Source: a virus | Taxonomy: Duplodnaviria; Heunggongvirae; Uroviricota; Caudoviricetes | Reading direction: 5' to 3' (one strand) | DNA: 10,637 nucleotides | Virus record (IMG/VR): IMGVR_UViG_2529292908_000010 | Location: 1 to 10,637 of that record | The notes under the pieces: model-generated | What the model was told of the DNA's origin: nothing | Database searches by the model: none | Seen by the model: the letters and a program-made list of their open reading frames with translations, nothing else | Made by a program: the position numbers and the translations under genes | Part shown: in pieces, positions 1 to 10,637 of the stretch | Layout of the letters: the number at the start of each line of letters is the position of its first letter | Numbering within the stretch: position 1 is the stretch's first letter

Positions 1-1119
1 TCAAATAACCAACTTAACCCATTCCTGACCTCGAGTATCGTTATAGCGATCGGTGGTAGCCTGGACTTTATGTCCCAGTAATGTTTTTGTATCGACACCC
101 TGTGCGCGGTACAACCGTTCTGACAGGGAGCGTTGTTCATGAAATGTTGGCGGTGTTTTTCCTGCTGGTGGAATTATTCCAGCCAGATCTCGCGCTTTGG
201 CGAAGTAATCGCTCAGGTTGTCTTTACTCATCGGTTTTGGTTGTTTCTGGTGCCTACTATGGATTAGGTATGGACTCAACATTCTGTCCCTGCATCCATC
301 AATAACTTCTTTTAACGATACCCCAATTTCATCGCATCGTAGCCTAAGAGGTAAGGCCAGACGCATTCCGGTTTTTCCTTGGGTTATATGTAGATGTCCA
401 TTCCATACATCTGAAAAACGCATGTGGCAAATGTCATCACGGCGCTGACCAGTAACAATCGCAAGAAGCATTGCGTTACGGATAAAGTGTTTTTCTGGCG
501 TTGCATTATAAATTTTTTGCCAGTCTTCCAGGGTGAGTCTGGATCTGGTCACTTTAGGGATCGGTTTACGGGTAGCCTCCGGAGGATTCCATCCAGGAGG
601 AACTTCTCCCGCATGCTGTGCTTCTTTATAAATATCAACCCATAATCCGCGATTTACTCTTGCTGTGCTGACCATGTCTTTATCCATCCACTCGTCCAGT
701 ATTAATGCAAAGTCTCTTACCTCCAGTTCTTTCAATGGGTGGTTTCCCAGGCGGGAAACCAGGTATGCAGCCATTCGCACTTTTTCTTTGTGGGTTGTAG
801 CTGCAATGTCTCCATTTTTCAGTCGCGAATCCTGTATTTTCAGATATCGATCAACCCATGCCTTTAATCTGATACCCCGACGTTTTGTTGCTGATGGACT
901 TTCATCAATTTTGCGCATGAAATATTCTGCTTCTGCTGCAGCTATTCGCTGATTGGCTGTTGCAGCGATTTTTTCTGCCTTGACTTTGTCTGTCCCAAGT
1001 CCGTGAAATTTTCCAGTCACAGGATTTTTATACTGGTAGTAAACCTTGCCAGTTCTGCGATCAAATTTTTCGTAAAGAGCTGCTACGTCAGTACTGTTTT
1101 TTCGTGGCCTCGGTGACAT
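1..1119 (-). CDS. int: Tyrosine site-specific recombinase, lambda Int family (prophage integrase)
   Basis: Complete 372-aa ORF, ATG at 1119-1117 and TAA at 3-1. Collinear with lambda Int from memory, including the HxxR box (TFHEQRSLSERLY) and C-terminal catalytic Tyr region (ATTDRYNDTRGQEW). First gene at the window edge, as at a prophage left end. Confidence 0.93.
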   Translation of the reverse strand: MSPRPRKNSTDVAALYEKFDRRTGKVYYQYKNPVTGKFHGLGTDKVKAEKIAATANQRIAAAEAEYFMRKIDESPSATKRRGIRLKAWVDRYLKIQDSRLKNGDIAATTHKEKVRMAAYLVSRLGNHPLKELEVRDFALILDEWMDKDMVSTARVNRGLWVDIYKEAQHAGEVPPGWNPPEATRKPIPKVTRSRLTLEDWQKIYNATPEKHFIRNAMLLAIVTGQRRDDICHMRFSDVWNGHLHITQGKTGMRLALPLRLRCDEIGVSLKEVIDGCRDRMLSPYLIHSRHQKQPKPMSKDNLSDYFAKARDLAGIIPPAGKTPPTFHEQRSLSERLYRAQGVDTKTLLGHKVQATTDRYNDTRGQEWVKLVI

Positions 1120-1357
1120 GGGTTAAAATCTCCTTCAGTGCGTCATCATCGCCAGTATGAATTTCCGGCGCAATTCCAGCTTCACCCGGTCCAACAAAGA
1201 CTGCGCGGCGATCTATTAGCCAGCGACCACGAATTTTTTGTGGTCTTGGTACGATGTATCCAAGTTTTCCGTATTTCACCAGGGTAGTGTTTGTTATTGG
1301 GAGACTGAACCGCTTAGGTTTCCACTCGTCGAGCGTAATCAGGTACTGTTCGCTCAT
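1088..1357 (-). CDS. xis: Excisionase (Xis-like)
   Basis: Small ORF directly upstream of int, overlapping its start by 32 nt as in lambda xis-int. N-terminus MSEQYLITLDEW resembles lambda Xis (MYLTLQEW...). ATG at 1357 has GGAG 8 nt upstream; the ORF track starts at an in-frame GTG at 1366, so the start is uncertain. Confidence 0.75.
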   Translation of the reverse strand: MSEQYLITLDEWKPKRFSLPITNTTLVKYGKLGYIVPRPQKIRGRWLIDRRAVFVGPGEAGIAPEIHTGDDDALKEILTHVTEATKKQY

Positions 1358-1418
1358 GACCATCACTCCGGAACGCGCCAGTTGCAGAATACCAACTACA
1401 ACCGGCGACGGTTGAACA

Positions 1419-3890
1419 TTAAAAATCAGCCTGACTCGGGATCAGTTTTTGCCAGATAACTGAAACGTATTTTGCCTGGTAACGGGCGTCATCAAGTGCA
1501 TTATGGCGCTCACCTTCGAATGGAATAGCCGTTCTGGCATCGAAGTCTATGGCTTTCCCCAGCTCAACGATTGTGCGTACATCGCGATCGTTGTAGTAAC
1601 GCCACGGGCAGGGGATCCCCTGCCGTTCGTATGAACGGCGCAAAATCGTGTTTTCGAAGTTGGCTCCATTTCCCCAGACCTGAACAAAAAATTCACCGGA
1701 GTTTTCGTCGATAAATTCCCGCAATTGTAACAGTGCATCATCTAACGGGATTTCATCGGTCATAATGGCAGACTGCGCTTCACGTGATTGCTTCAGCCAC
1801 CTTTTAATGACGTCACGATCAATGACTCCGCCAGCAGTTTCCAGATCGATAGTCTTACTAAATTCCGGTCCCATATCTCCGGTTTGCGGATCGAAAAATA
1901 TTGCATCTATTGAGATAATCGGGGCATCAGGATTTTTGCCCATTGTTTCAAGGTCAATCATCAGATGGTGCCACAACCTGCTGGTGGATGTGCTTTTACG
2001 ATGACCGTTCACCTTAATTAAGGGATTTGCTGTCTCGCCTATTTCATTATTGTCATTGGCATGTTGATCGCCTTCGGTGCACTCCTTGTTCGGGAGTCCG
2101 GCACTTTCTATTTCCTCTGGATCTTTTTCCCGGGCTTCATCCTGGCTTTCTTCGTTGAATGTCTCCTGGTAGGTTGCGTCACCCATCACTGCGCCACAAT
2201 CAGGGCAGTTACCACCACCAGTCTGATTGCATGCGGTACAAACTTTTTCCTCTTCCTGTTGCACGACTGGTTCAGGTTGTTTCGTTTCTGGCTCGTTTTG
2301 TAACGCATTTTGGCTGTTTTGTTCCGCTTTTTGGTCGTACTGTTCCGTTTCTGACTGGTTCTGGTGCACAGAATCGCGGGTTTCAATCCCCTTCACCCAT
2401 TTCGGATCATTCGGGTCGCTAATCCCTTCAACAAATTCACCACGTGATGCAGCGAGCAACTTATTAGCGTCAGGCTGGCTGATACTGGCTGCCTGCATAA
2501 TTTTGTTTACTTCGTCAGCGGTAACTTTTACCAGGTCTGGTTGTGCGGTCGTGTCAGATGCATCAGTATTTTGTTGTGAACCTGTGTATGTGCCGTTTTT
2601 GCGGGCAAAATATTCTTCTTTCGTGATTTCAGTTGCCCCGGCAGCCAGCGCCTTATCCAGACCAGAAAGTTTGTTTGCGCGACCGTATTTTTCGCCATCC
2701 TTGTCGGTGAAGAGGAAGTAGAACGGCCCCTCACGCTCTACAGATGGTTCGACTTCCACTTTGCATTCGGTTTTTTCGTTGTCCGGCATTGCCGTTTCCA
2801 CTGCATCAGCTTCTGGTACTGGCGACGGGAGAGTATTAGTTGTGCTCTGATTTGTTCCTTCATCTTCAAACACGCCCTTTGTAGTCAGGTATTCAGTGAT
2901 GTATTTGTTCAGCGCCACGGGATCTTTGTGAATGTCGATCGGACGTTCACGGACAAGGCCAAAAATAGTCTGACGGTCATAGCCAAGTGCTTCAGGCTGT
3001 TTGCGCATTGATGCCGAGATACGCTTCCAGTCTTCGCGGTCGTTGTCGATAACTTCATTTTTTGCCCAGCGATGGATGCTGCCGTCAATGTTTCCGGCAT
3101 CCACATCACCAGGCCAGAGAGCGTAGGCCAGTTCGTCATCCAGTGTTTTCCATGTCTGCTTGTATTCGCGATGAATGGCAGCAATGACCGGGCTGATTTT
3201 TCCTGTTGAATTTTCAGTGTGCTGTTGATTGGTTCTGGCGCGGGCGAGATCAACAACAGACGTGTATTTTCCTGTTTCCTTGCGTTCACCTTCGCGACGT
3301 TTTTTCCAGATGCGCATCTCTGCCTGAATTTCGGGCCATTTGGCACTAGGCTTACATTTATGCTTAACCCACCCGATGGCATGCAGCTTAAGCTCCGGAT
3401 ACATGGCGTTAACTTCTGGCATTTTCATCAACGCTTCAACGATATGTCCGTCGAATGTTGCCATGTCTTCCTGCAACAATTCCTGTGCGCTAATAACCAT
3501 ATCAACGGTGATGTTTTCACATGTGTCGAACTTAACCATGACAGCGTTCTGTACTTCAGGGGCCAGCTTGTCAAAAGTGACGTTCATCGGATCGGATTCA
3601 GTCTCAACCGGGACAAAGGAAGCAGACTCCTCATCCCAGCGGTTTTCCTGCATATATTCAGCATCCCATGAATCGAGGGCAGGGCGGGGTATGCCAGGTT
3701 TATCCTCGCAGACAATAAATTTATAAGCGCAGTCCTGAGCAGCCGGATAATGTTCCAGGAATTGCCAGTGAAATTTTGCTCGAGCACGGCGTTCGTCGCC
3801 AGCTTCAATGGCTGTGGCTACAGCCACAGCGCCTTCTTCCCTTGTTGCCAGTTCGTCAGGAATAGCGGCGCAAATAAAGACTTTACTCAT
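1419..3890 (-). CDS. Large early-left exonuclease (exodeoxyribonuclease VIII-like) with C-terminal DEDDh/DnaQ-like 3'-5' exonuclease domain and internal Cys4 zinc ribbon
   Basis: 823-aa ORF, ATG at 3890-3888, TAA at 1421-1419. C-terminal motifs MIDLETMG (Exo I), VWGNGANFEN (Exo II-like) and ERHNALDDARYQ (Exo III, H-x4-D). Central C-x2-C-x7-C-x2-C (CTACNQTGGGNCPDC) inside an acidic Q/E/N-rich stretch. Occupies the recE position upstream of xis-int. Family call is from motifs and memory, not a search. Confidence 0.85.
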   Translation of the reverse strand: MSKVFICAAIPDELATREEGAVAVATAIEAGDERRARAKFHWQFLEHYPAAQDCAYKFIVCEDKPGIPRPALDSWDAEYMQENRWDEESASFVPVETESDPMNVTFDKLAPEVQNAVMVKFDTCENITVDMVISAQELLQEDMATFDGHIVEALMKMPEVNAMYPELKLHAIGWVKHKCKPSAKWPEIQAEMRIWKKRREGERKETGKYTSVVDLARARTNQQHTENSTGKISPVIAAIHREYKQTWKTLDDELAYALWPGDVDAGNIDGSIHRWAKNEVIDNDREDWKRISASMRKQPEALGYDRQTIFGLVRERPIDIHKDPVALNKYITEYLTTKGVFEDEGTNQSTTNTLPSPVPEADAVETAMPDNEKTECKVEVEPSVEREGPFYFLFTDKDGEKYGRANKLSGLDKALAAGATEITKEEYFARKNGTYTGSQQNTDASDTTAQPDLVKVTADEVNKIMQAASISQPDANKLLAASRGEFVEGISDPNDPKWVKGIETRDSVHQNQSETEQYDQKAEQNSQNALQNEPETKQPEPVVQQEEEKVCTACNQTGGGNCPDCGAVMGDATYQETFNEESQDEAREKDPEEIESAGLPNKECTEGDQHANDNNEIGETANPLIKVNGHRKSTSTSRLWHHLMIDLETMGKNPDAPIISIDAIFFDPQTGDMGPEFSKTIDLETAGGVIDRDVIKRWLKQSREAQSAIMTDEIPLDDALLQLREFIDENSGEFFVQVWGNGANFENTILRRSYERQGIPCPWRYYNDRDVRTIVELGKAIDFDARTAIPFEGERHNALDDARYQAKYVSVIWQKLIPSQADF

Positions 3891-3985
3891 TTTGTTTTAA
3901 CCTCATTACAGATTTCAGGGTGAACGAATCCCTGCCATTGCTGGCATTTTTAATCCGTTGGTATGGCGTTAATATGGCTGGCGGG

Positions 3986-4174
3986 TTATCCAGCCGGTAT
4001 TGCGTTATTCAGGTTCAGCGATACTTTTTTTAACGGGAGGCATTCACCGGGGATTTTTTGTTCGTCCCTTACCTGAATGCAGGATGACTTACTGTCATAA
4101 ATTCCGGTAATCACATTTTGTGGCTCACCCGTTATAAGAAAAACGGTCATCACCAGTGCAAATGCTGAAGTCAC
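3986..4174 (-). CDS. Hypothetical small protein (62 aa), hydrophobic N-terminus
   Basis: ORF with GTG start at 4174-4172 overlapping the upstream stop (GTGA), GGAG 7 nt upstream. N-terminus MTSAFALVMTVFLITG is hydrophobic. No recognisable family; AT-rich context. Confidence 0.4.
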   Translation of the reverse strand: MTSAFALVMTVFLITGEPQNVITGIYDSKSSCIQVRDEQKIPGECLPLKKVSLNLNNAIPAG

Positions 4175-4359
4175 TGCTGTTCTCCGATAATACCAAGTTC
4201 AAGAAGGGCAATTCTGGAAAGTATGGAATTATCATTGAGAAGATAAGGTTCATATTTTCTCATCTTAATGGCATCTTCCGTAAACTCCCGGTTACTGAGC
4301 AGAACACCAATATCAAAACAACCTTCAGACGTATTAACGTTTGGTAATAACGTTTCCAT
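4171..4359 (-). CDS. Hypothetical small protein (62 aa)
   Basis: ATG at 4359-4357 with GAGGA 7 nt upstream; stop overlaps the start of the next ORF. No recognisable family. Confidence 0.45.
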   Translation of the reverse strand: METLLPNVNTSEGCFDIGVLLSNREFTEDAIKMRKYEPYLLNDNSILSRIALLELGIIGEQQ

Positions 4360-4376
4360 TATCGCGTCCTCAACAA

Positions 4377-4537
4377 TGAATTTTGTGATGCGGTGCCTGG
4401 TGCCTCCAGGTGACGTTAACCAGTTAACAATTAACGCCGGAATACAGAAGGATGCCCGTTACGCCCCGTAAAAGACCACTTTACGGTTTTAACTGTTCCG
4501 CGTGCGCATAGCCGCATTCACCGCATCACAAAATTCA
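4377..4537. repeat. Perfect 19-bp inverted repeat pair flanking a 123-bp palindrome-rich segment
   Basis: TGAATTTTGTGATGCGGTG at 4377-4395 and its exact reverse complement CACCGCATCACAAAATTCA at 4519-4537. Interior holds further palindromes (CCTGG-tgcct-CCAGG at 4396-4410; GTTAAC-cag-TTAAC at 4415-4428). Confidence 0.7.
4466..4490 (+). terminator. Terminator-like hairpin followed by TTTT (plus strand)
   Basis: CCGTAAA (4466-4472) pairs with TTTACGG (4480-4486), 7-nt loop, then TTTT at 4487-4490. Stem is AU-rich and no confident plus-strand gene lies upstream. Confidence 0.25.
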
Positions 4538-4835
4538 CTTTAAAAAGGGTGGCAGAGCAGTCACGGAGTAGAACTGATGCCACCAAATACTACACATGGG
4601 TATTGTGGCGGGGCTGTCACTTAAGCGTATGGTCAACCTGACGACCCGGTGCATTTTCTGGAGCAATGGAGGAAGCCCCAGCCATACTTACCGCCGCGCC
4701 ATTTCGCGGACTGCCACAACCGGAAGTGCACGGTCGAAGAAATTTAACGACAAGCCTTATATGCAAAGGAATCTCGCCGTGCGCTTTCGTGTTGTGTGCC
4801 TGCTTTTAACCACGTCAGGCGAGGTGGTTTCCGTC

Positions 4836-4864
4836 ATTCCCCAATAACAGGAAATCTGTATAAT
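4836..4864 (+). promoter_or_regulatory. Putative sigma70 promoter for the rightward membrane-protein gene
   Basis: Perfect -10 TATAAT at 4859-4864 preceded directly by TG; -35 is poor (ATTCCC/TTCCCC). Lies 35 bp upstream of the SD-ATG at 4898. Confidence 0.3.
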
Positions 4865-4897
4865 CTGGATATCCCCAACAACAGGAAGGTGTTTTAT

Positions 4898-5056
4898 ATG
4901 GTGGTTCAAAAGAATTGTTCAGGTACTGGTAAGCCTGCGGACAGGGCGGACATTCCGAATACCAGGAAACATATACCTGAGAAAAACATTCGACCAAAAC
5001 CATCTCCAGCTCCTTCAGAGGAGAGGGGGAACAGCAACAATCAAACAAGCAGGTGA
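4898..5056 (+). CDS. Hypothetical small hydrophilic protein (52 aa)
   Basis: ATG at 4898 with AGGAAGG 8 nt upstream; stop 7 nt before the next ATG. Pro-rich, low-complexity product and not in the track under this start, so it may instead be a leader region. Confidence 0.3.
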   Translation: MVVQKNCSGTGKPADRADIPNTRKHIPEKNIRPKPSPAPSEERGNSNNQTSR

Positions 5057-5062
5057 TGATAT

Positions 5063-5509
5063 ATGGACCGGGATGATATTCTTGACAGGGTTTTATATGG
5101 TTATTTTCTTGAACAACTATTCTCTGTAGCGACTGGTCGTCTCGATAAACTTTTCTCAGTGGTGAGTATTATCCTCGGTTCATCTGTCATTGGTGGATTT
5201 ATTCCTGAAGTTTCTGGAGTTCTCATCGTTGTGATAGCAACCGTTCAAACGATTTACGGATTCGGACAAAAGTCAGGTAACGCAATGAGAAAATCCGCAG
5301 AATATCTGCAGCTTTATGATGATGCAGAAAAATATTCCGATTCGGAATTGAAAATGCAGTTAAAGCTCCTGGAAAAAACAGATGATAATATTTGGTCGTC
5401 GCTTAAAGATATCGCAATCTTAAAAACCCAGATCAAAATAGGAATCTCCGTAGAACAACAAGAGAAACTGTCTGCAAAATCCAAATTGATGCGATTCCTT
5501 TGTGGTTAG
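5063..5509 (+). CDS. Small membrane protein, putative superinfection-exclusion / abortive-infection protein (SieB-like by architecture and position)
   Basis: 148-aa ORF, ATG at 5063 with AGGTGA 6 nt upstream. Two predicted TM helices (LFSVVSIILGSSVIGGFI; VLIVVIATVQTIYGF) then a charged helical tail. Rightward gene set among leftward early genes, as sieB is in lambda/Rac. Confidence 0.7.
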   Translation: MDRDDILDRVLYGYFLEQLFSVATGRLDKLFSVVSIILGSSVIGGFIPEVSGVLIVVIATVQTIYGFGQKSGNAMRKSAEYLQLYDDAEKYSDSELKMQLKLLEKTDDNIWSSLKDIAILKTQIKIGISVEQQEKLSAKSKLMRFLCG

Positions 5510-5607
5510 GAATACCCAGATTGTTAAAGAGCATGCCGAATGCTTACCCGTGTCCGGCGAACGTATTCCACTTCGCCTGTGGAGAACTCTTTAATTACTA
5601 ACCTTCA

Positions 5608-5760
5608 TCAGTCAGAGTTTCTTGCTAACCAGCGATGCGCGCCAGCTTCAGTTTTAAACGTTTTGCTTCTGGTATACGTCATCGCGGTAAACGTGCCGTC
5701 CTGGTTAGGGAACACACCACATACCAGAGATTCGTTGTTGCCAAGATTGAGCATATCCAT
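5608..5760 (-). CDS. Small hypothetical prophage protein (50 aa), YdaF/YdfA-like by size and position
   Basis: ATG at 5760-5758 with GAGG 5 nt upstream, TGA at 5610-5608. Product MDMLNLGNNESLVCGVFPNQDGTFTAMTYTRSKTFKTEAGAHRWLARNSD is not compositionally biased. Below the 60-aa track cutoff; translated by hand. Confidence 0.45.
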   Translation of the reverse strand: MDMLNLGNNESLVCGVFPNQDGTFTAMTYTRSKTFKTEAGAHRWLARNSD

Positions 5761-5933
5761 GTTGACCTCATTTCCCCTTAACGCCGGGTCGCGGAACTAA
5801 AAACCTGCTGCGCTGTTATACAAAGTGTTCCCGCCGTCATGTTCATACGCCTCGGGCTGGCTACTTAACCCCTGACCACTGCCGGGTAACTCTAGGTATT
5901 GCCTGGCGTTCTGTGGGACGGGGTGGTGAAGTT

Positions 5934-5963
5934 AGTTTATACAAAAATAAACTAAACAGCCAA
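5934..5963 (-). promoter_or_regulatory. Putative leftward early promoter (pL-like) with overlapping 20-bp operator-like palindrome
   Basis: Minus strand: -35 TTGGCT (5963-5958), 16-nt spacer, -10 TATAAA (5941-5936). Palindrome AGTTTA-N8-TAAACT at 5953-5934 overlaps the -10. Lies just downstream of the parE terminator. Confidence 0.4.
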
Positions 5964-5984
5964 TATGTAACTTAACGCTTTGGC

Positions 5985-6010
5985 GTAAATAACCCCCTTT
6001 TGAGAGGGGG
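5985..6010 (-). terminator. Rho-independent terminator of the repressor/toxin-antitoxin operon
   Basis: Minus strand: GC-rich stem CCCCCT/AGGGGG (6010-5993) followed by UUAUUUA (5992-5986), 16 nt after the parE stop. Confidence 0.55.
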
Positions 6011-6025
6011 CTTTGCTTCGGGGGA

Positions 6026-6313
6026 TTAAGGTGTTACAGGGAACTGTCGGCGGGCGTGAACTACGTTAACAATTTCAATGCCTGAAATTGTCACGCGGTA
6101 CAGTATTATGTAATTGGGGTGGGCTACAATTTCACGTAAACCGGGTACTCTGTCGCTTGGCGGGTATAAATACGGATGCTCAGATAATGGCAGAACGCAA
6201 GTCCTTAAGCGTTTCCACAAACGTTCTGCCGCATCTATGTCAAAACGTGCAATATAGCTGGTTATCTCATCTAGGTCGGTATCTGCGCTTTCAAGCCATA
6301 ACACGGGTAACAT
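6026..6313 (-). CDS. parE: ParE/RelE-superfamily toxin (ParE2-like)
   Basis: 95-aa ORF with RelE/ParE hallmarks (REIVAHPNYIILYRV...IEIVNVVHARR). ATG at 6313-6311 abuts the stop of the upstream antitoxin gene (TAA-ATG). Confidence 0.9.
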   Translation of the reverse strand: MLPVLWLESADTDLDEITSYIARFDIDAAERLWKRLRTCVLPLSEHPYLYPPSDRVPGLREIVAHPNYIILYRVTISGIEIVNVVHARRQFPVTP

Positions 6314-6505
6314 TTACTGTTTGCTCCGTTCCTTGCGCATTTTTGCAAAGCGTTCTGCCATTCTGCGTTCAACTTCGTCATGAGGAATAGCTGGACGTGG
6401 ATCAGCTAGGCTCGCGGCCACTTTTGCACGCAACCATTGGTTATAACTATTTTCTTGCTCGACGGTTTCAAATTCAGAAACCATTGGTGAAAGGGCTGTG
6501 TTCAT
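6314..6505 (-). CDS. paaA2: PaaA2-like antitoxin
   Basis: 63-aa ORF directly upstream of and coupled to parE, GAGG 6 nt before the ATG. Sequence (MNTALSPMVSEFETVEQENSYNQWLRAKVAASLADPRPAIPHDEVERRMAERFAKMRKERSKQ) matches my recollection of E. coli O157 PaaA2; recollection unverified. Confidence 0.8.
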   Translation of the reverse strand: MNTALSPMVSEFETVEQENSYNQWLRAKVAASLADPRPAIPHDEVERRMAERFAKMRKERSKQ

Positions 6506-6542
6506 ATGGTGAACCTCATCTTGTAAGTGCTGGTAAATCGGC

Positions 6543-6716
6543 CTAGGTAACTTTCTGTTGTGCTTCTAGCCACCTTGCAACTATACGATCCATTGCCTCT
6601 TTTTTCTCCTTCATATCTTTTAGCATTTGCTGTTGATCTTCCTCTGGAAATGCGTCAAATGTTTGAAGTAGTTCTTTTTGCCTAGGGGTTATTTTTAATA
6701 TACCCTGTGCCCTGTC
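6543..6716 (-). other. -1-frame continuation encoding the C-terminal domain of the PaaR2-like regulator
   Basis: From the slippery site the -1 frame reads DRAQGILKITPRQKELLQTFDAFPEEDQQQMLKDMKEKKEAMDRIVARWLEAQQKVT*, homologous to the C-terminal domain of the 6925..7338 gene. This frame opens only 4 codons before the slip site and has no usable start. Confidence 0.5.
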
Positions 6717-6937
6717 TTTTTTTCTTCATTTAATGGTAAGAAAAACCAATACTGAGGAAATCCCGTTACTTCAGATAGTTTATCTAGATTAGCTGCTGTA
6801 GGGCTTGAGATACCACAAACCCACCTTTGGACGGATTGTTGAGCAATACCAATTCTGCGCGCAAGTTCTGCTTGACTCCAGCCTTTTGTCAATAGAAGCA
6901 TCTTAATTCTAAGAGCACTAATTTCTAGTACGCCCAT
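6695..6937 (-). CDS. XRE-family HTH regulator, N-terminal part of a PaaR2-like regulator
   Basis: 80-aa ORF with classic XRE motif (LTKGWSQAELARRIGIAQQSVQRWVCG), first gene upstream of the antitoxin. Ends 5 codons after an A_AAA_AAG heptamer, beyond which the conserved C-terminal domain continues in the -1 frame. Confidence 0.75.
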   Translation of the reverse strand: MGVLEISALRIKMLLLTKGWSQAELARRIGIAQQSVQRWVCGISSPTAANLDKLSEVTGFPQYWFFLPLNEEKKTGHRVY

Positions 6938-7338
6938 TTGATATCTCTTGTTTTAGTATGTCTCTCGTCAGGCTCGGCGACCTTGCTGCGCCAACCAACG
7001 TGCAACAAGATCTTCCATTGCCTCTTTTTGTTTCTTAGTTCTTTTATGATCTCCTGCTGCTCATTATCAGGAAATGCACTAAATATTTGTAGCAATTCCA
7101 ATTGGTTAGGGGTTAATGCTATAGGTCTTGATGGCGGAGCTCCTGTTATGTCTTCTGGCTCAATATCAAGATAACCCCCTGGCATCCCATATGTTTGTTC
7201 AATACGTCTAGCCGCCTTTTCGCCAAACGTAGCTTTACCGCTCATTAATTGAGATAAGTAACTTTTCTCTTTAGGTGGCAAAGTCCTGTCTTTGAACCAC
7301 TCTTTGAGGCGTAAACGCCGAATCTCTTTTGTTTCCAT
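6925..7338 (-). CDS. Repressor-position HTH regulator (cI/RacR positional analogue), paralogous to the PaaR2-like regulator
   Basis: 137-aa ORF from ATG 7338 (track starts at GTG 7344), divergent from the Cro-like gene. N-terminal phage-repressor-like HTH (SYLSQLMSGKATFGEKAARRIEQTYGMPGGYLD); C-terminal domain (TPNQLELLQIFSAFPDNEQQEIIKELRNKK) homologous to the 6543..6716 segment. No SD, consistent with leaderless translation. Confidence 0.8.
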   Translation of the reverse strand: METKEIRRLRLKEWFKDRTLPPKEKSYLSQLMSGKATFGEKAARRIEQTYGMPGGYLDIEPEDITGAPPSRPIALTPNQLELLQIFSAFPDNEQQEIIKELRNKKRQWKILLHVGWRSKVAEPDERHTKTRDIKWAY

Positions 7339-7344
7339 ATACAC

Positions 7345-7373
7345 ATTATCTTTAGTAATTGCAAAATAAGCAA
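7345..7373 (-). promoter_or_regulatory. Putative pRM-like promoter giving a leaderless repressor mRNA
   Basis: Minus strand: -35 TTGCTT (7373-7368), 17-nt spacer, -10 GATAAT (7350-7345), placing the start site at or next to the A of the ATG at 7338. Motif-based only. Confidence 0.35.
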
Positions 7374-7377
7374 ATGC

Positions 7378-7407
7378 TTGACTAGTTTGTTTAGTTGTGT
7401 ATAAACT
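7378..7407 (+). promoter_or_regulatory. Putative pR-like promoter with overlapping 20-bp operator-like palindrome
   Basis: -35 TTGACT (7378-7383), 16-nt spacer, -10 TATAAA (7400-7405). Palindrome TGTTTA-N8-TAAACT at 7388-7407 overlaps the -10, 16/20 identical to the one at 5934-5953. Confidence 0.5.
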
Positions 7408-7439
7408 TTATGTGTTCTAAATGTGCAGAGATAAAAGTT

Positions 7440-7721
7440 ATGACGTTAAAGGAATTCATCAAATCATTAAAAACTGGAGAAGCCAAAAAATTTGCGGCCA
7501 ACCTTGGTGTGTCTCCGTCCTTCTTATCCCAAATGGCATCTGGAAATTCACCTGTGTCTCCTGTTCGTGCGTTGATGATAGAAGCTGAAACAGGAGGACA
7601 TGTTACAAGACGAGAGTTGAGGCCTAATGACTGGGAGCTTATATGGCCTGAATACACTGGAAGCACGCCTCCTTCACGTCACAAATATGAACTTAACTCC
7701 AAAAAGCTGATGGGGGGGTGA
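7440..7721 (+). CDS. Cro-like HTH protein (YdaS-type)
   Basis: 93 aa from ATG 7440 (upstream in-frame ATGs fall inside the promoter). Cro/YdaS-like motif KKFAANLGVSPSFLSQMASGNSPVSPVRALMIEAETGGHVTRRELRPNDWELIWPEY. Divergent from the repressor gene. Confidence 0.8.
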   Translation: MTLKEFIKSLKTGEAKKFAANLGVSPSFLSQMASGNSPVSPVRALMIEAETGGHVTRRELRPNDWELIWPEYTGSTPPSRHKYELNSKKLMGG

Positions 7722-7724
7722 TTC

Positions 7725-8162
7725 ATGAAAATCAAGCATGAGCACATCCGTATGGCGATGAATGCGTGGCTGCTTTATCCGAGAGTGGGGCGCAAAAAAA
7801 TCGCTGATGATATAGCAACAGCATATTTTGAGCTTGAAATGACTTATCCACCAATGCATGACACCTCTACGACAGAGGGTATTGGATTGAACATACAAAA
7901 TATTTTTCGCTGGCTTGAAAAGGATACGCCTGATGCTGTTGAAAAAATTCAGGCACTAATTCCGGCGATCCTGACTGTTCTTCCGCGTGAACTGCGTTAT
8001 CACCTCAGTATTTTTGACACTGTTGAGCGCCGTGCATTACTGGCGGCGCAGGAAGCGTTGAGCACGGCAATTGATGCACATGATGATGCAGTCCAGGCCG
8101 TTTACCGGAAAGCGTATTTCAGCGACGGCGGGTCATCCGGCGAGTCTGTTGTGGTGCATTGA
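7725..8162 (+). CDS. YdaT-family protein (CII-position regulator)
   Basis: 145-aa ORF starting 3 nt after the Cro-like stop, G-rich SD upstream. Size, sequence character and position match Rac YdaT-type proteins. Confidence 0.85.
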   Translation: MKIKHEHIRMAMNAWLLYPRVGRKKIADDIATAYFELEMTYPPMHDTSTTEGIGLNIQNIFRWLEKDTPDAVEKIQALIPAILTVLPRELRYHLSIFDTVERRALLAAQEALSTAIDAHDDAVQAVYRKAYFSDGGSSGESVVVH

Positions 8163-8248
8163 TATTTATGCCAGACCCCTGCTGATTCTGTTGATTGGGG
8201 AATCACAGAATATCACCAGAGGATGGTTCGTCACAAGATGAGGCAATT

Positions 8249-9262
8249 ATGGCCGCATTACCATACATGCAACTGTACATAGCTGATTACCTGGCTGACA
8301 CCATGCATTTGTCTGCAGAGGAGCACGGCGCGTATTTGTTGCTGATGTTTAATTACTGGCAAACAGGGAAACCAATACCTAAAAACAGGCTGGCAAAAAT
8401 TGCCCGTCTGACTAACGAGCGATGGGCTGATGTTGAACCATCCTTGCGGGAGTTTTTTTGCGATAACGGCGATGAATGGGTGCATCTTCGGATTGAGGAA
8501 GATCTGGCATCAGTCAGGGAAAAATTAACCAAAAAATCAGCCGCCGGAAAAGCATCTGTTCAGGCCAGAAGAAGCAGAAAGGAAGCATATGTTCAAACAA
8601 AACAAGAGAGAGATTTAACAGGTGTTCAAACAAATGTTGGTGTTGTGTTTGAACATGACGCAAACACAAAAGCAACTAATAAAGATACAGATCTAAAAGA
8701 ATTAAACCCCACACATAACGTGCGTGAGCGCGAGAGTATTCCGACCAGTGAGTTGCATGGTGCGCCGTTGCAGACAGCCGAACCTGAATACCTGGACGGC
8801 CTGAGCGAACCGATCGGGAAATTTTCGATGACCACTGTCTGGCAGCCGTCGCCGGATTTTCGACAACGGGCAGCAGTGTGGGGTATGGCTCTGCCTGAGC
8901 CGGAATTTACACCTGCTGAACTTGCCGCCTTCAGGGACTACTGGGCAGCTGAGGGGAAAGTTTTTACGCAGGTTCAGTGGGAGCAGAAATTCGCCCGTCA
9001 CGTAAATCACGTCAGGGCGCAGGTTAAACCAGTCAGCAAGGGGGTGCGTCATGCAGCAGCACCAGGTGGCACCGCATCACGGGCAGTTCGGGAAATTCGG
9101 GCAGCACGTGAGCAGTGGGAACGTGAAAACGGATTTGTCAGCGACGGAAACGGCGTGGAAGCTGTGGGAGCTCATGGGGGAGGTTTATTCAAACCGCTGG
9201 ACTCAGAAGAACGGGGCCGCACCTTCGAAGCTCTGGATTGCCCAGATTGGCGCGATGACTGA
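8249..9262 (+). CDS. Replication initiation protein (lambda O positional analogue; YdaU/DUF1376-like N-terminal domain)
   Basis: ATG at 8249 with GAGG 5 nt upstream (track starts at TTG 8195). N-terminal domain YMQLYIADYLADTMHLSAEEHGAYLLLMFNYWQTG is YdaU/DUF1376-like. Iteron-like repeats sit in the interdomain linker. The last ~70 codons overlap the P-like ORF and are low-complexity, so the true 3' end is uncertain. Confidence 0.8.
   Translation: MAALPYMQLYIADYLADTMHLSAEEHGAYLLLMFNYWQTGKPIPKNRLAKIARLTNERWADVEPSLREFFCDNGDEWVHLRIEEDLASVREKLTKKSAAGKASVQARRSRKEAYVQTKQERDLTGVQTNVGVVFEHDANTKATNKDTDLKELNPTHNVRERESIPTSELHGAPLQTAEPEYLDGLSEPIGKFSMTTVWQPSPDFRQRAAVWGMALPEPEFTPAELAAFRDYWAAEGKVFTQVQWEQKFARHVNHVRAQVKPVSKGVRHAAAPGGTASRAVREIRAAREQWERENGFVSDGNGVEAVGAHGGGLFKPLDSEERGRTFEALDCPDWRDD
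8590..8655. repeat. Iteron-like repeats (candidate replication origin) inside the O-like gene
   Basis: TGTTCAAACAAA at 8590-8601 and 8623-8634 (direct), TGTTTGAACA at 8646-8655 (inverted copy of the 10-mer core), followed by an A-rich stretch at 8661-8700. Confidence 0.4.
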
Positions 9263-9716
9263 ACAGCAAATCAGGCTGGTCTGCCGTCAGTGCATGGACC
9301 GCTGCCGGGCGGGTGAAACGTGGCCCCCGGACCTGGCTGAGTTTGTTGCGCTGATTTCGGAGAGTGGGGCAAATCCATTTGGTCTTACGGTGGATGCCGT
9401 GATGGAAGAGTACCGGCGCTGGCGCAATGAATCCTGGCGGTACGACGGGAGTGATAAATACCCGTGGCCACAGCCTGTGCTGTACCACATTTGCCTCGAG
9501 ATGCGCACCAGAGGGATTGAACGTCAGATGACTGAAAGTGAGCTGAAACGACTTGCAGAACGACTGTTGACCAAATGGGCAAAGAATGTTGGTAACGGCA
9601 TGAGTGTTCCGCCAGTGCGACGACAACTGGAAGGGCCAAAACACCCGCCAGGGCCAACGCCAATTGAGTTACTGAAACAGGAATATGAGCGCCGGAAAGC
9701 GGCTGGTTTTGTCTGA
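9051..9716 (+). CDS. Lambda P-like replication protein (helicase loader)
   Basis: 221-aa ORF, ATG at 9051 with AGGGGG SD. Collinear with lambda P from memory (WPPDLAEFVAL vs PSPGQFVAWC; YPWPQPVLYH...ELKRLAERLL vs YPWKSNAHYW...ELRRKAADEL). Start uncertain; internal ATG at 9174 is possible. Confidence 0.8.
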   Translation: MQQHQVAPHHGQFGKFGQHVSSGNVKTDLSATETAWKLWELMGEVYSNRWTQKNGAAPSKLWIAQIGAMTEQQIRLVCRQCMDRCRAGETWPPDLAEFVALISESGANPFGLTVDAVMEEYRRWRNESWRYDGSDKYPWPQPVLYHICLEMRTRGIERQMTESELKRLAERLLTKWAKNVGNGMSVPPVRRQLEGPKHPPGPTPIELLKQEYERRKAAGFV

Positions 9717-9749
9717 ATTTGAGAAATGATTTTGTCGGAGGAAATTTTA

Positions 9750-10463
9750 ATGGAAACCGTTTTTGACGCACTGAAAGCACTGAAAAGAGCCTCTTCACAG
9801 GAGGTGTCGGCCCGCCTTGGAATCAGCCGCGAAGATGCTGTCAACGAGCTGTGGAAGCTGAAACGCCGTGGTGAAGCAGATAACAAGGGGTCGATGTGGT
9901 GGCTGACGATTGAGGCAACTGAAATGGTCACAAAAACCACTGCGGAGATGCTGATTAACTCAATTGAACAGCATGGTCCTCAGTCGGCTGACGAACTGGC
10001 GTTAATGTTCGGGATTACCTCCCGCCGGGCGAATTCAACGCTGGCAATGGCAATAAGCAAAGGTCGTCTGATTCGAGTAAATCAGAACGGTAAATTTCGT
10101 TACTGCCTGTCGGGCGATAATTTACCAGCAGAGCCGAAAGCTGCATCGGTAACGGAAACTGCTGGTAAAGCCTTTCCTCAGACAGCAGGTGTTGCGTTAC
10201 CAGTCCGGGAAGCGGAAACACAGGAAGAAATTAAAACTGAAAGTGTGGCGGTCACAGTGCAGTCACAGCCGTCGTTCACCAGAAAGCATCCGGATAGTCT
10301 GATTTTACCATCGCTGCATGTGGCTAACCGCGAACTGCGCCGGGCAAAAGGTCAGGTTCAGAAGTGGGAGCGAGTCTGTGCTGCGCTGCGTGAGCTGAAC
10401 AAGCACCAGGATATTGTTCGACAGATTGTCGATTCCTCCAGTCGTATTGTGTCGGAAAAGTGA
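9750..10463 (+). CDS. Hypothetical protein with two winged-helix-like segments
   Basis: 237 aa from ATG 9750 with GGAGG 8 nt upstream (track start 9726 has no SD). Two HTH-like segments ([28 protein letters not shown]; [32 protein letters not shown]). Sits directly after the P-like gene. Confidence 0.75.
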
Positions 10464-10478
10464 TTGCCGGAGGTACTT

Positions 10479-10637
10479 ATGGCAAGAGTATTTACACAGG
10501 AAGAGCGGGAAGAAGTGAAGGCGCGCATTGTGGAATTCGTGCGCCTGAGCGGACGAGAAACTTTTCGACAACTGGCAGATAAAACGGGTGTCAGTAAGAC
10601 CGCTATTCGTCGTTTACCCAATCAAAAGCAGGGGTGA
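10479..10637 (+). CDS. Small hypothetical protein (52 aa) with HTH-like segment
   Basis: ATG at 10479 with GGAGG 7 nt upstream; TGA at 10635-10637 is the last codon of the window. Product MARVFTQEEREEVKARIVEFVRLSGRETFRQLADKTGVSKTAIRRLPNQKQG. Below the track cutoff; translated by hand. Confidence 0.5.
   Translation: MARVFTQEEREEVKARIVEFVRLSGRETFRQLADKTGVSKTAIRRLPNQKQG

What the first reader, a model, noticed from the sequence alone, without database searches (positions are those of the whole stretch)
1419..3890. Exonuclease in the recE position carries a DEDDh 3'-5' nuclease domain and has no adjacent annealase
The C-terminal 180 residues carry DnaQ-like motifs (DLETMG, H-x4-D in ERHNALDDA) rather than the PD-(D/E)XK fold of RecE or lambda Exo. 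A 3'-5' nuclease has the wrong polarity to make the 3' tails an annealase needs, and no recT or bet sits between this gene and xis (52-bp gap). The protein may therefore not act in recombination at all; host-nuclease antagonism or DNA-end processing are alternatives. The N-terminal ~430 residues are unassigned.
Basis: partly seen in the sequence, partly recalled or inferred. Interest (0 to 1): 0.5.

Follow-up and report, generated by a model that had tools for sequence, protein, structure and literature searches.

The report
Prophage exonuclease with swapped nuclease domain
This is the intact form of the E. coli prophage gene ydfE: the non-catalytic front part of the RecE recombination nuclease joined to a T4 DexA-like 3'-5' exonuclease, with no partner annealing protein. 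It is very common and already annotated, but its function has never been tested.

Summary
ORF 1419-3890(-) encodes 823 aa. Residues 641-813 form a DEDDh 3'-5' exonuclease domain (Pfam PF16473, E=1e-60; the AlphaFold model is closest to T4 DexA). The gene is followed after 52 bp by xis and int. No annealase or RecBCD inhibitor lies in the early-left operon.

The N-terminus is not unassigned. The gene is an intact ydfE (Qin prophage). Residues 246-625 are homologous to RecE 271-602, and the homology stops exactly at RecE's nuclease boundary.

Relatives show a cassette swap on one scaffold. Versions with the RecE-type nuclease always have recT next (3/3). DEDDh versions never do (0/11).

The domain's DNA is in 75% of complete E. 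coli genomes. A 54%-identical stand-alone homologue sits between ssb and abc2 in the phage epsilon34 recombination module. Phage mEp460, which carries the gene, has no annotated annealase and is Chi-rich.

Most likely the protein is an early-lytic trimmer of 3' DNA ends that works with host RecBCD/RecA. This is inferred.

This allele carries four private changes at near-invariant positions, including the Exo II Asp (D746E), so its activity may be weakened.

It is known and annotated but uncharacterised, and of modest interest.

The parts
1419..3890 (-). Intact ydfE-type gene, 823 aa: a RecE/YdfE scaffold plus a C-terminal DEDDh exonuclease. It is the last gene of the early-left operon before xis-int.
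   Evidence: ORF listing and translation. It matches phrog_2082 over its full length. PGAP names relatives '3'-5' exonuclease' or 'exonuclease'. An identical protein, P0001, carries precomputed PF27430 + PF16473 + PF27432.
3156..3890 (-). aa 1-245: YdfE_N module. The folded alpha/beta plus helical part is aa 1-204. It has no informative structural relative.
2856..3155 (-). aa 246-345: conserved helical module (the YdfE_C region). It is shared with RecE and with every scaffold relative.
   Evidence: BLASTP to K-12 RecE. NF007259 partial match, aa 246-625 to profile 271-602. phmmer hits in 30 or more representatives. AlphaFold helices, pLDDT above 90.
2580..2738 (-). aa 385-437: small beta-hairpin plus helix domain (GPFYF...GRANK).
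   Evidence: AlphaFold pLDDT 81-89. The consensus is conserved in alignment A1.
2016..2480 (-). aa 471-625: acidic, Gln-rich linker shared with RecE (LLAASRGEF...DPNDPKWVKGI). It ends at the cassette junction.
   Evidence: BLASTP to RecE 453-591. Nucleotide homology of the window and of L006 to Rac both stop at the same Rac coordinate, recE codon ~590.
2196..2240 (-). CxxC-x7-CxxC zinc-ribbon-like motif (C551, C554, C562, C565), conserved in RecE.
   Evidence: Read directly from the sequence. It aligns with RecE CNACGQTGGDNCPDCG.
1452..1970 (-). aa 641-813: DEDDh (DexA-like, PF16473) 3'-5' exonuclease domain.
   Evidence: Pfam E=1e-60. PDB profile hit 8kel at E=2.9e-22. AlphaFold pLDDT 93 with Foldseek to DexA at E=2.5e-11.
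1947..1955 (-). Exo I motif, D646-L-E648.
   Evidence: The family columns have D in 80 of 81 and E in 77 of 81 sequences.
1653..1655 (-). Exo II position, codon 746. It is GAA (Glu) here and GAC (Asp) in most relatives.
   Evidence: D is present in 78 of 81 family representatives and 104 of 120 close E. coli clusters.
1488..1505 (-). Exo III motif, H796-x4-D801.
   Evidence: H is present in 81 of 81 and D in 79 of 81 sequences.
1800..1907 (-). Three further private substitutions at near-invariant positions: G662D (1905-1907), T694V (1809-1811) and W697R (1800-1802).
   Evidence: The chance that all four private changes fall in the 36 of 175 most conserved positions is P=0.0016.
1367..1418 (-). 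52-bp spacer between the gene's stop codon and xis. It holds no ORF.
1088..1366 (-). Excisionase gene.
   Evidence: Pfam Exc. Annotated as excisionase in relatives.
1..1119 (-). Lambda-type integrase gene. In relatives the prophage sits beside potC.
   Evidence: Pfam Arm-DNA-bind_1 plus Phage_integrase. Context.
3986..4359 (-). ydfD (DUF1482) and dicB, immediately upstream in the same operon.
   Evidence: Pfam. The order is the same as in K-12 Qin.
4547..4598 (-). DicF small RNA, upstream in the operon.
   Evidence: Rfam RF00039, 62 bits.
1980..1987 (+). Chi octamer GCTGGTGG inside the coding region. A second copy lies at 164-171 (+).

Best explanation
**What the gene is (shown).** It is the intact form of ydfE. 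The protein has two halves.
- Residues 1 to about 625 are a non-catalytic scaffold: YdfE_N, a helical module, a small beta domain, and an acidic linker with a zinc ribbon. The part from 246 to 625 is homologous to the 'unknown-function' N-terminal region of RecE.
- Residues 641-813 are a T4 DexA-like DEDDh 3'-5' exonuclease. They occupy the place where RecE has its PD-(D/E)XK 5'-3' nuclease.

**Genetic setting (shown).** Natural relatives show a clean cassette exchange at RecE codon ~590. The exchange pairs the RecE-type nuclease with recT, or the DEDDh domain with no annealase.

**How it most likely works (inferred).**
- The gene is transcribed only from the early-left operon, after dicF-dicB-ydfD, during induction or infection.
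- The scaffold brings the nuclease to linear DNA ends or recombination intermediates.
- The DEDDh domain removes nucleotides from free 3'-OH ends, such as 3' tails or non-homologous 3' flaps.
- The phage encodes neither an annealase nor a RecBCD inhibitor, and it carries Chi sites. The trimmed ends are therefore handed to host RecBCD/RecA rather than to a phage single-strand-annealing pathway.

**This particular allele (inferred).** The Exo II Asp is Glu (D746E), and three other near-invariant residues are changed. Catalysis is probably weakened.
For: **Domain identity**
- Pfam PF16473 at E=1e-60.
- PDB profile hit to DexA at E=2.9e-22.
- Foldseek to DexA, TM 0.75.
- DexA is a DNA 3'-5' exonuclease that contributes to double-strand-break repair in T4 intron homing (PMC12153337).

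**Scaffold homology to RecE**
- BLASTP 1e-55 over query aa 262-625 against RecE 278-591.
- NF007259 partial match, 255 bits.
- Nucleotide homology of both the window and a Rac-like prophage (L006) to K-12 Rac ends at the same Rac base, recE codon ~590.

**Combinatorial modules**
- RecE_N plus DEDDh (P0123/L006).
- YdfE_N plus PD-(D/E)XK (P0138/L007, and L013 at 86-94% N-terminal identity).
- YdfE scaffold plus a candidate Rad52-like domain.

**The annealase tracks the nuclease type**
- RecT lies immediately downstream in 3 of 3 PD-(D/E)XK loci and in 0 of 11 DEDDh loci.

**The family belongs in recombination modules**
- Epsilon34 gp34, 54% identical, lies in the order erf-ssb-gp34-abc2.
- Zheng et al. 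2025 list DnaQ-like nucleases as recombination-module members.

**Dependence on host RecBCD**
- No annealase, Gam or Abc2 in the window's operon.
- None is annotated anywhere in the viable phage mEp460_ev081, which carries a 90%-identical gene.
- That phage has 9 Chi sites, 7 in the active orientation, against a mean of 1.85 for permuted octamers.
- The window has 2 Chi sites, both in that orientation.
- Lambdoid phages without a recombination module are Chi-rich and helped by RecBCD (PMC12315714).

**Selection and expression**
- dN/dS is 0.1-0.3 per domain.
- The 188-aa domain is nearly invariant across mosaic prophages.
- Its DNA is present in 4069 of 5426 complete E. coli genomes.
- No promoter-like site was found on the gene's strand.
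Against: - No experiment exists for any YdfE-type protein. Literature searches found none.
- 3'-5' exonucleases usually inhibit homologous recombination, as Zheng et al. note.
- RecBCD has no obvious need for extra 3' trimming on cos-type phage DNA.
- The Pfam family is named after an RNA exonuclease.
- The allele in the window has D746E plus G662D, T694V and W697R, so it may be inactive.
- The Chi evidence rests on one complete phage and a 10.6-kb window.
Confidence: 0.4

Rival explanations
1. **Defence or competitor exclusion ('HREX'-like).** The DexA-like domain selectively digests hydroxymethylcytosine-modified DNA of T-even phages and so protects the lysogen or the induced cell.
For: - Kang et al. 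2025 (PMC12153337) report that a stand-alone E. coli DexA homologue, EcD, digests 5hmC DNA but not plain dsDNA.
- The same paper reports that plasmid-borne EcD protects against T4.
- The domain is found in 75% of complete E. coli genomes, with up to 7 copies, and is very strongly conserved.
Against: - The gene sits at the far end of the repressed early-left operon, downstream of the toxic dicB gene. No promoter-like site lies on its strand, so it should be silent in lysogens.
- The DexA residues proposed for 5hmC recognition are not kept: W152 aligns with Y766, and D169 aligns with a non-acidic position.
- The tetramer residue D90, which is Ala in EcD, aligns with Asp718 here.
- There is no PADLOC match.
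- EcD is a ~190-aa stand-alone protein, not a scaffold fusion.
Confidence: 0.15
2. **This allele is catalytically dead or decaying.** The ORF persists only because the scaffold has its own role or because inactivation is recent. Under this reading the nuclease does nothing in this prophage.
For: - There are four private non-synonymous changes, all at positions at least 87% conserved in the family. They include the Exo II Asp, D746E. The chance of this is P=0.0016.
- The 100%-identical copy in strain SW070917 lies in a decayed prophage, with IS4 in the gene's 5' end and several pseudogenes.
- Scaffold-only or non-nuclease relatives exist ('RecE-2' in PMC12315714).
Against: - The ORF is full length.
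- The same four-change allele circulates in about 354 records. These include an intact-looking prophage at a different site, ompW, in L017.
- Asp to Glu keeps the carboxylate and may keep some activity.
- On this branch there are 7 synonymous against 4 non-synonymous changes, which is not neutral decay.
Confidence: 0.18
3. **Nucleotide scavenging.** As in one role of T4 DexA, the enzyme degrades host or broken DNA to mononucleotides to feed phage replication.
For: - DexA's role in host-DNA scavenging is reported in PMC12153337.
- A stand-alone homologue in phiSTEC1575-Stx2k lies near a 5'-deoxynucleotidase gene.
Against: - Temperate lambdoid phages are not known to degrade the host chromosome.
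- No endonuclease partner is present to create ends.
- Fusion to a RecE scaffold is unexplained by this role.
Confidence: 0.1
4. **RNA 3'-5' exonuclease.** The protein trims or degrades transcripts, for example the operon's own 3' end or int mRNA, or DicF precursors.
For: - The Pfam family is named after the M. tuberculosis exoribonuclease Rv2179c.
- The next structural neighbours are RNase T, oligoribonuclease and ERI.
- The gene lies between dicF and xis-int.
Against: - The closest solved and characterised relative is the DNA exonuclease DexA.
- The scaffold is shared with a DNA recombination nuclease.
- RNase T also acts on DNA.
Confidence: 0.07
5. **Host-nuclease antagonist.** The protein binds and blocks RecBCD or another host nuclease.
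For: - The position corresponds to where gam and abc2 lie in other lambdoid phages.
- The large scaffold has no known function.
Against: - Phages of this type carry Chi sites, which implies that RecBCD stays active.
Confidence: 0.05

Closest known systems
RecE (exonuclease VIII) of the Rac prophage, with RecT
   Same: - Same operon position: after kil/dicB-type genes and before xis-int.
- Residues 246-625 are homologous to RecE 271-602, including the zinc-ribbon-like CxxC...CxxC motif and the LLAASRGEF...DPNDPKWVKGI block.
- Some relatives (L005, L006, L011) even carry the RecE-type N-terminus, PF06630.
   Different: - The PD-(D/E)XK 5'-3' nuclease domain is absent and replaced by a DEDDh domain from RecE codon ~590 onward.
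- No recT, ralR or rcbA follows.
- The first 245 residues are a different module (YdfE_N).
- The whole-protein NF007259 score is 255 bits against a cut-off of 1269.
T4 DexA (exonuclease A; PDB 8kel/8ken)
   Same: - It is the best solved-structure match by profile (E=2.9e-22) and by fold (TM 0.75).
- It shares the same DEDDh catalytic set and a TxxWW motif.
- It is a phage 3'-5' DNA exonuclease involved in double-strand-break repair (PMC12153337).
   Different: - About 20% identity.
- DexA is a 227-aa stand-alone protein with extra loops.
- The window's allele has Glu at the position of DexA D119, Tyr at W152, and VxxRW in place of TxxWW.
Stand-alone PF16473 exonucleases of temperate phages: epsilon34 gp34, the phiSTEC1575-Stx2k '3'-5' exonuclease', E. 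coli EcD
   Same: - 54-57% identity to the C-terminal domain.
- Located in early-left operons.
- Epsilon34 gp34 sits inside a canonical erf-ssb-abc2 recombination module.
- This is the 'DnaQ-like nuclease' class of Zheng et al. 2025.
   Different: - These proteins are ~180-190 aa with no scaffold.
- Epsilon34 has an annealase, an SSB and an anti-RecBCD protein. The window has none.
K-12 Qin prophage ydfE (pseudogene b1577)
   Same: - 98% identical over aa 1-256.
- Same gene order, dicF-dicB-ydfD-ydfE-int.
   Different: The K-12 copy is cut by IS2E after codon ~256. It therefore lacks the linker and the nuclease, while the window has the full gene.
Lambda Exo/Bet/Gam (Red) module
   Same: Same region of a lambdoid early-left operon, and the same expected time of expression.
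   Different: No sequence or fold relationship. The nuclease polarity is opposite, and there is no annealase and no RecBCD inhibitor.

Membership tests
RecE / exodeoxyribonuclease VIII (NCBIfam NF007259) | Whole-protein score above the curated cut-off. | tested here: not met
   255 bits against a cut-off of 1269. Only profile positions 271-602 match.
RecE / exodeoxyribonuclease VIII (NCBIfam NF007259) | C-terminal PD-(D/E)XK nuclease domain (RecE ~600-866). | tested here: not met
   BLASTP to K-12 RecE stops at RecE residue 591. There is no Pfam PD-(D/E)XK, DUF3799 or YqaJ hit. Local phmmer with RecE 600-866 gives no hit for this protein type.
RecE / exodeoxyribonuclease VIII (NCBIfam NF007259) | Homology of the non-catalytic N-terminal/linker region. 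| tested here: met
   Query aa 262-625 align to RecE 278-591 at E=1e-55 and 37% identity, rising to about 75% in the last 150 residues.
RecE / exodeoxyribonuclease VIII (NCBIfam NF007259) | A partner annealase gene (recT) immediately downstream. | tested here: not met
   A 52-bp gap is followed directly by xis. There is no RecT tblastn hit in the window or in 10 other DEDDh-type loci.
RecE / exodeoxyribonuclease VIII (NCBIfam NF007259) | 5'-3' dsDNA exonuclease activity. | not testable with these tools
   This needs a biochemical assay.
PF16473 (Rv2179c-like / DexA-like) DEDDh exonucleases | Pfam model above the gathering score, matched end to end. | tested here: met
   204.9 bits against 27. 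Residues 641-813 cover profile positions 1-177 of 177.
PF16473 (Rv2179c-like / DexA-like) DEDDh exonucleases | Exo I motif D-x-E. | tested here: met
   D646 and E648 lie in invariant columns.
PF16473 (Rv2179c-like / DexA-like) DEDDh exonucleases | Exo II catalytic Asp (DexA D119). | tested here: not met
   Glu746 (GAA) in this allele. Asp is present in 78 of 81 family representatives and 104 of 120 close E. coli clusters.
PF16473 (Rv2179c-like / DexA-like) DEDDh exonucleases | Exo III motif H-x4-D. | tested here: met
   H796 and D801.
PF16473 (Rv2179c-like / DexA-like) DEDDh exonucleases | RNase H-like DEDD fold. | tested here: met
   AlphaFold model pLDDT 93. Foldseek gives DexA at E=2.5e-11 and TM 0.75, followed by RNase T and REXO2/oligoribonuclease.
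PF16473 (Rv2179c-like / DexA-like) DEDDh exonucleases | 3'-5' exonuclease activity and the substrate (DNA or RNA). | not testable with these tools
   This needs assays on labelled substrates.
YdfE (Pfam PF27430 YdfE_N + PF27432 YdfE_C) | Matches to both YdfE models, and identity to K-12 ydfE. | tested here: met
   Precomputed Pfam assignments for the identical protein P0001, with the family names given. 98% identity to K-12 ydfE over 256 aa. The local Pfam copy lacks these two models.
HREX / EcD-type anti-phage exonuclease (Kang et al. 2025) | Conservation of the proposed 5hmC-recognition residues (DexA W152, D169). | tested here: inconclusive
   W152 aligns with Y766, which is still aromatic. 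D169 aligns near A780, with D782 and D784 close by. The alignment is uncertain in this loop.
HREX / EcD-type anti-phage exonuclease (Kang et al. 2025) | Loss of the tetramer-forming residue (DexA D90 is Ala in EcD). | tested here: not met
   The aligned residue is Asp718.
HREX / EcD-type anti-phage exonuclease (Kang et al. 2025) | Expression in the uninfected lysogen. | tested here: inconclusive
   No sigma-70-like site lies on the minus strand in 1-8200. The gene lies downstream of dicB in a repressed operon. A consensus scan is weak evidence.
HREX / EcD-type anti-phage exonuclease (Kang et al. 2025) | Protection against T-even phages. | not testable with these tools
   This needs plaque assays.
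Single-strand annealing proteins (RecT, Bet, Erf, Rad52/Sak) hidden in the N-terminal part | Sequence or fold match to an annealase family. | tested here: not met

The most novel reading that the evidence does not exclude
The RecE/YdfE N-terminal region may be a general docking platform for DNA ends or for a host factor. Lambdoid phages would plug alternative effector cassettes onto it:
- a 5'-3' PD-(D/E)XK nuclease with RecT;
- a DexA-like 3'-5' exonuclease with no annealase;
- or a fused Rad52-like annealase.

Under this reading the DEDDh version marks a distinct strategy that needs no phage annealase. Chi-rich phages would use the enzyme to trim 3' ends so that host RecBCD/RecA does their recombination. 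This would give the long-unexplained 600-residue N-terminus of RecE a function that can be studied through natural domain swaps.
Probability: 0.2. Interest if true: 0.6.

Novelty: new member of a known kind. Interest (0 to 1): 0.32.

Why it matters
The gene's DEDDh-domain DNA is present in about three quarters of complete E. coli genomes, often in several copies, yet no YdfE-type protein has been studied experimentally.

Two points give it some value:
- **RecE's N-terminal region.** The clean natural swap of nuclease cassettes on a shared scaffold offers a handle on what this region, whose function is still unknown, actually does.
- **Chi-rich phages without a recombination module.** The strict link 'DEDDh means no annealase' fits the recently described class of lambdoid phages that depend on host RecBCD. 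It suggests that these phages are not entirely without recombination-related functions.

For annotation, the practical points are:
- the gene is neither 'exonuclease VIII' nor a recombineering-type exonuclease;
- K-12 ydfE is its IS2-truncated remnant;
- a sub-lineage, including this window, carries a probably weakened active site.

Tried and rejected
**Led nowhere**
- PADLOC defence models: no hit for the protein.
- Literature searches for Rv2179c plus prophage, for PF16473, and for ydfE function: nothing relevant.
- The ISG20/TONDO preprint (PMC13344964) concerns a different DEDDh subfamily, and its 'RecE' hits were word-start artefacts.
- The search for related loci with the broad alignment A1 failed because no stretch was conserved enough. 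The narrower alignment A2 returned only 5 Escherichia/Shigella loci, so the context survey stays small at 14 loci.
- The supplementary tables of Zheng et al. were not held. I could not see how they classify mEp460.
- The EcD sequence (HAK9828821.1) could not be retrieved, so I made no direct comparison.

**Considered and rejected or left open**
- An annealase hidden in the N-terminus was rejected (see the membership tests).
- The third-class relatives (P0134, P0142 and others) end in a domain with a KKSLTDAxKKALSxLGF motif. hhalign to human RAD52 gives E=0.015 over 115 collinear columns but a probability of only 3%. HMMER against the PDB and Pfam finds nothing. I record this as a lead, not a finding.
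- The Rv2179c structure itself did not appear in the PDB profile search at E below 1e-3.


Full report
**1. What is in the window**

The 10.6-kb window is the left arm and immunity/replication region of a Qin/Rac-like lambdoid prophage of E. coli.

| Window position (strand) | Feature |
|---|---|
| 1-1119 (-) | integrase |
| 1088-1366 (-) | excisionase |
| 1419-3890 (-) | target ORF |
| 3986-4174 (-) | ydfD (DUF1482) |
| 4171-4359 (-) | dicB |
| 4547-4598 (-) | DicF small RNA |
| 5608-5760 (-) | DUF1391 gene |
| 6026-6505 (-) | ParE/PaaA2 toxin-antitoxin pair |
| 6695-7344 (-) | HTH regulators |
| 7725-10463 (+) | rightward ydaT-like, DUF1376/DnaT (O-like), P-like and DUF1627 genes |

Close relatives sit beside potC in E. 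coli chromosomes.

**2.

- The ORF encodes 823 aa.
- Residues 641-813 match Pfam PF16473 (Rv2179c-like 3'-5' exoribonuclease domain) over the whole model, at E=1e-60.
- A profile built from 49 family members finds T4 DexA (8kel/8ken) in the PDB at E=2.9e-22.
- An AlphaFold2 model of the domain (pLDDT 93) is closest to DexA (Foldseek E=2.5e-11, TM 0.75). RNase T and oligoribonuclease/REXO2 follow.
Both lie in invariant family columns.
- No PD-(D/E)XK or YqaJ model matches.
- The gene's stop codon is followed by 52 bp and then xis.
- No ORF of the leftward operon matches an annealase or a RecBCD inhibitor. RecT tblastn is negative.

**3. The N-terminus is not unassigned**

- The protein matches phrog_2082 over its full length.
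- An identical database protein carries precomputed Pfam families PF27430 and PF27432 in addition to PF16473. These are named YdfE_N and YdfE_C.
- The first 256 residues are 98% identical to the K-12 Qin pseudogene ydfE. That copy is cut by IS2E and sits in the same order, dicF-dicB-ydfD-ydfE-int. The window therefore holds an intact ydfE.
- Residues 262-625 align to K-12 RecE residues 278-591 (BLASTP E=1e-55). The match to NF007259 covers profile positions 271-602 only.
- The aligned stretch includes a CxxC-x7-CxxC motif and the block LLAASRGEF..DPNDPKWVKGI.
[quoted passage not shown] That N-terminal domain is dispensable for basic recombination but improves linear-linear recombination (PMC11611040).

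**4. A cassette swap at a fixed junction**

An exhaustive representative search gave 10,063 relatives at E up to 1e-3. Local segment mapping showed that the modules combine freely.

| Example | Architecture | What follows the gene |
|---|---|---|
| P0123 (locus L006) | RecE-type N-terminus plus the DEDDh domain, in a true Rac-like prophage (ydaT, sieB, kilR, ydaE) | Directly xis/int; no recT, ralR or rcbA |
| P0138 (L007); L013 (N-terminus 86-94% identical to the window) | YdfE scaffold plus a PD-(D/E)XK domain | An overlapping RecT-family gene |

- Nucleotide identity between L006 and K-12 Rac runs for 4 kb at 96% and stops at Rac recE codon ~590. The window's homology to Rac stops at the very same base.
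- Across the loci in hand, RecT follows the nuclease gene in 3 of 3 PD-(D/E)XK loci (K-12 Rac, L007, L013).
- RecT follows in 0 of 11 DEDDh loci: the window, L001, L003, L005, L006, L011, L012, L014, L015, L016 and L017.
- The annealase therefore travels with the 5'-3' nuclease, not with the scaffold.
- A third class (P0134, P0142, P0147, P0172, P0212) ends in a ~290-aa domain with the motif KKSLTDAxKKALSxLGFSADVWLGLYD. It aligns collinearly with the human RAD52 core (hhalign E=0.015), but with low probability. I treat this as a lead only.
- These may be the 'RecE-2' proteins 'lacking a nuclease domain' mentioned by Zheng et al..

**5. How common it is, and what is already known**

- The DNA of the DEDDh domain is present in 4069 of 5426 complete E. 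coli genomes. The median is one copy per genome and the maximum is seven.
- One protein cluster alone has 23,183 members.
- PGAP names it '3'-5' exonuclease' or 'exonuclease'.
- The viable phage mEp460_ev081 has a 90%-identical copy in the same gene order.
- Zheng, Casjens, Davidson, Amundsen and Smith (Genome Res 2025, PMC12315714) already reported several relevant points:
  - this is 'curious', because such nucleases usually inhibit recombination;
  - 22% of lambdoid phages have no recombination module, are rich in Chi sites, and are helped by RecBCD.
- I confirmed that their example, epsilon34 gp34, is 54% identical to the window's domain (E=2e-67). It lies in the order erf-ssb-gp34-abc2.
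- Kang et al. (NAR 2025, PMC12153337) solved the DexA structure. [quoted passage not shown] They also report that a stand-alone E. coli homologue, EcD, digests 5hmC DNA and protects against T4 when borne on a plasmid.
- I found no study of ydfE itself.

**6. Context that bears on mechanism**

- The whole mEp460_ev081 genome has no annotated annealase, Gam or Abc2, and it does have RusA.
- It carries 9 Chi octamers, 7 of them on the strand read by RecBCD entering from the right end. The mean for the 168 permutations of the octamer is 1.85.
- The window has 2 Chi sites, both in that orientation, and one lies inside the nuclease coding region.
- No promoter-like site lies on the gene's strand anywhere in 1-8200. 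Expression should therefore depend on the early-left promoter.
- dN/dS against two relatives is 0.1-0.3 in every domain.
- The 188-residue nuclease domain differs by 0-2 residues among prophages whose N-termini are unrelated.

**7. A peculiarity of this allele**

- Within the DEDDh core, the window's copy has four private amino-acid changes relative to four other copies. All four fall at positions that are 87-97% conserved in 80 diverse family members:
  - G662D
  - T694V
  - W697R
  - D746E, the Exo II catalytic Asp, which corresponds to DexA D119
- The chance that four changes all fall in the 36 of 175 most conserved positions is 0.0016.
- The allele is not a sequencing accident:
  - 12 of the 120 closest protein clusters share it;
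  - about 354 genome records have at least 99% identical domain DNA;
  - it occurs in an intact-looking prophage at ompW (L017);
  - it also occurs in a decayed prophage at potC that has IS4 in the gene's 5' end.
- Whether Glu746 supports catalysis was not testable here.

**8. Interpretation**

*Shown*
- The architecture.
- The homology to RecE's non-catalytic part.
- The DexA-like fold.
- The junction of the swap.
- The link between nuclease type and annealase.
- The absence of annealase and anti-RecBCD genes.
- The presence of Chi sites.

*Inferred*
- The protein is made early in lytic growth.
- The scaffold places it on linear DNA or recombination intermediates.
- It trims 3' ends, and the products are used by host RecBCD/RecA.

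I give this reading about 0.4. The rivals are:

| Rival | Confidence | Main objection |
|---|---|---|
| HREX-like defence | 0.15 | Operon position, non-conserved recognition residues, retained D90 equivalent |
| Inactive allele or scaffold-only role | 0.18 | — |
| Nucleotide scavenging | 0.10 | — |
| RNA 3' exonuclease | 0.07 | — |
| Host-nuclease antagonist | 0.05 | No support |

**9. Verdict**

- The N-terminus is assignable, and the gene is a genuine partial homologue of recE.
- The suggestion that it has nothing to do with recombination is weakened.
- The gene family is ubiquitous and annotated, and its nuclease class has already been noted in the literature.
- It is therefore a further member of a known but uncharacterised kind. 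Interest is modest. It rests mainly on the natural cassette swap, which is a handle on the unknown function of the RecE N-terminus.

Noticed in passing
window 1653-1655, 1800-1802, 1809-1811, 1905-1907: This allele of the nuclease domain has four private substitutions at near-invariant family positions: D746E, W697R, T694V and G662D. The same four-change allele circulates in about 354 E. coli genome records and in prophages at two different integration sites.
   Followed up: partly
window 4547-4598 (-): A DicF small RNA (Rfam RF00039, 62 bits) lies upstream of dicB. This shows that the window is a Qin-type dicF-dicB-ydfD-ydfE operon.
   Followed up: yes
window 164-171 and 1980-1987 (+): There are two Chi octamers, both in the orientation read by RecBCD entering from the right end, and one lies inside the nuclease coding region. 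The density is host-like at 0.19 per kb.
   Followed up: partly
window 6026-6505 (-), hairpin 5993-6010: A ParE-toxin/PaaA2-antitoxin pair sits inside the leftward operon. It is followed by a G+C-rich hairpin that looks like a terminator on both strands.
   Followed up: no
window 5063-5509 (+): A 148-aa ORF lies antisense to the leftward operon (phrog_6315, unknown function; no Pfam or PADLOC hit). It may be a moron gene. The same ORF is annotated as hypothetical in strain SW070917.
   Followed up: no
window 8195-9262 and 9051-9716 (+): The O-like (DUF1376 + DnaT) and P-like ORFs overlap by 212 nt. They match consecutive parts of a single 482-aa PHROG (phrog_15931). This could be a frameshift here or a fused gene in relatives.
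   Followed up: no
window 9726-10463 (+): The DUF1627 protein gives a weak PADLOC hit to SWIM_XIII (E=2.5e-5).
   Followed up: no
L008 6001-8226 (P0142); also P0134, P0147, P0172, P0212: These relatives have the same YdfE scaffold but end in a ~290-aa domain instead of a nuclease. Its KKSLTDAxKKALSxLGF motif aligns collinearly with the RAD52 core (hhalign E=0.015). In L008 the gene is followed by a Sipho_Gp157 gene. This is a candidate scaffold-annealase fusion.
   Followed up: partly
L006 6001-8418, versus L002 (K-12 Rac): A Rac-like prophage is 96% identical to K-12 Rac for 4 kb up to recE codon ~590. Beyond that point the DEDDh domain and a different xis/int replace the RecE nuclease, recT, ralR and rcbA.
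   Followed up: yes
P0122 (901 aa): One representative carries a RecE-type N-terminal segment and the YdfE_N module in tandem ahead of the DEDDh domain. The two N-terminal modules are therefore additive, not strict alternatives.
   Followed up: no
L009 10079-10999 (K-12 ydfE): The K-12 'ydfE' pseudogene is the IS2E-truncated first 256 codons of this exonuclease gene. The K-12 annotation therefore gives no hint that the full gene encodes a nuclease.
   Followed up: yes

Follow-up and report, generated by a model that had tools for sequence, protein, structure and literature searches.

In the Qin prophage of Escherichia coli K-12, the genes follow one another in the order ydfA-ydfB-ydfC-dicF-dicB-ydfD-ydfE(pseudo)-intQ, where ydfD overlaps dicB by 4 nt. 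The Qin operon is repressed by DicA, and this repression is relieved by the antirepressor Rem, by spontaneous switching or by some stresses, while RNase III and RNase E together excise the small RNA DicF from the polycistronic transcript (PMC10448788). The DicB protein of K-12 binds MinC, and ZipA draws the resulting complex to the septal ring, where FtsZ rings are depolymerised and filamentation follows. Through MinC, DicB also inhibits ManYZ, leading to an approximately 100-fold resistance to lambda-type phages that inject via ManYZ and to a block of growth on mannose (PMC6832061). Overproduction of K-12 YdfD causes lysis, which is prevented by co-expression of DicB or SulA (PMC8835842), implying that lysis needs active division. 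YdfD was further reported to bind IspG, and cells could be rescued by overexpression of ispG or by HMBPP (PMC8835842), a mechanism that has one study as its source. Lu et al. also found that cells survive induction of the K-12 YdfD variants deltaC1 and L63A, in which killing is abolished (PMC8835842). The original ydfD paper is that of Masuda et al. (2016), whose results are given here as summarised by Lu et al. (2022) (PMC8835842).

Here, we analysed a window of 10,637 nt from a tailed phage (Caudoviricetes; positions 1 to 10,637 of the IMG/VR record IMGVR_UViG_2529292908_000010), and we conclude that two small open reading frames on its minus strand are very probably dicB and ydfD from an early-left operon of the dicBF type, carried by a lambdoid E. 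coli prophage of the Qin/Rac-like, ompW-integrated type. The proposed identity of the pair is based on family membership, synteny, coupling, selection and conservation, and its predicted function is drawn from the K-12 homologues. The features of the locus, with the evidence for each, are as follows.

1419..3890, minus strand: gene of an 823-aa exonuclease, the intact counterpart of the Qin pseudogene ydfE (phrog_2082, Rv2179c-like domain, synteny)
3986..4174, minus strand: ydfD-like gene, GTG start, 62 aa (open reading frame listing and PF07358 match)
4171..4359, minus strand: dicB, ATG start, 62 aa (open reading frame listing and family matches)
4360..4546, minus strand: dicF-dicB spacer and dicB leader with Shine-Dalgarno site GAGGA (Qin alignment, sliding identity)
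4547..4598, minus strand: gene of the small RNA DicF, upstream member of the same operon as dicB (RF00039)
4599..4800, minus strand: long untranslated leader 5' of dicF, homologue of the ydfC-dicF spacer of Qin (K-12 alignment)
5608..5760, minus strand: ydfA-like DUF1391 gene, promoter-proximal in the dicBF-type operon (PF07151, E 3.6e-29)

Judged by these assignments, the gene order ydfA-like ... dicF - dicB - ydfD-like - exonuclease - xis - int agrees with that of Qin, and colinearity with the Qin DNA extends from the dicF leader through the start of the exonuclease gene. The latter begins 95 nt downstream of the ydfD-like gene and is followed by genes for an excisionase and a lambda-type integrase; in contrast to Qin, all three of these genes are intact in the window. 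The window also differs from Qin in carrying an AT-rich 148-aa gene on the opposite strand in place of ydfB and ydfC.

A sequence-only reading of this DNA had described two 62-aa frames on the early-left strand, each with a Shine-Dalgarno site and overlapping by GTGA, and both the open reading frame listing and inspection of the minus strand bear this out. GAGGA ends 8 nt before the ATG of dicB, GGAG lies 7 nt before the GTG of the ydfD-like gene, and at the junction, CAGCAGTGACT, the TGA stop of dicB overlaps the GTG start as GTGA. This 4-nt overlap is kept in all alleles compared, as GTGA in the window and as ATGA in K-12 and two other alleles, the ATGA at this position supporting GTG as the start of the ydfD-like gene. 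The arrangement indicates that dicB and the ydfD-like gene are translationally coupled. Since the window contains 119 open reading frames of at least 30 aa, a frame of 62 aa is by itself no evidence of a gene; it is the family matches, purifying selection and conserved adjacency of the pair that identify both frames as genes.

The upstream frame matched Pfam PF05358 from end to end (E 3.7e-38, 129.5 bits vs a cut-off of 27, residues 1-62 on profile positions 1-62), NCBIfam NF049927 'cell division inhibition protein DicB' (111 bits vs a cut-off of 100) and phrog_1251. The window protein conserves all 22 columns found to be invariant across 15 diverse DicB sequences, and 38 of its 62 residues (61%) are identical to those of K-12 DicB (b1575) in a BLASTP alignment. 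Like its Qin counterpart, the gene encodes 62 aa, lies about 175-190 nt downstream of dicF, overlaps ydfD immediately 3' and shares the leader and Shine-Dalgarno site. Residues 1-35 of the two proteins are near-identical (METLLPNVNTSEGCF.IGV..SN..FTEDAI..RK), whereas residues 36-62 belong to another allele (YEPYLLNDNSILSRIALLELGIIGEQQ vs QERELLNKICIVSMLARLRLMPKGCAQ), a division that is mirrored in the DNA, where identity to K-12 is 87% over codons 1-35 vs 48% over codons 36-62. In an alignment of 15 variants, the DicB C-terminus falls into two main types with intermediates between them. Because the last ~27 residues are far from those of K-12, MinC and ZipA are putative binding partners of the window protein. 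An AlphaFold2 model of DicB built from the family alignment was of low confidence (mean pLDDT 63, pTM 0.40). Sequence and profile searches of the PDB returned no solved relative of DicB or of the YdfD-like protein (best E 0.21 and 0.85), and neither protein matched a PADLOC defence model.

Sliding identity along the Qin alignment further localised the change of allele. Identity to K-12 is 95-100% from the 3' part of dicF to about codon 15 of dicB, including the ~100 nt of spacer and leader that adjoin dicB, declines in mid-dicB, and amounts to 35-55% over the dicB C-terminus and most of ydfD, with the exception of ~40 nt at the ydfD start that are 78% identical; the start region of the exonuclease gene is again 82-90% identical. 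A breakpoint of this kind within dicB is typical of an ordinary lambdoid mosaic junction. The pair had earlier been attributed to an AT-rich, horizontally acquired cassette, and the region 3986-4359 does have a lower GC content than the window (40.4% vs 47.1%), but the AT-richness is modest, the whole window is prophage and there is no discrete cassette. We rejected that proposal as a special explanation, as the GC content lies only at the 8.6th percentile of equal-sized windows, several other prophage stretches of the window are equally low, and the mosaic breakpoint falls within dicB.

The downstream frame belongs to the DUF1482 family. It matched Pfam PF07358 (E 8.6e-15, 54.8 bits vs a cut-off of 25, residues 4-54 on positions 1-52 of the 57-position profile) and, over its full length, phrog_1092 (E 1.2e-31), and 29 of its 62 residues (47%) are identical to those of the K-12 'lysis protein' YdfD (b1576). 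The proteins are of similar length (62 vs 63 aa) and have in common a hydrophobic N-terminus, two conserved cysteines, the QKIPG.C.P motif and a C-terminal IPAG; in both genomes, the start of the gene overlaps the dicB stop by 4 nt and an exonuclease gene comes next downstream. The hydrophobic N-terminus that had been ascribed to one of the two frames is that of the YdfD-like protein (MTSAFALVMTVFLITG), where Kyte-Doolittle means over 11 residues reach 2.0-2.8 across residues 1-17. The family-invariant F, L, T, V, G, two Cys, Pro and C-terminal PAG are all retained, and the two cysteines, C32 and C45, are invariant in 18 DUF1482 sequences, the K-12 and Klebsiella phage homologues included. A hydrophobic N-terminus of this kind together with an invariant cysteine pair would be compatible, too, with a protein of the membrane or periplasm. 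The AlphaFold2 model made from the family alignment was of low confidence (pLDDT 53.5, pTM 0.30), and 'DUF1482' used as a full-text literature term matched no paper.

Two differences from K-12 YdfD were found. The start codon is ATG in K-12 and GTG in the window, and the K-12 protein ends in ...IPAGL, whereas ...IPAG is the ending found in the window protein and in most others of its E. coli subfamily. The terminal leucine that K-12 YdfD reportedly requires for killing is thus absent from the window protein, which bears on activity and not on family membership, so that lysis by this allele is plausible but not certain. YdfD resembles the phiX174 E, Qbeta A2 and LysM proteins in being small, in its reported lysis through inhibition of an envelope-precursor enzyme and in its need for growing or dividing cells (PMC8835842). 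It is, however, unrelated to them by sequence and is encoded in an early operon of a tailed temperate phage; because such a phage has its own holin and endolysin elsewhere, YdfD is unlikely to serve as the lysis device of the phage.

In RefSeq E. coli chromosomes, loci 99.8% identical to the pair lie in a prophage adjoining ompW and are annotated as 'dicB' (cell division inhibition protein DicB) and 'DUF1482 family protein'. The earlier statement that neither frame belonged to a recognisable family is refuted by this annotation of both genes and by the matches to PF05358, NF049927 and PF07358, all of which exceed the curated thresholds. Conservation in related prophages, whose absence had been named as a refutation, was confirmed. 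Megablast with the 374-nt region found a match in 4,216 of 5,426 complete E. coli genomes, and the whole pair (at least 80% of the region) was present, at megablast sensitivity, in 1,016 of the 5,426. In the phage collection, DUF1482 lies directly downstream of DicB in each of the 20 records with DicB. Six Klebsiella phages carry DUF1482 with no detectable DicB, just upstream of an exonuclease VIII gene. In Klebsiella phages, as in ST16-OXA48phi5.1 (L003 2254-2692), two tiny overlapping hypothetical frames of 46 and 37 aa take the place of dicB before DUF1482 and directly after cI; without being related to DicB, they may substitute for it in function. Computed against three alleles ~9% divergent in DNA, dN/dS was 0.10-0.17 for dicB and 0.36-0.38 for the ydfD-like gene, indicating that both genes are under purifying selection.

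DicF, 190 nt upstream of dicB, matched the full Rfam model RF00039 (positions 1-52, E 5.6e-12, 62 bits vs a gathering score of 48). Over the first ~14 nt it departs from K-12 DicF, a divergence at the 5' end that could change which mRNAs are targeted. In the terminator-like stem, a C-G pair of K-12 is replaced in a compensatory manner by U-A (GGCGG/CCGCC to GGTGG/CCACC). Between dicF and dicB, a 7-bp hairpin at 4466-4486 (CCGTAAA...TTTACGG) is the product of 13 nt inserted relative to K-12; only on the plus strand is it followed by a T-run, so the hairpin would terminate transcription antisense to dicB and not that of the operon. A scan of the minus strand over 3800-7500 identified no sigma-70 consensus promoter, with fewer total matches than expected from shuffles. 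The promoter was therefore assigned through homology with the K-12 ydfA leader alone, the leader and start of the ydfA-like gene being conserved with K-12 ydfA. The route of transcription into dicB in this prophage is likewise inferred from homology.

Several neighbouring genes were characterised alongside the operon. The exonuclease (1419-3890, minus strand) matched phrog_2082 over its full length and the Pfam Rv2179c-like domain with E 1e-60. It is not a classical RecE, as its likeness to exodeoxyribonuclease VIII is confined to the middle part, and its C-terminal 180 aa form the Rv2179c-like 3'-5' exoribonuclease (DEDD-type) domain; no recT-like gene follows it, xis being next. The 148-aa frame in the place of ydfB and ydfC (5063-5509, plus strand, between the ydfA-like gene and dicF) has a GC content of about 38%, encodes two hydrophobic helices and matched phrog_6315, a family of unknown function. 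Its match to SLATT_4 was sub-threshold (15 vs 55 bits), and no PADLOC model matched. Its position is like that of a sieB-type exclusion gene, which makes it a candidate moron or defence gene. In the immunity region, a ParE-family toxin (6026-6313), a PaaA2-type antitoxin (6314-6505) and, upstream of them, an 80-aa HTH protein (6695-6937) are encoded on the minus strand at 6026-6937 in a layout like that of the three-gene paaR2-paaA2-parE2 module. This module is missing from the otherwise closest genome match, strain G1/2, which has racR there. A 139-aa frame (6925-7344, minus strand) occupies the repressor position, divergent from a YdaS-like/YdaT-like pair (7395-8162, plus strand), and matched neither Pfam nor PADLOC.

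Taken from the K-12 homologues, the function of the locus would run as follows. The prophage repressor would keep the operon silent. Upon derepression, DicF would be processed from the transcript and repress translation of ftsZ, and DicB would bind MinC, with ZipA recruiting the DicB-MinC complex to the septal ring, where FtsZ rings would be dismantled and filamentation would ensue. Also through MinC, DicB would inhibit ManYZ, blocking both the entry of lambda-like phage DNA and the uptake of mannose. The DUF1482 protein would be a small toxin that lyses dividing cells when overproduced, reportedly by binding and inhibiting IspG in the MEP isoprenoid pathway. The overlap of its GTG start with the dicB stop would tie translation of the ydfD-like gene to that of dicB, and because DicB-mediated division arrest would suppress lysis by YdfD, joint synthesis of the two proteins at a fixed ratio would favour arrest over lysis. 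We infer that the 4-nt overlap holds the YdfD-like protein below the level at which it would overcome the DicB arrest. The growth inhibition and filamentation that had been predicted for the pair are the phenotypes published for the K-12 homologues, and the view of the pair as host-modulating early genes stands, by K-12 homology, with DicB acting as a division inhibitor and in phage resistance; the accompanying description of the genes as being of unknown function does not.

Kil of phage lambda and KilR of the Rac prophage are small early-left division inhibitors that, as DicB, are encoded in a pL-type operon between the immunity region and exo/int. Both Kil/KilR and DicB block formation of the FtsZ ring, DicB doing so indirectly, via MinC and ZipA, and not directly on FtsZ/ZipA. 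To our knowledge, there is no sequence relationship between DicB and Kil/KilR. DicB is a functional counterpart of the Kil-type division inhibitors, with phage resistance in addition, and the earlier reading had already drawn the analogy with kil.

There is a small chance that the two proteins, although members of the dicB and ydfD families, form an allele pair that has diverged in function and acts on other host partners. The mosaic breakpoint within dicB and the divergent C-terminal third of the protein are compatible with such a change, as is the ending of the DUF1482 subfamily at PAG where K-12 YdfD needs L63. The target of the DUF1482 protein might then be, for example, membrane-bound or periplasmic instead of the cytoplasmic IspG, a possibility consistent with its hydrophobic N-terminus and with an invariant cysteine pair that is reportedly dispensable for IspG binding (PMC8835842). 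The pair could then be mainly a module for superinfection exclusion or abortive infection instead of one for division and lysis, in line with the anti-phage activity that K-12 DicB already has and with the Klebsiella phages that carry DUF1482 without DicB. However, every family-defining column is kept, intermediates connect the C-terminal variants of DicB, purifying selection and conserved coupling suggest the same joint function, and no PADLOC model matches either protein. We consider it improbable, in particular, that superinfection exclusion or abortive infection is served by a translationally coupled module of 'arrest plus conditional lysis' made up of the Leu-less DUF1482 protein and the C-terminally divergent DicB.

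It is far less credible still that one or both frames are decaying remnants of a cryptic prophage or chance frames, with DicF alone being of importance: many dicBF-carrying prophages are indeed defective, databases commonly contain truncated 'partial' entries for DicB and DUF1482, DUF1482 is truncated in one phage record and the ydfD-like gene of the window starts with GTG, but both frames are intact and of full length against the profiles, dN/dS is well below 1, the Shine-Dalgarno sites and the 4-nt overlap are conserved, the adjacent genes int, xis and that of the 823-aa exonuclease are intact in the window but not in Qin, and identical alleles occur in hundreds of genomes.

The assignment of the pair to dicB and ydfD places it in a cluster, dicF-dicB-ydfD, that is already known as a standard toxin cluster and is found in the majority of E. 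coli genomes, frequently as several copies; the window holds a divergent copy of it that is clearly recognisable and is annotated in RefSeq. The value of the window is thus comparative, as the operon is intact here, as are the exonuclease, xis and int genes, and both proteins are of a common non-K-12 allele. This allele would bear on which parts of DicB contact MinC and ZipA, and on the IspG model across the YdfD family.

Follow-up and report, generated by a model that had tools for sequence, protein, structure and literature searches.

What does a perfect inverted repeat do in a short region free of protein genes, just in front of two small leftward genes of a tailed phage? We have addressed this question in a window of 10,637 nucleotides, i.e., positions 1 to 10,637 of the IMG/VR virus record IMGVR_UViG_2529292908_000010 (Caudoviricetes), and all coordinates below without a locus number refer to this whole stretch. 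A first-pass annotation made from the letters alone had offered three candidate explanations, namely paired operator or looping sites, a miniature inverted-repeat element, and a structured or antisense RNA locus. The structured RNA locus is the part that has survived our analyses, because pairing of the arms in the minus-strand RNA is supported by strong covariation and by an excess of G·U pairs on that strand only, while the operator or looping sites, the mobile element and the antisense RNA have been given up for the reasons set out below.

Place of the inverted repeat in the operon

In a repeat search, the arms at 4377-4395 and 4519-4537 are 19 nt long and 100% complementary, with 123 nt between them; the left arm reads TGAATTTTGTGATGCGGTG, and the right arm is its complement. 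The earlier reading had held that such a repeat is beyond chance and had proposed to search for the 19-mer elsewhere. Within the window, the search finds the 19-mer at these two places only, even when 3 mismatches are allowed, and the first point is borne out, since 0.01 matches would be expected by chance and two were not reached in any of 200 shuffles. The end of the left arm is 17 nt upstream of the start codon of dicB (4359), which confirms that this arm sits just upstream of a leftward gene pair. The surrounding ~540 bp had been described as a non-coding region; the inverted-repeat unit does lie there, but the region is not featureless, as it also contains the gene of the DicF sRNA.

Region 4300-4950 (651 bp) shows 100% identity to E. 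coli G1/2. Of 5426 complete E. coli genomes, 4728 have a match to it, in almost all cases located under or next to dicB. As judged from the sequence, the layout of the window is that of the Qin/Rac-type 'dicBF' operon of K-12, with the following features in minus-strand order.

6695-6937, minus strand: HTH repressor gene, with the YdaS and YdaT genes on its other side
6026-6505, minus strand: ParE toxin/PaaA2 antitoxin pair, an insertion in the immunity region that separates the ydfA-like gene from the HTH repressor gene
5608-5760, minus strand: ydfA-like gene (DUF1391)
4713-4799, minus strand: second long imperfect hairpin, ~29 bp, upstream of DicF
4547-4598, minus strand: DicF sRNA (Rfam RF00039, 62 bits, cut-off 48, E = 5.6e-12)
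4542-4546, minus strand: U-tract of the DicF intrinsic terminator, directly upstream of helix P1 (see below) in the same transcript
4377-4537, minus strand: inverted-repeat unit
4367-4371, minus strand: Shine-Dalgarno sequence GAGGA of dicB, 3 nt downstream of the P1 3' strand
4171-4359, minus strand: dicB CDS (Pfam DicB PF05358, 129.5 bits)
beyond dicB, minus strand: DUF1482 gene, then genes of an 823-aa exonuclease, an excisionase and an integrase

The inverted-repeat unit is the dicF-dicB spacer of a single leftward polycistronic transcript. It has a mid-operon position, the ydfA-like gene being over 1 kb away, and in K-12 the operon promoter dicBp is located at the 5' end of the counterpart of that gene (literature including PMC10448788). 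When Rfam is searched at its gathering thresholds, DicF is the sole match. We have also observed that the 5' 'seed' part of the window DicF, CAUGUGUAGUAU..., differs from that of K-12 DicF, UUUCUGGUGACG....

An RNA helix and the domain that it encloses

We have gathered relatives of the unit from phage records, viral contigs and one genome per species, and have aligned 24 diverse elements with MAFFT, i.e., in an alignment that was not fitted to the structure. These elements come from Escherichia, Shigella, Citrobacter, Klebsiella, Raoultella, Enterobacter and Pseudescherichia.

Read as minus-strand RNA, the arms form a helix, P1, of 21 bp without mismatch, in which the 19 Watson-Crick pairs are extended by a G·U and an A-U pair. 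Folding of the minus-strand RNA gives the full P1 enclosing P4 and P5 in both the MFE and the centroid structure. The parts of the domain are listed here from 5' to 3' in the RNA.

4519-4539, minus strand: P1 5' strand with the right arm (4519-4537), beginning 3 nt past the U-tract of the DicF terminator
4499-4516, minus strand: P2 hairpin, stem UGCG/CGCG, loop GCUAUGCGCA
4489-4495, minus strand: J2/3 segment CAGUUAA, 5' strand of a pseudoknot with the P4 loop, in invariant alignment columns
4439-4488, minus strand: variable insert P3, with a window hairpin at 4466-4486 that is terminator-like on the plus strand
4412-4438, minus strand: P4 hairpin of 10 bp, a GTTAAC-rich palindrome
4421-4427, minus strand: UUAACUG (P4 loop and the adjacent stem G), 3' strand of the pseudoknot
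4396-4410, minus strand: P5 hairpin CCUGG-AGGCA-CCAGG (CCTGGAGGCACCAGG), stacked directly on the P1 3' strand
4375-4395, minus strand: P1 3' strand, which holds the left arm (4377-4395)

That is, P1 closes a domain of ~120 nt that contains P2, the pseudoknot between J2/3 and the P4 loop, the variable P3, P4 and P5. The two extra palindromes and the terminator-like hairpin that had been noticed inside the repeat do exist, and they are P4, P5 and the P3 insert, respectively.

In the 24-element alignment, 93.6% of the cells pair in the structure made of P1, P2, P4 and P5, compared with 36-46% when the partners are slid. Double (compensatory) changes are found at 12 of the 21 pairs of P1, at 5 of the 10 of P4 and at 2 of the 5 of P5, i.e., 19 in total, and none of 500 shuffles reaches the observed values of pairing and covariation. 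In P5, a U-A to G-C double change occurs in 7 of the 24 sequences. P2 is 100% paired, but its stem is nearly invariant in this alignment. When the alignment is read on the dicF/dicB sense strand, it holds 131 G·U pairs against 22 A·C mismatches, and because of this excess the structure belongs to the dicF/dicB sense RNA and not to DNA. In other words, the inverted repeat is an RNA helix, not a DNA site. In Escherichia and C. braakii, this helix begins 3 nt past the U-tract of a DicF-type terminator. P1 itself failed the test for an intrinsic terminator, UUGUUGAGGA being what follows it, and the only match to the terminator consensus inside the unit is on the plus strand in the variable P3.

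The pseudoknot, which joins the 16 nt after P2 to the P4 loop, is family-wide, and elsewhere in the family the paired segments are CUGGUGU/ACACCGG, AAUGACUG/UGGUCAUU and CCAGUC/GACUGG. The summed complementarity is 218 with the own loop versus 160 ± 6.6 with permuted loops, and 0 of 5000 permutations reach 218.

The family in question is STnc100. Its Rfam model (RF02076) aligns end to end at 4327-4549 (-) with 36.8 bits, short of the gathering cut-off, which is 47 (the E value is 2.7e-6 when 801 nt are searched and 3.5e-5 for the whole window), and the copies in K-12, Klebsiella, P7 and Citrobacter reach about 34-45 bits on the same model. At E-value thresholds, no Rfam family other than STnc100 matches the element, and no second STnc100-like copy was found upstream of DicF or elsewhere in the window. 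When viral contigs were scanned for the P5 signature CACCNGGAGGCACCNGGCACC, at least 120 loci were obtained. Many of these score 76-132 bits and are bona fide STnc100, and in some cases four copies lie in tandem next to tRNA genes. All follow a common plan: P1 ending in GGUG/CACC, then AAU, P2 with the loop motif CUNWGCG that is common to STnc100, a variable P3, P4, and then P5 as CCNGG-AGGCA-CCNGG, the STnc100 family signature. The helices, these signature motifs and the pseudoknot were looked for in the window element and are present there, and both it and its relatives are phage-borne. On the other hand, it differs from STnc100 in the sequence of the P2 stem, in a P1 of 21 bp rather than ~8 bp, and in being embedded between an sRNA and a CDS instead of standing alone; it is without the own intrinsic terminator of a stand-alone sRNA, the Shine-Dalgarno sequence and AUG of dicB coming directly after P1. 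By sequence comparison, then, the element is related to the prophage RNAs of the STnc100/PasD class, although divergent and scoring below the threshold, and it falls in a 'GCGG-P2' subfamily that is missed by the Rfam threshold. Both STnc100 and PasD are expressed, and PasD is Hfq-dependent.

The length of P1 varies within this family. A typical STnc100 has a P1 of ~8 bp and its own terminator, whereas the copies in early-left operons of lambdoid prophages have a P1 of 17-21 bp and no terminator. Behind such long-P1 copies, an ORF starts 15-65 nt downstream and encodes DicB, KilR, a LuxR-like protein or unknown proteins. In the P1-like phages P7 and D6, helix P1 has only ~9 bp, and TerB is found behind the short-P1 copies in P7 and Escherichia sp. 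MOD1-EC7003. We have considered a specific link between the long P1 and cell-division inhibitors, i.e., cell-division control, and have rejected it because the downstream genes vary in this way.

Some further arrangements of these elements were seen among the relatives (L numbers denote loci of our collection). Tandem arrays of STnc100 comprise four copies in L016 at 2265-3380 (-), adjoining tRNA genes, and two in L101 at 7149-7610 (-). In P7 (L127), a short-P1 copy at 2501-2616 (+) has tRNA-Thr on one side and terB on the other within the ban operon. Such arrangements suggest co-processing of STnc100-type copies with tRNAs, and a general RNA module of phages is conceivable, because the fold recurs in tRNA-side tandem arrays and in this operon of P7. 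In addition, in L131 at 1376-1598 (-), and also in the types of L006, L157 and L158, a short-P1 GCGG-P2 element is followed by the tail UGUGUAGUCUUGGCGGUACCAG..., a hairpin and a U-run. The L131-type tail weakly resembles DicF (19.8 bits, E = 0.052), so that in these loci the core and a DicF-like module would again be neighbours, in the opposite order.

Probable RNase III processing of the dicF-dicB transcript

Overall, we consider it quite probable that the inverted repeat is an RNase III processing stalk in the DicF-dicB transcript, which closes a pseudoknotted domain of the STnc100/PasD type. Most likely, the stalk separates DicF, a structured core of ~143 nt, and the dicB mRNA. P1 has the following properties of an RNase III stem: it is a near-continuous double-stranded RNA of about two helical turns (~20 bp), it is formed on the transcribed strand, and it has been kept by selection.

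The stalks of rRNA operons, the intercistronic sites of the T7 early mRNA and the N-leader site of lambda are all RNase III sites. The window stalk is similar to them as a long helix that flanks a functional RNA or lies between cistrons and would be cut to separate the products. In contrast to these sites, it encloses a small pseudoknotted ncRNA domain, and it stands directly after an intrinsic terminator and would therefore be present only in read-through transcripts.

The closest known case is the K-12 Qin prophage, where the site is in the orthologous position with ~86% identity and with the same order of DicF terminator, P1, core and dicB. Three differences are seen: the window has a perfect 19-nt inverted repeat whereas the K-12 arms differ at two positions, its P3 insert is different, and the 5' region of its DicF has diverged. 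According to the passages on DicF in two reviews, PMC5069750 and PMC9438474, which cite Faubladier 1990, K-12 DicF has two 3' ends, a 53-nt form arising by Rho-independent termination and a 72-nt form that arises when RNase III processes full-length dicBF RNA. Counted from the 5' end of K-12 DicF, nt 72 falls on base 10 of the 19-nt arm (...AAAGUGAAUUUUGU^GAUGUGGUG). The reported 3' end of the 72-nt form thus maps to the centre of the 5' arm of P1, with ~10 bp on either side, as expected for RNase III.

By analogy with these passages on K-12, the cut in the window would fall between 4528 and 4527, with an uncertainty of a few nt because it is derived from reported RNA lengths. Assuming the 2-nt 3' overhang rule of RNase III (PMC6212723), the staggered partner cut would be between 4385 and 4384. 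An in vivo rule (PMC6212723) asks that the two positions lying between the staggered cuts be paired, at least one of them as G-C; at the inferred cut site in the window, these two pairs are G-C and U-A. In the main texts of PMC6212723 and PMC5371410, DicF is mentioned only as a citation.

A further RNase III cut is known upstream in K-12, where it gives rise to a 190-nt DicF precursor (PMC10448788). The homologous position in the window, ~4727|4726 when homology is judged by eye, lies in the 3' arm of the hairpin at 4713-4799. Because the upstream cut maps into this hairpin, DicF would be bracketed by two RNase III stems.

The mechanism that we propose is as follows. When the polymerase reads through the DicF terminator, the 21-bp P1 would form in the minus-strand polycistronic transcript. 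In this subfamily, P1 would have been lengthened to two full helical turns, which would make it a substrate of RNase III. Cleavage in the middle of P1 would trim the read-through DicF to its 72-nt form and would release the ~143-nt core with a P1 stub of 9 bp, about the P1 length of a stand-alone STnc100. The 5' end of the dicB-DUF1482 mRNA would also be set by this cleavage, ~25 nt ahead of the AUG, on a leader that carries GAGGA. Here, the dependence on RNase III and the position of the cut are taken from the above literature passages on the K-12 orthologue and would apply to the window by analogy. The cleavage of both strands, the release and accumulation of the core, and any effect on dicB expression, in whichever direction, are what we would expect to follow.

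Cleavage by RNase III is not family-wide, since the relatives in P7 and D6 have a P1 of only ~9 bp, and because such short-P1 relatives exist the core must have some other role. The released core may act in trans, Hfq-bound like PasD, or in cis by setting the expression of dicB or kilR. We regard it as a tentative and rather doubtful idea that dicBF-type prophage operons encode a third RNA in this way, i.e., a ~143-nt core of the STnc100/PasD class that acts in trans bound to Hfq or senses a factor in cis. If the core is functional, the toxic dicBF module would yield a third product besides the two, and it would provide a genetically tractable member of STnc100 for finding the function of the family.

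RNase III processing at this place in K-12 has been known since 1990, going by the same literature passages, and STnc100 is a curated family. What appears to be new is that the dicF-dicB spacer (and the spacer upstream of kilR) is recognised as a divergent STnc100-type domain, that the P1 of such a domain is extended into an RNase III stalk, and that the STnc100 family has a covarying pseudoknot. That is, the cut is largely known biology, and the link to STnc100 and the pseudoknot are modestly new. The link connects two literatures, one on the RNase III maturation of DicF and the other on the STnc100/PasD prophage sRNAs. It predicts that a processed core of ~143 nt exists and that the dicB mRNA has a defined 5' end. 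In addition, a conspicuous palindrome of most E. coli genomes would thereby be explained.

Alternative readings of the inverted repeat

The domain could also be regulatory in cis, i.e., a ligand- or protein-sensing switch or a self-processing RNA that would control the translation or stability of the gene starting 15-65 nt downstream, with P1 as a switching helix and RNase III only secondary. Actually, all 17 of the long-P1 and short-P1 'GCGG-type' copies examined sit just 5' of an ORF start, and the fold is elaborate for an sRNA, with four or five helices, a pseudoknot and invariant junction nucleotides. An alternative pairing is also possible, as GGUGA at the start of the core could, judging from the sequence, pair with UCACC before P5. 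However, most family members stand alone, are followed by intrinsic terminators and form tandem arrays beside tRNA genes instead of preceding ORFs, the PasD relatives behave as Hfq-dependent sRNAs, and the Shine-Dalgarno sequence of dicB lies outside P1. We therefore hold a cis-acting domain of this kind to be improbable and keep to the RNase III stalk.

The readings at the DNA level fare much worse. Paired operator or looping sites for a prophage repressor, controlling the leftward small-gene pair, would fit a perfect palindrome pair 17 nt upstream of dicB with further palindromes inside. A repressor operator would be expected to have a conserved half-site, symmetric on both strands, and this was not found: the distal arm half has an entirely different sequence in Citrobacter, Klebsiella, Raoultella and Enterobacter while 17-21 bp still form, so that complementarity is conserved between genera while arm sequence is not. 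The two changes in the K-12 arms break the symmetry of the DNA palindrome twice, yet both give G·U pairs in the minus-strand RNA, in line with the general excess of G·U over A·C cells. Moreover, the unit is internal to the operon, over 1 kb away from the ydfA-like gene at which dicBp is located in K-12, with no promoter-like site nearby. Such an operator is hardly credible.

It is equally hard to believe that the 161-bp unit is a miniature inverted-repeat transposable element (MITE) inserted between dicF and dicB. Terminal inverted repeats are present, and relatives of the unit are known from different phage settings (dicB, kilR, the P7 ban operon and Klebsiella prophages). On inspection of the sequence, however, the ends of the unit show no target-site duplication (flanks CAACAA and CTTTAA), and what would be its terminal repeats are not conserved but co-vary. 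The unit keeps a constant distance to the DicF terminator and to the start codon that follows, at syntenic sites of phage operons 5' of a gene, and inside it lies an RNA fold that is conserved and has its wobble pairs on one strand. In the complete E. coli genomes, near-identical dispersed copies outside prophage operons were not seen.

An independent or antisense sRNA gene on the plus strand, with the 4466-4486 hairpin and its T-run as terminator, is very unlikely: this terminator-like site does exist on that strand, but it lies in P3, which varies in length and sequence among relatives (the K-12 counterpart, 13 nt shorter, and the likewise shorter Rac counterpart both lacking a matching hairpin), the wobble pattern favours the minus strand, and the idea was dropped because a promoter scan of 4100-5600 found none on either strand.

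Other classes of structured RNA, i.e., retron msr/msd, Y-RNA, tRNA-like RNA, riboswitches and ribozymes, have been set aside, as no reverse transcriptase or other partner gene is adjacent and no Rfam family but STnc100 matches.

Several minor observations were made around the unit. In K-12 Qin (L002), nt 6-14 of DicF, GGUGACGUU, are perfectly complementary to AACGUCACC in the downstream element (P4 3' strand and J4-5); this complementarity may be coincidental, since the window DicF is without this segment. A direct repeat, GTATTAACGTTT / GTAATAACGTTT, at 4331-4355 (+) corresponds to the minus-strand RNA just past the dicB AUG. A 7-bp hairpin over the dicB start codon (GAUAAUG...CGUUAUU) is present in the MFE and the centroid fold, and this predicted hairpin may limit the translation of dicB.

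On the upstream side, an ORF of 148 aa at 5063-5509 (+) runs counter to the leftward operon, in the position that sieB takes in Rac-type prophages (L003). It has no Pfam match and matches phrog_6315 (unknown function) with E = 6e-24, and leftward transcription would pass antisense through it. Upstream of this ORF, the 16-nt motif TCCCCAAYAACAGGAA is found in three direct copies at 4838-4853, 4872-4887 and 4953-4968 (+), with 81-100% identity and spacings of 34 and 81 nt.

Follow-up and report, generated by a model that had tools for sequence, protein, structure and literature searches.

The analyzed stretch of DNA (10,637 nucleotides; hereafter, the window) comes from a Qin/Rac-like lambdoid prophage of E. 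coli. On its plus strand, between DicF/dicB and a DUF1391 gene, lie two small genes, one encoding a proline-rich peptide of 52 aa (4898..5056) and the other a membrane protein of 148 aa (5063..5509). Their neighbors are all minus-strand genes, namely, a DUF1482/ydfD-like gene (3986-4174), dicB (4171-4359), the DicF sRNA (4547-4598; Rfam, 62 bits) and a DUF1391/ydfA-like gene (5608-5760). The first-pass annotation, which described a rightward gene among leftward early genes, was correct in this respect: the cassette opposes the leftward dicB/DicF early-left operon.

Comparison with the Qin prophage of K-12 (NC_000913), by BLAST and manually, showed collinearity with the ydfC-dicF spacer on either side (4248-4807 and 5536-5605), so that relative to K-12 Qin the plus-strand cassette (4808..5546) is an insertion or replacement. 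The GC fraction is 0.41 in the cassette vs 0.47 in the window. The cassette is carried by 91 of the 5426 complete E. coli genomes (1.7%), always on the chromosome. In all contexts inspected, which represent six genera and include a Q-holin site in phage EKP1, it runs opposite to the neighboring phage genes, and it is also found away from the dicB operon, for example, beside cI or between Q and the holin gene. Being a discrete insertion of atypical GC and patchy distribution, with its own sieB-type promoter (by homology; see below) and occurring at various positions in several unrelated phage backbones, the locus is a 'moron', here an accessory cassette of two genes that occupies the sieB slot in a lambdoid prophage of the Qin/Rac type.

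The cassette resembles known morons and defense hotspots (rexAB, P2/P4 hotspots, bor/lom-type) in that it is a self-contained unit of lower GC with its own promoter, is inserted against the flanking operons, is sparse in E. coli genomes, and is preceded by a control element that in other phages precedes many alternative cargo ORFs. It differs from morons in lacking a clear intrinsic terminator of its own (none was found on the plus strand 3' of the membrane protein gene before position 5993), in bearing a conserved right-end motif that is inverted from the -10/+1 region, and in having a control block that, by analogy with P22, may provide built-in antisense self-immunity, which is not general to morons. 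Elsewhere in the window, a frameshifted repressor considered at 6695-7344 was rejected; the immunity region of the window simply differs from that of locus L001.

The membrane protein and its SLATT-like signals

The 148-aa reading frame called in the first-pass annotation is a real gene. It is preceded by a Shine-Dalgarno sequence, AGGTGA (5051-5056), located 6 nt 5' of the ATG and overlapping the last two codons (sense and stop) of the peptide gene, and an exhaustive HMMER search retrieved 145 homologous cluster representatives at E<=1e-3, nearly all of them full-length and 150-170 aa long. The family, about 145 clusters at 50% identity, is annotated only as 'hypothetical protein', and so is the protein itself (WP_000373333.1), which matches PHROG 6315 (unknown function; 6e-24). 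No Pfam family matched the 148-aa protein at E<=0.1; neither the protein nor the family profile matched any sequence in the PDB; a search of species-representative genomes for related loci with alignment A2 recovered none; and no mention of the gene was found in the literature. A comparison with defense families, suggested together with the original annotation, also came out negative for the protein itself, which was not matched by any PADLOC model.

Two hydrophobic segments, at approximately residues 30-47 and 50-67, are separated by a tight Pro-Glu turn and bordered by basic residues on both cytoplasmic sides of the hairpin (R26/K29 and K70/R76/K77), with a helical C-terminal tail following. 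The predicted topology is that of a two-helix hairpin in the inner membrane, with both termini inside (N-in/C-in). An AlphaFold2 model built from a 111-sequence alignment reached a pLDDT of 90.3 and was adopted over a run with 7 close sequences (pLDDT 57.7). It comprises helices at residues 3-44, 48-65, 67-86, 93-105, 113-126 and 138-147; the tail, previously described as coiled-coil-like, is accordingly helical but modeled as several short helices rather than one long coil.

SLATT-domain effectors include the SMODS/SLOG-associated two-TM proteins of CBASS-like systems, components of DRT3 and DRT10, and others. Burroughs et al. in 2015 reportedly defined SLATT by a central pair of TM helices with further helices at the N- and C-terminal ends. 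The AlphaFold2 model has this type of arrangement, a central two-TM hairpin with helices on both sides. At the sequence level, the 148-aa protein weakly matched the NCBIfam model SLATT_4 (E 0.014, 15.2 bits, against a cutoff of 55). Among the 111 aligned family members, 44 matched SLATT_4 (best E 2.2e-5), 14 matched SLATT_1 (best E 4.5e-5) and 3 matched SLATT_fungal, all below the curated cutoffs, which no family member reached. Altogether, SLATT models match 40% of the members, and any other family matches at most 6 of the 111. For the most SLATT-like member, P0165, the alignments are nearly full length (SLATT_1, positions 20-126 out of 132; SLATT_4, positions 18-137 out of 154). The PADLOC models of the CBASS 2TM effector and of the RT-associated SLATT protein matched nine and seven family members, respectively, and the Pfam SLATT models matched 0 of 111. 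When the predicted model was compared with BFVD using Foldseek, 10 of the 16 best matches were named SLATT or SMODS-and-SLOG-associating 2TM, with probabilities of 0.8-1.0, TM-scores (query) up to 0.67 and E values of 0.017-0.12; a search of the PDB yielded no experimentally solved SLATT structure. A search started from P0165 returned close relatives and did not reach bona fide SLATT proteins, and a profile search with alignment A3 yielded only unannotated members of the same family.

Taken as recurrent, sub-threshold signals of sequence and fold, these matches place the 148-aa protein in an unannotated family with a distant SLATT-like relationship. Similarly to SLATT effectors, the family combines a central two-TM hairpin and flanking helices with a similar protein size, and is carried on mobile elements with defense genes. 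It differs from them in falling under all curated thresholds, in being controlled by a sieB-type promoter, and in having as its sole conserved partner a proline-rich peptide of 23-52 aa instead of a signal-generating enzyme: in the contexts examined (E. coli, Salmonella, Enterobacter, Serratia, Vibrio, Providencia and phage EKP1), no nucleotide cyclase/SMODS, SLOG, RT or TIR was detected within 4-5 kb. Our searches of the literature on SLATT in connection with prophages or exclusion, and on the sieB hotspot, turned up nothing relevant.

Given that the SLATT evidence is wholly sub-threshold, we considered that these signals might be convergent features of helical hairpins, and that the gene might serve lysogenic conversion or membrane physiology apart from defense, acting in envelope stress, in cell division (through the dicB/DicF operon) or in the timing of lysis. 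The prevalence of SLATT matches over those to any other family in the 111-sequence set argues against this possibility, as does the behavior of SieB proteins, which likewise have two TM segments and yielded no SLATT matches, thus serving as a negative control against composition bias. The presence of the cassette beside cI and at the Q-holin site, outside the dicB operon, also speaks against it, and we consider a role unrelated to defense doubtful.

The proline-rich peptide gene

The upstream ORF 4898-5056, noted in the first-pass annotation as proline-rich, with a strong Shine-Dalgarno sequence and possibly either a leader peptide or a partner, is a real gene. Its Shine-Dalgarno sequence, AGGAAGG (4883-4889), lies 8 nt 5' of the ATG. 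A peptide ORF is present in 34 of the 37 distinct upstream regions of the membrane protein family, in Escherichia, Salmonella, Enterobacter, Serratia, Providencia and Vibrio. Loci of all six genera share the motif [EK][KR]H-x-P...[RK]P-x-x-P-P in the peptide core, which in the window reads RKHIPEKNIRPKPSPAP. The pooled pN/pS of 0.29 is indicative of purifying selection. In comparisons within clades, pS is 0.5-0.75 vs pN of 0.03-0.2 and, for the pair L005 and L050, pS is 0.55 and pN is 0.05. Neither Pfam nor PHROG contains a family for the peptide. In family loci the peptide gene is usually left without annotation; the gene calls of phages PSTNGR2lys and EKP1 do include it.

Across the family loci, the peptide ORF terminates at a stop codon 3-18 nt 5' of the ATG of the membrane protein gene, which implies tight translational linkage. 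This linkage, together with the organization of the pair, two small, presumably co-transcribed genes of which the upstream one is short and hydrophilic and the downstream one encodes a potential membrane toxin, would fit a toxin-antitoxin or addiction module, with the proline-rich peptide as the labile antitoxin, that either stabilizes the prophage or fires upon shut-off of host translation. However, in 6 of 36 loci of the E. coli clade, the peptide core has been lost by microhomology deletion, and in 5 of these 6 the 148-aa ORF is intact, which is unexpected if the peptide is an essential antidote, although the deletion may also lower downstream translation. Additional copies of the peptide gene 3' of the membrane protein gene in the Enterobacter clade are also at odds with such a module, and no toxin-antitoxin family was matched in Pfam, NCBIfam or PADLOC. 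We therefore regard an addiction module as quite improbable.

The same arrangement could be read as a purely regulatory leader, in which EF-P-dependent pausing at prolines would set the level of the membrane protein through coupling and the peptide itself would have no function. Indeed, PP-containing stretches occur a few codons 5' of the peptide stop codon, which overlaps the downstream Shine-Dalgarno sequence, and the L003 peptide contains eight prolines in a row. Against this reading, the conserved residues include non-proline ones (E/K, K/R, H) under the purifying selection described above, and the extra ORFs of the Enterobacter clade, which are paralogous and encode the H-x-P-P-K-P-R-P-P motif, are located downstream of the membrane protein gene and so cannot serve as its leader. 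A leader without any other role thus appears unlikely; purifying selection and the downstream paralogs favor the alternative, under which ORF 4898-5056 probably encodes a genuine partner of the membrane protein.

The control region shared with sieB

The arrangement had been likened in the original annotation to that of sieB in lambda and Rac, and the similarity proved stronger than first claimed, extending beyond the slot to the control region. The sieB gene points rightward both in lambda, where ral and N flank it, and in Rac, where its neighbors are kilS/kilR and the DUF1391 gene ydaF; both the slot and the orientation against the early-left operon are the same in the cassette as in the sieB loci of P22, lambda and Rac. 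In addition, a block of about 100 nt upstream of the cassette is homologous to the regions 5' of these three sieB genes (alignment A7), with a conserved element made of two pairs (S1/S2), a first direct repeat, the -10 region, a second repeat and the Shine-Dalgarno sequence arranged collinearly. The mean column identity in this block is about 64% vs about 25% identity for the protein. Rfam contains no family for it.

The conserved element (4798..4827) contains two interleaved complementary pairs, S1 (GCCTG at 4798-4802 with CAGGC at 4816-4820) and S2 (CCAC at 4810-4813 with GTGG at 4824-4827). Each pair is retained where both of its sides have changed, in S1 variants from Serratia L008 (GCCGGG/CCCGGC), Rac (GCCCGG/CCGGGC) and Vibrio L010 (GCTGAT/ATCAGC), and in S2 variants from L002 and L093 (CTAC/GTAG), L010 (CCAG/CTGG) and Providencia L094 (CCTCA/TGAGG); two changes on a single side (L093, L050) leave G.U pairs on the minus strand only. 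The folding energy of the element is no better than that of shuffled sequences, with single-sequence z-scores significant only in P22, and RNAalifold consensus energies are weak on both strands of the block, so that covariation points to two short helices only. An H-type pseudoknot appears unlikely in L008, one loop of which would consist of a single nucleotide.

The two direct repeats, CCCCAATAACA over the -35 zone (4839..4849, + strand) and CCCCAACAACA at the probable 5' end of the mRNA (4873..4883, + strand), are 33-34 bp apart in most family loci. The two copies co-vary by lineage, reading CCCCTACAG at the sieB genes of P22, lambda and Rac, ACCACAACG in Providencia and GCGAYCCAATA in Vibrio. 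Between the repeats lies the -10 region (4859..4866, + strand). The perfect -10 hexamer reported previously, TATAAT, is present at 4859-4864, but it is not accompanied by a good -35, for which reason a simple sigma-70 scan called no promoter at the cassette, and homology with P22 shifts the -10 by 2 nt to the right, to the overlapping TAATCT (4861-4866), which aligns with the -10 of P22 psieB, TAAACT. In a set of 20 diverse loci, positions 4861-4862 (T and A) never vary, and the T at 4866 hardly does. In P22 (BK000583), the promoter feature covers 29690-29720 and the start of the sieB RNA is annotated at 29727, the base immediately 5' of the second repeat; by this alignment, transcription of the cassette probably starts at about 4872.

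The complement of the conserved block (4797..4900, minus strand), which spans the start codon of the small ORF and extends back through the leader and the promoter to the S1/S2 element, might encode an antisense RNA resembling sas of P22. Apart from homology, the assignment of the transcription start, of this RNA and of its processing leans on observations that Ranade and Poteete are said to have made in 1993. The putative antisense region is about 104 nt long, and sas of P22 sieB is a cis-antisense RNA of 105 nt (PMC12197685; also bioRxiv 10.1101/787010).

The right end of the cassette is marked by the motif GAATACCCAGATTGTTAAAGAGC (5510..5532, + strand; family consensus, GGATATCCAGATTGTTAAAGAGC), the first 13 nt of which are an inverted copy of AATCTGGATATCC from the -10/+1 region (4862-4874). 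In 17 of 22 family loci, a single plus-strand copy follows the final ORF of the cassette, and none of 99 upstream controls has the motif. It was present in just 7 of the 109 loci bearing the hairpin element and was therefore rejected as a general boundary of the 'socket', that is, of the sieB-type promoter and putative antisense region. We likewise dismissed an invertible switch based on the inverted repeats (4862-4874 and 5510-5522), given that the orientation is the same in all of the more than 80 loci.

The shared control region does not extend to a shared product. SieB proteins are also small, with two TM helices in the N-terminal half and a cytoplasmic tail, but the 148-aa protein was not matched by the Pfam SieB model (PF14163), which detected lambda SieB, the positive control, at 1e-29. 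The 111-sequence family profile aligned with lambda SieB in hhalign with a probability of 0.2%, and BLASTP of the protein against lambda SieB gave no similarity (E 6.2). Judged by these comparisons, the 148-aa protein is not a SieB and the payload is unrelated to it. The loci further differ in that the cassette has two cistrons, for the peptide and the membrane protein, whereas sieB is one gene with an internal Esc start, and in that the repeats read CCCCAACAACA rather than CCCCTACAG. An Esc-like internal start of the membrane protein at Met75 was rejected because Met75 is not conserved.

A 31-nt pattern of the S1/S2 element was found in at least 120 IMG/VR stretches and in 144 phage records, including those of lambda and P22. 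In other phages, the hairpin-plus-promoter module is located 5' of many unrelated small ORFs; the slot is therefore not proven to be defense-only, which speaks for a role in membrane physiology as discussed above, but sieB, an exclusion gene, is the only characterized occupant of the slot and the control module.

A candidate exclusion system

When a superinfecting phage lacks the cognate escape function, SieB aborts its lytic growth. As the best explanation of the whole, we favor, at roughly 55%, an exclusion or abortive-infection cassette that is expressed from the prophage and silenced by leftward antisense transcription while the prophage itself grows lytically. The sieB-type promoter would drive transcription of the cassette in the lysogen from about 4872, and the peptide and the membrane protein would be translated from one mRNA. 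Upon infection by another phage, the membrane protein would oligomerize and permeabilize or depolarize the inner membrane, and the damage would abort the infection, as proposed for SLATT effectors and in accord with the SieB phenotype. The peptide could be a cofactor, sensor or gate but would not be an essential antitoxin. When the resident prophage enters lytic growth, leftward early-left transcription would run antisense through the entire cassette and produce the sas-like RNA complementary to the leader and the start codon, turning the cassette off; under this proposal, the resident phage would therefore avoid self-exclusion.

Context and the distant SLATT-like relationship make the pair a strong candidate for a novel system of anti-phage defense. 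Validated defense systems such as DRT10 require SLATT proteins, and for DRT10, activation of the SLATT component has been stated to be an open question (bioRxiv 10.64898/2026.04.29.721553). If the proposal is correct, the cassette would be an anti-phage system of very small size (about 740 bp), with a SLATT-like membrane effector that has no enzyme partner, and a peptide-plus-pore pair of this kind would be a simple system for studies of gating.

A more specific, and in our estimate rather unlikely, version of the exclusion hypothesis is that the membrane protein is a minimal SLATT-type effector regulated by a ribosomally made proline-rich peptide and embedded in a sieB-type promoter/antisense 'socket' that confers self-immunity. 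The peptide (motif H-x-P...R-P-P-x-P-P-K) could then replace the nucleotide or cDNA signal and control opening of the pore, or it could have a cytoplasmic target of its own, for example, the ribosome exit tunnel or DnaK. Some clades encode extra cationic copies of the peptide whose composition resembles that of proline-rich antimicrobial peptides, for example, MSKPAPLIPNHVPPKPRPPAKK.

By analogy with sas, the 'socket' could give any cargo automatic self-immunity during the lytic growth of its own prophage, which suggests how prophages escape killing by their own exclusion genes. The sieB control region is also a reusable module with different payloads, which suggests that further prophage defense genes could be found behind the conserved 31-nt element. 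In other phages, at least a dozen unrelated cargo families occupy the sieB-type 'socket'.

Genomic setting of the cassette

The window corresponds to the early region of a Qin/Rac-type lambdoid prophage of E. coli. The minus strand encodes an integrase (1-1119), an excisionase, an exonuclease of 823 aa that has an Rv2179c-like domain (1419-3890), a DUF1482/ydfD-like protein (3986-4174), DicB (4171-4359), the DicF sRNA (4547-4598; 62 bits in Rfam), a DUF1391/ydfA-like protein (5608-5760) and a ParE/PaaA2 toxin-antitoxin pair (6026-6505), followed by the immunity region and rightward replication genes. The cassette consists of a peptide gene (4898-5056) and a membrane-protein gene (5063-5509), both on the plus strand, and is thus embedded antisense in a dicB/DicF operon. 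Compared with K-12 Qin, the segment 4808-5546 is inserted into the spacer between ydfC and dicF, and the window lacks both ydfB and ydfC. The GC content of the cassette is 0.41, lower than the 0.47 of the window. Near-identical DNA is carried by E. coli chromosomes, in which the longer ORF has no annotation beyond 'hypothetical protein' (WP_000373333.1) and the shorter one is unannotated; of 5426 complete E. coli genomes, 91 have the cassette. In all contexts inspected, the genes next to the cassette run on the other strand, and a repressor gene often adjoins it. In phage EKP1 (L095, 3347-3941), the pair is located between the Q antiterminator and holin genes, the classic stx/moron site. This phage is labelled as infecting Elizabethkingia, yet its lysis genes are typical of enterobacterial lambdoid phages, so that the host label may need checking.

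Regulatory sRNAs adjoin the slot in several backbones, namely DicF in the window, kilS in Rac, and C4 and IsrK in two further loci. The C4 antisense RNA matches in Rfam lie just left of the cassette in a Salmonella locus (L002, 4008-4095, minus) and an E. coli locus (L003, 4044-4131, minus), the latter alone also matching IsrK (4156-4232, minus). Directly downstream of DicF, a sub-threshold STnc100 match was detected (4382-4535, minus; 36.5 bits, below the gathering score of 47; E 5e-6). The Rv2179c-like 3'-5' exoribonuclease domain of the 823-aa early-left protein is C-terminal (E 1e-60) and preceded by a long, acidic, Q/E-rich N-terminal region that carries no annotation. The toxin-antitoxin pair, flanked by the DUF1391 gene and the immunity region, comprises a ParE-family toxin of 95 aa and a PaaA2/RelB-type antitoxin of 63 aa; a bidirectional terminator-like hairpin lies at 5993-6010.

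The membrane protein and its relatives

The 148-aa ORF is preceded by a Shine-Dalgarno sequence at 5051-5056. The two transmembrane helices proposed in the first-pass annotation are borne out by Kyte-Doolittle analysis and the structure model, at approximately 30-47 and 50-67 with a Pro-Glu turn between them, and basic residues on both cytoplasmic sides indicate an N-in/C-in topology. The AlphaFold2 model, based on a 111-sequence alignment, has a pLDDT of 90.3 and a pTM of 0.79; in it, the cytoplasmic tail, of about 80 residues, is composed of short helices, and the earlier description of the tail as coiled-coil-like holds only loosely.

Searches of Pfam, PADLOC and PDB sequences gave no match for the window protein, which belongs to PHROGs family 6315, of unknown function. 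A word-indexed search recovered only 23 relatives, all enterobacterial. An exhaustive HMMER search with a seven-sequence profile yielded 145 cluster representatives (E<=1e-3), with few exceptions full-length (150-170 aa); the family is one of stand-alone small proteins.

The arrangement had been likened to that of sieB in lambda and Rac, which holds for position. Rac carries sieB (plus) in the same slot, in the order kilR, kilS sRNA, sieB, DUF1391 ydaF; in lambda, sieB is likewise rightward, flanked by ral and N. The protein itself is not a SieB: it failed to match the Pfam SieB model, which the positive control, lambda SieB, matches at 1e-29, and the hhalign profile-sequence probability is 0.2%. 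Thus, slot and control region are shared and the architecture is similar (two helices and a cytoplasmic tail), but the protein families are different.

The family is likely to belong to the SLATT superfamily, although all its SLATT matches fall under the curated thresholds. NCBIfam SLATT_4 matches 44 of the 111 members (best E 2.2e-5), SLATT_1 matches 14 (best E 4.5e-5) and SLATT_fungal three, any other family matching six at most; in P0165, the most SLATT-like member, the matches cover nearly the entire models. In PADLOC, nine members match 2TM CBASS effector models and seven match RT-associated SLATT models. Foldseek matches among viral predicted structures are mostly SLATT-named (probability about 1, TM-score up to 0.67). 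SieB proteins, used as a control, likewise have two transmembrane helices, yet gave no SLATT matches. The Pfam SLATT models matched none of the 111 members, and no specific relative was detected in the PDB. If the assignment to SLATT is correct, the family is a distant, unclassified branch.

The proline-rich peptide

The product of the upstream ORF, which follows a strong Shine-Dalgarno sequence, is 52 aa long. A small ORF precedes the membrane gene in 34 of 37 distinct upstream regions, with its stop codon 3-18 nt ahead, in Escherichia, Salmonella, Enterobacter, Serratia, Providencia, Vibrio and one phage labelled Elizabethkingia. The core [EK][KR]H-x-P...[RK]P-x-x-P-P is common to the peptides (23-52 aa), with K/E/D as the usual next residue; none matched a Pfam or PHROG family. 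The pooled pN/pS of the ORF is 0.29 (Nei-Gojobori counts), with pS of 0.5-0.75 against pN of 0.03-0.2 within clades, indicating selection on the amino-acid sequence. In a metagenomic locus (L093, ~2899-2990), the motif is out of frame with the start codon at an A6/A7 run, possibly through sequencing error or frameshifting.

Whether this ORF is a leader peptide or a real partner had been left undecided. A role as leader only is at odds with the selection on its sequence and incompatible with what lies downstream of the membrane gene in the Enterobacter clade, where one or two more ORFs encode the same motif, H-V-P-P-K-P-R-P-P-A-P-K (L005/L006, 4473-4556; L050, 3473-3541 and 3553-3633; also L052, L064, L071, L072, L075, L088, L090 and L091). 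Another rival, a toxin-antitoxin module, would make the peptide the antitoxin. The core has been lost in six of 36 E. coli-clade loci (the IMG/VR E. coli prophages L035-L037, L043, L044 and L047) by deletion between CAAGCAGGTG microhomologies, and in five of the six the 148-aa ORF is intact, which counts against an indispensable antitoxin.

The extra Enterobacter-clade peptides are cationic and proline-rich (for example, MSKPAPLIPNHVPPKPRPPAKK), resembling proline-rich antimicrobial peptides in composition.

Control region, proposed mechanism and other cargoes

A block of approximately 100 nt ahead of the peptide gene is more conserved than the proteins and homologous to the regions upstream of sieB in P22, lambda and Rac. 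All have the same order of features: first an element in which two complementary pairs interleave (GCCTG/CAGGC and CCAC/GTGG), then a direct repeat covering the -35 zone (4839-4849 in the window), a -10 of the pattern TAnnnT, and a second repeat copy (4873-4883 in the window). The perfect -10 reported earlier, TATAAT, is present at 4859-4864, but the P22 homology sets the -10 at TAATCT (4861-4866), which overlaps it by four bases. A consensus promoter scan of the window detected no promoter for the cassette because there is no -35. The P22 record (BK000583) has its annotated sieB promoter (29690-29720) and RNA start (29727) at corresponding positions, and transcription in the window would start near 4872, on the second repeat.

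The repeats vary in concert between lineages: the cassette has CCCCAACAACA, sieB of P22, lambda and Rac has CCCCTACAG, Providencia has ACCACAACG and Vibrio has GCGAYCCAATA (concerted changes in L097, L049, L096, L094 and L010). Such variation hints at a common recognition factor or at gene conversion.

Published reviews describe the sieB gene of P22 as under the control of sas, a cis-antisense RNA of 105 nt through which translation is switched between SieB and Esc (PMC12197685; 10.1101/787010). In both length (~104 nt) and position, the conserved block 4797-4900 agrees with what a sas-like RNA on the minus strand would require, and two single-side helix substitutions, in L093 and L050, would give G.U pairs on that strand only. 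Folding energies of the cassette versions of the element are no better than those of shuffles, so that such an RNA, from 4797-4900 (minus), is putative. The sas RNA reportedly arises by processing of the PL transcript, and its exact coordinates are said to be in Ranade and Poteete (Genes Dev 1993).

Beyond the gene pair, its conservation, the topology, the slot and the homologous control block, all of which the analysis shows, we propose a mechanism to which we give slightly better than even odds (about 55%). In the lysogen, the sieB-type promoter would drive the cassette, whose two cistrons would be translationally linked; the membrane protein would be an effector of abortive infection or exclusion that perturbs membranes, with the peptide as its cofactor, sensor or gate. 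During the resident phage's own lytic growth, leftward antisense transcription and the sas-like RNA would silence the cassette. A further rival reading, beside the toxin-antitoxin module and the leader-only peptide, is a membrane function outside defence. Prophage exclusion cassettes and SLATT-type effectors are known kinds; the searchable literature gave no description of this gene family or of the peptide that accompanies it.

Directly after the stop codon lies a 23-nt right-end motif (5510-5532), kept in 17 of 22 family loci and found in only seven of 109 loci carrying the hairpin element. The -10/+1 sequence AATCTGGATATCC (4862-4874) recurs in inverted form as the first 13 nt of the motif, and on a leftward read-through transcript the 5510-5522 and 4862-4874 copies could pair over the full length of the cassette. 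The orientation is identical in all loci, which makes an invertible switch unlikely.

A 31-nt pattern of the element matches at least 120 IMG/VR stretches (L099-L218) and 144 deposited phage records. Among the matches listed, the ORFs after the element form 38 clusters from 117 loci, some of them spurious: SieB (25-26 loci), a coiled-coil/zinc-ribbon protein (16; also in phage PhiR29_2, L098 ~2600-3116), an 81-aa protein (14), a 76-aa zinc-ribbon protein (10), the SLATT-like family (2) and many further clusters. Standing ahead of dozens of unrelated ORF families, the sieB-type hairpin element possibly marks a hotspot of uncharacterised lysogen-expressed genes.

Follow-up and report, generated by a model that had tools for sequence, protein, structure and literature searches.

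The locus studied here raises the question of whether two related palindromes, each lying over one of two opposed promoters on either side of a leftward repressor/toxin-antitoxin operon, could be the operators of one and the same repressor, in the way that oL and oR flank cI in lambda. The operon belongs to a 10,637-nt stretch of a Caudoviricetes record (IMGVR_UViG_2529292908_000010, positions 1 to 10,637), the whole of which was analysed and is hereafter called the window. It corresponds to the immunity region of a lambdoid prophage of the Rac/CP-933P type. By analogy with the experiments performed on CP-933P, the palindromes are very probably the OL and OR operators of a PaaR2/YdaS-type prophage genetic switch, arranged essentially as in that prophage.

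The left palindrome (5934-5953, AGTTTATACAAAAATAAACT) has 7-bp arms, AGTTTAT/ATAAACT, and the right one (7388-7407, TGTTTAGTTGTGTATAAACT) has pairing arms of 5 bp, GTTTA/TAAAC, which stop there because the outer T/T is unpaired. With the left site taken in minus-strand orientation, 17 of the 20 positions agree between the two, and not 16 as counted in the preliminary description. The exact pattern GTTTA-N8-TAAAC is found twice in the window (5935-5952 and 7389-7406), for an expected number of 0.01, and none of 200 shuffled sequences contains it twice; the two related palindromes are thus real. Their likeness spans the whole 30-nt promoters, PL (5934-5963) and PR (7378-7407), which are inverted copies of each other with 24 of 30 positions matched (80% complementary) and rank first among the inverted repeats of the region. 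In 500 dinucleotide shuffles, 30-mers match at 22 positions at most, as compared to the 24 observed, a value reached in none of them (0/500).

PL (5934..5963, minus strand) points leftward, to a DUF1391 gene, DicF and dicB, with TTGGCT (5963..5958) as its -35 element. PR (7378..7407, plus strand; promoter scan and alignment of 10 promoters) has TTGACT (7378-7383) at the same place. The combinations TTGGCT-16-TATAAA, leftward, and TTGACT-16-TATAAA, rightward, are present as initially described, and each palindrome does overlap a -10 element, but TATAAA is not the best candidate for this element. Two hexamers compete at each promoter, TAAACT (5939..5934, 18-nt spacer) or TATAAA (5941..5936, 16-nt spacer) for PL, and TAAACT (7402-7407, 18 nt) or TATAAA (7400-7405, 16 nt) for PR. 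The -10 of both promoters is more probably TAAACT, which is the right half-site of the palindrome and is conserved in all 10 PR/PL promoters aligned, taken from the window, two E. coli variants, CP-933P and Yersinia aleksiciae. In this alignment TTG.C, TTTA and TAAACT are invariant and the 8-nt centre is variable. A consensus promoter scanner also picked TTGACT-18-TAAACT, and not TATAAA, for PR. Judging from these sequences, the operator is likely to be an 18-bp inverted repeat, (G/A)TTTA-N8-TAAAC, whose right half-site, TAAAC(T), would double as the outward -10. The putative OL operator (5934..5953, minus strand; core GTTTATTTTTGTATAAAC, 5952..5935) overlaps the spacer and -10 of PL, and the putative OR operator (7388..7407, plus strand; core GTTTAGTTGTGTATAAAC, 7389-7406) lies over the -10 of PR, each site beginning 5 nt past the -35 of its promoter.

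A PRM-like promoter can also be read from the sequence, divergently from PR (7345..7373, minus strand; -35 TTGCTT, 7373..7368; 17-nt spacer; -10 GATAAT, 7350..7345). Its -10 is followed, after 6 nt, by the ATG of the repressor gene at 7338, which implies a leaderless mRNA. A third, weaker candidate operator is located in its spacer and -10, on no assigned strand (7350..7367, CTTTAGTAATTGCAAAAT). The left half of this site matches the CP-933P half-site GTTTAGTAA at 8 of 9 positions, with a single mismatch, and its right half is degenerate. Within the window, one strong site is thus seen at OL and one at OR, with at least one additional, weaker site in oR. A position weight matrix made solely from CP-933P, Yersinia and Photorhabdus sites, with no window-type site included, ranks these same three positions at the top of the ~10,600 positions of the window (5935 first, 7350 second and 7389 third). 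This matrix is weak, as mononucleotide shuffles of the window attain a similar top score (mean, 9.6), so that its three best matches are informative by their placement only.

On its left side, the repressor/toxin-antitoxin operon is ended, and set apart from PL, by an intrinsic terminator-like hairpin detected by a terminator scan (5993..6010, minus strand). A structured antitermination RNA is not supported in the conserved PL leader (5761-5930), which gives no fold signal (z = 0.39) and no Rfam match.

As to the repressor itself, the sequence of the 6925..7338 product (minus strand) identifies it as an orthologue of PaaR2, the cI analogue of CP-933P. Its residues 1-66 match the PDB entries 7NKV, 8C3K and 8C3L at E = 2e-31 (phmmer against PDB), the stretch KEKSYLSQLMSG...FGEKAARRIEQTYGMP being the same in the PDB chains save two conservative changes. 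These chains begin with MQKKE, the PaaR2 N-terminus sequenced by Jurenas et al. (2021, PMC8630535); no publication on a PaaR2-DNA structure came up in a literature search on the PDB codes. Identity to CP-933P PaaR2 is ~92% in the DNA-binding domain and 61% over the whole protein, and no Pfam domain, hence no S24 domain, is detected by Pfam in the product. The preliminary description had treated this product as a cI-type repressor separate from a PaaR2-like protein; it is itself the PaaR2 orthologue, and the reading frame that had been called PaaR2-like (6543..6937, minus strand) encodes a different paralogue, with an HTH_3 N-terminal domain (Pfam HTH_3, E = 3e-12, first 80 aa) and a PaaR2-like C-terminal domain. 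This extra gene separates the repressor gene from a paaA2-parE2 pair lying downstream in the same operon, composed of a paaA2-like antitoxin gene (6314..6505, minus strand; Pfam PaaA2, E = 8e-21; 94% identity to CP-933P PaaA2) and a parE2-like toxin gene (6026..6313, minus strand; Pfam ParE_toxin, E = 4e-16). Rightward, PR is followed by ydaS, the Cro analogue (7440..7721, plus strand; Pfam YdaS_toxin, E = 4e-10; 58% identity to CP-933P YdaS), and by ydaT, the CII analogue (7725..8162, plus strand; Pfam YdaT_toxin, E = 1e-10).

The same regulators form the switch of the CP-933P (Sp12) prophage of E. coli O157:H7, in which PaaR2, YdaS and YdaT act with the promoters PRM933P, PR933P, PL933P and PRE933P (Jurenas et al., 2021, PMC8630535). 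In the 97-bp paaR2-ydaS intergenic region of this prophage, DNase I footprints were obtained with PaaR2 and with YdaS, over four 18-bp inverted repeats of half-site GTTTAGTAA covering PR933P and PRM933P, two of which are half-degenerate (PMC8630535). PL933P is active, shares its -35 and -10 with PR933P and is repressed ~100-fold by PaaR2 and by YdaS, and YdaS, which footprints on oR, represses PR, PRM and PL (PMC8630535). These binding and repression data come from EMSA, DNase I footprinting and gfp fusions; 5' RACE mapped PR933P and showed that transcription from PRM begins at the paaR2 start codon, and the bases contacted by PaaR2 and YdaS were not pinned down exactly (PMC8630535). For the present comparison, the sites of CP-933P were taken from the genome of an O157:H7 strain (locus L002).

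The two loci are closely alike. In both, parE2, paaA2 and paaR2 run leftward and face ydaS and ydaT, which run rightward, and sites of the GTTTA-N8-TAAAC class lie at PL, over PR, 5 nt after TTGACT, and over PRM, 39 nt upstream. The OL site, whose sequence is the same in E. coli BA92 and RM10466, is orthologous to the PL933P site. The OR site is the equivalent of IR3 of CP-933P, with an equal offset from the -35, and the weaker site at 7350-7367 is the equivalent of IR1, the distance of 39 nt to the PR site being that from IR1 to IR3. PL repeats the -35 and -10 of PR in both loci, the hexamers and spacing of PRM are equal, with the same leaderless geometry, and a YdaT site is found at the ydaS/ydaT junction. 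The loci nevertheless differ in several respects. The operator centres are not the same, the right part of oR cannot be aligned and no clear equivalent of IR2 or IR4 is found in the oR of the window. The PL -35 of the window is TTGGCT, unlike that of CP-933P, and OL and OR are 1454 bp apart in the window versus ~1025 bp in CP-933P. Finally, the HTH_3-type paralogue between paaR2 and paaA2 is an addition, and both repressor genes are frameshifted in the window. The oL/oR-like arrangement put forward in the preliminary description, with one repressor operon between two outward promoters bearing the same operator, thus matches the CP-933P experiments.

The comparison with lambda itself is looser. 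Both systems have a leftward repressor operon with accessory genes between outward PL and PR promoters bearing the same palindromic operators, and by analogy the divergent PRM and PR, the leaderless repressor mRNA, the Cro analogue sharing the sites and the CII analogue on a PRE-like site would all have lambda counterparts, as would an oligomerising repressor able to loop OL to OR. In contrast to lambda, there is no detectable sequence homology to cI or Cro, the 18-bp repeats are of another sequence with one strong site per end instead of three tandem 17-bp operators, and a toxin-antitoxin pair is found in place of rexAB. Unlike the lambda cI family, the repressor, of only 123 aa when intact, has no S24 autocleavage domain, and therefore RecA-mediated induction as in lambda is not expected. 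The RacR/YdaS/YdaT region of the Rac prophage of E. coli K-12 resembles the window in the order of its genes (exonuclease, kil/dicB, repressor, ydaS, ydaT, replication genes), but, in this outline comparison, RacR is another repressor and its operators are not the same.

In the proposed switch, dimers of the PaaR2 orthologue, which would combine an N-terminal helix-turn-helix with a C-terminal helical oligomerisation domain and no S24 peptidase domain, would bind the repeats and occlude the -10 and spacer. Occupancy of PR would turn off ydaS, ydaT and the replication genes, occupancy of PL the DUF1391, DicF and dicB genes, and the weaker site inside the PRM-like promoter could provide repressor autoregulation. 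YdaS, expected from its CP-933P counterpart to bind the same operator regions as PaaR2, would compete for them. As PaaR2 is reportedly octameric, a 1.45-kb loop between OL and OR is also conceivable. Binding, repression of PR, PRM and PL, start sites and bistability were all demonstrated in the CP-933P orthologue, and we infer that they carry over to the window allele.

It is doubtful, but far from negligible, that this circuit is dead in the strain from which the window comes. Each repressor gene has lost one base in a homopolymer. In paaR2, T6 has become T5 at 7025-7029. The N-terminal DNA-binding domain is intact and the C-terminal domain aligns with that of CP-933P PaaR2 up to ...RNKK, after which the frame is lost and the final 18 residues are replaced; the intact frame would stop at 6968-6970 and give 123 aa. 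The 137-aa product of the 6925..7338 reading frame as written, which had been proposed for purification, is the wrong protein for this purpose because it closes with 32 wrong residues due to the frameshift. In the paralogue, T8 has become T7 at 6717-6723 and the C-terminal part is in another frame; the gene is intact, with 131 aa, in locus L007 and its kin. Should both deletions be genuine and abolish the function of both repressors, the palindromes would be left as intact operator relics, either bound by YdaS only, in a locked anti-immune state, or uncontrolled. In favour of real deletions, the window and L007 differ over 6198 nt by no substitution and by just these two deletions, one per repressor gene, both of which recur in contigs assembled from SRR491164 and SRR094133, which are independent read sets, and no change is seen in four 7-nt runs and other 6-nt runs of the same 6 kb. 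However, both changes fall in homopolymers, where sequencing errors are commonest, the T8 being the longest run of the region; both repressor genes are intact in six other contigs of otherwise identical sequence; and the DNA-binding domain and most of the C-terminal domain of PaaR2 are still encoded. The repressor may be inactive here, because its frame is broken 18 codons before the end, and a genuine paaR2 frameshift may leave the operators as intact relics under YdaS alone.

An operator function of the palindromes is also in keeping with their conservation, assessed in complete E. coli genomes and in contigs found by exact protein look-up. Phage Evi is of the CP-933P type and has the same palindromes. 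In the Yersinia prophage, whose repressor joins the PaaR2-type DNA-binding domain to an S24 peptidase (PF00717), a fusion also present in other genera, one copy of the site lies at oR and another in front of an N-like gene. In Photorhabdus, the repeat lies upstream of a non-phage PaaR2-like gene, outside any PR-type promoter. A Salmonella relative, whose recognition region has diverged, has no site of the GTTTA-N8-TAAAC type. A megablast search against phage records gave partial matches only, and a scan of one-genome-per-species contigs with the repressor protein returned no relative.

It could be argued that PL and PR are simply two duplicated AT-rich promoters, the inverted repeat being a by-product of the TAAACT -10 with no operator role. 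The arms of the PR site are indeed only 5 bp long, its right half-site coincides with the -10, and 9-mers resembling the half-site GTTTAGTAA are not enriched in the window (27 with two mismatches allowed versus 28 expected), so that the half-site taken alone is uninformative. This explanation is nonetheless very unlikely, since 10 promoters, drawn from three lineages, keep the left half-site (G/A)TTTA invariant with a constant spacing of 8 nt around a variable centre, the repeat is found over PRM and upstream of the Photorhabdus gene, in contexts other than a PR-type promoter, and the orthologous CP-933P region is footprinted by both regulators (PMC8630535). It is also very unlikely that the HTH_3-type paralogue, and not the 6925..7338 product, binds the palindromes: although this paralogue belongs to the same operon and combines a genuine HTH_3 domain with a C-terminal domain resembling that of PaaR2, the same palindromes occur without it in CP-933P, phage Evi and the Yersinia prophage, and at locus L018, where it is the sole repressor at the cI position, the oR and oL repeats are of a different type, AACTTTWWAAGTG, which is absent from the window.

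The two tandem repressors of window-type prophages have unlike DNA-binding domains and a shared PaaR2-type C-terminal oligomerisation domain, and the locus has no HTH_3-type operators. One speculative and rather improbable possibility is that the second repressor could give immunity against heteroimmune L018-type phages, or form mixed oligomers coupling two immunity specificities, and that homopolymer slippage in both genes could reversibly switch prophage immunity.

All these results bring little new biology, as the OL/OR layout, the half-site and the regulators had already been described and tested in CP-933P in 2021. They do improve the annotation of the locus, by establishing the identity of the paaR2 reading frame, the positions of PL, PR and PRM, and the frameshifted state of both repressor reading frames here. 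Finally, they sharpen the likely definition of the operator over three lineages, (G/A)TTTA-N8-TAAACT with the right half-site as the probable -10, and indicate that the S24-type, SOS-inducible repressors of Yersinia rely on this pairing of DNA-binding domain and operator as well.

Two palindromes, AGTTTATACAAAAATAAACT at 5934-5953 (OL) and TGTTTAGTTGTGTATAAACT at 7388-7407 (OR), are read from the sequence with a centre-to-centre distance of 1454 bp. Both agree with the preliminary description, except that, with the left site taken on the minus strand, 17 of 20 positions are shared rather than 16. As the arms are 7 bp long at the left site and only 5 bp long (GTTTA/TAAAC) at the right one, the common core is the 18-bp repeat GTTTA-N8-TAAAC. 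This repeat occurs exactly twice in the 10,637 nt, versus 0.01 copies expected, and two copies were found in none of 200 shuffles. The likeness of the two sites extends past the palindrome over 30 nt: as an inverted repeat, 5934-5963 is 80% complementary to 7378-7407, the best of the region, and its 24 matches out of 30 compare with a mean of 17.0 and a maximum of 22 in 500 dinucleotide shuffles of both intergenic regions. The palindrome pattern is beyond chance.

The genes of the locus were assigned by Pfam and PDB searches. The minus strand carries the ParE toxin (6026..6313; ParE_toxin), the PaaA2 antitoxin (6314..6505; PaaA2), an HTH_3 protein (6695..6937; HTH_3) and the 6925..7338 gene, with a terminator-like hairpin (5993-6010) at the end of this leftward operon; the plus strand carries YdaS (7440..7721; YdaS_toxin), YdaT (7725..8162; YdaT_toxin) and a DnaT-like replication gene (from 8195). 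The 6925..7338 product is without Pfam match, and its residues 1-66 match the PDB chains 7NKV/8C3K/8C3L ("Phage repressor protein CI"; E = 2e-31). These chains start with MQKKE, the N-terminus determined for PaaR2 of the prophage CP-933P (PMC8630535), and 6925..7338 is therefore itself the PaaR2 orthologue, not a separate repressor as first described. The protein then called PaaR2-like is a distinct HTH_3-type paralogue (6543..6937, minus strand), with only its C-terminal domain in common with PaaR2. At the junction of the ydaS stop and the ydaT start, GTGATTCATGAAAATCAA (7718-7735) is only one mismatch from TTGATT-N6-AATCAA, the YdaT operator of CP-933P (PMC9986795), and is therefore probably a PRE/YdaT site.

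The CP-933P orthologue was studied by Jurenas et al. 2021, who showed that PaaR2 takes the part of cI, YdaS that of Cro and YdaT that of CII (PMC8630535). The 97-bp paaR2-ydaS intergenic region is bound there by PaaR2 and YdaS, as seen by EMSA and DNase I footprinting (PMC8630535). Within the protected stretch lie four inverted repeats of 18 bp (half-site consensus GTTTAGTAA), and the two that are well conserved overlap PRM933P, the repressor promoter, and PR933P; transcription start sites were mapped for either promoter, and the paaR2 mRNA is leaderless (PMC8630535). Beyond the toxin gene, PL933P shares its -35 and -10 with PR933P, carries similar operators and is repressed about 100-fold by PaaR2 and by YdaS; according to the authors, PaaR2 forms octamers, as does cI (PMC8630535). 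The oL/oR-type arrangement proposed for the window is that published for this orthologue (PMC8630535).

CP-933P-type sites were read from the locus of an O157:H7 genome, whose intergenic region is 97 bp. Sites of the GTTTA-N8-TAAAC class lie there at 2700 (PL), at 3686 (CTTTAGTAATCACTAAAC, over PRM) and at 3725 (GTTTATTAAACACTAAAC, 5 nt past the PR -35 TTGACT). The window site at 7389 also lies 5 nt past TTGACT, and a second window site, CTTTAGTAATTGCAAAAT (7350-7367), whose left half is kept and right half degenerate, stands 39 nt upstream of it, at the same offset as in CP-933P. The PRM hexamers are kept as well (TTGCTT, 17 nt, GATAAT, 6 nt, then ATG); the right-hand part of oR, past the -10, is unalignable between the CP-933P type and the window type. 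In the phage Evi (LR597642; deposited 40-kb genome), the immunity region is of the CP-933P type, and all three operator sites recur (2642, 3628 and 3667); the switch therefore occurs beyond cryptic prophages.

Ten PR and PL promoters were aligned, from the window, E. coli BA92 and GF60 (86-92% relatives), CP-933P and Yersinia aleksiciae. TTG.C (-35), TTTA (left half-site) and TAAACT (right half-site) are invariant, and the 8-nt centre is variable. In Yersinia (CP011975), the 210-aa repressor, which joins a PaaR2-type DNA-binding domain to an S24 peptidase, is flanked by near-duplicate PR and PL (TTGACG...GTTTAGTGTTTA(A/G)TAAACT), with a GTTTA-N8-TAAACT operator over each (locus positions 2928-2961 and 4784-4818) and an N-like gene after PL; this is an SOS-inducible version of the same operator/domain pair. 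A Photorhabdus PaaR2-like gene outside prophage context has GTTTATTAATTATTAAAC upstream (site at 2973-2990); this gene and the HipA_2 and DUF3037 genes that follow it (3001-5137) may form a further regulator-plus-toxin module with the same operator. The operator-type site is absent from a Salmonella relative, whose recognition region has diverged. Both of these relatives agree with the Yersinia case. A position matrix built from the CP-933P, Yersinia and Photorhabdus sites only has 5935, 7350 and 7389 as its top three window positions; it is weak against shuffled sequence, and the placement alone is informative. Its fourth-best match, GTTTAATTACTGGCAAAC (8347-8364), one mismatch from the operator pattern and inside the replication gene, probably arose by chance.

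The -35 and -10 hexamers with 16-nt spacers described at first are found in the window. A consensus scan nevertheless gives TTGACT, 18 nt and TAAACT for the rightward promoter, with another -10. We favour TAAACT, with an 18-nt spacer in the window, because it is invariant in 10/10 aligned promoters, keeping A at position 2 and T at position 6, whereas TATAAA is found in window-type alleles only and is without T at position 6. Both candidates fall within the operator. From PL to the DUF1391 gene runs a leader of about 170 nt (5761-5930, minus strand), which matches several phage records and is conserved across prophages of different immunity types (CP-933P and E. coli 2015C-3121); its fold is not significant (z = 0.39), and Rfam gives no match for it. 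The DicF small RNA (4547-4598, minus strand; RF00039, 62 bits, E = 6e-12) lies on the PL transcript, upstream of dicB.

In the favoured explanation, PaaR2 dimers on (G/A)TTTA-N8-TAAAC at PL and PR would keep RNA polymerase off the -10 and spacer, and the weaker operator within PRM (7350-7367) would provide autoregulation. Competition by YdaS for the same DNA would give a bistable switch, and oligomerisation may bring OL and OR into a loop. We infer binding, repression and start sites in the window by analogy, these having been shown for the CP-933P orthologue only. With the corrections made here, the initial observation is confirmed and its interpretation supported by the CP-933P precedent (PMC8630535): the window carries a new allele of a system already published, and the interest of the feature is low for that reason.

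That the HTH_3 paralogue binds the palindromes instead is unlikely. In E. coli 2015C-3121 it occupies the cI position (2473-2871) without a second repressor, has a PaaR2-like C-terminal domain and is followed by paaA and parE homologues; the oR and oL repeats of this locus are of a different type (AACTTTWWAAGTG), missing from the whole window, which argues against such binding. Window-type prophages, with both a PaaR2 orthologue and this paralogue, therefore combine two repressors of different immunity type in tandem, a pair that probably arose through recombination.

Both repressor genes carry a 1-base deletion, each within a homopolymer run. In paaR2, T6 has become T5 at 7025-7029, compared to E. 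coli relatives and otherwise identical contigs, so that the last 18 residues are swapped for 32 unrelated ones in a 137-aa ORF; in the paralogue, T8 has become T7 at 6717-6723, which breaks it into an HTH_3 ORF of 80 aa and a C-terminal part in another frame. These are the sole differences from an otherwise identical contig over 6198 nt. Both genes are intact in 6 contigs, both deletions are present in 2 contigs from independent read sets, and the region's other homopolymers of length 6 or 7 are unaltered. The deletions may be real, with inactivation of the repressors, or may result from sequencing error. In the first case YdaS alone would act on the operators.

Follow-up and report, generated by a model that had tools for sequence, protein, structure and literature searches.

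Toxin, antitoxin and repressor at the immunity locus

The question raised by positions 6026-7338 of the window (the whole 10,637-nt stretch of IMG/VR record IMGVR_UViG_2529292908_000010 analysed here) is which of two regulator genes located upstream of a toxin-antitoxin (TA) pair occupies the place of a prophage repressor, and whether the other one belongs with the TA pair in a separate module. The four minus-strand ORFs, the TAA-ATG junction and the terminator hairpin described in the first-pass annotation are all present at this locus. Very probably, an E. coli prophage of the lambdoid, Rac/CP-933P-like kind has its immunity ("lysogenic") operon here, with the gene order paaR2, a DicA-like repressor gene, paaA2, parE2.

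The last gene of the operon (6026..6313, minus strand) is an intact parE2 orthologue encoding a 95-aa toxin, which matches the Pfam ParE_toxin model (PF05016) over its full length (E 4e-16) and the ParE2 of PDB 5cw7/5cze at 90.3% identity (84/93; E 3e-56). The exact ParE sequence is found on 73 contigs. The preceding gene (6314..6505, minus strand) is likewise intact and encodes a 63-aa PaaA2 antitoxin devoid of a DNA-binding domain, as judged by Pfam PaaA2 (PF21217; E 8e-21) and by 93.5% identity (58/62; E 6e-35) to PDB 3zbe. The paaA2 stop codon TAA (6314-6316) immediately adjoins the parE2 ATG (6311-6313), and a GAGG motif lies 9 nt upstream of the paaA2 ATG. The phage collection gave partial matches only, namely Escherichia phage Evi (85.5% over parE-paaA2). 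The names that these two ORFs had initially received are therefore upheld by the matches to the O157:H7 structures.

The names of the two regulators, on the contrary, have to be exchanged. The label PaaR2 had been given to the XRE gene preceding paaA2, but it is the gene in repressor position (6968..7338, minus strand; 123 aa in its intact form) that matches the N-terminal domain of PaaR2 in PDB 7nkv (E 1e-31; 52/58 identical, about 90%), as well as PHROG 5736, a family of transcriptional regulators, whereas the XRE ORF shows no match to PDB 7nkv. PDB 7nkv, 8c3k and 8c3l are deposited as "phage repressor protein CI" and begin with MQKKE, the N-terminal sequence determined for PaaR2 (PMC8630535). 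The ORF starts at an ATG at 7338, divergent from ydaS and ydaT, and is the first gene of the operon. Since the gene in repressor position is itself PaaR2, the locus is a four-gene variant of the operon instead of a repressor followed by a separate three-component module.

The parallel with lambda cI-rexA-rexB that had been drawn for the position of the TA pair, downstream of a CI-like repressor, is correct and already published: in prophage CP-933P, paaA2-parE2 replace rexA/rexB and PaaR2 replaces CI (Jurenas 2021, PMC8630535; Prolic-Kalinsek 2023, PMC9986795). A TA pair in the rex position with PaaR2 as CI analogue is thus an experimentally characterised system and not new biology. As in lambda, a leaderless repressor gene served by PRM/PRE precedes two accessory genes and a terminator, with OR and OL on either side of the operon. 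The two operons have no sequence homology, and in place of the RexAB exclusion genes there is a type II TA pair with a demonstrated addiction phenotype. PaaR2 also lacks the LexA-like autocleavage domain (PMC8630535).

The resemblance to the paaR2-paaA2-parE2 locus of CP-933P / Sp12 is much closer, the window copy coming from the same species and prophage family, with ParE2 90%, PaaA2 93.5% and the PaaR2 N-domain about 90% identical. [quoted passage not shown] The operon likewise lies between PL/OL and ydaS-ydaT-O-P, and in both loci the PRM layout is leaderless, the operators are of the GTTTAGT type, and a YdaT site lies where ydaS meets ydaT. The window differs from CP-933P in having four genes instead of three, with the DicA-like repressor gene inserted between paaR2 and paaA2, in the frameshifts that interrupt both repressor genes, and in half-sites that depart slightly from the published consensus.

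Control region, operators and terminator

The 101-bp divergent control region between paaR2 and ydaS (7339..7439) resembles OR and holds two promoters. PRM consists of a -35 element TTGCTT (7373-7368) and a -10 element GATAAT (7350-7345) separated by a 17-nt spacer; the A of the paaR2 ATG lies 7 nt downstream of this -10 element, and the paaR2 mRNA is therefore predicted to be leaderless. PR consists of TTGACT (7378-7383) and TAAACT (7402-7407) with an 18-nt spacer. The region also contains two putative operator half-sites, CTTTAGTAA at 7350-7358 and GTTTAGTT at 7389-7396. In the published equivalent, the control region is 97 bp long, paaR2 is leaderless and the half-site consensus is GTTTAGTAA (PMC8630535), which GTTTAGTT matches at 8/9 positions. 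Besides its single occurrence in the OR region, GTTTAGTT is found in the window only as an inverted pair at 5931..5957, just beyond the operon terminator, where it forms a putative OL-like operator; these GTTTAGT-type half-sites, GTTTAGTT and CTTTAGTAA, are thereby confined to 7350-7396 and 5931-5957. A PL/OL region that is repressed by PaaR2 and YdaS and adjoins the RAE2 locus has been described (PMC8630535).

On the plus strand, the control region is followed by ydaS (7440..7721; 93 aa; Pfam YdaS_toxin), the Cro equivalent, which is also called as a 93-aa gene in the E. coli contig L014, and by ydaT (7725..8162; 145 aa; Pfam YdaT_toxin), the CII equivalent. The role of ydaS has been described (PMC8630535), as has that of ydaT (PMC8630535; PMC9986795). 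At the ydaS/ydaT junction (7718..7735) lies a putative YdaT OM-like inverted repeat, GTGATTCATGAAAATCAA, which has one mismatch to TTGATTN6AATCAA and is the only match with at most one mismatch in the window. The position of this site, with a PRE-type promoter reading back into the operon, is as published (PMC9986795).

At the other end of the operon, a terminator scan located an intrinsic-terminator-like hairpin (5985..6012, minus strand) with an 8-bp stem, a 6-nt loop and the tract UUAUUU. The GC-rich stem (6012-5991) begins 14 nt past the parE2 stop codon, and the fold has a dG of -13.7 kcal/mol (z -1.93; 9/200 shuffles fold equally well). The hairpin is predicted to terminate transcription, with an efficiency that we can only infer because the U-tract is short and weak. 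On the minus strand between 6026 and 7344, no promoter- or terminator-like site was found, which leaves the hairpin after parE2 as the sole one and is indirect evidence that regulator, antitoxin and toxin would be co-transcribed. For the O157:H7 orthologue, co-transcription, toxicity, neutralisation and post-segregational killing have experimental evidence.

These elements suggest how the operon would work. Leftward transcription would start at the ATG of paaR2 from the PRM-like promoter, or alternatively from the YdaT-activated PRE-like promoter, and would carry all four genes to the terminator, beyond which lies the OL-like operator. By orthology with O157:H7, PaaR2 would repress PR (ydaS/ydaT and the replication genes) and PL and autoregulate PRM, and the labile PaaA2, a ClpAP/ClpXP substrate, would neutralise ParE2, a nucleoid-associated toxin whose target is probably a topoisomerase. 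Should the orthology extend to function, loss of the immunity region would kill the cell, and the prophage immunity region would therefore be stabilised.

Frameshifts in both repressor genes

The regulator ORFs as they read in the window (137/139 aa and 80 aa) are frameshifted forms of a 123-aa and a 131-aa gene; neither frameshift appears in the first-pass annotation. In paaR2, the loss of one nucleotide in an A5 tract (7025..7029, minus strand; A6 in intact alleles) breaks the frame at codon 105 of 123 and yields a 137-aa ORF (6925-7338) whose last 32 residues are out of frame. The restored 123-aa protein is identical to both P0083 and the L014 gene product. In the second regulator gene (6543..6937, minus strand), comparison with L014 and a census of the tract across loci point to the loss of one nucleotide in an A7 tract (6717..6723; A8 in the intact allele), which leaves an 80-aa ORF (6695-6937) and an out-of-frame C-terminal domain (6543-~6716). 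Once restored, this 131-aa protein is equal to the L014 gene product and differs by one residue from P0115 (131 aa, 67 contigs). Over 6788 bp, L014 and positions 3852-10637 of the window show 0 mismatches and 2 gaps, the gaps being the single A missing from each repressor gene (A6 to A5 and A8 to A7).

The number of contigs with a given intact allele ranges from 67 to at least 1000, against 3-5 for the exact frameshifted products, and for this reason the lesions are regarded as sporadic mutations or sequencing errors and not as conserved recoding. Recent slippage is their likelier origin, and misread homopolymers are the less likely one. If both were sequencing or assembly errors, the real locus would encode its two repressors in full, at 123 aa and 131 aa, like L014. 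This explanation is plausible, yet we lean towards real lesions. Single-A undercalls in A-runs, one of them the A8 run that is the longest homopolymer of the 6.8-kb region, next to zero substitutions relative to L014 across 6.8 kb, are what such errors would leave; inactivation of a CI-like repressor would be expected to do harm, and the exact PaaA2 sequence is on record for E. coli DEC6C, whose genome is an early draft. However, the identical two indels recur in at least two different runs assembled in Logan (SRR491164 and SRR094133), the A7 allele is also present in GCA_023188415.1 and SRR18965766 within a different flanking background, the A5 state is shared by the divergent L010, and none of the five 7-nt runs of the region is affected (0/5).

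A genuine frameshift that inactivates paaR2 should derepress PR and PL (dicB, ydaS/ydaT), an outcome expected to be harmful and hard to square with a viable strain. A sequencing artefact, some activity retained by the altered protein, or -1 slippage at a low level may account for this.

The second regulator and the four-gene form

The second regulator combines an XRE HTH_3 N-terminal domain, recognised in the 80-aa ORF (6695-6937; Pfam, E 3e-12), with a PaaR2/DicA-type C-terminal domain. The restored protein aligns along its entire length with the NCBIfam model of DicA, the repressor of the Qin prophage (NF007257; residues 19-129 to 18-131 of 135, E 2e-15), a match that appears only after the frame is restored and whose 56.6 bits fall below the curated cut-off of 101 bits. 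Only the C-terminal domain is shared with PaaR2, the HTH_3 N-domain being different. This C-terminal domain is also common to the repressors of the repressor-PaaA-ParE operons of two heteroimmune relatives, L003 and L004, in which the sole repressor is 69% identical to the second regulator. Unlike DicA and the L003/L004 repressors, the second regulator is encoded second in the operon, does not adjoin the operator/cro region and is truncated in the window.

The intact four-gene architecture is found in the E. coli loci L001, L012, L013 and L014. L002 represents the three-gene form, from which the second regulator is absent; its homology to the window stops at the paaR2 stop codon and picks up again just inside paaA2, on either side of the 395-bp DicA-like repressor gene that the window carries between them. 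In L003 and L004, a single XRE-type repressor occupies the repressor slot directly before paaA-parE, and the XRE-repressor/paaA junction resembles that of the window. The four-gene form has the look of a PaaR2-type immunity cassette set in front of the [XRE-type repressor-paaA-parE] module of a heteroimmune relative. No description of this form was found in the literature searched. Between intact alleles, dN/dS is ~0.2 for the second regulator and 0.14-0.22 across both regulators.

The earlier layout, in which the XRE gene (6695-6937) is the dedicated "PaaR" of a self-contained three-component TA system and the upstream gene a separate, unrelated prophage repressor, draws on several of these observations: the 69%-identical homologue is the only regulator right before paaA-parE in L003/L004, the second-regulator/paaA2 junction is similar there, and the XRE gene has a PaaR2-type C-domain and, where the four-gene locus is intact, evolves under purifying selection. 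Nevertheless, it is unlikely, given that the PaaR2 orthologue is the upstream gene, that the XRE-type protein of L003/L004 is itself the one in repressor position, accompanied by a ydaS and operators of its own, that neither an operator of that type nor an internal promoter was seen in the window, that L002 does without the XRE gene, and that this gene is truncated in the window while the TA genes are intact. We therefore retain the four-gene operon headed by PaaR2.

Candidate cognate operators for the second repressor were sought with ACTTTWAAAGT, taken from the L003/L004 control regions, and rejected: in the window, this sequence has chance-level matches only, none of them near the operon, in contrast to L003/L004 with their ACTTTWAAAGT-type operators. 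An equivalence of the XRE type to the published PaaR1 of CP-933M was also looked for; megablast with the L004 module returned no O157:H7 sequence among the top matches listed, and a text search of the literature returned passing mentions only.

The four-gene form would on a bolder reading be a dual-repressor immunity operon. A DicA-like repressor that lacks a cognate operator in its own prophage may confer immunity in trans to Rac-like phages that are heteroimmune, such as the L003/L004 type, or may tune TA and immunity expression by joining PaaR2 in mixed oligomers, held together by the C-domain that the two share. The A8 tract would then serve as a recurrent on/off hotspot. We offer this as a rather improbable idea.

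Addiction or phage exclusion

Many prophage TA modules act in defence. With a TA pair in the rexAB position, expressed from the lysogenic promoter, a rex-like main role in abortive infection or exclusion of superinfecting phages, in place of addiction, comes to mind. This role is speculative and, to our judgement, very doubtful. Neither ParE nor PaaA2 matches any PADLOC defence model at E up to 0.01. Furthermore, published work on the O157:H7 orthologue describes plasmid stabilisation and an addiction phenotype, detected no activation of ParE2 in one transcriptional state or the other, and points to addiction and stabilisation (PMC8630535). Addiction is accordingly the role that we favour for the pair.

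A slippery heptamer in the second regulator gene

In the window, the tract of the second regulator reads GAA GAA AAA AAG ACA, so that A_AAA_AAG, the heptamer classically used for -1 slippage in E. coli, stands in the zero frame, as in dnaX and IS elements, where a -1 shift on the identical heptamer likewise gives the complete protein. The corresponding tract of the paaR2 orthologue offers only C_AAA_AAG. Conserved programmed -1 frameshifting, the direction that both lesions would need, was considered for the two genes and rejected: L014 is intact, intact in-frame alleles are about two orders of magnitude (~100x) commoner than frameshifted ones, and no significant stimulatory structure was found downstream of A_AAA_AAG (fold z -1.36). 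In both respects, the requirement for a shift not being conserved in relatives and the stimulatory structure being absent, the second regulator is unlike dnaX and the IS elements.

Functional recoding or phase variation of this A-run, by -1 slippage or by tract-length switching between an 80-aa DNA-binding-only protein and the full-length repressor, is extremely unlikely, even though a -1 shift on the heptamer brings back the full C-domain, whose downstream frame is still open, and the same tract carries three different indels in three lineages (A8 to A7, A9C in L011 and A6T in L010): besides the commonness of intact alleles, the run is interrupted in L001-type alleles (AAAATAAGG), L010 is a clear pseudogene with further frameshifts, and a 1-nt deletion in any A-run before G gives the same picture one time in three. 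The heptamer most likely arose as a by-product when the A8 run lost a base.

Implications

For annotation, the gene in repressor position is to be named paaR2 and the XRE gene an additional DicA-like repressor. The resulting four-gene, two-repressor operon occurs widely in E. coli and is under purifying selection. If the lesions are confirmed at read level, the pattern of decay in the window, broken repressors next to intact TA genes, would fit the idea that, as prophages decay, addiction modules persist longer than regulatory genes.

Organization of the immunity region

The window corresponds to the left arm plus the immunity region of a lambdoid prophage of Rac/CP-933P-like type, with minus-strand integrase (1-1119) and DUF1391 (5608-5760) genes, an excisionase gene, a gene for an 823-aa exonuclease and DUF1482 and DicB genes. 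The plus strand carries ydaS (7440-7721), ydaT (7725-8162) and replication genes resembling O and P. Also on the plus strand, opposite to its neighbors, a 148-aa ORF (5063-5509) with a hydrophobic central stretch lies between DUF1391 and the dicB region; it has no match in Pfam, NCBIfam or PADLOC and a sole match to PHROG 6315, of unknown function. This ORF is present in the E. coli locus L014 (GCA_012373615.2) and absent at the equivalent place in three related loci (L001, L003 and L012), and it looks like a moron-type insertion. ydaT is mosaic: its first ~15 residues (MKIKHEHIRMAMNAW) are common to the window, L001 (4821-5246) and L012 (3165-3590), but past this point the 145-aa allele of the window and the 141-aa allele of the other two have unrelated sequences. 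The apparent ydaT dS of >2 stems from non-homologous replacement; the neighboring ydaS is nearly identical.

As the first-pass annotation described, four ORFs run from 7338 to 6026 on the minus strand, the antitoxin stop TAA is contiguous with the toxin ATG, and a terminator-like element follows (6012-5991; an 8-bp GC-rich hairpin, then UUAUUU; dG -13.7 kcal/mol, z -1.9). The hairpin region (5978-6030) also scored as terminator-like on the plus strand (5993-6010, then CTTTGCTT), and might therefore act bidirectionally between the immunity operon and the PL-side genes. The proposed toxin-antitoxin assignments hold: parE (6026-6313, minus strand; 95 aa; PF05016, E 4e-16) encodes a protein that shares 84 of 93 residues with ParE2 of E. 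coli O157:H7 as crystallised in PDB 5cw7, and paaA2 (6314-6505, minus strand; 63 aa; PF21217, E 8e-21) matches PDB 3zbe at 58 of 62. The exact PaaA2 protein is on record for E. coli DEC6C (EHV64850.1), an early draft genome.

The regulator labels, on the other hand, had been swapped. The gene in the repressor position (ATG at 7338, minus strand), once its frame is corrected, matches PDB 7nkv/8c3k/8c3l (E 1e-31; 52/58 identical in the folded domain), whose chain starts with MQKKE, the N-terminus established for PaaR2 (PMC8630535); this match and the MQKKE start identify it as the PaaR2 orthologue. Its promoter (TTGCTT, 17-nt spacer, GATAAT; the ATG begins 7 nt past the -10) reproduces the leaderless PRM layout published for paaR2. 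The XRE gene, previously labeled PaaR2-like, has no match to PDB 7nkv; its ORF (6695-6937) encodes an ordinary XRE HTH_3 domain. With its frame restored, it encodes 131 aa that align over their full length to the NCBIfam DicA model, with a score under the curated cut-off, and only the C-terminal domain (~45 aa) is shared with PaaR2.

Half-sites GTTTAGTT and CTTTAGTAA (published consensus GTTTAGTAA) occur in the window only in the 101-bp paaR2-ydaS region and as an inverted pair (5931-5957) just past the operon terminator, a layout mirroring the published CP-933P-type OR and OL/PL regions. At the ydaS/ydaT junction, the mapped place of a PRE-type promoter reading back into the operon (PMC9986795), GTGATTCATGAAAATCAA (7718-7735) differs by one mismatch from the YdaT operator TTGATTN6AATCAA. 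A sequence scan found no promoter- or terminator-like site inside the four-gene block on the minus strand, making its co-transcription plausible.

Frameshifts in both regulators

Alignment to E. coli L001 shows that each regulator requires a -1 shift in an A-run. Across 6788 bp (window 3852-10637), L014 has no mismatches and exactly two gaps: the paaR2 tract (7025-7029) is A5 in the window and A6 in L014, and the second-regulator tract (6717-6723) is A7 and A8, respectively. Both regulators are intact in L014 (123 and 131 aa), and the restored window proteins equal, or are one residue off, the intact database proteins P0083 and P0115. As read in the window, PaaR2 has its final 18 residues swapped for 32 out-of-frame residues, and of the second regulator only the 80-aa DNA-binding domain is left. 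Over the full window, no complete E. coli genome in RefSeq exceeds a match of ~94%; the 6.8-kb identity to GCA_012373615.2, together with the DEC6C PaaA2, means that the window almost certainly comes from an E. coli strain.

The most likely origin of both indels is sporadic slippage at a hotspot for mutation. The exact 80-aa product occurs on 4-5 contigs (GCA_023188415.1 and Logan assemblies of SRR491164, SRR094133 and SRR18965766) and the 137-aa frameshifted PaaR2 on three Logan contigs; A7 also accompanies intact paaR2 in another flanking background (L005, L008); and the same tract carries other indels in L011 (A9C) and L010 (A6T), the latter with additional frameshifts in both regulator genes. 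These recurrences argue that the indels are real. Since intact alleles are abundant (67 to at least 1000 contigs each) and under low dN/dS (~0.14-0.22), the indels appear sporadic rather than functional. Homopolymer sequencing error is the less probable but still serious explanation: A8 is the region's longest homopolymer, loss of CI-type repressor activity is expected to be harmful, and the exact PaaA2 is recorded in an early draft genome, yet none of the region's five 7-nt runs is affected, separate assemblies yield the same products, and A7 recurs in the L005/L008 background. Programmed frameshifting at the second regulator, suggested by an in-frame A_AAA_AAG, is very improbable, as relatives do not share the need for a shift and no significant stimulatory structure was found downstream.

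The 3' end of the second regulator also differs between L001 (3570-4031) and the window (6543-6548). In many E. coli strains the protein has 153 aa (alleles on at least 1000 contigs); these alleles lack the window's TAG stop and are 1 nt shorter ahead of the stop and 2 nt shorter ahead of the paaA2 ATG, so that they run 21 codons longer and overlap the paaA2 start. Thus, this end is indel-polymorphic even among intact alleles.

Origin and possible roles of the four-gene form

Compared with the published three-gene form (L002), homology of the window stops at the paaR2 stop and restarts just inside paaA2. In the heteroimmune Rac-like relatives L003 and L004, a 69%-identical XRE-type homologue is the only repressor; its gene adjoins its own ydaS and ACTTTWAAAGT-type operators, with paaA-parE directly after, and the repressor/paaA junction resembles the window's second regulator/paaA2 junction. 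No ACTTTWAAAGT-type operators occur in the window. Most simply, these alignments can be read as the product of a recombination that placed a PaaR2-type immunity cassette upstream of an XRE-repressor-paaA-parE module, which would have left the second repressor without local targets. This repressor is kept under purifying selection in many strains and, speculatively, may work in trans (heteroimmunity) or via mixed oligomers.

The locus is already known, being 90% identical to an orthologue within the species, and the published interpretation of the operon has experimental backing (PMC8630535); the four-gene, two-repressor architecture and the twin poly-A lesions of this copy are minor, functionally unconfirmed additions to the published accounts consulted. 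The rex-like exclusion role suggested for paaA2-parE finds no support, as neither toxin nor antitoxin has a PADLOC match and published single-cell work saw no ParE2 activation (PMC8630535). By orthology, PaaR2 would repress PR and PL and autoregulate PRM; the Cro-like YdaS and CII-like YdaT would act against it and turn the operon on, and the switch would be bistable. Likewise, PaaA2 would be a labile ClpAP/ClpXP substrate that neutralises ParE2, and the toxin would co-localise with the nucleoid and induce the SOS response, as published for O157:H7 (PMC8630535). The O157:H7 locus is addictive, and stabilisation of the immunity region has been proposed as its role (PMC8630535).

Follow-up and report, generated by a model that had tools for sequence, protein, structure and literature searches.

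A single-base loss in an A run probably explains the frame-broken regulator gene beside paaA2-parE2 in a CP-933P-like prophage of Escherichia coli

A regulator gene in the immunity region of a CP-933P-like prophage of E. coli is divided between two reading frames at the heptamer A_AAA_AAG, and the break is very probably an ordinary, real frameshift mutation at a mutation-prone A run, and not programmed recoding. The gene is a known kind of prophage regulator with an ordinary homopolymer frameshift, and the adjacent paaR2 orthologue carries a twin defect. The whole stretch of DNA analysed, referred to here as the window, is 10,637 nucleotides long (IMG/VR record IMGVR_UViG_2529292908_000010), and the coordinates given below are those of the window (Table 1).

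The truncated ORF of the regulator is listed on the minus strand with 80 codons, and residues 11-60 of its product match the Pfam domain HTH_3 (E 7e-12). Near its end, the zero frame reads gaa gaa aaa aag aca ggg cac agg gta tat taa. As the preliminary description of this DNA had reported, a run of seven A residues harbors an in-frame A_AAA_AAG (6722..6716, minus strand). The -1 frame, which begins after a TGA and continues as AGA AAA AAA GAC, stays open for 57 codons up to a TAG at 6545..6543, and encodes the 57 residues DRAQGILKITPRQKELLQTFDAFPEEDQQQMLKDMKEKKEAMDRIVARWLEAQQKVT. Two details of that description had to be adjusted: the ORF indeed stops soon after the heptamer, but six sense codons (TGHRVY), not five, precede the stop; and the -1 frame indeed opens just upstream, but three codons before GAC and not four. 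The proposed homology of the 57 residues with the neighboring repressor was borne out, as they match the C-terminal part of the upstream gene product with 53-55% identity over 47 aa (tblastn, E ~1e-15), and an alignment revealed the PaaR2-type C-terminal helical domain in both genes through the common motif ELLQ.F.AFP...Q..I/M.K....KKEAM...VARWL. Conceptual fusion of the two frames gives a sequence identical to an existing 131-aa E. coli protein, MBB9491035.1. AAAAAAG occurs three times in the window against 4.1 occurrences expected by chance; the heptamer alone is ordinary, and it is the homologous open frame after it that goes beyond chance.

The -1 frame contains no ATG, GTG or TTG downstream of the TGA. 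It has no start of its own, just as had been claimed, and separate translation of the C-terminal domain was rejected on this ground. The ATG in aaATGaag was also considered as a start site for this domain, but it is out of frame in the A7 allele and would be in frame only with A9. A promoter and terminator scan of 6000-7800 yielded nothing informative for an internal start of the domain.

Table 1. Coordinates of the two broken regulator genes and of neighboring features in the window
Feature	Coordinates	Strand	Evidence or remarks
parE2-type toxin gene, intact	6026..6313	-	Pfam ParE_toxin, E 4.1e-16; full length, 97-99% identity to relatives
paaA2-type antitoxin gene, intact	6314..6505	-	Pfam PaaA2, E 7.8e-21
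Extra AT dinucleotide just before the paaA2 start codon	6506..6507	-	caccATatgaac (caccATatg) against caccatgaac in relatives; otherwise in L006 and L007 only
Stranded C-terminal domain coding region of the second regulator, -1 frame, 57 codons plus TAG	6543..6716	-	Translation; homology to the PaaR2-type domain
Truncated ORF of the second immunity-region regulator	6695..6937	-	74 native residues (complete XRE/HTH_3 domain), six-residue out-of-frame tail TGHRVY, stop; ORF list, Pfam
A7 run, from loss of one A in an 8-nt tract (AAA AAA, Lys-Lys, inter-domain linker)	6717..6723	-	Longer tract in intact relatives
PaaR2 orthologue (CI-like repressor, METKEIRRLRLKEWF...), frame-broken	6925..7338	-	A 32-aa out-of-frame tail stands in place of the last 18 native residues and runs over the start of the next gene
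Former end of the PaaR2 orthologue in its ancestral frame (EAMEDLVARWLAQQGRRA plus TGA), at present out of frame	6968..7024	-	Identical to intact 123-aa HCB7515889.1 and MBB9491036.1
A5 run in the PaaR2 orthologue	7025..7029	-	A6 in all intact orthologues; zero frame aac aaa aag agg caa tgg; C_AAA_AAG at 7030..7024
Divergent ydaS-like (Cro analogue) and ydaT-like (CII analogue) genes, intact	7440..8162	+	Pfam YdaS_toxin and YdaT_toxin; roles from PMC8630535

The window represents the early and immunity region of a lambdoid prophage of E. coli resembling CP-933P. Its gene order, ydaT<ydaS <-> paaR2 orthologue > second regulator > paaA2 > parE2, is kept in relatives and places the split gene directly upstream of paaA2-parE2, leftward from the divergent ydaS-ydaT region. 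[quoted passage not shown] Beyond ydaS/ydaT are DUF1376/DnaT and lambda-P-like replication genes, while dicB, DUF1482, a YdfE/Rv2179c-type exonuclease gene, xis and int lie to the left of the module. A repeat search around the divergent promoter detected weak inverted repeats only, and a megablast search of the INPHARED phage collection with the two-gene region returned no match.

Several other features of the region can be recorded here. The dicB homologue (cell-division inhibitor; 4171-4359, minus strand) is intact and belongs to a leftward operon. A 148-aa ORF at 5063-5509 (plus strand) is opposite in strand to its neighbors and has hydrophobic stretches but no Pfam match; it may be a prophage moron. 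An 823-aa protein (1419-3890, minus strand) has an Rv2179c-like 3'-5' exonuclease domain at its end and a long low-complexity middle that is acidic and rich in Gln; its relatives range from 811 to 827 aa. Alignments identified the extra AT in front of paaA2 as a third small indel, specific to the lineage of the window; it widens the spacing between GAGG and ATG of paaA2 by 2 nt.

The label "PaaR2-like" given earlier to the split gene fits its C-terminal domain, but the better match to PaaR2 is the gene upstream. The N-terminal domain of the latter, read from the ATG at 7338, matches PDB entries 7NKV/8C3K/8C3L (E 1.4e-31), the chains of which begin with MQKKE, the experimentally determined N-terminus of PaaR2 (PMC8630535). 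Because of this match and this N-terminus, the upstream gene, and not the split gene, is assigned as the true PaaR2 orthologue on sequence grounds. The N-terminal domain of the split gene matches generic XRE HTH structures only, and the structure match search found no match between it and the PaaR2 N-terminal-domain structures (MQKKEIRRLRLKEWF...). Judged from these matches, the split gene is a second regulator, with an N-terminal domain of the XRE/HTH_3 type and a C-terminal domain of the PaaR2 type. It occupies the same genomic position as does paaR2 in the three-component paaR2-paaA2-parE2 module of the cryptic prophage CP-933P of E. coli O157:H7 (PMC8630535), and its C-terminal helical domain is homologous to that of the adjacent PaaR2 orthologue, whereas its N-terminal domain differs from that of CP-933P PaaR2. 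Moreover, paaR2 is the only one of the two regulators described in CP-933P, whereas the prophage type in the window has them in tandem.

The PaaR2 orthologue has its own break at an A run, which was overlooked in the preliminary description. Its zero frame extends to a TAG at 6927..6925, within the next gene, and its -1 frame restores KEAMEDLVARWLAQQGRRA*, the conserved end of the family; intact PaaR2 orthologues in relatives are 123 aa long. Conceptual repair of either gene gives a sequence that matches a real E. coli protein exactly (MBB9491035.1 for the second regulator, and MBB9491036.1/HCB7515889.1 for the PaaR2 orthologue).

A comparison with intact relatives provides the main evidence on the origin of the two breaks. 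Over the module, the window shares 92-93% identity with the nearest complete E. coli genomes, in which a 123-aa protein and a 132-153-aa HTH protein are annotated at this place. Ten intact related loci, comprising E. coli loci and metagenome contigs (L001-L003 and L009-L015), were compared at the A run of the PaaR2 orthologue (site 1) and at that of the second regulator (site 2). Site 1 is A5 in the window and in the contigs L006 and L007, and A6 in L005, L008 and 10/10 intact relatives. Site 2 is A7 in the window, L006, L007, L005 and L008, and 8 nt long in the intact relatives. It could be read in DNA in seven of the ten, as A8 (L002, L012, L013 and L015), AAAATAAG (L001 and L014) or AAAAAAAT (L003); the other three (L009-L011) did not match the DNA site pattern and were assigned an 8-nt tract from the EEKKDG in their intact 139-aa protein. 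Wherever the tract is the longer one, the gene is a single uninterrupted ORF. A more distant locus, L004, has GAGCAAG at site 2 and a continuous ORF as well. Thus the comparison of A-run length with orthologous loci, which had been suggested as a check, revealed tracts one base longer with one ORF, as a simple indel would leave; this outcome had been specified beforehand as a refutation of programmed recoding. The two one-base changes relative to the intact relatives (A8 to A7 and A6 to A5) both lie in mononucleotide runs.

A protein search extended this picture to at least seven enterobacterial genera, where the family is encoded by one ORF of 131-135 aa (E. coli, Salmonella, Klebsiella, Raoultella, Enterobacter, Rahnella and Sodalis). 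In most of these more distant relatives, the linker reads EEEQVV or EGDQVV, with no Lys-Lys. A pattern scan for the site in species-representative genomes gave no match, and the same scan of metagenomes gave two matches, both intact. The sequences together suggest that the normal product of the second regulator gene is one two-domain protein of ~131-153 aa. The length at the C-terminal end depends on a 1-nt difference at the end of the gene (gttACCtagg in the window at 6543-6550 versus gttC-CTAGG in L001 at 2440-2480 and in L002), which sets the protein at either 131 aa or 153 aa; the 153-aa form overlaps paaA2 by 32 nt and is the state in most E. coli. This C-terminal extension is variable and was modeled with low confidence.

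These relatives also bear directly on dnaX-type programmed -1 frameshifting, in which A_AAA_AAG would be an evolved signal setting a fixed ratio of an 80-aa HTH-only form to a 131-aa regulator. Such recoding would rely on the same in-frame A_AAA_AAG and the same tRNA-Lys slippage chemistry as dnaX and IS3-family -1 frameshifting, and A_AAA_AAG is among the most shift-prone heptamers, if not the most shift-prone one, in E. coli (PMC4066793, PMC5009743). The slippery heptamer is in frame here, the -1 frame is open and homologous, and the neighboring paralogue also requires a -1 shift at AAA_AAG. However, the orthologues are continuous ORFs with A8 or an interrupted 8-nt tract, the heptamer and the two-frame layout are not conserved among them, the site itself is often non-slippery, and the frameshifted allele, besides being rare, occurs on different haplotypes. 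Unlike dnaX and IS3-family sites, the split gene has neither a GGAGG-like or other SD-like element upstream of the heptamer (uuaccauuaaaugaag) nor a significant stem-loop downstream: the 67 nt that follow fold at -8.5 kcal/mol (z = -0.81), with 44/200 shuffled sequences folding as well, and the RNA 3' of both slip sites folds no better than shuffled sequence. A search of Rfam over 6300-7450 with E values up to 10 detected no frameshift element, only chance-level matches to eukaryotic snoRNAs and miRNAs. The ancestral state, moreover, is one ORF. One-A deletions convert AAA-AAA-GAC to AAA-AAG-ACA in the second regulator and AAA-AAA-GAG to AAA-AAG-AGG in the PaaR2 orthologue; the slip site is therefore an automatic by-product, since loss of one A from AAA-AAA-G in itself yields A_AAA_AAG. 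Programmed frameshifting with two products, one of the two readings originally put forward, is thus extremely improbable, and the homopolymer indel is the reading that the relatives uphold.

The indel could be real or an error of sequencing or assembly, in which case the A runs would have been under-called in a genome that truly has A8 and A6, with both genes intact. At each break, one base is missing from an A run, and errors of this kind are classic for 454, Ion Torrent and nanopore data; one related contig (L017, SRR063742), like the protein P0002, has several indels and looks like noisy data. The A5 run in particular might be a shared artefact if SRR491164 and SRR094133 were prone to homopolymer errors and were the source of the window assembly. 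Against an error, at least three separately assembled read sets are 100% identical to the window with both breaks included; among them, L006 (SRR491164) and L007 (SRR094133, two samples) are identical over 4.3 and 3.1 kb, respectively. The A7 allele is also present, with an intact A6, in two assemblies of a different haplotype, L005 (GCA_023188415.1) and L008 (SRR18965766), which are 97-98% identical to the window. The window contains 70 homopolymer runs of at least five nucleotides, only two of which are associated with a broken gene, and the two repressor genes are the only frame-broken ones among its recognizable genes; an A5 run is also short for a consensus-level error. Because the same allele occurs in five separately assembled contigs, A7 probably arose by mutation in the genome rather than in the reads, and a real mutation is likelier than an error since only two genes are broken amid so many runs. 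A sequencing or assembly error is accordingly quite unlikely. Of the two origins that had been offered for an indel, real pseudogenisation is then favored.

The broken form is rare. The exact 80-aa product was found on five contigs, as against intact forms on well over 2000 contigs, and the A7 allele does not define a clade. In other E. coli the same linker is hit by different indels: L016 (SRR10569353) has lost, at ~2080, the G after its A8 run; P0029 (WP_309487425.1) begins with MKKKKDRAQD, which would require an A9 tract; and in P0015 (WP_432208006.1) an A5 run close by has grown to A6. On this sequence comparison, the linker A tract appears to be a mutation hot spot and not a signal.

A further reading of the same variation is an adaptive hypermutable switch, in which tract lengths of A7, A8 and A9 would toggle the regulator and hence prophage immunity or toxin-antitoxin expression. 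E. coli does have these several tract lengths (A9 being deduced from P0029) together with further indels in nearby A runs, and in the A9 allele the C-terminal domain would gain its own ATG. Nonetheless, the tract is short for a classical contingency locus and is interrupted in many strains, off alleles are very rare, and tract length was seen to vary between strains only, with no sign of switching within a strain; a neutral hot spot in a dispensable gene would be expected to produce recurrent indels just as well. We consider such a switch very improbable.

An ordinary mutation agrees in all respects with slipped-strand homopolymer frameshifts in decaying prophage genes, which show the same one-base change in a run and a rare allele on more than one haplotype, with further small indels in neighbors of the same module. 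Nothing of substance differs from pseudogenisation by slippage, except that two tandem paralogous repressors are hit alike. The simplest history would be an allelic series (A6,A8) -> (A6,A7) -> (A5,A7). One A would first have been lost, probably by replication slippage, from the A8 tract that encodes Lys-Lys in the inter-domain linker, after which the adjacent paaR2 orthologue would have lost one A from its A6 tract.

As for the consequence, the intact orthologue P0048 was modeled with AF2: residues 1-70 form a five-helix HTH domain of good confidence (pLDDT 81-93), followed by a linker and a helical C-terminal domain of lower confidence (helices at 71-80, 85-94 and 99-128). Given this domain layout, a break after residue 74 is predicted to leave the complete DNA-binding domain without the C-terminal domain. 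The gene would now yield an isolated 80-aa DNA-binding domain, with its helical C-terminal domain untranslated. PaaR2 was reported to octamerise (PMC8630535), and a truncated product that does not oligomerise would be expected to repress poorly and to bind its operators weakly, as lambda CI does after cleavage of its linker.

The mutation may nevertheless not abolish the full-length protein. One-bp deletion mutants of lambda cI are suppressed to ~10% full-length protein, largely at A_AAA_AAG and with no programmed signal (PMC10861913), and this suppression, like "savior" or compensated indels (PMC5009743), involves the same kind of single-base deletion with A_AAA_AAG in the slip window. It is the most likely route to any long product here. 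Unlike in the lambda cI mutants, the heptamer of the split gene lies exactly at the deletion site, so that unprogrammed -1 slippage by the single tRNA-Lys of E. coli would regenerate the exact wild-type protein, perhaps at 1-10%. Because of the slip-prone heptamer and the ~10% suppression in lambda cI, a low level of wild-type protein is expected, and the A7 allele may be leaky rather than null. Any leakiness would be incidental and not an evolved recoding device. Transcriptional slippage was set aside as the main route of rescue, as a run of no more than seven A probably gives little of it.

Loss of both CI-like repressors should derepress ydaS/ydaT, O/P and dicB, and harm is expected from this. 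Some remaining repressor function, or a repressor acting in trans from a different prophage, therefore seems to be needed, and this need leaves room for functionally important slippage. It is conceivable, if unlikely, that both one-base deletions are "leaky by construction", and that a few percent of full-length PaaR2 and its paralogue, together with an excess of free HTH domains, keep ydaS/ydaT and dicB silent.

Related prophages and proteins differ in how these repressors are arranged. In L004 (E. coli RM8082, 1438-2339), an HTH_3/PaaR2-CTD regulator stands alone beside ydaS with no PaaR2 orthologue, whereas the prophage type in the window has both in tandem; the two regulators may therefore represent alternative or stacked immunity specificities. 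In Yersinia and other bacteria, proteins of ~210 aa (including P0141, P0143, P0147, P0151-P0154 and P0157) join the PaaR2-type N-terminal domain to a peptidase domain of the S24 (LexA/CI) type. Prophage repressors thus exchange their C-terminal domains, which are self-cleaving in some and of the PaaR2 helical type in others.

The annotation of this immunity region is hereby corrected: of the two tandem CI-like repressor genes, the upstream one is the PaaR2 orthologue, and both carry a frameshift in this lineage, whereas the genes for toxin and antitoxin and for the Cro and CII analogues beside them are intact. An in-frame A_AAA_AAG followed by a homologous -1 frame closely resembles recoding, and caution is warranted in reading such a layout, which here is the trace of an A lost from Lys-Lys codons. 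If the strain truly lacks both repressors, the question arises as to how ydaS/ydaT and dicB stay quiet, the candidates being residual slippage, a PaaR2 that tolerates its altered C-terminus, or a repressor that a different prophage provides in trans. Should the leaky reading be true, the A tracts would act as a coarse, reversible dial on prophage immunity and on the expression of paaA2-parE2.

Follow-up and report, generated by a model that had tools for sequence, protein, structure and literature searches.

Single-Nucleotide Frameshift Alleles in Two Adjacent Paralogous Regulator Genes of a PaaR2-PaaA2-ParE2-Type Prophage Locus

Layout of the Immunity Region and Identity of Its Regulators

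The PaaR2-PaaA2-ParE2 locus of the cryptic prophage CP-933P in Escherichia coli O157:H7 was reportedly described by Hallez in 2010. In CP-933P, PaaR2 serves as the CI analogue and represses ydaS-ydaT; leaderless translation and octamerization were demonstrated by experiment for the O157 protein, and the locus is bistable at the transcriptional level (Jurenas 2021, PMC8630535). The window analyzed here, i.e., the whole stretch of 10,637 nucleotides from virus record IMGVR_UViG_2529292908_000010, represents the immunity region of an E. coli prophage of the CP-933P/Rac-like lambdoid type. The assignment to E. coli is based on how identical proteins are named at NCBI and on E. coli contigs with 90–100% identity. 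A megablast search of the INPHARED phage genomes gave no match to the region.

The gene order is the same as in CP-933P, where ydaT-ydaS are divergent from a 123-amino-acid CI-analogue repressor gene, which is followed by paaA2-parE2. In the window, ydaT and ydaS lie on the plus strand with replication genes beyond ydaT, and the minus strand carries, divergently, the genes termed here repressor and gene 2, followed by paaA2 and parE2 (Table 1). The repressor is thus placed as in the O157 locus (L009), with ydaS-ydaT divergent from it and paaA2-parE2 downstream; ydaS is divergent at most of 65 species loci. Two features distinguish the window from CP-933P: an extra XRE-HTH regulator gene, gene 2, is located between the repressor and paaA2, and the window has a frameshift in each regulator, where CP-933P carries only one paaR2, which is intact. 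The PaaA2 domain and the ParE domain, which follow in this order, are both full length and in one frame compared to relatives. The same holds for all of the 14 other genes compared in the window, namely int, xis, exonuclease, DUF1482, dicB, DUF1391, parE, paaA2, ydaS, ydaT, DUF1376, P, DUF1627, and DUF977. Pervasive homopolymer error was ruled out, since each of these 14 genes is read in a single frame.

The repaired repressor has no Pfam family, and its identity comes only from PDB sequence and fold searches. With phmmer it matched the PDB entries 7nkv, 8c3k, and 8c3l, all of them designated 'PaaR2 N-terminal domain', over residues 1–66 (E 1.4e-31), and Foldseek found 82–91% identity between these entries and the model of an intact orthologue. 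The identity of the repressor's N-terminal domain to the solved domain of PaaR2 is ~90%. It is also 74% identical to sequences which, past spurious N-terminal extensions, start with MQKKEIRRLRLKEWF..., the N-terminus that was established by experiment for O157 PaaR2 (PMC8630535). The N-terminus of gene 2 is an HTH_3 domain (Pfam PF01381, E 7e-12, residues 11–60). On these sequence matches, the repressor is assigned as the PaaR2 homologue and gene 2 as a different XRE HTH_3 regulator, which reverses the labels of the preliminary description, where gene 2 had been called "PaaR2-like". A promoter-like sequence, TTGCTT-17 nt-GATAAT, lies 6 nt before the repressor ATG and would be compatible with a leaderless start as in paaR2. 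A literature search for PaaR1 returned only papers on type VI secretion PAAR proteins.

Three architectures of this locus were distinguished in E. coli. The first (A), paaR2-paaA2-parE2, is that of O157 and is also found in STEC17-183, whose repressor is like the one in the window. The second (B) is the window type with the tandem of repressor and gene 2 before paaA2-parE2. In the third (C), XRE-HTH-paaA-parE, a regulator of the gene 2 type is the only one at the CI position. Such prophages of E. coli and Salmonella (e.g., NZ_AP042687.1 and NZ_CP031908.1) encode a sole XRE-HTH regulator of 132–133 amino acids, to which gene 2 is 60–70% identical; the HTH_3 N-terminus and the C-terminal domain are common to both. 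Their regulator lies at the CI position and is directly divergent from ydaS, whereas gene 2 is the second gene of a tandem and is truncated. Furthermore, the PaaR2 N-terminal domain was also found fused to an S24 peptidase domain in LexA/CI-like proteins of ~210 amino acids. Since this N-terminal domain occurs with other C-terminal partners and the locus has three architectures, the family is modular, and interchangeable DNA-binding domains are carried on a common small C-terminal domain.

Table 1. Coordinates of the regulator locus and of the sequence features at the two frameshift sites.
Feature	Position	Strand	Evidence or remark
PaaR2-type CI-like repressor, frameshift allele	6925..7338	-	Translation; N-terminal domain matches PDB PaaR2 N-terminal domain
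Gene 2, XRE HTH_3 PaaR-family paralogue, frameshift allele	6695..6937	-	Translation, Pfam
paaA2-type antitoxin, 63 aa, intact	6314..6505	-	PF21217, E 7.8e-21
parE2-type toxin, 95 aa, intact	6026..6313	-	PF05016, E 4.1e-16
ydaS (Cro analogue), divergent from repressor, intact	7440..7721	+	Pfam YdaS; alignment to relatives
ydaT (CII analogue), intact	7725..8162	+	Pfam YdaT; alignment to relatives
Frameshift site 1, AAC AAA AAG, A5 run 7029–7025	7024..7032	-	Orthologues A6 (AAC AAA AAA GAG)
Ancestral repressor C-terminal tail EAMEDLVARWLAQQGRRA∗, here in -1 frame, second half of long C-terminal helix	6968..7024	-	
Strong RNA hairpin, repressor 3′ end	6970..7023	-	dG -25.8 kcal/mol, z -3.1; 0/200 shuffles as stable
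Frameshift site 2, GAA GAA AAA AAG AC, A7 run 6723–6717	6714..6727	-	In-frame alleles 8 nt
Ancestral linker and C-terminal domain of gene 2 (DRAQ...EAMDRIVARWLEAQQKVT∗), here in -1 frame	6543..6716	-	

Reading Frames of the Two Genes and Their Shared C-Terminal Domain

The 0-frame ORF of the repressor encodes 137 amino acids from its ATG, or 139 from an upstream GTG, and overlaps the start of gene 2 by 13 nt. Codons 1–105 (7338..7024) are orthologous, and the 32 codons after them are read out of frame as a by-product. Codons 104 and 105 are AAA_AAG at 7029–7024, in the phase C_AAA_AAG. From there on the 0 frame reads RQWKILLHVGWRSKVAEPDERHTKTRDIKWAY∗ (32 residues), and the -1 frame, starting at G7024, reads EAMEDLVARWLAQQGRRA∗ with its stop at 6970–6968. 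Letters and translations therefore agree with the preliminary description, according to which the tail homologous to the paralogue lies in the -1 frame after this AAA_AAG; the unrelated tail it had described in the 0 frame is also present, with 32 residues by count instead of the 31 given. The 0 frame lacks the last 18 residues of the C-terminal domain after K105, which are present only in the -1 frame. The complete C-terminal helical domain (LTxxQxELLxxFxxxPxxE...K...W/L...) is consequently not contained in the 0 frame.

Downstream of site 1 a strong hairpin is predicted (Table 1), with the strong stem beginning ~12 nt from the site. It was rejected as a frameshift-stimulating adaptation on two grounds: it is equally found in intact A6 alleles, and it lacks conservation in the GF60, Z1323 and O157 versions.

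The 0-frame ORF of gene 2 encodes 80 amino acids with the end ...NEEKKTGHRVY∗ and covers nothing but the HTH domain and TGHRVY∗. In the -1 frame, starting at G6716, the gene reads DRAQGILKITPRQKELLQTFDAFPEEDQQQMLKDMKEKKEAMDRIVARWLEAQQKVT∗ and ends at 6543. The heptamer A_AAA_AAG at 6722–6716 is in phase at this second site, where in-frame alleles have A8, AAAATAAG, AAAAAGAA or AAAAAAAT. This frameshift falls in the linker, and the whole C-terminal domain is lost from the 0 frame.

The paralogy of the two genes, as proposed in the preliminary description, is borne out by their C-terminal parts. In a BLASTP comparison of the repaired proteins, residues 73–119 of the repressor aligned with residues 81–127 of gene 2 with 25/47 identical (53%) and 37/47 positive (79%) positions (E 2e-16), and the DNA of these segments shows 71% identity across 122 nt, interrupted by a single gap of 1 nt. 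By these measures the C-terminal similarity is judged to be far above chance. The N-terminal helix-turn-helix domains of the two proteins are unrelated. An AlphaFold model of an intact repressor orthologue (mean pLDDT 81) consists of a helical N-terminal domain, a disordered linker and a C-terminal domain, the latter built of a short helix and a long helix of ~30 residues (residues 98–128, pLDDT ~95). When placed on this model, the frameshift of the repressor bisects the long helix. By analogy with the octameric PaaR2, the shared C-terminal domain would be a self-association domain. A hetero-oligomerization of the two proteins, which had been suggested on the basis of this domain, is moot in the present strain unless recoding takes place, because neither 0-frame product has an intact C-terminal domain.

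The same four-gene arrangement was found in 17 complete E. coli genomes with 90–93% DNA identity, 15 of which were examined in detail. The repressor comprises 372 nt and 123 amino acids with an A6 run and the end ...RNKKEAMEDLVARWLA(R/Q)QGRRA∗ in 15/15 of them; for one (L016), where the site 1 pattern did not match, the state of the repressor was taken from the annotated 372-nt CDS. Gene 2 is a single ORF for 131–153 amino acids with 8 nt at site 2, again in 15/15 genomes. Compared to these sequences the window has exactly one A fewer at each site: AACAAAAAAGAGG is changed to AACAAAAAGAGG at site 1 (A6 to A5) and GAAGAAAAAAAAGAC to GAAGAAAAAAAGAC at site 2 (8 nt to A7).

This pattern extends beyond E. 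coli. In an alignment of 28 members of the repressor family, including those of Serratia, Arsenophonus, Photorhabdus, Erwinia, Pantoea, and Salmonella, the segment EAMEDLVARWL of the short tail aligns with the conserved AYYDAIFEEML helix found in Serratia, Arsenophonus, Photorhabdus, and Erwinia. In ~30 species representatives the N- and C-terminal domains were recovered in one tblastn segment. The gene 2 family is uniformly ~132 amino acids long in Escherichia, Salmonella, Klebsiella, Raoultella, Enterobacter, Rahnella, and Sodalis. Since the homologues read through both domains without a change of frame, EAMEDLVARWLAQQGRRA∗, the short tail, is ancestral, and the long tail is a non-conserved by-product of the deletion. 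At both sites the comparison with homologues, which the preliminary description had named as the means to decide between the frames, thus identifies the single-frame, short-tail version as ancestral. A frame change associated with a poly-A run in each gene, at different positions, was likewise part of that description and is found here as A6 to A5 and A8 to A7. Judged from the sequences compared, these changes are rare lineage-specific deletions of 1 nt and not a property of the gene family.

Rarity and Origin of the Frameshift Alleles

The two alleles are best explained as a pair of ordinary, lineage-specific frameshifts by loss of a single A in a known PaaR2-PaaA2-ParE2 module, i.e., as mutational decay which is possibly leaky, and we consider this reading highly probable. 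Each gene has lost one A of its poly-A tract, for which replication slippage would be the simplest cause, first gene 2 (A8 to A7, also in close relatives) and next the repressor (A6 to A5).

The distribution of the exact proteins was determined as contig counts in a collection of 15 billion proteins. Intact 123-amino-acid variants of the repressor were present on at least 1000, at least 1000, 806, and 244 contigs, and the 137-amino-acid form of the window on 3. Likewise, intact variants of gene 2 were present on at least 1000, 910, 340, and 134 contigs, and the 80-amino-acid form on 4. An exact 40-mer with the A5 allele had no match in GTDB species representatives or JGI metagenomes. Both sites included, the window is matched with 100% identity by Logan contigs of SRR491164 (over 4340 nt) and SRR094133 (over 3108 nt). 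The assembly GCA_023188415.1 and the run SRR18965766, with 99.2% identity over 900 nt, combine A7 in gene 2 with A6 in the repressor. As relatives with this combination exist, gene 2 broke first, in a small clade, and the repressor later: A7 is shared with these close relatives, and A5 was seen only in the sub-lineage of the window. The supporting runs could all derive from one strain or outbreak clone. The frameshift alleles differ by 8 substitutions in 900 nt, one of them in the gene 2 tail, which is too few for a dN/dS-type test of purifying selection on the out-of-frame tails.

In addition, a split gene 2 was observed in another background, a 00-3076-like lineage, where it ends in ...EEKKTGHRIY; the end here is ...KKTGHRVY. 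Two further frameshifted variants of the repressor were also seen, and all such other split alleles are on one to three contigs.

Regarding the A tracts as contingency loci, both regulators could be switched reversibly by slipped-strand mispairing, and such phase variation would diversify the expression states of prophage and toxin-antitoxin genes within a population. The natural occurrence of both A8 and A7 alleles, the split gene 2 alleles in at least two backgrounds (...KKTGHRVY and ...KKTGHRIY) and the transcriptional bistability of the locus (PMC8630535) are in line with this. However, tracts of 5–8 A are short for efficient switching, most alleles have interrupted, non-slippery tracts, and the off alleles make up well below 1% of the contigs, which leaves phase variation very unlikely.

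Both changes are single-base differences in homopolymer length, a classic error class of some sequencing platforms, so that miscalled runs or a faulty assembly might have produced two false frameshifts. Against this stand the independent contigs from at least two other SRA runs, which are identical at both sites, and the A7 run shared with the NCBI assembly GCA_023188415.1 and the fourth run SRR18965766. Moreover, the window contains 70 homopolymer runs of at least 5 bases, and the other 68 disrupt no gene. A sequencing or assembly artefact is therefore given little credence.

The favored explanation, mutational decay, fits the homopolymer-frameshift pseudogenes of decaying prophages, which show the same rare, lineage-restricted single-base deletions in A runs. 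The relative JNEC-KY208, for instance, carries a frameshifted ydaS in the corresponding region. Unlike in typical cases of this kind, the breaks in the window affect only two paralogous regulators, and the toxin-antitoxin pair and the other genes are intact. Under neutral decay it is a striking coincidence that two independent breaks fall in neighboring paralogous regulators and that the rest of the 10.6 kb is spared. That both breaks are in regulators and the toxin-antitoxin pair is intact fits a relaxed or even positive selection for the loss of repression in a defective prophage, for which it is mildly suggestive. Alternatively, the double break could reflect a regulated switch.

Slippery Sequences and Consequences for the Locus

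In dnaX (tau/gamma) and IS911 (OrfA/OrfAB), two products are made from one mRNA by recoding. The heptamer A_AAA_AAG of gene 2 is identical to such -1 sites and in phase, and C_AAA_AAG of the repressor is a near-match. Among heptamers in E. coli, A_AAA_AAG shifts most readily (PMC5009743), and at C_AAA_AAA, deletions of 1 nt were rescued by -1 frameshifting with 25–60% in an E. coli overexpression vector (PMC1851650). On this ground it might be proposed that both genes are "pseudo-pseudogenes" with efficient -1 slippage, in the repressor at a site with a strong hairpin behind it, and two isoforms each, a monomeric form with DNA-binding function only and a full-length oligomerizing form. Their ratio would tune the bistable immunity/toxin-antitoxin switch, and mixed oligomers, formed through the shared domain, would combine two repressors with different DNA specificities. 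This elaborate version is highly improbable.

A selected, programmed recoding by -1 ribosomal frameshifting or transcriptional slippage, which would yield a DNA-binding-only and a full-length oligomerizing form from each mRNA, has the lowest standing of the readings considered. It draws on the canonical dnaX heptamer of gene 2, at which a -1 slip gives the exact ancestral protein, on the documented shiftiness of such motifs in E. coli and on the hairpin after site 1 (Table 1). Unlike the dnaX and IS911 sites, however, the frameshifts of the window are not conserved, have no evident suitably spaced stimulators and stem from 1-nt deletions in a rare lineage. No frameshift is present in 15/15 orthologues of complete genomes, in the bulk of E. 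coli contigs or in other species. The A run of most gene 2 alleles is interrupted (AAAATAAG, AAAAAGAA), contrary to what selection for slipperiness would bring about. No significant structure was predicted downstream of site 2 (z -0.75), no SD-like element was found 10–14 nt upstream of either site by sequence inspection, and the hairpin of site 1, shared with intact A6 alleles, has its stem outside the usual distance of 5–8 nt. Transcriptional slippage sites typically need at least 9 A/T, and the runs of the window are shorter, with A7 and A5. Finally, C_AAA_AAG and A_AAA_AAG are in phase because one A was deleted from runs read as AAA AAA G, and the slippery motif is the automatic outcome of such a deletion. 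By this sequence comparison the slippery phase at both sites is attributable to deletion geometry, neither conserved nor selected, and programmed recoding is extremely unlikely.

For the two decayed alleles the following consequences can be assumed. The 0-frame product of the repressor would retain its domain for DNA binding and one half of the long C-terminal helix, followed by ~32 meaningless residues, and that of gene 2 of the HTH domain alone. As their C-terminal domains are incomplete, both 0-frame products are probably defective in oligomerization and cooperative repression. In addition, repressor translation would extend over the start codon of gene 2 and its ribosome-binding site, which may perturb the expression of this gene. 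An occasional -1 slip of the ribosome, or an extra A inserted by RNA polymerase, would restore the exact ancestral proteins, so that the alleles could be leaky instead of null.

The tail of 31–32 residues and the split gene 2 represent no new coding arrangement, and both genes should be annotated as disrupted. As near-ideal slippery sequences for a -1 shift that would rebuild the wild-type proteins, the mutant sites offer a convenient natural system for gauging the leakiness of such "pseudogenes". The tandem of regulators at the CI position, with unlike DNA-binding domains and the same C-terminal domain, is a common variant in E. coli and, as far as we found, undescribed. This tandem architecture with its modular C-terminal domain is of specialist note and not surprising; the locus offers a natural setting in which to test domain modularity and possible hetero-oligomerization.

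Regulators upstream of the toxin-antitoxin genes

Three architectures were found upstream of paaA-parE in E. coli, in the window and in the related prophage loci L009 (the O157 locus), L010, L011 and L023; they are listed in the table together with the other features. The paaR2-type and the XRE-HTH-type regulators have only their C-terminal domain in common. The tandem form is frequent in E. coli, occurring in thousands of contigs, and the publications consulted contain no description of it.

Orthologues of gene 2, the second XRE-HTH regulator between the repressor and paaA2, have a length of 153 instead of 131 amino acids in many E. coli alleles (related loci L002, L003, L012-L014 and L017-L022). 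These longer alleles lack the stop codon, and therefore their ORF extends 32 nt into paaA2. As a consequence, the protein gains a C-terminal extension, which varies, and translation of gene 2 overlaps with that of the antitoxin gene. Furthermore, ydaS, the Cro analogue, is annotated as frameshifted in the related prophage of E. coli JNEC-KY208 (L024, 7054-7327) and is a further decayed immunity-region regulator within this prophage group.

Features of the window and architectures of the regulator locus
Feature	Position	Strand	Remarks
Integrase gene	1-1119	minus	complete, 372 aa; window begins exactly at gene
ORF	5063-5509	plus	148 aa
RNA hairpin	6970-7023	minus	within repressor gene 3′ end
Repressor upstream sequence	7339-7400	minus	
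paaR2-type regulator alone			upstream of paaA-parE
XRE-HTH-type regulator alone			upstream of paaA-parE
paaR2-type and XRE-HTH-type in tandem	6543-7338	minus	upstream of paaA-parE

Start and 3′ end of the repressor gene

The sequence upstream of the repressor ATG contains TTGCTT and GATAAT separated by a 17-nt spacer, with GATAAT ending 6 nt from the ATG, and no Shine-Dalgarno sequence is present in this region. It is compatible with a leaderless PRM-type start, as was demonstrated experimentally for paaR2 of O157 (PMC8630535).

The strong RNA hairpin (dG -25.8 kcal/mol) was not equaled in stability by any of 200 shuffled sequences. It is present in most close alleles, in which some of the changes are paired. 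At the corresponding place, paaR2 of O157 and an XRE-type regulator carry another hairpin rich in GC pairs (GCGGCG...CGCCGC). Since no U-tract follows it, the hairpin is not an obvious terminator.

Prophage end

The window start is the prophage end, as the same integrase gene adjoins potC in L024. The 148-aa ORF has no counterpart among the compared proteins of the relatives.

PaaR2-type repressors in other species

In nearly all of 65 species representatives (loci L025-L089), the gene for the PaaR2-type repressor lies divergently to a gene of the ydaS type. Homologues of paaA2 or parE2 were not detected beside it at E ≤ 1e-4 in these representatives, and the toxin-antitoxin association therefore seems to be limited to the E. 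coli group of these prophages.

Proteins of about 210 amino acids from Yersinia, Martelella and others (proteins P0099, P0101, P0105, P0109-P0112 and P0115) also contain the PaaR2-type N-terminal DNA-binding domain, in this case as a fusion with an S24 (LexA/CI-like) peptidase domain. Because of these fusions, PaaR2 looks like a CI-type repressor with a small helical domain in place of the autocleavage domain.

Follow-up and report, generated by a model that had tools for sequence, protein, structure and literature searches.

At the O position, the window, as we call the whole 10,637-nt stretch of viral DNA analysed here (IMG/VR record IMGVR_UViG_2529292908_000010), carries a gene for a two-domain protein (Table 1). 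This gene is preceded by a block of cI-like, cro-like and YdaT genes, its start (MAALPYMQ) is common to its homologues, and it ends with a TGA at 9260-9262. Pfam places DUF1376 at residues 5-87 of the product (E 3.7e-26) and DnaT at residues 192-258 (E 3.2e-17), and at E <0.01 these are the only matches, with neither a lambda O-type N-terminal domain nor an O C-terminal domain among them. The first-pass annotation had called the gene O-like; this holds for its position, with a lambda-P-like gene directly after it, but not for its protein, which is no homologue of lambda O. The N-terminal domain matches the profile of the DUF1376/YdaU family (PF07120) with 91.7 bits against a curated cut-off of 30.1. 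It is predicted, in a confident structural model, to be a winged helix resembling origin-binding winged-helix domains, and the predicted structure matches the RepA_N initiator 4pta. The C-terminal domain has its closest solved relatives in the ssDNA-binding C-terminal domain of E. coli DnaT (PDB 6aep, 4ou6, 4ou7 and 2ru8 match residues 188-258, E 1e-16 to 6e-20). The likeness to DnaT is confined to this domain; with the NCBIfam DnaT equivalog model, whose cut-off is 201 bits, the protein reaches 94. Between the two domains, at residue 110, protein conservation over 67 homologues drops to about 0.1, having been 0.3-0.8 before.

Table 1. Features of the replication region, in window coordinates.
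Feature	Position	Strand	Description
pR-like promoter candidate	7378..7407	+	TTGACT, 18 nt, TAAACT; consensus scan only
O-position gene, 337 aa	8249..9262	+	DUF1376 N-terminal domain, linker with candidate origin elements, DnaT-like C-terminal domain
DUF1376-coding sequence	8261..8509	+	predicted winged helix, presumed origin binder
Weak degenerate iteron-like site ATGTTGAAC	8430..8438		gene nt 182-190; one imperfect copy
Repeat copy 1	8590..8601		TGTTCAAACAAA, exact; distal, variable
Half-site array	8617..8655		dense TGTT/AACA half-sites, ~6 bp spacing
Repeat copy 2	8623..8634		TGTTCAAACAAA, exact; conserved core site
Repeat copy 3	8646..8655		TGTTTGAACA, central dinucleotide flipped; conserved core site adjoining A-rich tract
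A-rich low-GC tract	8656..8712		candidate DNA-unwinding element, from base composition
Conserved segment ACTAATAAAGATACAGAT	8675..8692		ends in one ACAGAT unit (8687-8692)
Module junction GATC	8690..8693		homology to K-12 Rac ydaU ends, homology to PPompW-type replication gene begins
DnaT-like C-terminal domain	8822..9022	+	Pfam DnaT
Lambda-P-like helicase-loader gene	9255..9716	+	Phage_lambda_P Pfam E 1.5e-15; PHROG 109

The first 8 nt of the lambda-P-like gene are shared with the end of the O-position gene (ATGACTGA). Its product matches PHROG 109, 'P-like helicase loader', with an E of 3.7e-53, and its counterparts in relatives are annotated 'replication protein P'. A transcript from the pR-like promoter candidate would cross the linker, and with it the candidate origin described below, in the rightward direction, and a scan of the + strand found no terminator-like site between this promoter candidate and 9691.

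The linker contains three exact copies of the 10-mer TGTTCAAACA, two on the + strand (8590-8599 and 8623-8632) and one on the - strand (8646-8655), and the direct copies are identical over 12 bp. Within the gene the repeats span nt 342-407, which code for residues 114-136. Two direct 12-bp copies and one inverted 10-bp core copy, followed by an A-rich stretch and all lying in the interdomain linker, had been described in the first-pass annotation, and this description proved accurate throughout: the matches are exact, they fall between the DUF1376 and DnaT domains, and of all 50-nt stretches in the window, 8662-8711 is the richest in A (29 A). Each site is a near-palindrome, TGTT-NN-AACA (consensus TGTTYRAACA), and the sole difference between the inverted copy and the direct ones is the central dinucleotide (CA versus TG). 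Sites of the form TGTTNNAACA occur exactly three times in the window, all at the repeat positions, where 0.34 would be expected; for TGTTCAAACA the expectation is 0.06 copies, and none of 200 dinucleotide shuffles of the window reached three. The spacings from copy to copy, 33 and 23 nt, are near multiples of 11. The stretch 8595-8664 holds 10 TGTT/AACA tetramers, while the next densest 70 nt of the window hold 5, and from 8617 to 8655 the half-sites run AACA GG TGTT CA AACA AA TGTT GG TGTT G TGTT TG AACA. When the amino acids were kept fixed and synonymous codons redrawn, at least three copies of any 10-mer arose in one of 20,000 trials, so the repeats are not forced by the protein sequence.

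The neighbouring cI/cro-like pair offers a reading of these sites as operators, which we rejected because a scan of the whole window found the motif nowhere else, neither in the promoter/operator region nor in the remainder of the immunity region and beyond. No Rfam family matches at the repeat site. In 8081-9184 there is no DnaA box (TTATNCACA, at most one mismatch), and thus no oriC-type cluster of such boxes at the candidate origin; the window as a whole has 12 against 9.5 expected. The cumulative GC skew has no turning point over 7500-10000.

Directly after the third copy lies the A-rich tract (8656-8705 is 56% A). The GC content falls to 33% at 8600-8699, and the tract itself is short and, at about 70% A+T, not extreme. 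It includes the segment ACTAATAAAGATACAGAT, which is almost invariant in DNA among viral-contig relatives down to 76% protein identity; within it, ACTAATAAAGAT is identical across all three enterobacterial groups, and changes are found only in the next hexamer. The segment ends in an ACAGAT unit, which is single in the window and expanded to 2-8 tandem units in many relatives. In the resulting TD repeats, Thr is encoded by ACA in 60 of 60 codons and Asp by GAT in 60 of 60, whereas elsewhere in the same genes these codons account for 17% and 45%, and the choice of ACA and GAT holds even for genes of 58-65% GC.

Over its first 148 codons, a stretch that takes in the three repeats and the A-rich tract, the gene shows 95% identity to ydaU of the K-12 Rac prophage, after which homology ends; the BLASTP match to YdaU stops at residue 148, that is, at nt 8692. 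The K-12 ydaU gene keeps the repeats and the A-rich tract (5512-5620 of the K-12 locus, L002), and the order RacR-like, YdaS-like, YdaT and then the DUF1376 gene is common to K-12 Rac and the window. Downstream the two differ, in that K-12 Rac has an unrelated C-terminus and the DnaC/IstB-like YdaV where the window has the DnaT-like domain and the P-like protein. At 95-99% identity the module is found in 880 of 5,426 complete E. coli genomes, including those of pathogenic lineages such as O26, O103 and O145. Among 57 close relatives, copy 1 is intact in 51, copy 2 in 56 and copy 3 in 50. In phage Rac-SA53, copies 2 and 3 are exact and copy 1 is degenerate (ATATTCAAAAAA), and copy 1 is absent from a group of 83% identity. 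Copy 1 therefore looks dispensable, at least by this comparison, and the conserved core would consist of copies 2 and 3 and the A-rich tract. Across the 57 relatives, the repeats have a per-site diversity of 0.0175, as against 0.050 for the remaining linker and 0.11 for the spacers. This excess conservation of the repeats appeared only with the frequency-weighted measure, since a count of variable columns in the E. coli relatives gives 7 of 30 for the repeats and 27 of 114 for the linker, which is no excess; because the sequences compared are related and mobile, neither test is phylogenetically independent.

The Rac prophage has been reported to have an active origin, oriJ, for which primers described as framing it were given (PMC3945230). 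We found that these primers map inside K-12 ydaV, ~700 bp downstream of the ydaU repeats. Their 155-bp amplicon contains no repeats, and we treat it as a nearby qPCR amplicon and not as a map of the origin; the literature searched gave no base-level position for oriJ. Apart from the ydaU repeats, the K-12 replication module has no local repeats. The phage of the window could not use an origin inside ydaV, as it has the P-like gene in place of ydaV. To judge by these comparisons, the repeats and tract of the window are most likely the sequence basis of oriJ.

The other side of the junction has relatives of its own. The PPompW phages share with the window the C-terminal half of the protein and the P-like gene, homologous from about residue 150, at the end of the A-rich tract; a local alignment that starts at residue 80 is 63% identical, with little similarity before residue ~150, and the PPompW gene matches the window from GATCTAAA..CCCCACACATAAC onward. 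The PPompW replication gene has an HTH_36-like N-terminus (a weak HTH_36 match) in place of DUF1376. Its linker contains three exact copies of ACCCAAAAAC and lacks TGTTCAAACA, and the window has no cluster of ACCCAAAAAC. In the viral contig L014, homology breaks inside the conserved segment. Going by where homology begins and ends, the DUF1376 N-terminal domain and its repeats are a module that travels as one and breaks at the end of the A-rich tract. DopC and DopE are likewise initiator-like proteins, made of HTH_36 and DnaT_C and having P-like loader partners (PMC5509034). They and PPompW differ from the window in that their N-terminal DNA-binding domain is HTH_36-like and not DUF1376, and a loss of the iterons is reported for DopC (PMC5509034).

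We then asked how the linkers of more distant DUF1376 genes are built. Because a first protein search gave mostly truncated proteins of <195 residues, the family was compared on DNA loci. Across 75 genes of different species, the share of sequence taken up by local repeats is ~25% at gene nt 331-450 and 2-4% elsewhere, and 11-nt-spaced repeats are present in 39 of the genes. Among 69 diverse DUF1376 genes, 35 have 8-mer repeats spaced by 11, 22 or 33 nt at the same position, where synonymous resampling gave a mean of 4.0 and a maximum of 9. The repeats are lineage-specific in sequence, and it is their 11-nt phasing and their position in the gene that recur in relatives across many phyla; many are followed by an (ACAGAT)n tract. 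An equivalent layout is present in phage isolates from Pseudomonas, Moraxella, Acinetobacter and Ralstonia. As a consequence of the 11-nt spacing, identical DNA is read in different frames, for example as NDRST and as TVQR in locus L103.

That lambda has its origin in the equivalent spot was part of the first-pass annotation, and the positions agree: gene nt 342-407 in the window and nt 349-433 of O for the annotated lambda iterons. The origin of lambdoid phages, Stx phages among them, has been described as a set of iterons with an AT-rich tract, placed midway along O; in vitro, the pair of iterons closest to that tract is reported to be enough (PMC7466680). The window follows this plan in having its sites between the domains of the protein, an A-rich tract adjoining them directly downstream on the same (coding) strand, and a P-type helicase-loader gene directly after the initiator gene. 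As in lambda, moreover, the sites have internal dyad symmetry, a candidate rightward promoter on the cro side lies upstream of the initiator gene, and the N-terminal domain and its own sites form an exchangeable module. Lambda differs in having four iterons of 18-19 bp where the window has three 10-bp sites, in lacking the strict 11-nt phasing and the (ACAGAT)n tract of the window's relatives, and in its O protein, which is non-homologous to the DUF1376 and DnaT-like initiator. Iteron-type plasmid origins combine a winged-helix Rep protein with short sites phased at about one helical turn and an adjoining A/T-rich unwinding tract. The window and its relatives resemble them in the phased sites, the A/T-rich tract and the predicted winged-helix fold.

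Together, these observations suggest that 8590-8712 is probably the replication origin of a Rac-like lambdoid prophage, located within the linker of its own initiator gene. It is best read as the plan of lambda O and ori-lambda run by a non-homologous initiator. Under this model, dimers of the DUF1376 winged helix would bind the sites on one face of the helix, with copies 2 and 3, the nearest to the A-rich tract, as the essential pair. The nucleoprotein complex and rightward transcription from the pR-like promoter would destabilise the A-rich tract, and the P-like protein, with host DnaB bound to it, would be recruited by the C-terminal part of the initiator. A further role of the DnaT-like domain may be to hold the strand exposed by unwinding; the loading of DnaB would start replication.

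It could be argued that the repeats serve no purpose as DNA and are leftovers of duplication or slippage in a fast-evolving, low-complexity linker (VQT...VQT, TDTD). The linker does vary in length and sequence, both direct copies, which share a reading frame, code for V-Q-T, copy 1 is not conserved, and the number of ACAGAT units ranges from 1 to 8 among close relatives, as is typical of slippage. However, a peptide repeat does not explain why the third copy is a flipped near-palindrome, or why the repeats of relatives lie 11, 22 or 33 nt apart and are read in different frames. The single success in 20,000 synonymous resamplings, the uniform ACA and GAT codons of the TD repeats even at 58-65% GC, and the standing of the repeats as low-diversity islands among hypervariable spacers also speak against such leftovers, which we consider distinctly improbable. 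The long stem into which 8580-8665 folds, with copy 1 pairing with copy 3 (DNA -13.1 kcal/mol, z -3.1; RNA -21.8, z -3.1), raises the question of whether the inverted copies act instead as a hairpin, either in RNA, as a translation pause or for mRNA stability, or in ssDNA, as a signal for priming or primosome assembly connected with the DnaT-like domain that the protein does have. Such a fold follows automatically from inverted copies, though, and the long stem requires copy 1, which the 83%-identity group lacks and Rac-SA53 has only in degenerate form. Relatives mostly have direct repeats at 11-nt spacing and no hairpins, and the site matches nothing in Rfam; a hairpin function thus seems very improbable.

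The sites might also be bound, by DUF1376 or another phage protein, for a purpose other than initiation, such as autoregulation, a roadblock in the protein's own gene, copy-number control or handcuffing, with the origin located elsewhere. In favour of such a role, iteron-binding initiators, as known from plasmid Rep proteins, commonly autoregulate; a second, weaker cluster lies within the domain-coding part of some relatives, and the published primers 'framing oriJ' map inside ydaV. Yet the motif has no copy in the promoter/operator region or elsewhere in the window, the sites are always paired with an adjoining A/T-rich or hexamer tract, and their position matches that of lambda's mapped origin. 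The K-12 replication module, moreover, has no other repeat cluster, the ydaV amplicon is free of repeats, and the window has the P-like gene where ydaV would be. On balance we regard a purpose other than initiation as unlikely. To a further alternative, in which AATAAAGATACAGATCT, the conserved segment, serves chiefly as a recombination linker, a short stretch in common for the exchange of replication modules among lambdoid phages, and the nearby repeats are incidental, we would give the slimmest chance of all. Three different module combinations do meet exactly at AATAAAGATACAGATCT, the segment is almost invariant in DNA down to 76% protein identity (ACTAATAAAGAT being identical), and the homology break of L014 falls inside the tract. 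But this leaves the repeats, their phasing and their lineage-specific sequences unexplained, and the origin model would by itself lead one to expect a junction where the origin ends, so that the two ideas are compatible and not exclusive.

If 8590-8712 is indeed an origin, it provides a concrete candidate origin sequence for Rac-type prophages and a probable function, that of an origin-binding initiator, for DUF1376, a domain of unknown function. It would mean that an origin within the initiator gene, lambda's solution, has been adopted again with a DNA-binding domain that is not homologous, and it would account for module exchange at exactly 8690-8693. A profile search for DUF1376 returned about 16,000 clusters at 50% identity (E up to 1e-10). 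A generalisation that we hold only tentatively, and think rather doubtful, is that DUF1376 may provide origin binding in a very large and uncharacterised class of initiators from phages and prophages, whose origins would be 11-bp-phased, lineage-specific iterons in the linker, with (ACAGAT)n as a new specific origin element. If this were true, (ACAGAT)n could be a defined unwinding site or a single-strand-binding site for the initiator or loader, beyond mere A/T-richness and with a role like that of DnaA-trios. The 11-nt-phased repeats with the ACAGAT tract could provide a sequence signature by which to predict origins in prophages and in phages from metagenomes.

In support of a replication role, many of 65 loci have directly after the DUF1376 gene a gene for a DnaC/IstB-like loader (13), lambda P (11), a DnaB-type helicase or a primase. 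We rejected the idea that the C-terminal domain is matched to the type of loader, as DnaT-like C-termini stand beside DnaC-like loaders at 8 loci and beside P at 3. Some genes also have a second iteron pair or cluster upstream, at gene nt ~140-205 (L103, L104, L105, L111, L118, L119, L154 and L166), where the window keeps a single imperfect copy (8430-8438). As a general feature a lineage-matched upstream cluster tested weakly (13 of 44 genes; cross-gene controls, 16%); in individual genes this second cluster is nevertheless clear.

The three repeats and the A-rich tract within the O-position gene are best interpreted as a candidate replication origin, a reading that we consider probable on the sequence comparisons reported here; the interest lies mostly in a signature found across the DUF1376 family and less in the single locus. 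The window covers the early part of an E. coli prophage of the Rac-like lambdoid type. Across the replication block it is 92-97% identical to the closest complete genomes, in which the O-position gene is labelled just "DUF1376 domain-containing protein" and the gene after it "replication protein P". In the closest of them (L001, 97% identical) the gene, at 8537-9546, is annotated as a frameshifted pseudogene; the window's frame is intact and overlaps the start of the P-like gene by 8 nt (ATGACTGA at 9255-9262). The DicF antisense RNA in the dicB region scores 62 bits against the Rfam RF00039 cut-off of 48, and its presence there is expected for a Qin/Rac-like early-left operon.

Features of the prophage early region and of the candidate origin, in window coordinates
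Feature	Position	Strand	Remark
Integrase and excisionase genes	early region		
RecE-position exonuclease			823 aa
dicB/DicF region			
DicF antisense RNA	4547-4598	-	full-length
Promoter-like site	7378-7407		
cI-like and cro-like pair, YdaT gene	5' of O-position gene		
O-position gene	8249-9262		337 aa
Imperfect copy of second-pair site	8430-8438		ATGTTGAAC
Repeat copy 1	8590-8601	+	TGTTCAAACA exact at 8590-8599
Repeat copy 2	8623-8634	+	TGTTCAAACA exact at 8623-8632
Repeat copy 3	8646-8655	-	TGTTCAAACA exact
A-rich tract	8656-8712		
ACAGAT unit	8687-8692		inside conserved AATAAAGATACAGATCT
Imperfect inverted repeat	8705-8728		CCCACACATAACGTGCGTGAG
Lambda-P-like gene	9255-9716		
DUF1627 gene	after lambda-P-like gene		

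The first-pass annotation had described two direct 12-bp copies and one inverted 10-bp copy in an interdomain linker, followed by an A-rich stretch, and each element was found where it had been placed. The three exact copies of TGTTCAAACA compare with 0.06 expected, and 12 bp are common to both direct copies. The motif is a near-palindrome, TGTT-NN-AACA, in which the "inverted" copy is distinct solely by its central dinucleotide. All three TGTTNNAACA sites in the 10.6 kb lie here (0.34 expected), and half-sites are densely arrayed around copies 2 and 3, with 10 TGTT/AACA tetramers per 70 nt against 5 in the runner-up stretch. When codons were redrawn synonymously with the protein sequence fixed, at least three copies of any 10-mer arose in 1 of 20,000 redraws. 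No other 50 nt of the window are as rich in A as 8662-8711, directly 3' of the repeats, and A makes up 56% of 8656-8705. In the protein the repeats correspond to aa 114-136, between Pfam matches to DUF1376 (aa 5-87) and to the DnaT DNA-binding domain (aa 192-258), and conservation among 67 homologues falls there to about 0.1 from 0.3-0.8.

AlphaFold2 models aa 1-110 (pLDDT 88.4) as helix-helix-strand-helix-helix-hairpin, after which a long helix spans aa 80-109. By sequence search, aa 188-258 match solved C-terminal domain structures of E. coli DnaT (E about 1e-19); as a full DnaT the protein scores far under the NCBIfam cut-off, and Pfam detects no lambda O-type domain in it. The lambda record annotates four iterons at gene O nt 349-433, followed on the coding strand by ACACAAAAGACACTATTACAAAAGAAAAAAGAAAAGATTATT, and the window's sites lie at nearly the same gene coordinate, nt 342-407, with the A-rich tract after them on the same strand. 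The locus is laid out on the lambda plan, with a putative initiator from a family not homologous to O. Lambdoid origins consist of iterons and an AT-rich tract in mid-O, and the two iterons closest to that tract are reported to suffice for unwinding and in vitro replication (PMC7466680).

YdaU of the K-12 Rac prophage is 95% identical to the O-position protein over residues 1-148, whose codons take in the A-rich tract and all three repeats; this homology stops at ...NKDTD (nt 8692). Beyond the junction, K-12 has an unrelated C-terminus and then the DnaC/IstB-like YdaV. The replication protein of the PPompW phages shares its C-terminal half and P-like partner with the window (the match starts GATCTAAA..CCCCACACATAAC, and the entire local alignment, from window aa 80, is 63% identical), but its N-terminus is HTH_36-like, and its linker carries ACCCAAAAAC, in three exact copies and further degenerate ones, where the window's motif is missing. 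ACCCAAAAAC in turn forms no cluster in the window. Together, the two comparisons indicate that the putative DNA-binding domain and the repeats travel together, with the junction at the end of the A-rich tract. Such joint exchange of domain and sites is known behaviour of the lambdoid O/ori module. The TGTTCAAACA set is the sole local repeat cluster in the K-12 replication module, and Rac is reported to have an active origin, oriJ (PMC3945230). We found no base-level map of oriJ in the literature searched; the "primers framing oriJ" (PMC3945230) map within ydaV, in a stretch without repeats, and the window has no ydaV. The inverted repeat just past the A-rich tract, CCCACACATAACGTGCGTGAG, is minus-strand terminator-like in our scan and is the first segment common to the window and PPompW-type genes. 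By analogy with lambda's inverted repeat right of the A-rich tract, it could belong to the origin as a right-hand element, or it could be chance.

Of 5,426 complete E. coli genomes, 880 carry the N-terminal module at 95-99% identity. Of 57 such close sequences, 44 keep all three copies intact, and the single counts are 51 for copy 1, 56 for copy 2 and 50 for copy 3. Diversity per site is 0.0175 for the repeats, against 0.050 for the remaining linker and about 0.11 for the spacers at 8633-8645 and at 8656-8675; by the cruder count of variable columns the repeats are no different. Phage isolate Rac-SA53 has copies 2 and 3 exact and copy 1 degenerate. Enterobacterial relatives at 83% protein identity have the proximal pair only (TGTTCAACAGG, then TGTTTRAACAGG 22 nt on), and those at 76-79% repeat a CAACGG/TTCAACG core. 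Folding predicts a hairpin in which copy 1 pairs with copy 3 (z -3.1), but it needs copy 1, which is not conserved. The ACTAATAAAGAT DNA is unchanged in every enterobacterial group compared; the next hexamer has single changes, and ACAGAT units follow in variable number. This conserved tract might act as a recombination linker, a role compatible with the origin model. The O-position gene appears to be repeatedly interrupted: homology ends within the A-rich tract, at ...AATAAAGATAC, in viral contig L014; in NZ_CP074826 the match is in two pieces, and the annotation beneath it lists an IS600-family transposase and a separate DnaT-like-domain gene; and the ORFs of loci L085 and L089 are shortened to 197 aa.

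When one genome per species was scanned for DUF1376 domains, 80 loci emerged, with domains that are 37-98% identical to that of the window. Among 75 non-redundant genes, about 25% of gene nt 331-450 lies in local 8-mer repeats, versus 2-4% elsewhere; these repeats are most often spaced at 11 nt (39 genes), with 22 nt in 14 and 33 nt in 12. An 8-mer repeated at 11, 22 or 33 nt occurs within nt 301-480 of 35 of the 69 long-ORF genes, against a mean of 4.0 (maximum 9) under synonymous resampling and 2 and 1 in control segments. A spacing of 11 nt, not divisible by 3, shifts the reading frame from one copy to the next; in locus L103 of Rahnella, CGACCGTTCAACG is translated DRST in one copy and TVQR in the other. 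This frame-shifted phasing marks the repeats as DNA elements, not peptide repeats, and contradicts an origin purely from slippage in the linker. The sites might possibly be regulatory instead of initiating. If they do form a replication origin, predicted winged-helix dimers would bind the near-palindromic sites on one helix face, and the nucleoprotein complex, with rightward transcription from the promoter-like site, would open the A-rich tract; the C-terminal region would recruit the P-like protein with host DnaB, and the DnaT-like domain may hold single-stranded DNA.

Repeat cores are lineage-specific: GTTCAAC/GTTGAAC in many gamma- and beta-proteobacteria, of which the window's GTTCAAAC is a variant one base longer, and elsewhere AGCAATGCT, GCGAACGC, ATGCTCAGC or GCAAATGCC. 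Phage isolates with this layout come from Pseudomonas, Moraxella, Acinetobacter and Ralstonia; Pseudomonas phage UFJF_PfDIW6 has the order cI, cro-like, cII, DUF1376, DnaC. Of 65 loci, 13 have a gene for a DnaC/IstB-like ATPase next and 11 a lambda P gene, with DnaB-type helicases or primases among the others. A DUF1376 profile search returned 15,953 clusters (50% identity; E-value up to 1e-10), and no description of the function of the DUF1376/YdaU family was found in the literature searched.

Just 3' of the repeats, (ACAGAT) arrays 2 to 8 units long occur in 18 of the 69 genes, and 71 of 144 top family representatives have a TDTD peptide at residues 124-151. Within arrays Thr is ACA (60/60) and Asp is GAT (60/60), versus 17% and 45% elsewhere in the same genes, and these fixed codons persist in genes of 58-65% GC. 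Slippage homogenises arrays; it does not explain retention across distant lineages, and we read the codon fixation and retention as a probable constraint at the DNA level. Arrays lie at gene nt ~380-450 (L065, L103, L116, L121, L125, L129 and other loci), in Enterobacterales, Pseudomonas, Azotobacter, Propionivibrio, a Planctomycete MAG and a Bacillales MAG; some lineages have alternative short A-rich repeats (AACCAGG, AGAAGAG, TCACAA).

Loci L103 (2678-2705), L104, L105, L111, L118, L119, L154 and L166 (1666-1703) have a second iteron pair, often inverted, with the core of their own lineage. It occupies gene nt ~140-205, in DNA coding predicted winged-helix helix 3 (aa 56-66; DVE..TLNEFF); the window has one imperfect copy left. 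The iteron AACGACCGTTCAAC is nearly identical in Moraxella and Pseudomonas phages and in Serratia and Rahnella prophages (L168 1879-1936, Moraxella phage Mcat21, against L166 1858-1906, L100 and L103). With the Moraxella DUF1376 protein ~27% identical to the window's, this site appears far more conserved than the protein. In some DUF1376 genes a nuclease-type domain is present or fused on, either T5orf172/MUG113 or HNH PF01844/PF14279 (L069 from 3268 onward; proteins P0036, P0046, P0064, P0082, P0083, P0088; 3 of the 68 genes in alignment A3), which may be mobile nuclease insertions in the initiator gene.

Follow-up and report, generated by a model that had tools for sequence, protein, structure and literature searches.

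A probable dual-coding overlap of 212 nucleotides between the replication-initiator and helicase-loader genes of an Escherichia coli prophage

Two genes of an E. coli prophage share 212 bases: the final 70 codons of a replication-initiator-like gene coincide, in another reading frame, with the first 70 codons of a lambda-P-like helicase-loader gene, at positions 9051–9262 of the 10,637-nucleotide stretch of DNA analyzed here (the window). Comparative analysis indicates that this overlap is probably genuine and evolutionarily maintained, with two ribosome start points on one mRNA and with constraint split unevenly between the frames. It is a fresh example of an already known type of feature, long same-strand dual coding. 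A genuine long overlap was one of several options offered by the first-pass annotation, and the sequence data favor it over a boundary error because the layout is conserved across genera, each of the two frames is under constraint, and a conserved Shine-Dalgarno (SD) sequence and ATG mark the long P start.

The two genes and their products

All features described here lie on the plus strand. In the ORF listing, the initiator ORF runs from 8195 to 9262, with its first ATG at 8249 and its TGA stop at 9260–9262, and the P ORF runs from 9051 to 9716, with an ATG at 9051 and a stop at 9714–9716. The frames are one base apart, codon position 2 of the initiator coinciding with codon position 1 of P, and the shared stretch is 212 nt long because the initiator TGA lies at 9260–9262; it encodes initiator residues 268–337 and the stop codon in one frame and P residues 1–70 plus two bases of codon 71 in the other. 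As first proposed, two frames are open over 9051–9262, the translations being free of stops in each across 9051–9259.

The initiator gene (8249–9262; 337 aa), as delimited by its ORF and Pfam, encodes a DUF1376 domain (PF07120, residues 5–87, 91.7 bits), a variable linker, a DnaT ssDNA-binding domain (PF17948, residues 192–258, 62.5 bits), and a 70-residue tail. The DnaT-type domain, which also matches solved DnaT structures at E 6e-20, is encoded at 8822–9022, the last single-coding stretch ahead of the overlap, and in close relatives this stretch shows the usual coding pattern, with codon position 3 the most diverse (0.12). Phage_rep_O (PF04492) gave no hit in the window's initiator, for which the Pfam matches are DUF1376 and DnaT only. 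The label "O-like" given to this gene earlier is thus apt by position but not by family: it is a positional and functional label and does not denote family membership. Three copies of TGTTCAAACA (two direct, one inverted) are found in an AT-rich stretch at 8589–8680 inside the initiator gene and are candidate origin iterons.

The loader gene in its long form (9051–9716; 221 aa) was defined from its ORF, PF06992, phrog_109, and an AF2 model. By sequence, its product is a lambda P-type helicase loader, and DnaB binding and loading are predicted for it. It scores 57.8 bits against PF06992 (cut-off 26) over residues 59–188, which places it in the lambda P family, and it matches phrog_109 ("P-like helicase loader") at E 6.7e-62, with residues 19–220 aligned to profile positions 22–235 of 236. 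Foldseek aligned the AF2 model with the full-length lambda P chain 9oa1_Z over 215 columns (E 5.6e-6, with a TM of only 0.45), in agreement with the earlier remark that P matches lambda P in length (221 versus 233 aa). The layout of lambda P has four parts (disordered N-terminal lasso, domain II, domain III, and C-terminal lasso; domain limits from PMC12661323), and all four have counterparts in the model, in which residues 1–27 are disordered, helices extend from residue 26 to 181, and a C-terminal helix spans residues 204–217. Residues 1–27 (9051–9131) correspond to lambda P domain I, that is, residues 1–29, which are intrinsically disordered (PMC12661323); they are predicted to be disordered (pLDDT < 50) and are weakly conserved, with a mean pairwise identity of 18%. 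Residues 26–67 (9126–9251), the three predicted helices that open domain II, have a pLDDT of ~87 and a pairwise identity of 52%, equal to that of the remainder of P.

Conservation of the overlap and constraint on each frame

The layout was compared in 38 sources, namely this window and 37 loci of different species (Escherichia, Citrobacter, Klebsiella, Pectobacterium, Serratia, Erwinia, Yersinia, and others) with P identities of 43–95%. The long overlap is kept in 34 of the 38, with a length of 149–242 nt; in these 34, the initiator ORF ends 65–137 nt (mostly 101–116) beyond the codon of P residue 38, and the P frame is open from an ATG located 24–35 codons upstream of residue 35. The arrangement is also found in an isolated phage, Citrobacter phage Chris1. 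Among the intact loci, we found no initiator that ends near the P start in another frame. A homologue of the stretch (at least 80% identity) is present in 1253 of 5426 complete E. coli genomes, and prophage Sp11 of E. coli O157:H7 Sakai has a copy with 92% identity.

The tail itself is rich in Gly, Ala, Arg, and Glu (10 Ala, 10 Gly, 8 Arg, and 8 Glu among 70 residues), which bears out part of its initial description as Gly/Ala-rich and low-complexity; it is not featureless, however, because it carries conserved motifs. One of these, RAVREIRAAREQWERENGFV (residues 278–297; 9080–9139), lies where the initiator frame carries most of the constraint, and the pattern (E/A)SxAxQQIRAAREqWE is kept across initiators with different bodies. 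A second, GGGLFKPLDSEERG (residues 310–323; 9176–9217), follows the pattern G..G.N(L/I)xEPLDxEE(R/W) and is in large part dictated by the conserved RWTQKNG codons of P. An exhaustive HMMER search with the 80-aa tail returned 24 representatives, proteins of ~317–360 aa in all of which the tail is C-terminal, and a word-indexed protein search with the same 80 residues gave eight partial E. coli fragments and nothing new. The proteins that end in this tail have unrelated N-terminal domains and include Phage_rep_O proteins (PF04492 is present in some tail-bearing relatives, L102 and P0146), DUF1376 proteins with or without DnaT, HTH_36/DnaD_N proteins, and proteins that have no Pfam N-terminal domain. 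From these sequences we infer that the tail is inherited together with P, as a single cassette.

To quantify how readily a second frame stays open, synonymous codons were redrawn with the amino acids of one protein fixed, and the other frame was scored as open or not. With the P amino acids fixed, the initiator frame was open in ~3% of trials per genome; with the initiator amino acids fixed, the P frame was open in ~20–30%. The corresponding summed log10 probabilities are -54 over 34 genomes and -23.6, respectively, and -14 over 20 thinned lineages when the distal half of the overlap is considered alone with the P amino acids fixed, values that overstate the significance because the genomes are not phylogenetically independent. 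The two frames are open in each of the 34 intact genomes, beyond what chance would give, as for a dual-coding pair.

Variation among 50 unique close relatives points in the same direction. Within the overlap, codon position 3 has a diversity of 0.057 for P, versus 0.197 downstream (a 3.5-fold drop; p = 1.7e-6), and of 0.024 for the initiator, versus 0.121 upstream (a 5-fold drop; p = 9.5e-6); all-site diversity is 0.029 in the overlap versus 0.074 and 0.088 outside it. Variation at synonymous positions is thus reduced in close relatives; at deep divergence it is reduced for P residues 2–34 but not for residues 35–70. Over the RAVREIRAAREQWERENGFV motif, same-codon identity at P synonymous sites rises to 0.64 versus ~0.44 elsewhere, while over P residues 35–70 it is not raised (0.449 versus 0.39–0.48 elsewhere); what speaks for selection on the distal tail is therefore the avoidance of stops, the lower third-position diversity in close relatives, and the codon bias at K53. 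There, 17 of 20 genomes use AAG, versus 34% in the background (p = 3.7e-6), a choice that yields Glu in the initiator frame. Within residues 26–67 of P, it is the P frame that carries most of the constraint.

These data bear directly on the possibility, raised at the outset, that the overlap is a boundary artefact, the initiator having been carried past a true end near 9050 by a frameshift, indel, or read-through. The composition of the tail, rich in residues frequent in off-frame translations, and the degraded copies seen in Leclercia (L119) and Symbiopectobacterium (L123) would fit such an origin, but 34 genomes of many genera, even distant ones, share the tail together with its motifs and stop position, the chance of the initiator frame staying open is ~0.03 per genome, and phrog_3992 covers the initiator from end to end (1–337 aligned to 2–345 of 345). 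The only indel in the overlap among the 50 distinct close relatives is one of 3 nt, and none breaks the frame. We rejected a frameshifted or read-through initiator on the basis of tail conservation in distant genomes and the absence of any frame-breaking indel, and we regard a boundary artefact in general as extremely improbable.

Equally improbable is programmed recoding, in which a +1 shift from the initiator into the P frame would yield an initiator-loader fusion. Here, the relevant observation is that phrog_15931 (482 positions) is matched both by the initiator (93–336 to 107–347) and by P (3–221 to 280–482), such that some annotated phage proteins must join the two; one protein, P0105, indeed runs from initiator-like into P-like sequence in a single frame. 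These joined proteins (P0091, P0105) nevertheless resemble deletions or degraded copies, and a fused ORF was seen in 0 of 124 loci. A search of the overlap for the canonical slippery heptamer (X XXY YYZ, in the initiator frame) found none, and the G5 run at 9176 is not conserved. Moreover, the shift would have to be +1, no recognizable stimulatory context was seen, and P has its own conserved SD and ATG.

The start of the loader gene

The long P start is preceded by the sequence AAGGGGG at 9038–9044, 6 nt ahead of the ATG at 9051 and inside the initiator coding frame; its duplex with the 16S 3' end has an energy of -11.8 kcal/mol, and it deserves its earlier description as a good SD. Most other lineages have a GGAGGT-like SD at this point, and the site reads in the initiator frame as Gly-Gly (GGAGG) in many homologues and as Lys-Gly-Val in this window. 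An ATG combined with an SD of -7 kcal/mol or lower is found at the long P start in 16 of 20 divergent genomes versus 1.7% of background windows. Three points argue for translation of the poorly conserved P residues 2–27: the ORF is maintained, its SD and ATG are conserved, and lambda P domain I offers an analogy. Predicted RNA folding around the start (8990–9110) is not significant (z = -1.4), and we therefore abandoned a model in which folding hides the SD and couples P translation to that of the initiator. A promoter scan of 7600–9800 found no sigma-70-like site, so that an internal P promoter is not indicated.

Two downstream in-frame ATGs have to be weighed against the one at 9051. The first-pass annotation had suggested that P may start at the ATG at 9174–9176 (M42), which would make the loader 180 aa and the overlap 89 nt long, with 9051–9173 untranslated or used for a minor isoform. 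M42 is conserved in ~90% of P homologues, phrog_33198 begins at this residue, and NCBI holds "replication protein P" entries of 180–181 aa in Salmonella, Citrobacter, and Klebsiella; in addition, P residues 2–27 are scarcely conserved, and a GGGAG lies just upstream. This putative SD is weak, however (~-6 kcal/mol), only 2–3 nt from the ATG, and dictated by conserved Trp-Glu codons. A start at M42 would also leave the conserved W36 and W39 outside the protein, halve the predicted helix 26–46, and dispense with an N-terminal domain I whose equivalent is present in lambda P, whereas the upstream ATG and SD are conserved far beyond background and the upstream frame is open in every intact genome. 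We thus consider it unlikely that 9174 is the main start; because M42 is ~90% conserved, it may serve as a secondary one.

The second downstream ATG is that of ATGACTGA at 9255–9262, where the RefSeq/PGAP model and GenBank annotations begin a 153-aa P at M69, coupled to the initiator stop by an 8-nt overlap, the open frame upstream then being a by-product. P is annotated so in RefSeq E. coli genomes and in phage Rac-SA53, and ATG-N-TGA overlaps are a frequent arrangement for translational coupling. Short overlaps are also the predominant kind (PMC3887535). Yet the M69 site has no SD (-3.1 kcal/mol), and in many distant homologues its codon is TTG, CTG, TTC, CTC, TGC, or TGT (Leu, Phe, or Cys), so a conserved downstream start of the coupling type (ATGA or ATGnnTGA) was not found there. 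P residues 35–68, just upstream of M69, are among the most conserved of the protein, with W50, K53, N54, G55, and W62 invariant in 33 homologues; they form confident helices in the AlphaFold model, fall within the match to the P-like loader profile, and match the lambda P structure. A start at 9255 would remove three predicted helices, corresponding to approximately residues 30–80 of lambda P, in domain II, and lambda P lacking residues 9–86 is non-functional (PMC3640518). The 9255 model is already contradicted by these sequence comparisons, and we hold it to be very improbable. Because the comparative, start-signal, and structure evidence supports the long P, the RefSeq 153-aa protein is most likely truncated by 68 residues.

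Known systems and a putative role for the initiator tail

The closest counterpart is the lambda O-P module, which has the same gene order and roles (an origin-binding initiator followed by a DnaB loader) and a P with which that of the window is co-linear and shares its family (PF06992). One relative (L105) has a lambda-O-like C-terminal segment directly ahead of the tail, and Phage_rep_O-type initiators also bear the tail. In contrast, the window's initiator has DUF1376 and DnaT in place of Phage_rep_O, and ~70 initiator C-terminal codons lie over the P N terminus, while lambda O and P overlap by 4 bp, as noted from the start. PMC3640518 cites an early report of lambda O', a longer O that ends within the P N-terminal coding region; like the window's initiator it would be translated over the start of P, but as described there it requires stop read-through, whereas the extension in the window is a normal ORF. 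We found no similarity between the extension of the lambda O frame past its stop and the window's tail.

Same-strand, out-of-frame dual coding is otherwise familiar in phage from the lambda Rz/Rz1 spanin genes and from phiX174 A/B/K and D/E. "Terminal overlaps" are a recognized class in phiX174 (PMC8227390). In Rz/Rz1, the two products are physical partners, and Rz1 is entirely inside Rz, whereas the pair described here overlaps at the gene ends only. Another difference is that the window's pair functions in replication and that its overlap seems to move as a cassette, joined to different upstream bodies. The same domain vocabulary is found in DopC/DopE, a domesticated lambda-type initiator/loader pair in which a P-like DopE accompanies DopC, a protein with an HTH domain and a C-terminal DnaT motif (PMC5509034); that pair is chromosomal rather than prophage-borne, and an overlap is not reported in PMC5509034. 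In the literature searched, including by locus tags and accessions, we found no description of the initiator-loader overlap.

Taken together, a mechanism can be proposed in which one polycistronic early mRNA would carry both genes. Ribosomes translating the DUF1376 and DnaT domains of the initiator would continue to the TGA at 9260–9262, and others would initiate at the internal SD and ATG (9038–9044 and 9051), one base out of phase, to make the full-length 221-aa lambda P-type loader. From 9051 to ~9130, the initiator tail is the conserved partner, with the disordered N-terminal lasso of P riding along; from ~9130 to 9259, that part is taken by the helices with which P domain II opens, and the acidic, Gly-rich end of the tail rides along. 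By analogy with the C-terminal part of lambda O, which acts for lambda P, the tail may serve the initiator in recruiting the loader, alone or in complex with DnaB. More tentatively, and with somewhat less than even confidence, we suggest that the tail is a loader-specific adaptor peptide, at least the distal half of which was overprinted on the N terminus of an ancestral P-type loader. With the tail lying inside the loader gene, an exchange of origin-binding initiator bodies, and with them of origin specificity, by recombination among lambdoid phages would always carry along a matched tail-loader pair. This would account for the occurrence of one tail on initiators as different as those with Phage_rep_O, DUF1376/DnaT, or HTH_36/DnaD_N and those that are unclassified.

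The annotated loader falls 68 residues short of the long form in each of the four RefSeq records examined, with half of the counterpart of lambda P domain II missing, and the GenBank phage records examined also annotate a shorter P; work on these loaders would thus begin from a truncated protein. In the annotation of prokaryotes, a same-strand overlap longer than ~60 bp is usually taken for a mistake (PMC3887535), and the initiator-loader overlap appears to be a well-supported counter-example, with a clear split of constraint between the frames. If the tail is a loader-recruiting element, it would offer a picture of how mosaic phages keep initiator and loader compatible while trading origin specificity.

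Layout and annotation of the initiator and P genes

The window is early-region DNA from a Rac-like/lambdoid E. coli prophage: genes for a lambda-type integrase, an exonuclease-domain protein, DicB, a ParE toxin, an HTH repressor, and YdaS- and YdaT-like proteins precede the initiator and P genes, and a DUF1627 gene follows them. The DicB gene (4171-4359, minus strand) and the ParE-family toxin gene (6026-6313, minus strand) with its neighbours belong to the immunity and early-left region. The initiator gene (ATG 8249 to TGA 9260-9262, plus strand) encodes 337 residues, with a DUF1376 domain at residues 5-87 and a DnaT ssDNA-binding domain at residues 192-258; a domain search found no Phage_rep_O match in the window's initiator, and its label "O-like" is positional only. 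Within its linker, TGTTCAAACA occurs three times at 8589-8680 (8590-8599 and 8623-8632 direct, 8646-8655 inverted) in a low-GC stretch (33-38%), an arrangement that resembles, in sequence, the iterons and AT-rich region that ori-lambda has within gene O. In close relatives every codon phase of this segment is hypervariable (diversity 0.25-0.29), and indels are numerous.

P (ATG 9051 to 9716, plus strand; 221 residues; lambda P family, PF06992, 57.8 bits) is read one base ahead of the initiator frame and is preceded by an SD-like AAGGGGG 6 nt 5' of its ATG. The first-pass annotation was correct that both frames are open across 9051-9262, that a good SD precedes P, and that lambda O and P overlap by only 4 bp. 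The initiator's last 70 residues (268-337; the "tail") are thus written over the N-terminal codons of P. Long same-strand overlaps have precedent in lambda Rz/Rz1. They are also known in phiX174 (PMC8227390), and in prokaryotic annotation overlaps above ~60 bp are usually filtered as errors (PMC3887535). In RefSeq/PGAP and phage Rac-SA53, P begins at the counterpart of ATG 9255 (ATGACTGA; 153 aa, 8-nt overlap), the PPompW and Chris1 records place the start even further downstream, so that zero overlap is annotated, and other gene callers give forms of 221-223 or 180-181 aa; public data therefore do not agree on the boundary. All annotated records examined (RefSeq E. coli L003-L006, and L001, L002, and L125) cut the P-like gene to 136-153 aa, avoiding or minimising the overlap. 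Because a homologue of the overlap stretch occurs in 1253 of 5426 complete E. coli genomes, the N-terminal truncation of P in RefSeq is probably systematic.

Coding sequence upstream of 9255 and the start of P

The P frame upstream of 9255 is coding. In an alignment of 33 P homologues (45-93% identity), no part of P is more conserved than residues 35-68 (AWxLWExMGEIYSNRWxxKNGxxPSxLWIAQIG), in which W50, K53, N54, G55, and W62 are invariant, and M69, the RefSeq/PGAP start, is frequently Leu. Residues 19-220 match positions 22-235 of the 236 in the helicase-loader profile phrog_109. In an AlphaFold2 model built from the same alignment, residues 1-27 are disordered and confident helices span residues 26-46, 48-54, and 60-67, in agreement with the published layout of lambda P, where residues 1-29 form a disordered lasso (domain I) and residues ~30-119 make up domain II (PMC12661323); Foldseek aligned the model with the full-length lambda P chain 9oa1_Z over 215 columns (E 5.6e-6), with a TM score of only 0.45. 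Judged by this model, a 153-aa P would be missing three predicted helices, or roughly half of domain II; in lambda, deletion of residues 9-86 abolishes P function (PMC3640518). ATG 9255 had no SD in a duplex-energy check, and we consider it very improbable that the RefSeq 153-aa model is correct.

The start was surveyed in the window and 37 loci from different species, 34 of the 38 being intact. In these 34, the P frame runs without a stop from an ATG 24-35 codons 5' of residue 35, and in many genomes an in-frame stop sits only a few codons before that ATG. A GGAGGT-like site precedes this ATG, with duplex energies mostly of -7 to -12 kcal/mol; in 16 of 20 thinned lineages the 15-codon window there contains an ATG whose SD reaches -7 kcal/mol or lower, as do only 1.7% of windows of equal size and relative frame from the rest of the initiator genes. 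The initiator frame reads this ATG as a conserved xAT-Gxx dipeptide (His/Asn/Tyr then Ala/Val/Glu), often preceded by Gly-Gly and with variable adjacent residues. We take 9051 as the main start of P. That P might instead start at 9174 (M42), as had been proposed, is favoured by the ~90% conservation of that ATG, but its SD is weak and badly spaced, and the SD-like site there is itself forced by conserved Trp-Glu codons; we regard 9174 as an unlikely beginning of P, M42 being possible as a secondary start. Around the P start, neither RNA structure nor a promoter was detected, and the most economical reading of how the loader is made would therefore be simple internal initiation on a polycistronic mRNA.

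A maintained dual-coding segment

In all 34 intact genomes, the initiator stop lies 65-137 nt (mostly 101-116) beyond the codon of P residue 38, giving overlaps of 149-242 nt (L108, one of the loci, taken with its SD-supported start). The genuine long overlap that the first-pass annotation had offered as one reading thus recurs in 34 of 38 sources, with the end of the initiator conserved in position. The viable, isolated Citrobacter phage Chris1 has the same layout. We consider an artefact in the initiator gene extremely improbable. When the amino acids of one protein were fixed and synonymous codons redrawn from local usage, fixing P left the initiator frame open across the whole overlap in ~3% of trials per genome, and across the distal half in ~20% (summed log10 -14 over 20 lineages, median pairwise P identity 45%); fixing the initiator left the P frame open in ~20-30% (summed log10 -23.6, 34 genomes), the direction being clear although the genomes are related and the summed values therefore overstate significance.

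Among 50 distinct close relatives (83-96% nucleotide identity), diversity at P codon position 3 is 0.057 in the overlap versus 0.197 in the downstream flank (p = 1.7e-6), at initiator position 3 it is 0.024 versus 0.121 in the DnaT domain (p = 9.5e-6), and over all sites it is 0.029 versus 0.074 and 0.088 in the single-coding flanks; the sole indel within the overlap is 3 nt. Constraint is divided between the frames: at 9051-9161 initiator position 3 is the most variable phase and amino-acid change in P is free (at deep divergence, P residues 2-27 are 18% identical), and at 9162-9259 variation is confined to P position 3. The distal tail motif EPLDxEE[R/W] is partly a mechanical outcome of P's RWTQKNG codons, and the K53 codon is AAG in 17 of 20 lineages versus a 34% background (p = 3.7e-6), so that the initiator frame encodes Glu instead of Lys. 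One qualification is that same-codon identity at synonymous sites of P, compared over deep divergence, rises to 0.64 in residues 2-34, but residues 35-70 show no such increase (0.449 versus 0.39-0.48 elsewhere). The segment is maintained as dual-coding, and the SD and ATG of the loader lie inside the initiator gene; we judge it likely that the 212-nt overlap is genuine and conserved and that P begins at 9051.

Recoding that produces an initiator-loader fusion could be read from phrog_15931 (482 positions), which both initiator and P match. However, the overlap contains no slippery heptamer, a fused initiator-P ORF occurs in 0 of 124 loci, and the "fusion" proteins that account for the match have the appearance of deletions or degraded copies, making recoding hardly credible. 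In one compared protein, P0105 (385 aa, 10 member sequences), …QWEQKFARH… runs directly into …WALWELMTKIYGQRWIAKNG…, and another, P0091, carries an in-frame deletion that fuses the initiator with P's C-terminal half.

The tail and P as a probable unit

The tail is carried by initiator bodies with DUF1376 and DnaT, DnaT alone, DUF1376 without DnaT, Phage_rep_O, or HTH_36/DnaD_N with a lambda-O-like C-terminal segment, and by proteins without any Pfam match; its motifs and its overlap with P are identical in kind across every body type. Two Erwinia genomes (L111:2926-3552, L120:2974-3543) have a P-like gene with no initiator upstream; the N-terminal extension of P is still open in both, and no ORF of at least 50 codons exists in the other forward frames across this region. 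Carriage on varied bodies, together with the absence of such an ORF in the initiator-less Erwinia genomes, suggests that the tail and P behave as one unit. Both Erwinia genes adjoin an ORF resembling an ordinary host gene, L120 also having a 535-aa ORF, and could be remnants of prophages or loaders domesticated in the manner of DopE. Two further copies are degraded: that of Candidatus Symbiopectobacterium (L123) has internal stops, and in Leclercia NCTC13032 (L119:2938-3647) one ORF comprises the P-frame N-terminus and then the initiator-frame tail (…AWHLWQVMG followed by GNILEPVDAEEW…), switching at the G-run position through either a 1-nt indel or a homopolymer assembly error.

The C-terminal part of lambda O has a role in loader recruitment. 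By analogy, the tail may recruit the loader, and its position within the loader gene would hold cognate partners together through mosaic recombination. The lambda O end (L124:1000-1086; …KLDLTNTDWIYGVDL) and tail ends (window 9224-9259; …ALDCPDWRDD or …ALDGADWEFD) have in common an LD…DW pattern near the C-terminus, which could be a short acidic/aromatic partner-binding motif or a coincidence. The DopC/DopE system, with a DnaT C-terminal motif on the initiator and a P-like loader, uses the same domain vocabulary as the window, and its description does not mention an overlap (PMC5509034); we found no prior description of the initiator/P overlap in the literature searched. Older work cited in PMC3640518 described a lambda O' read-through product ending inside P, an extension parallel to the tail yet not homologous to it. 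Toxicity is also reported for O constructs that run on into P for 35 or 62 extra codons (PMC3640518), and these toxic extensions may merit revisiting, since in the tail-bearing family such an extension is the norm.
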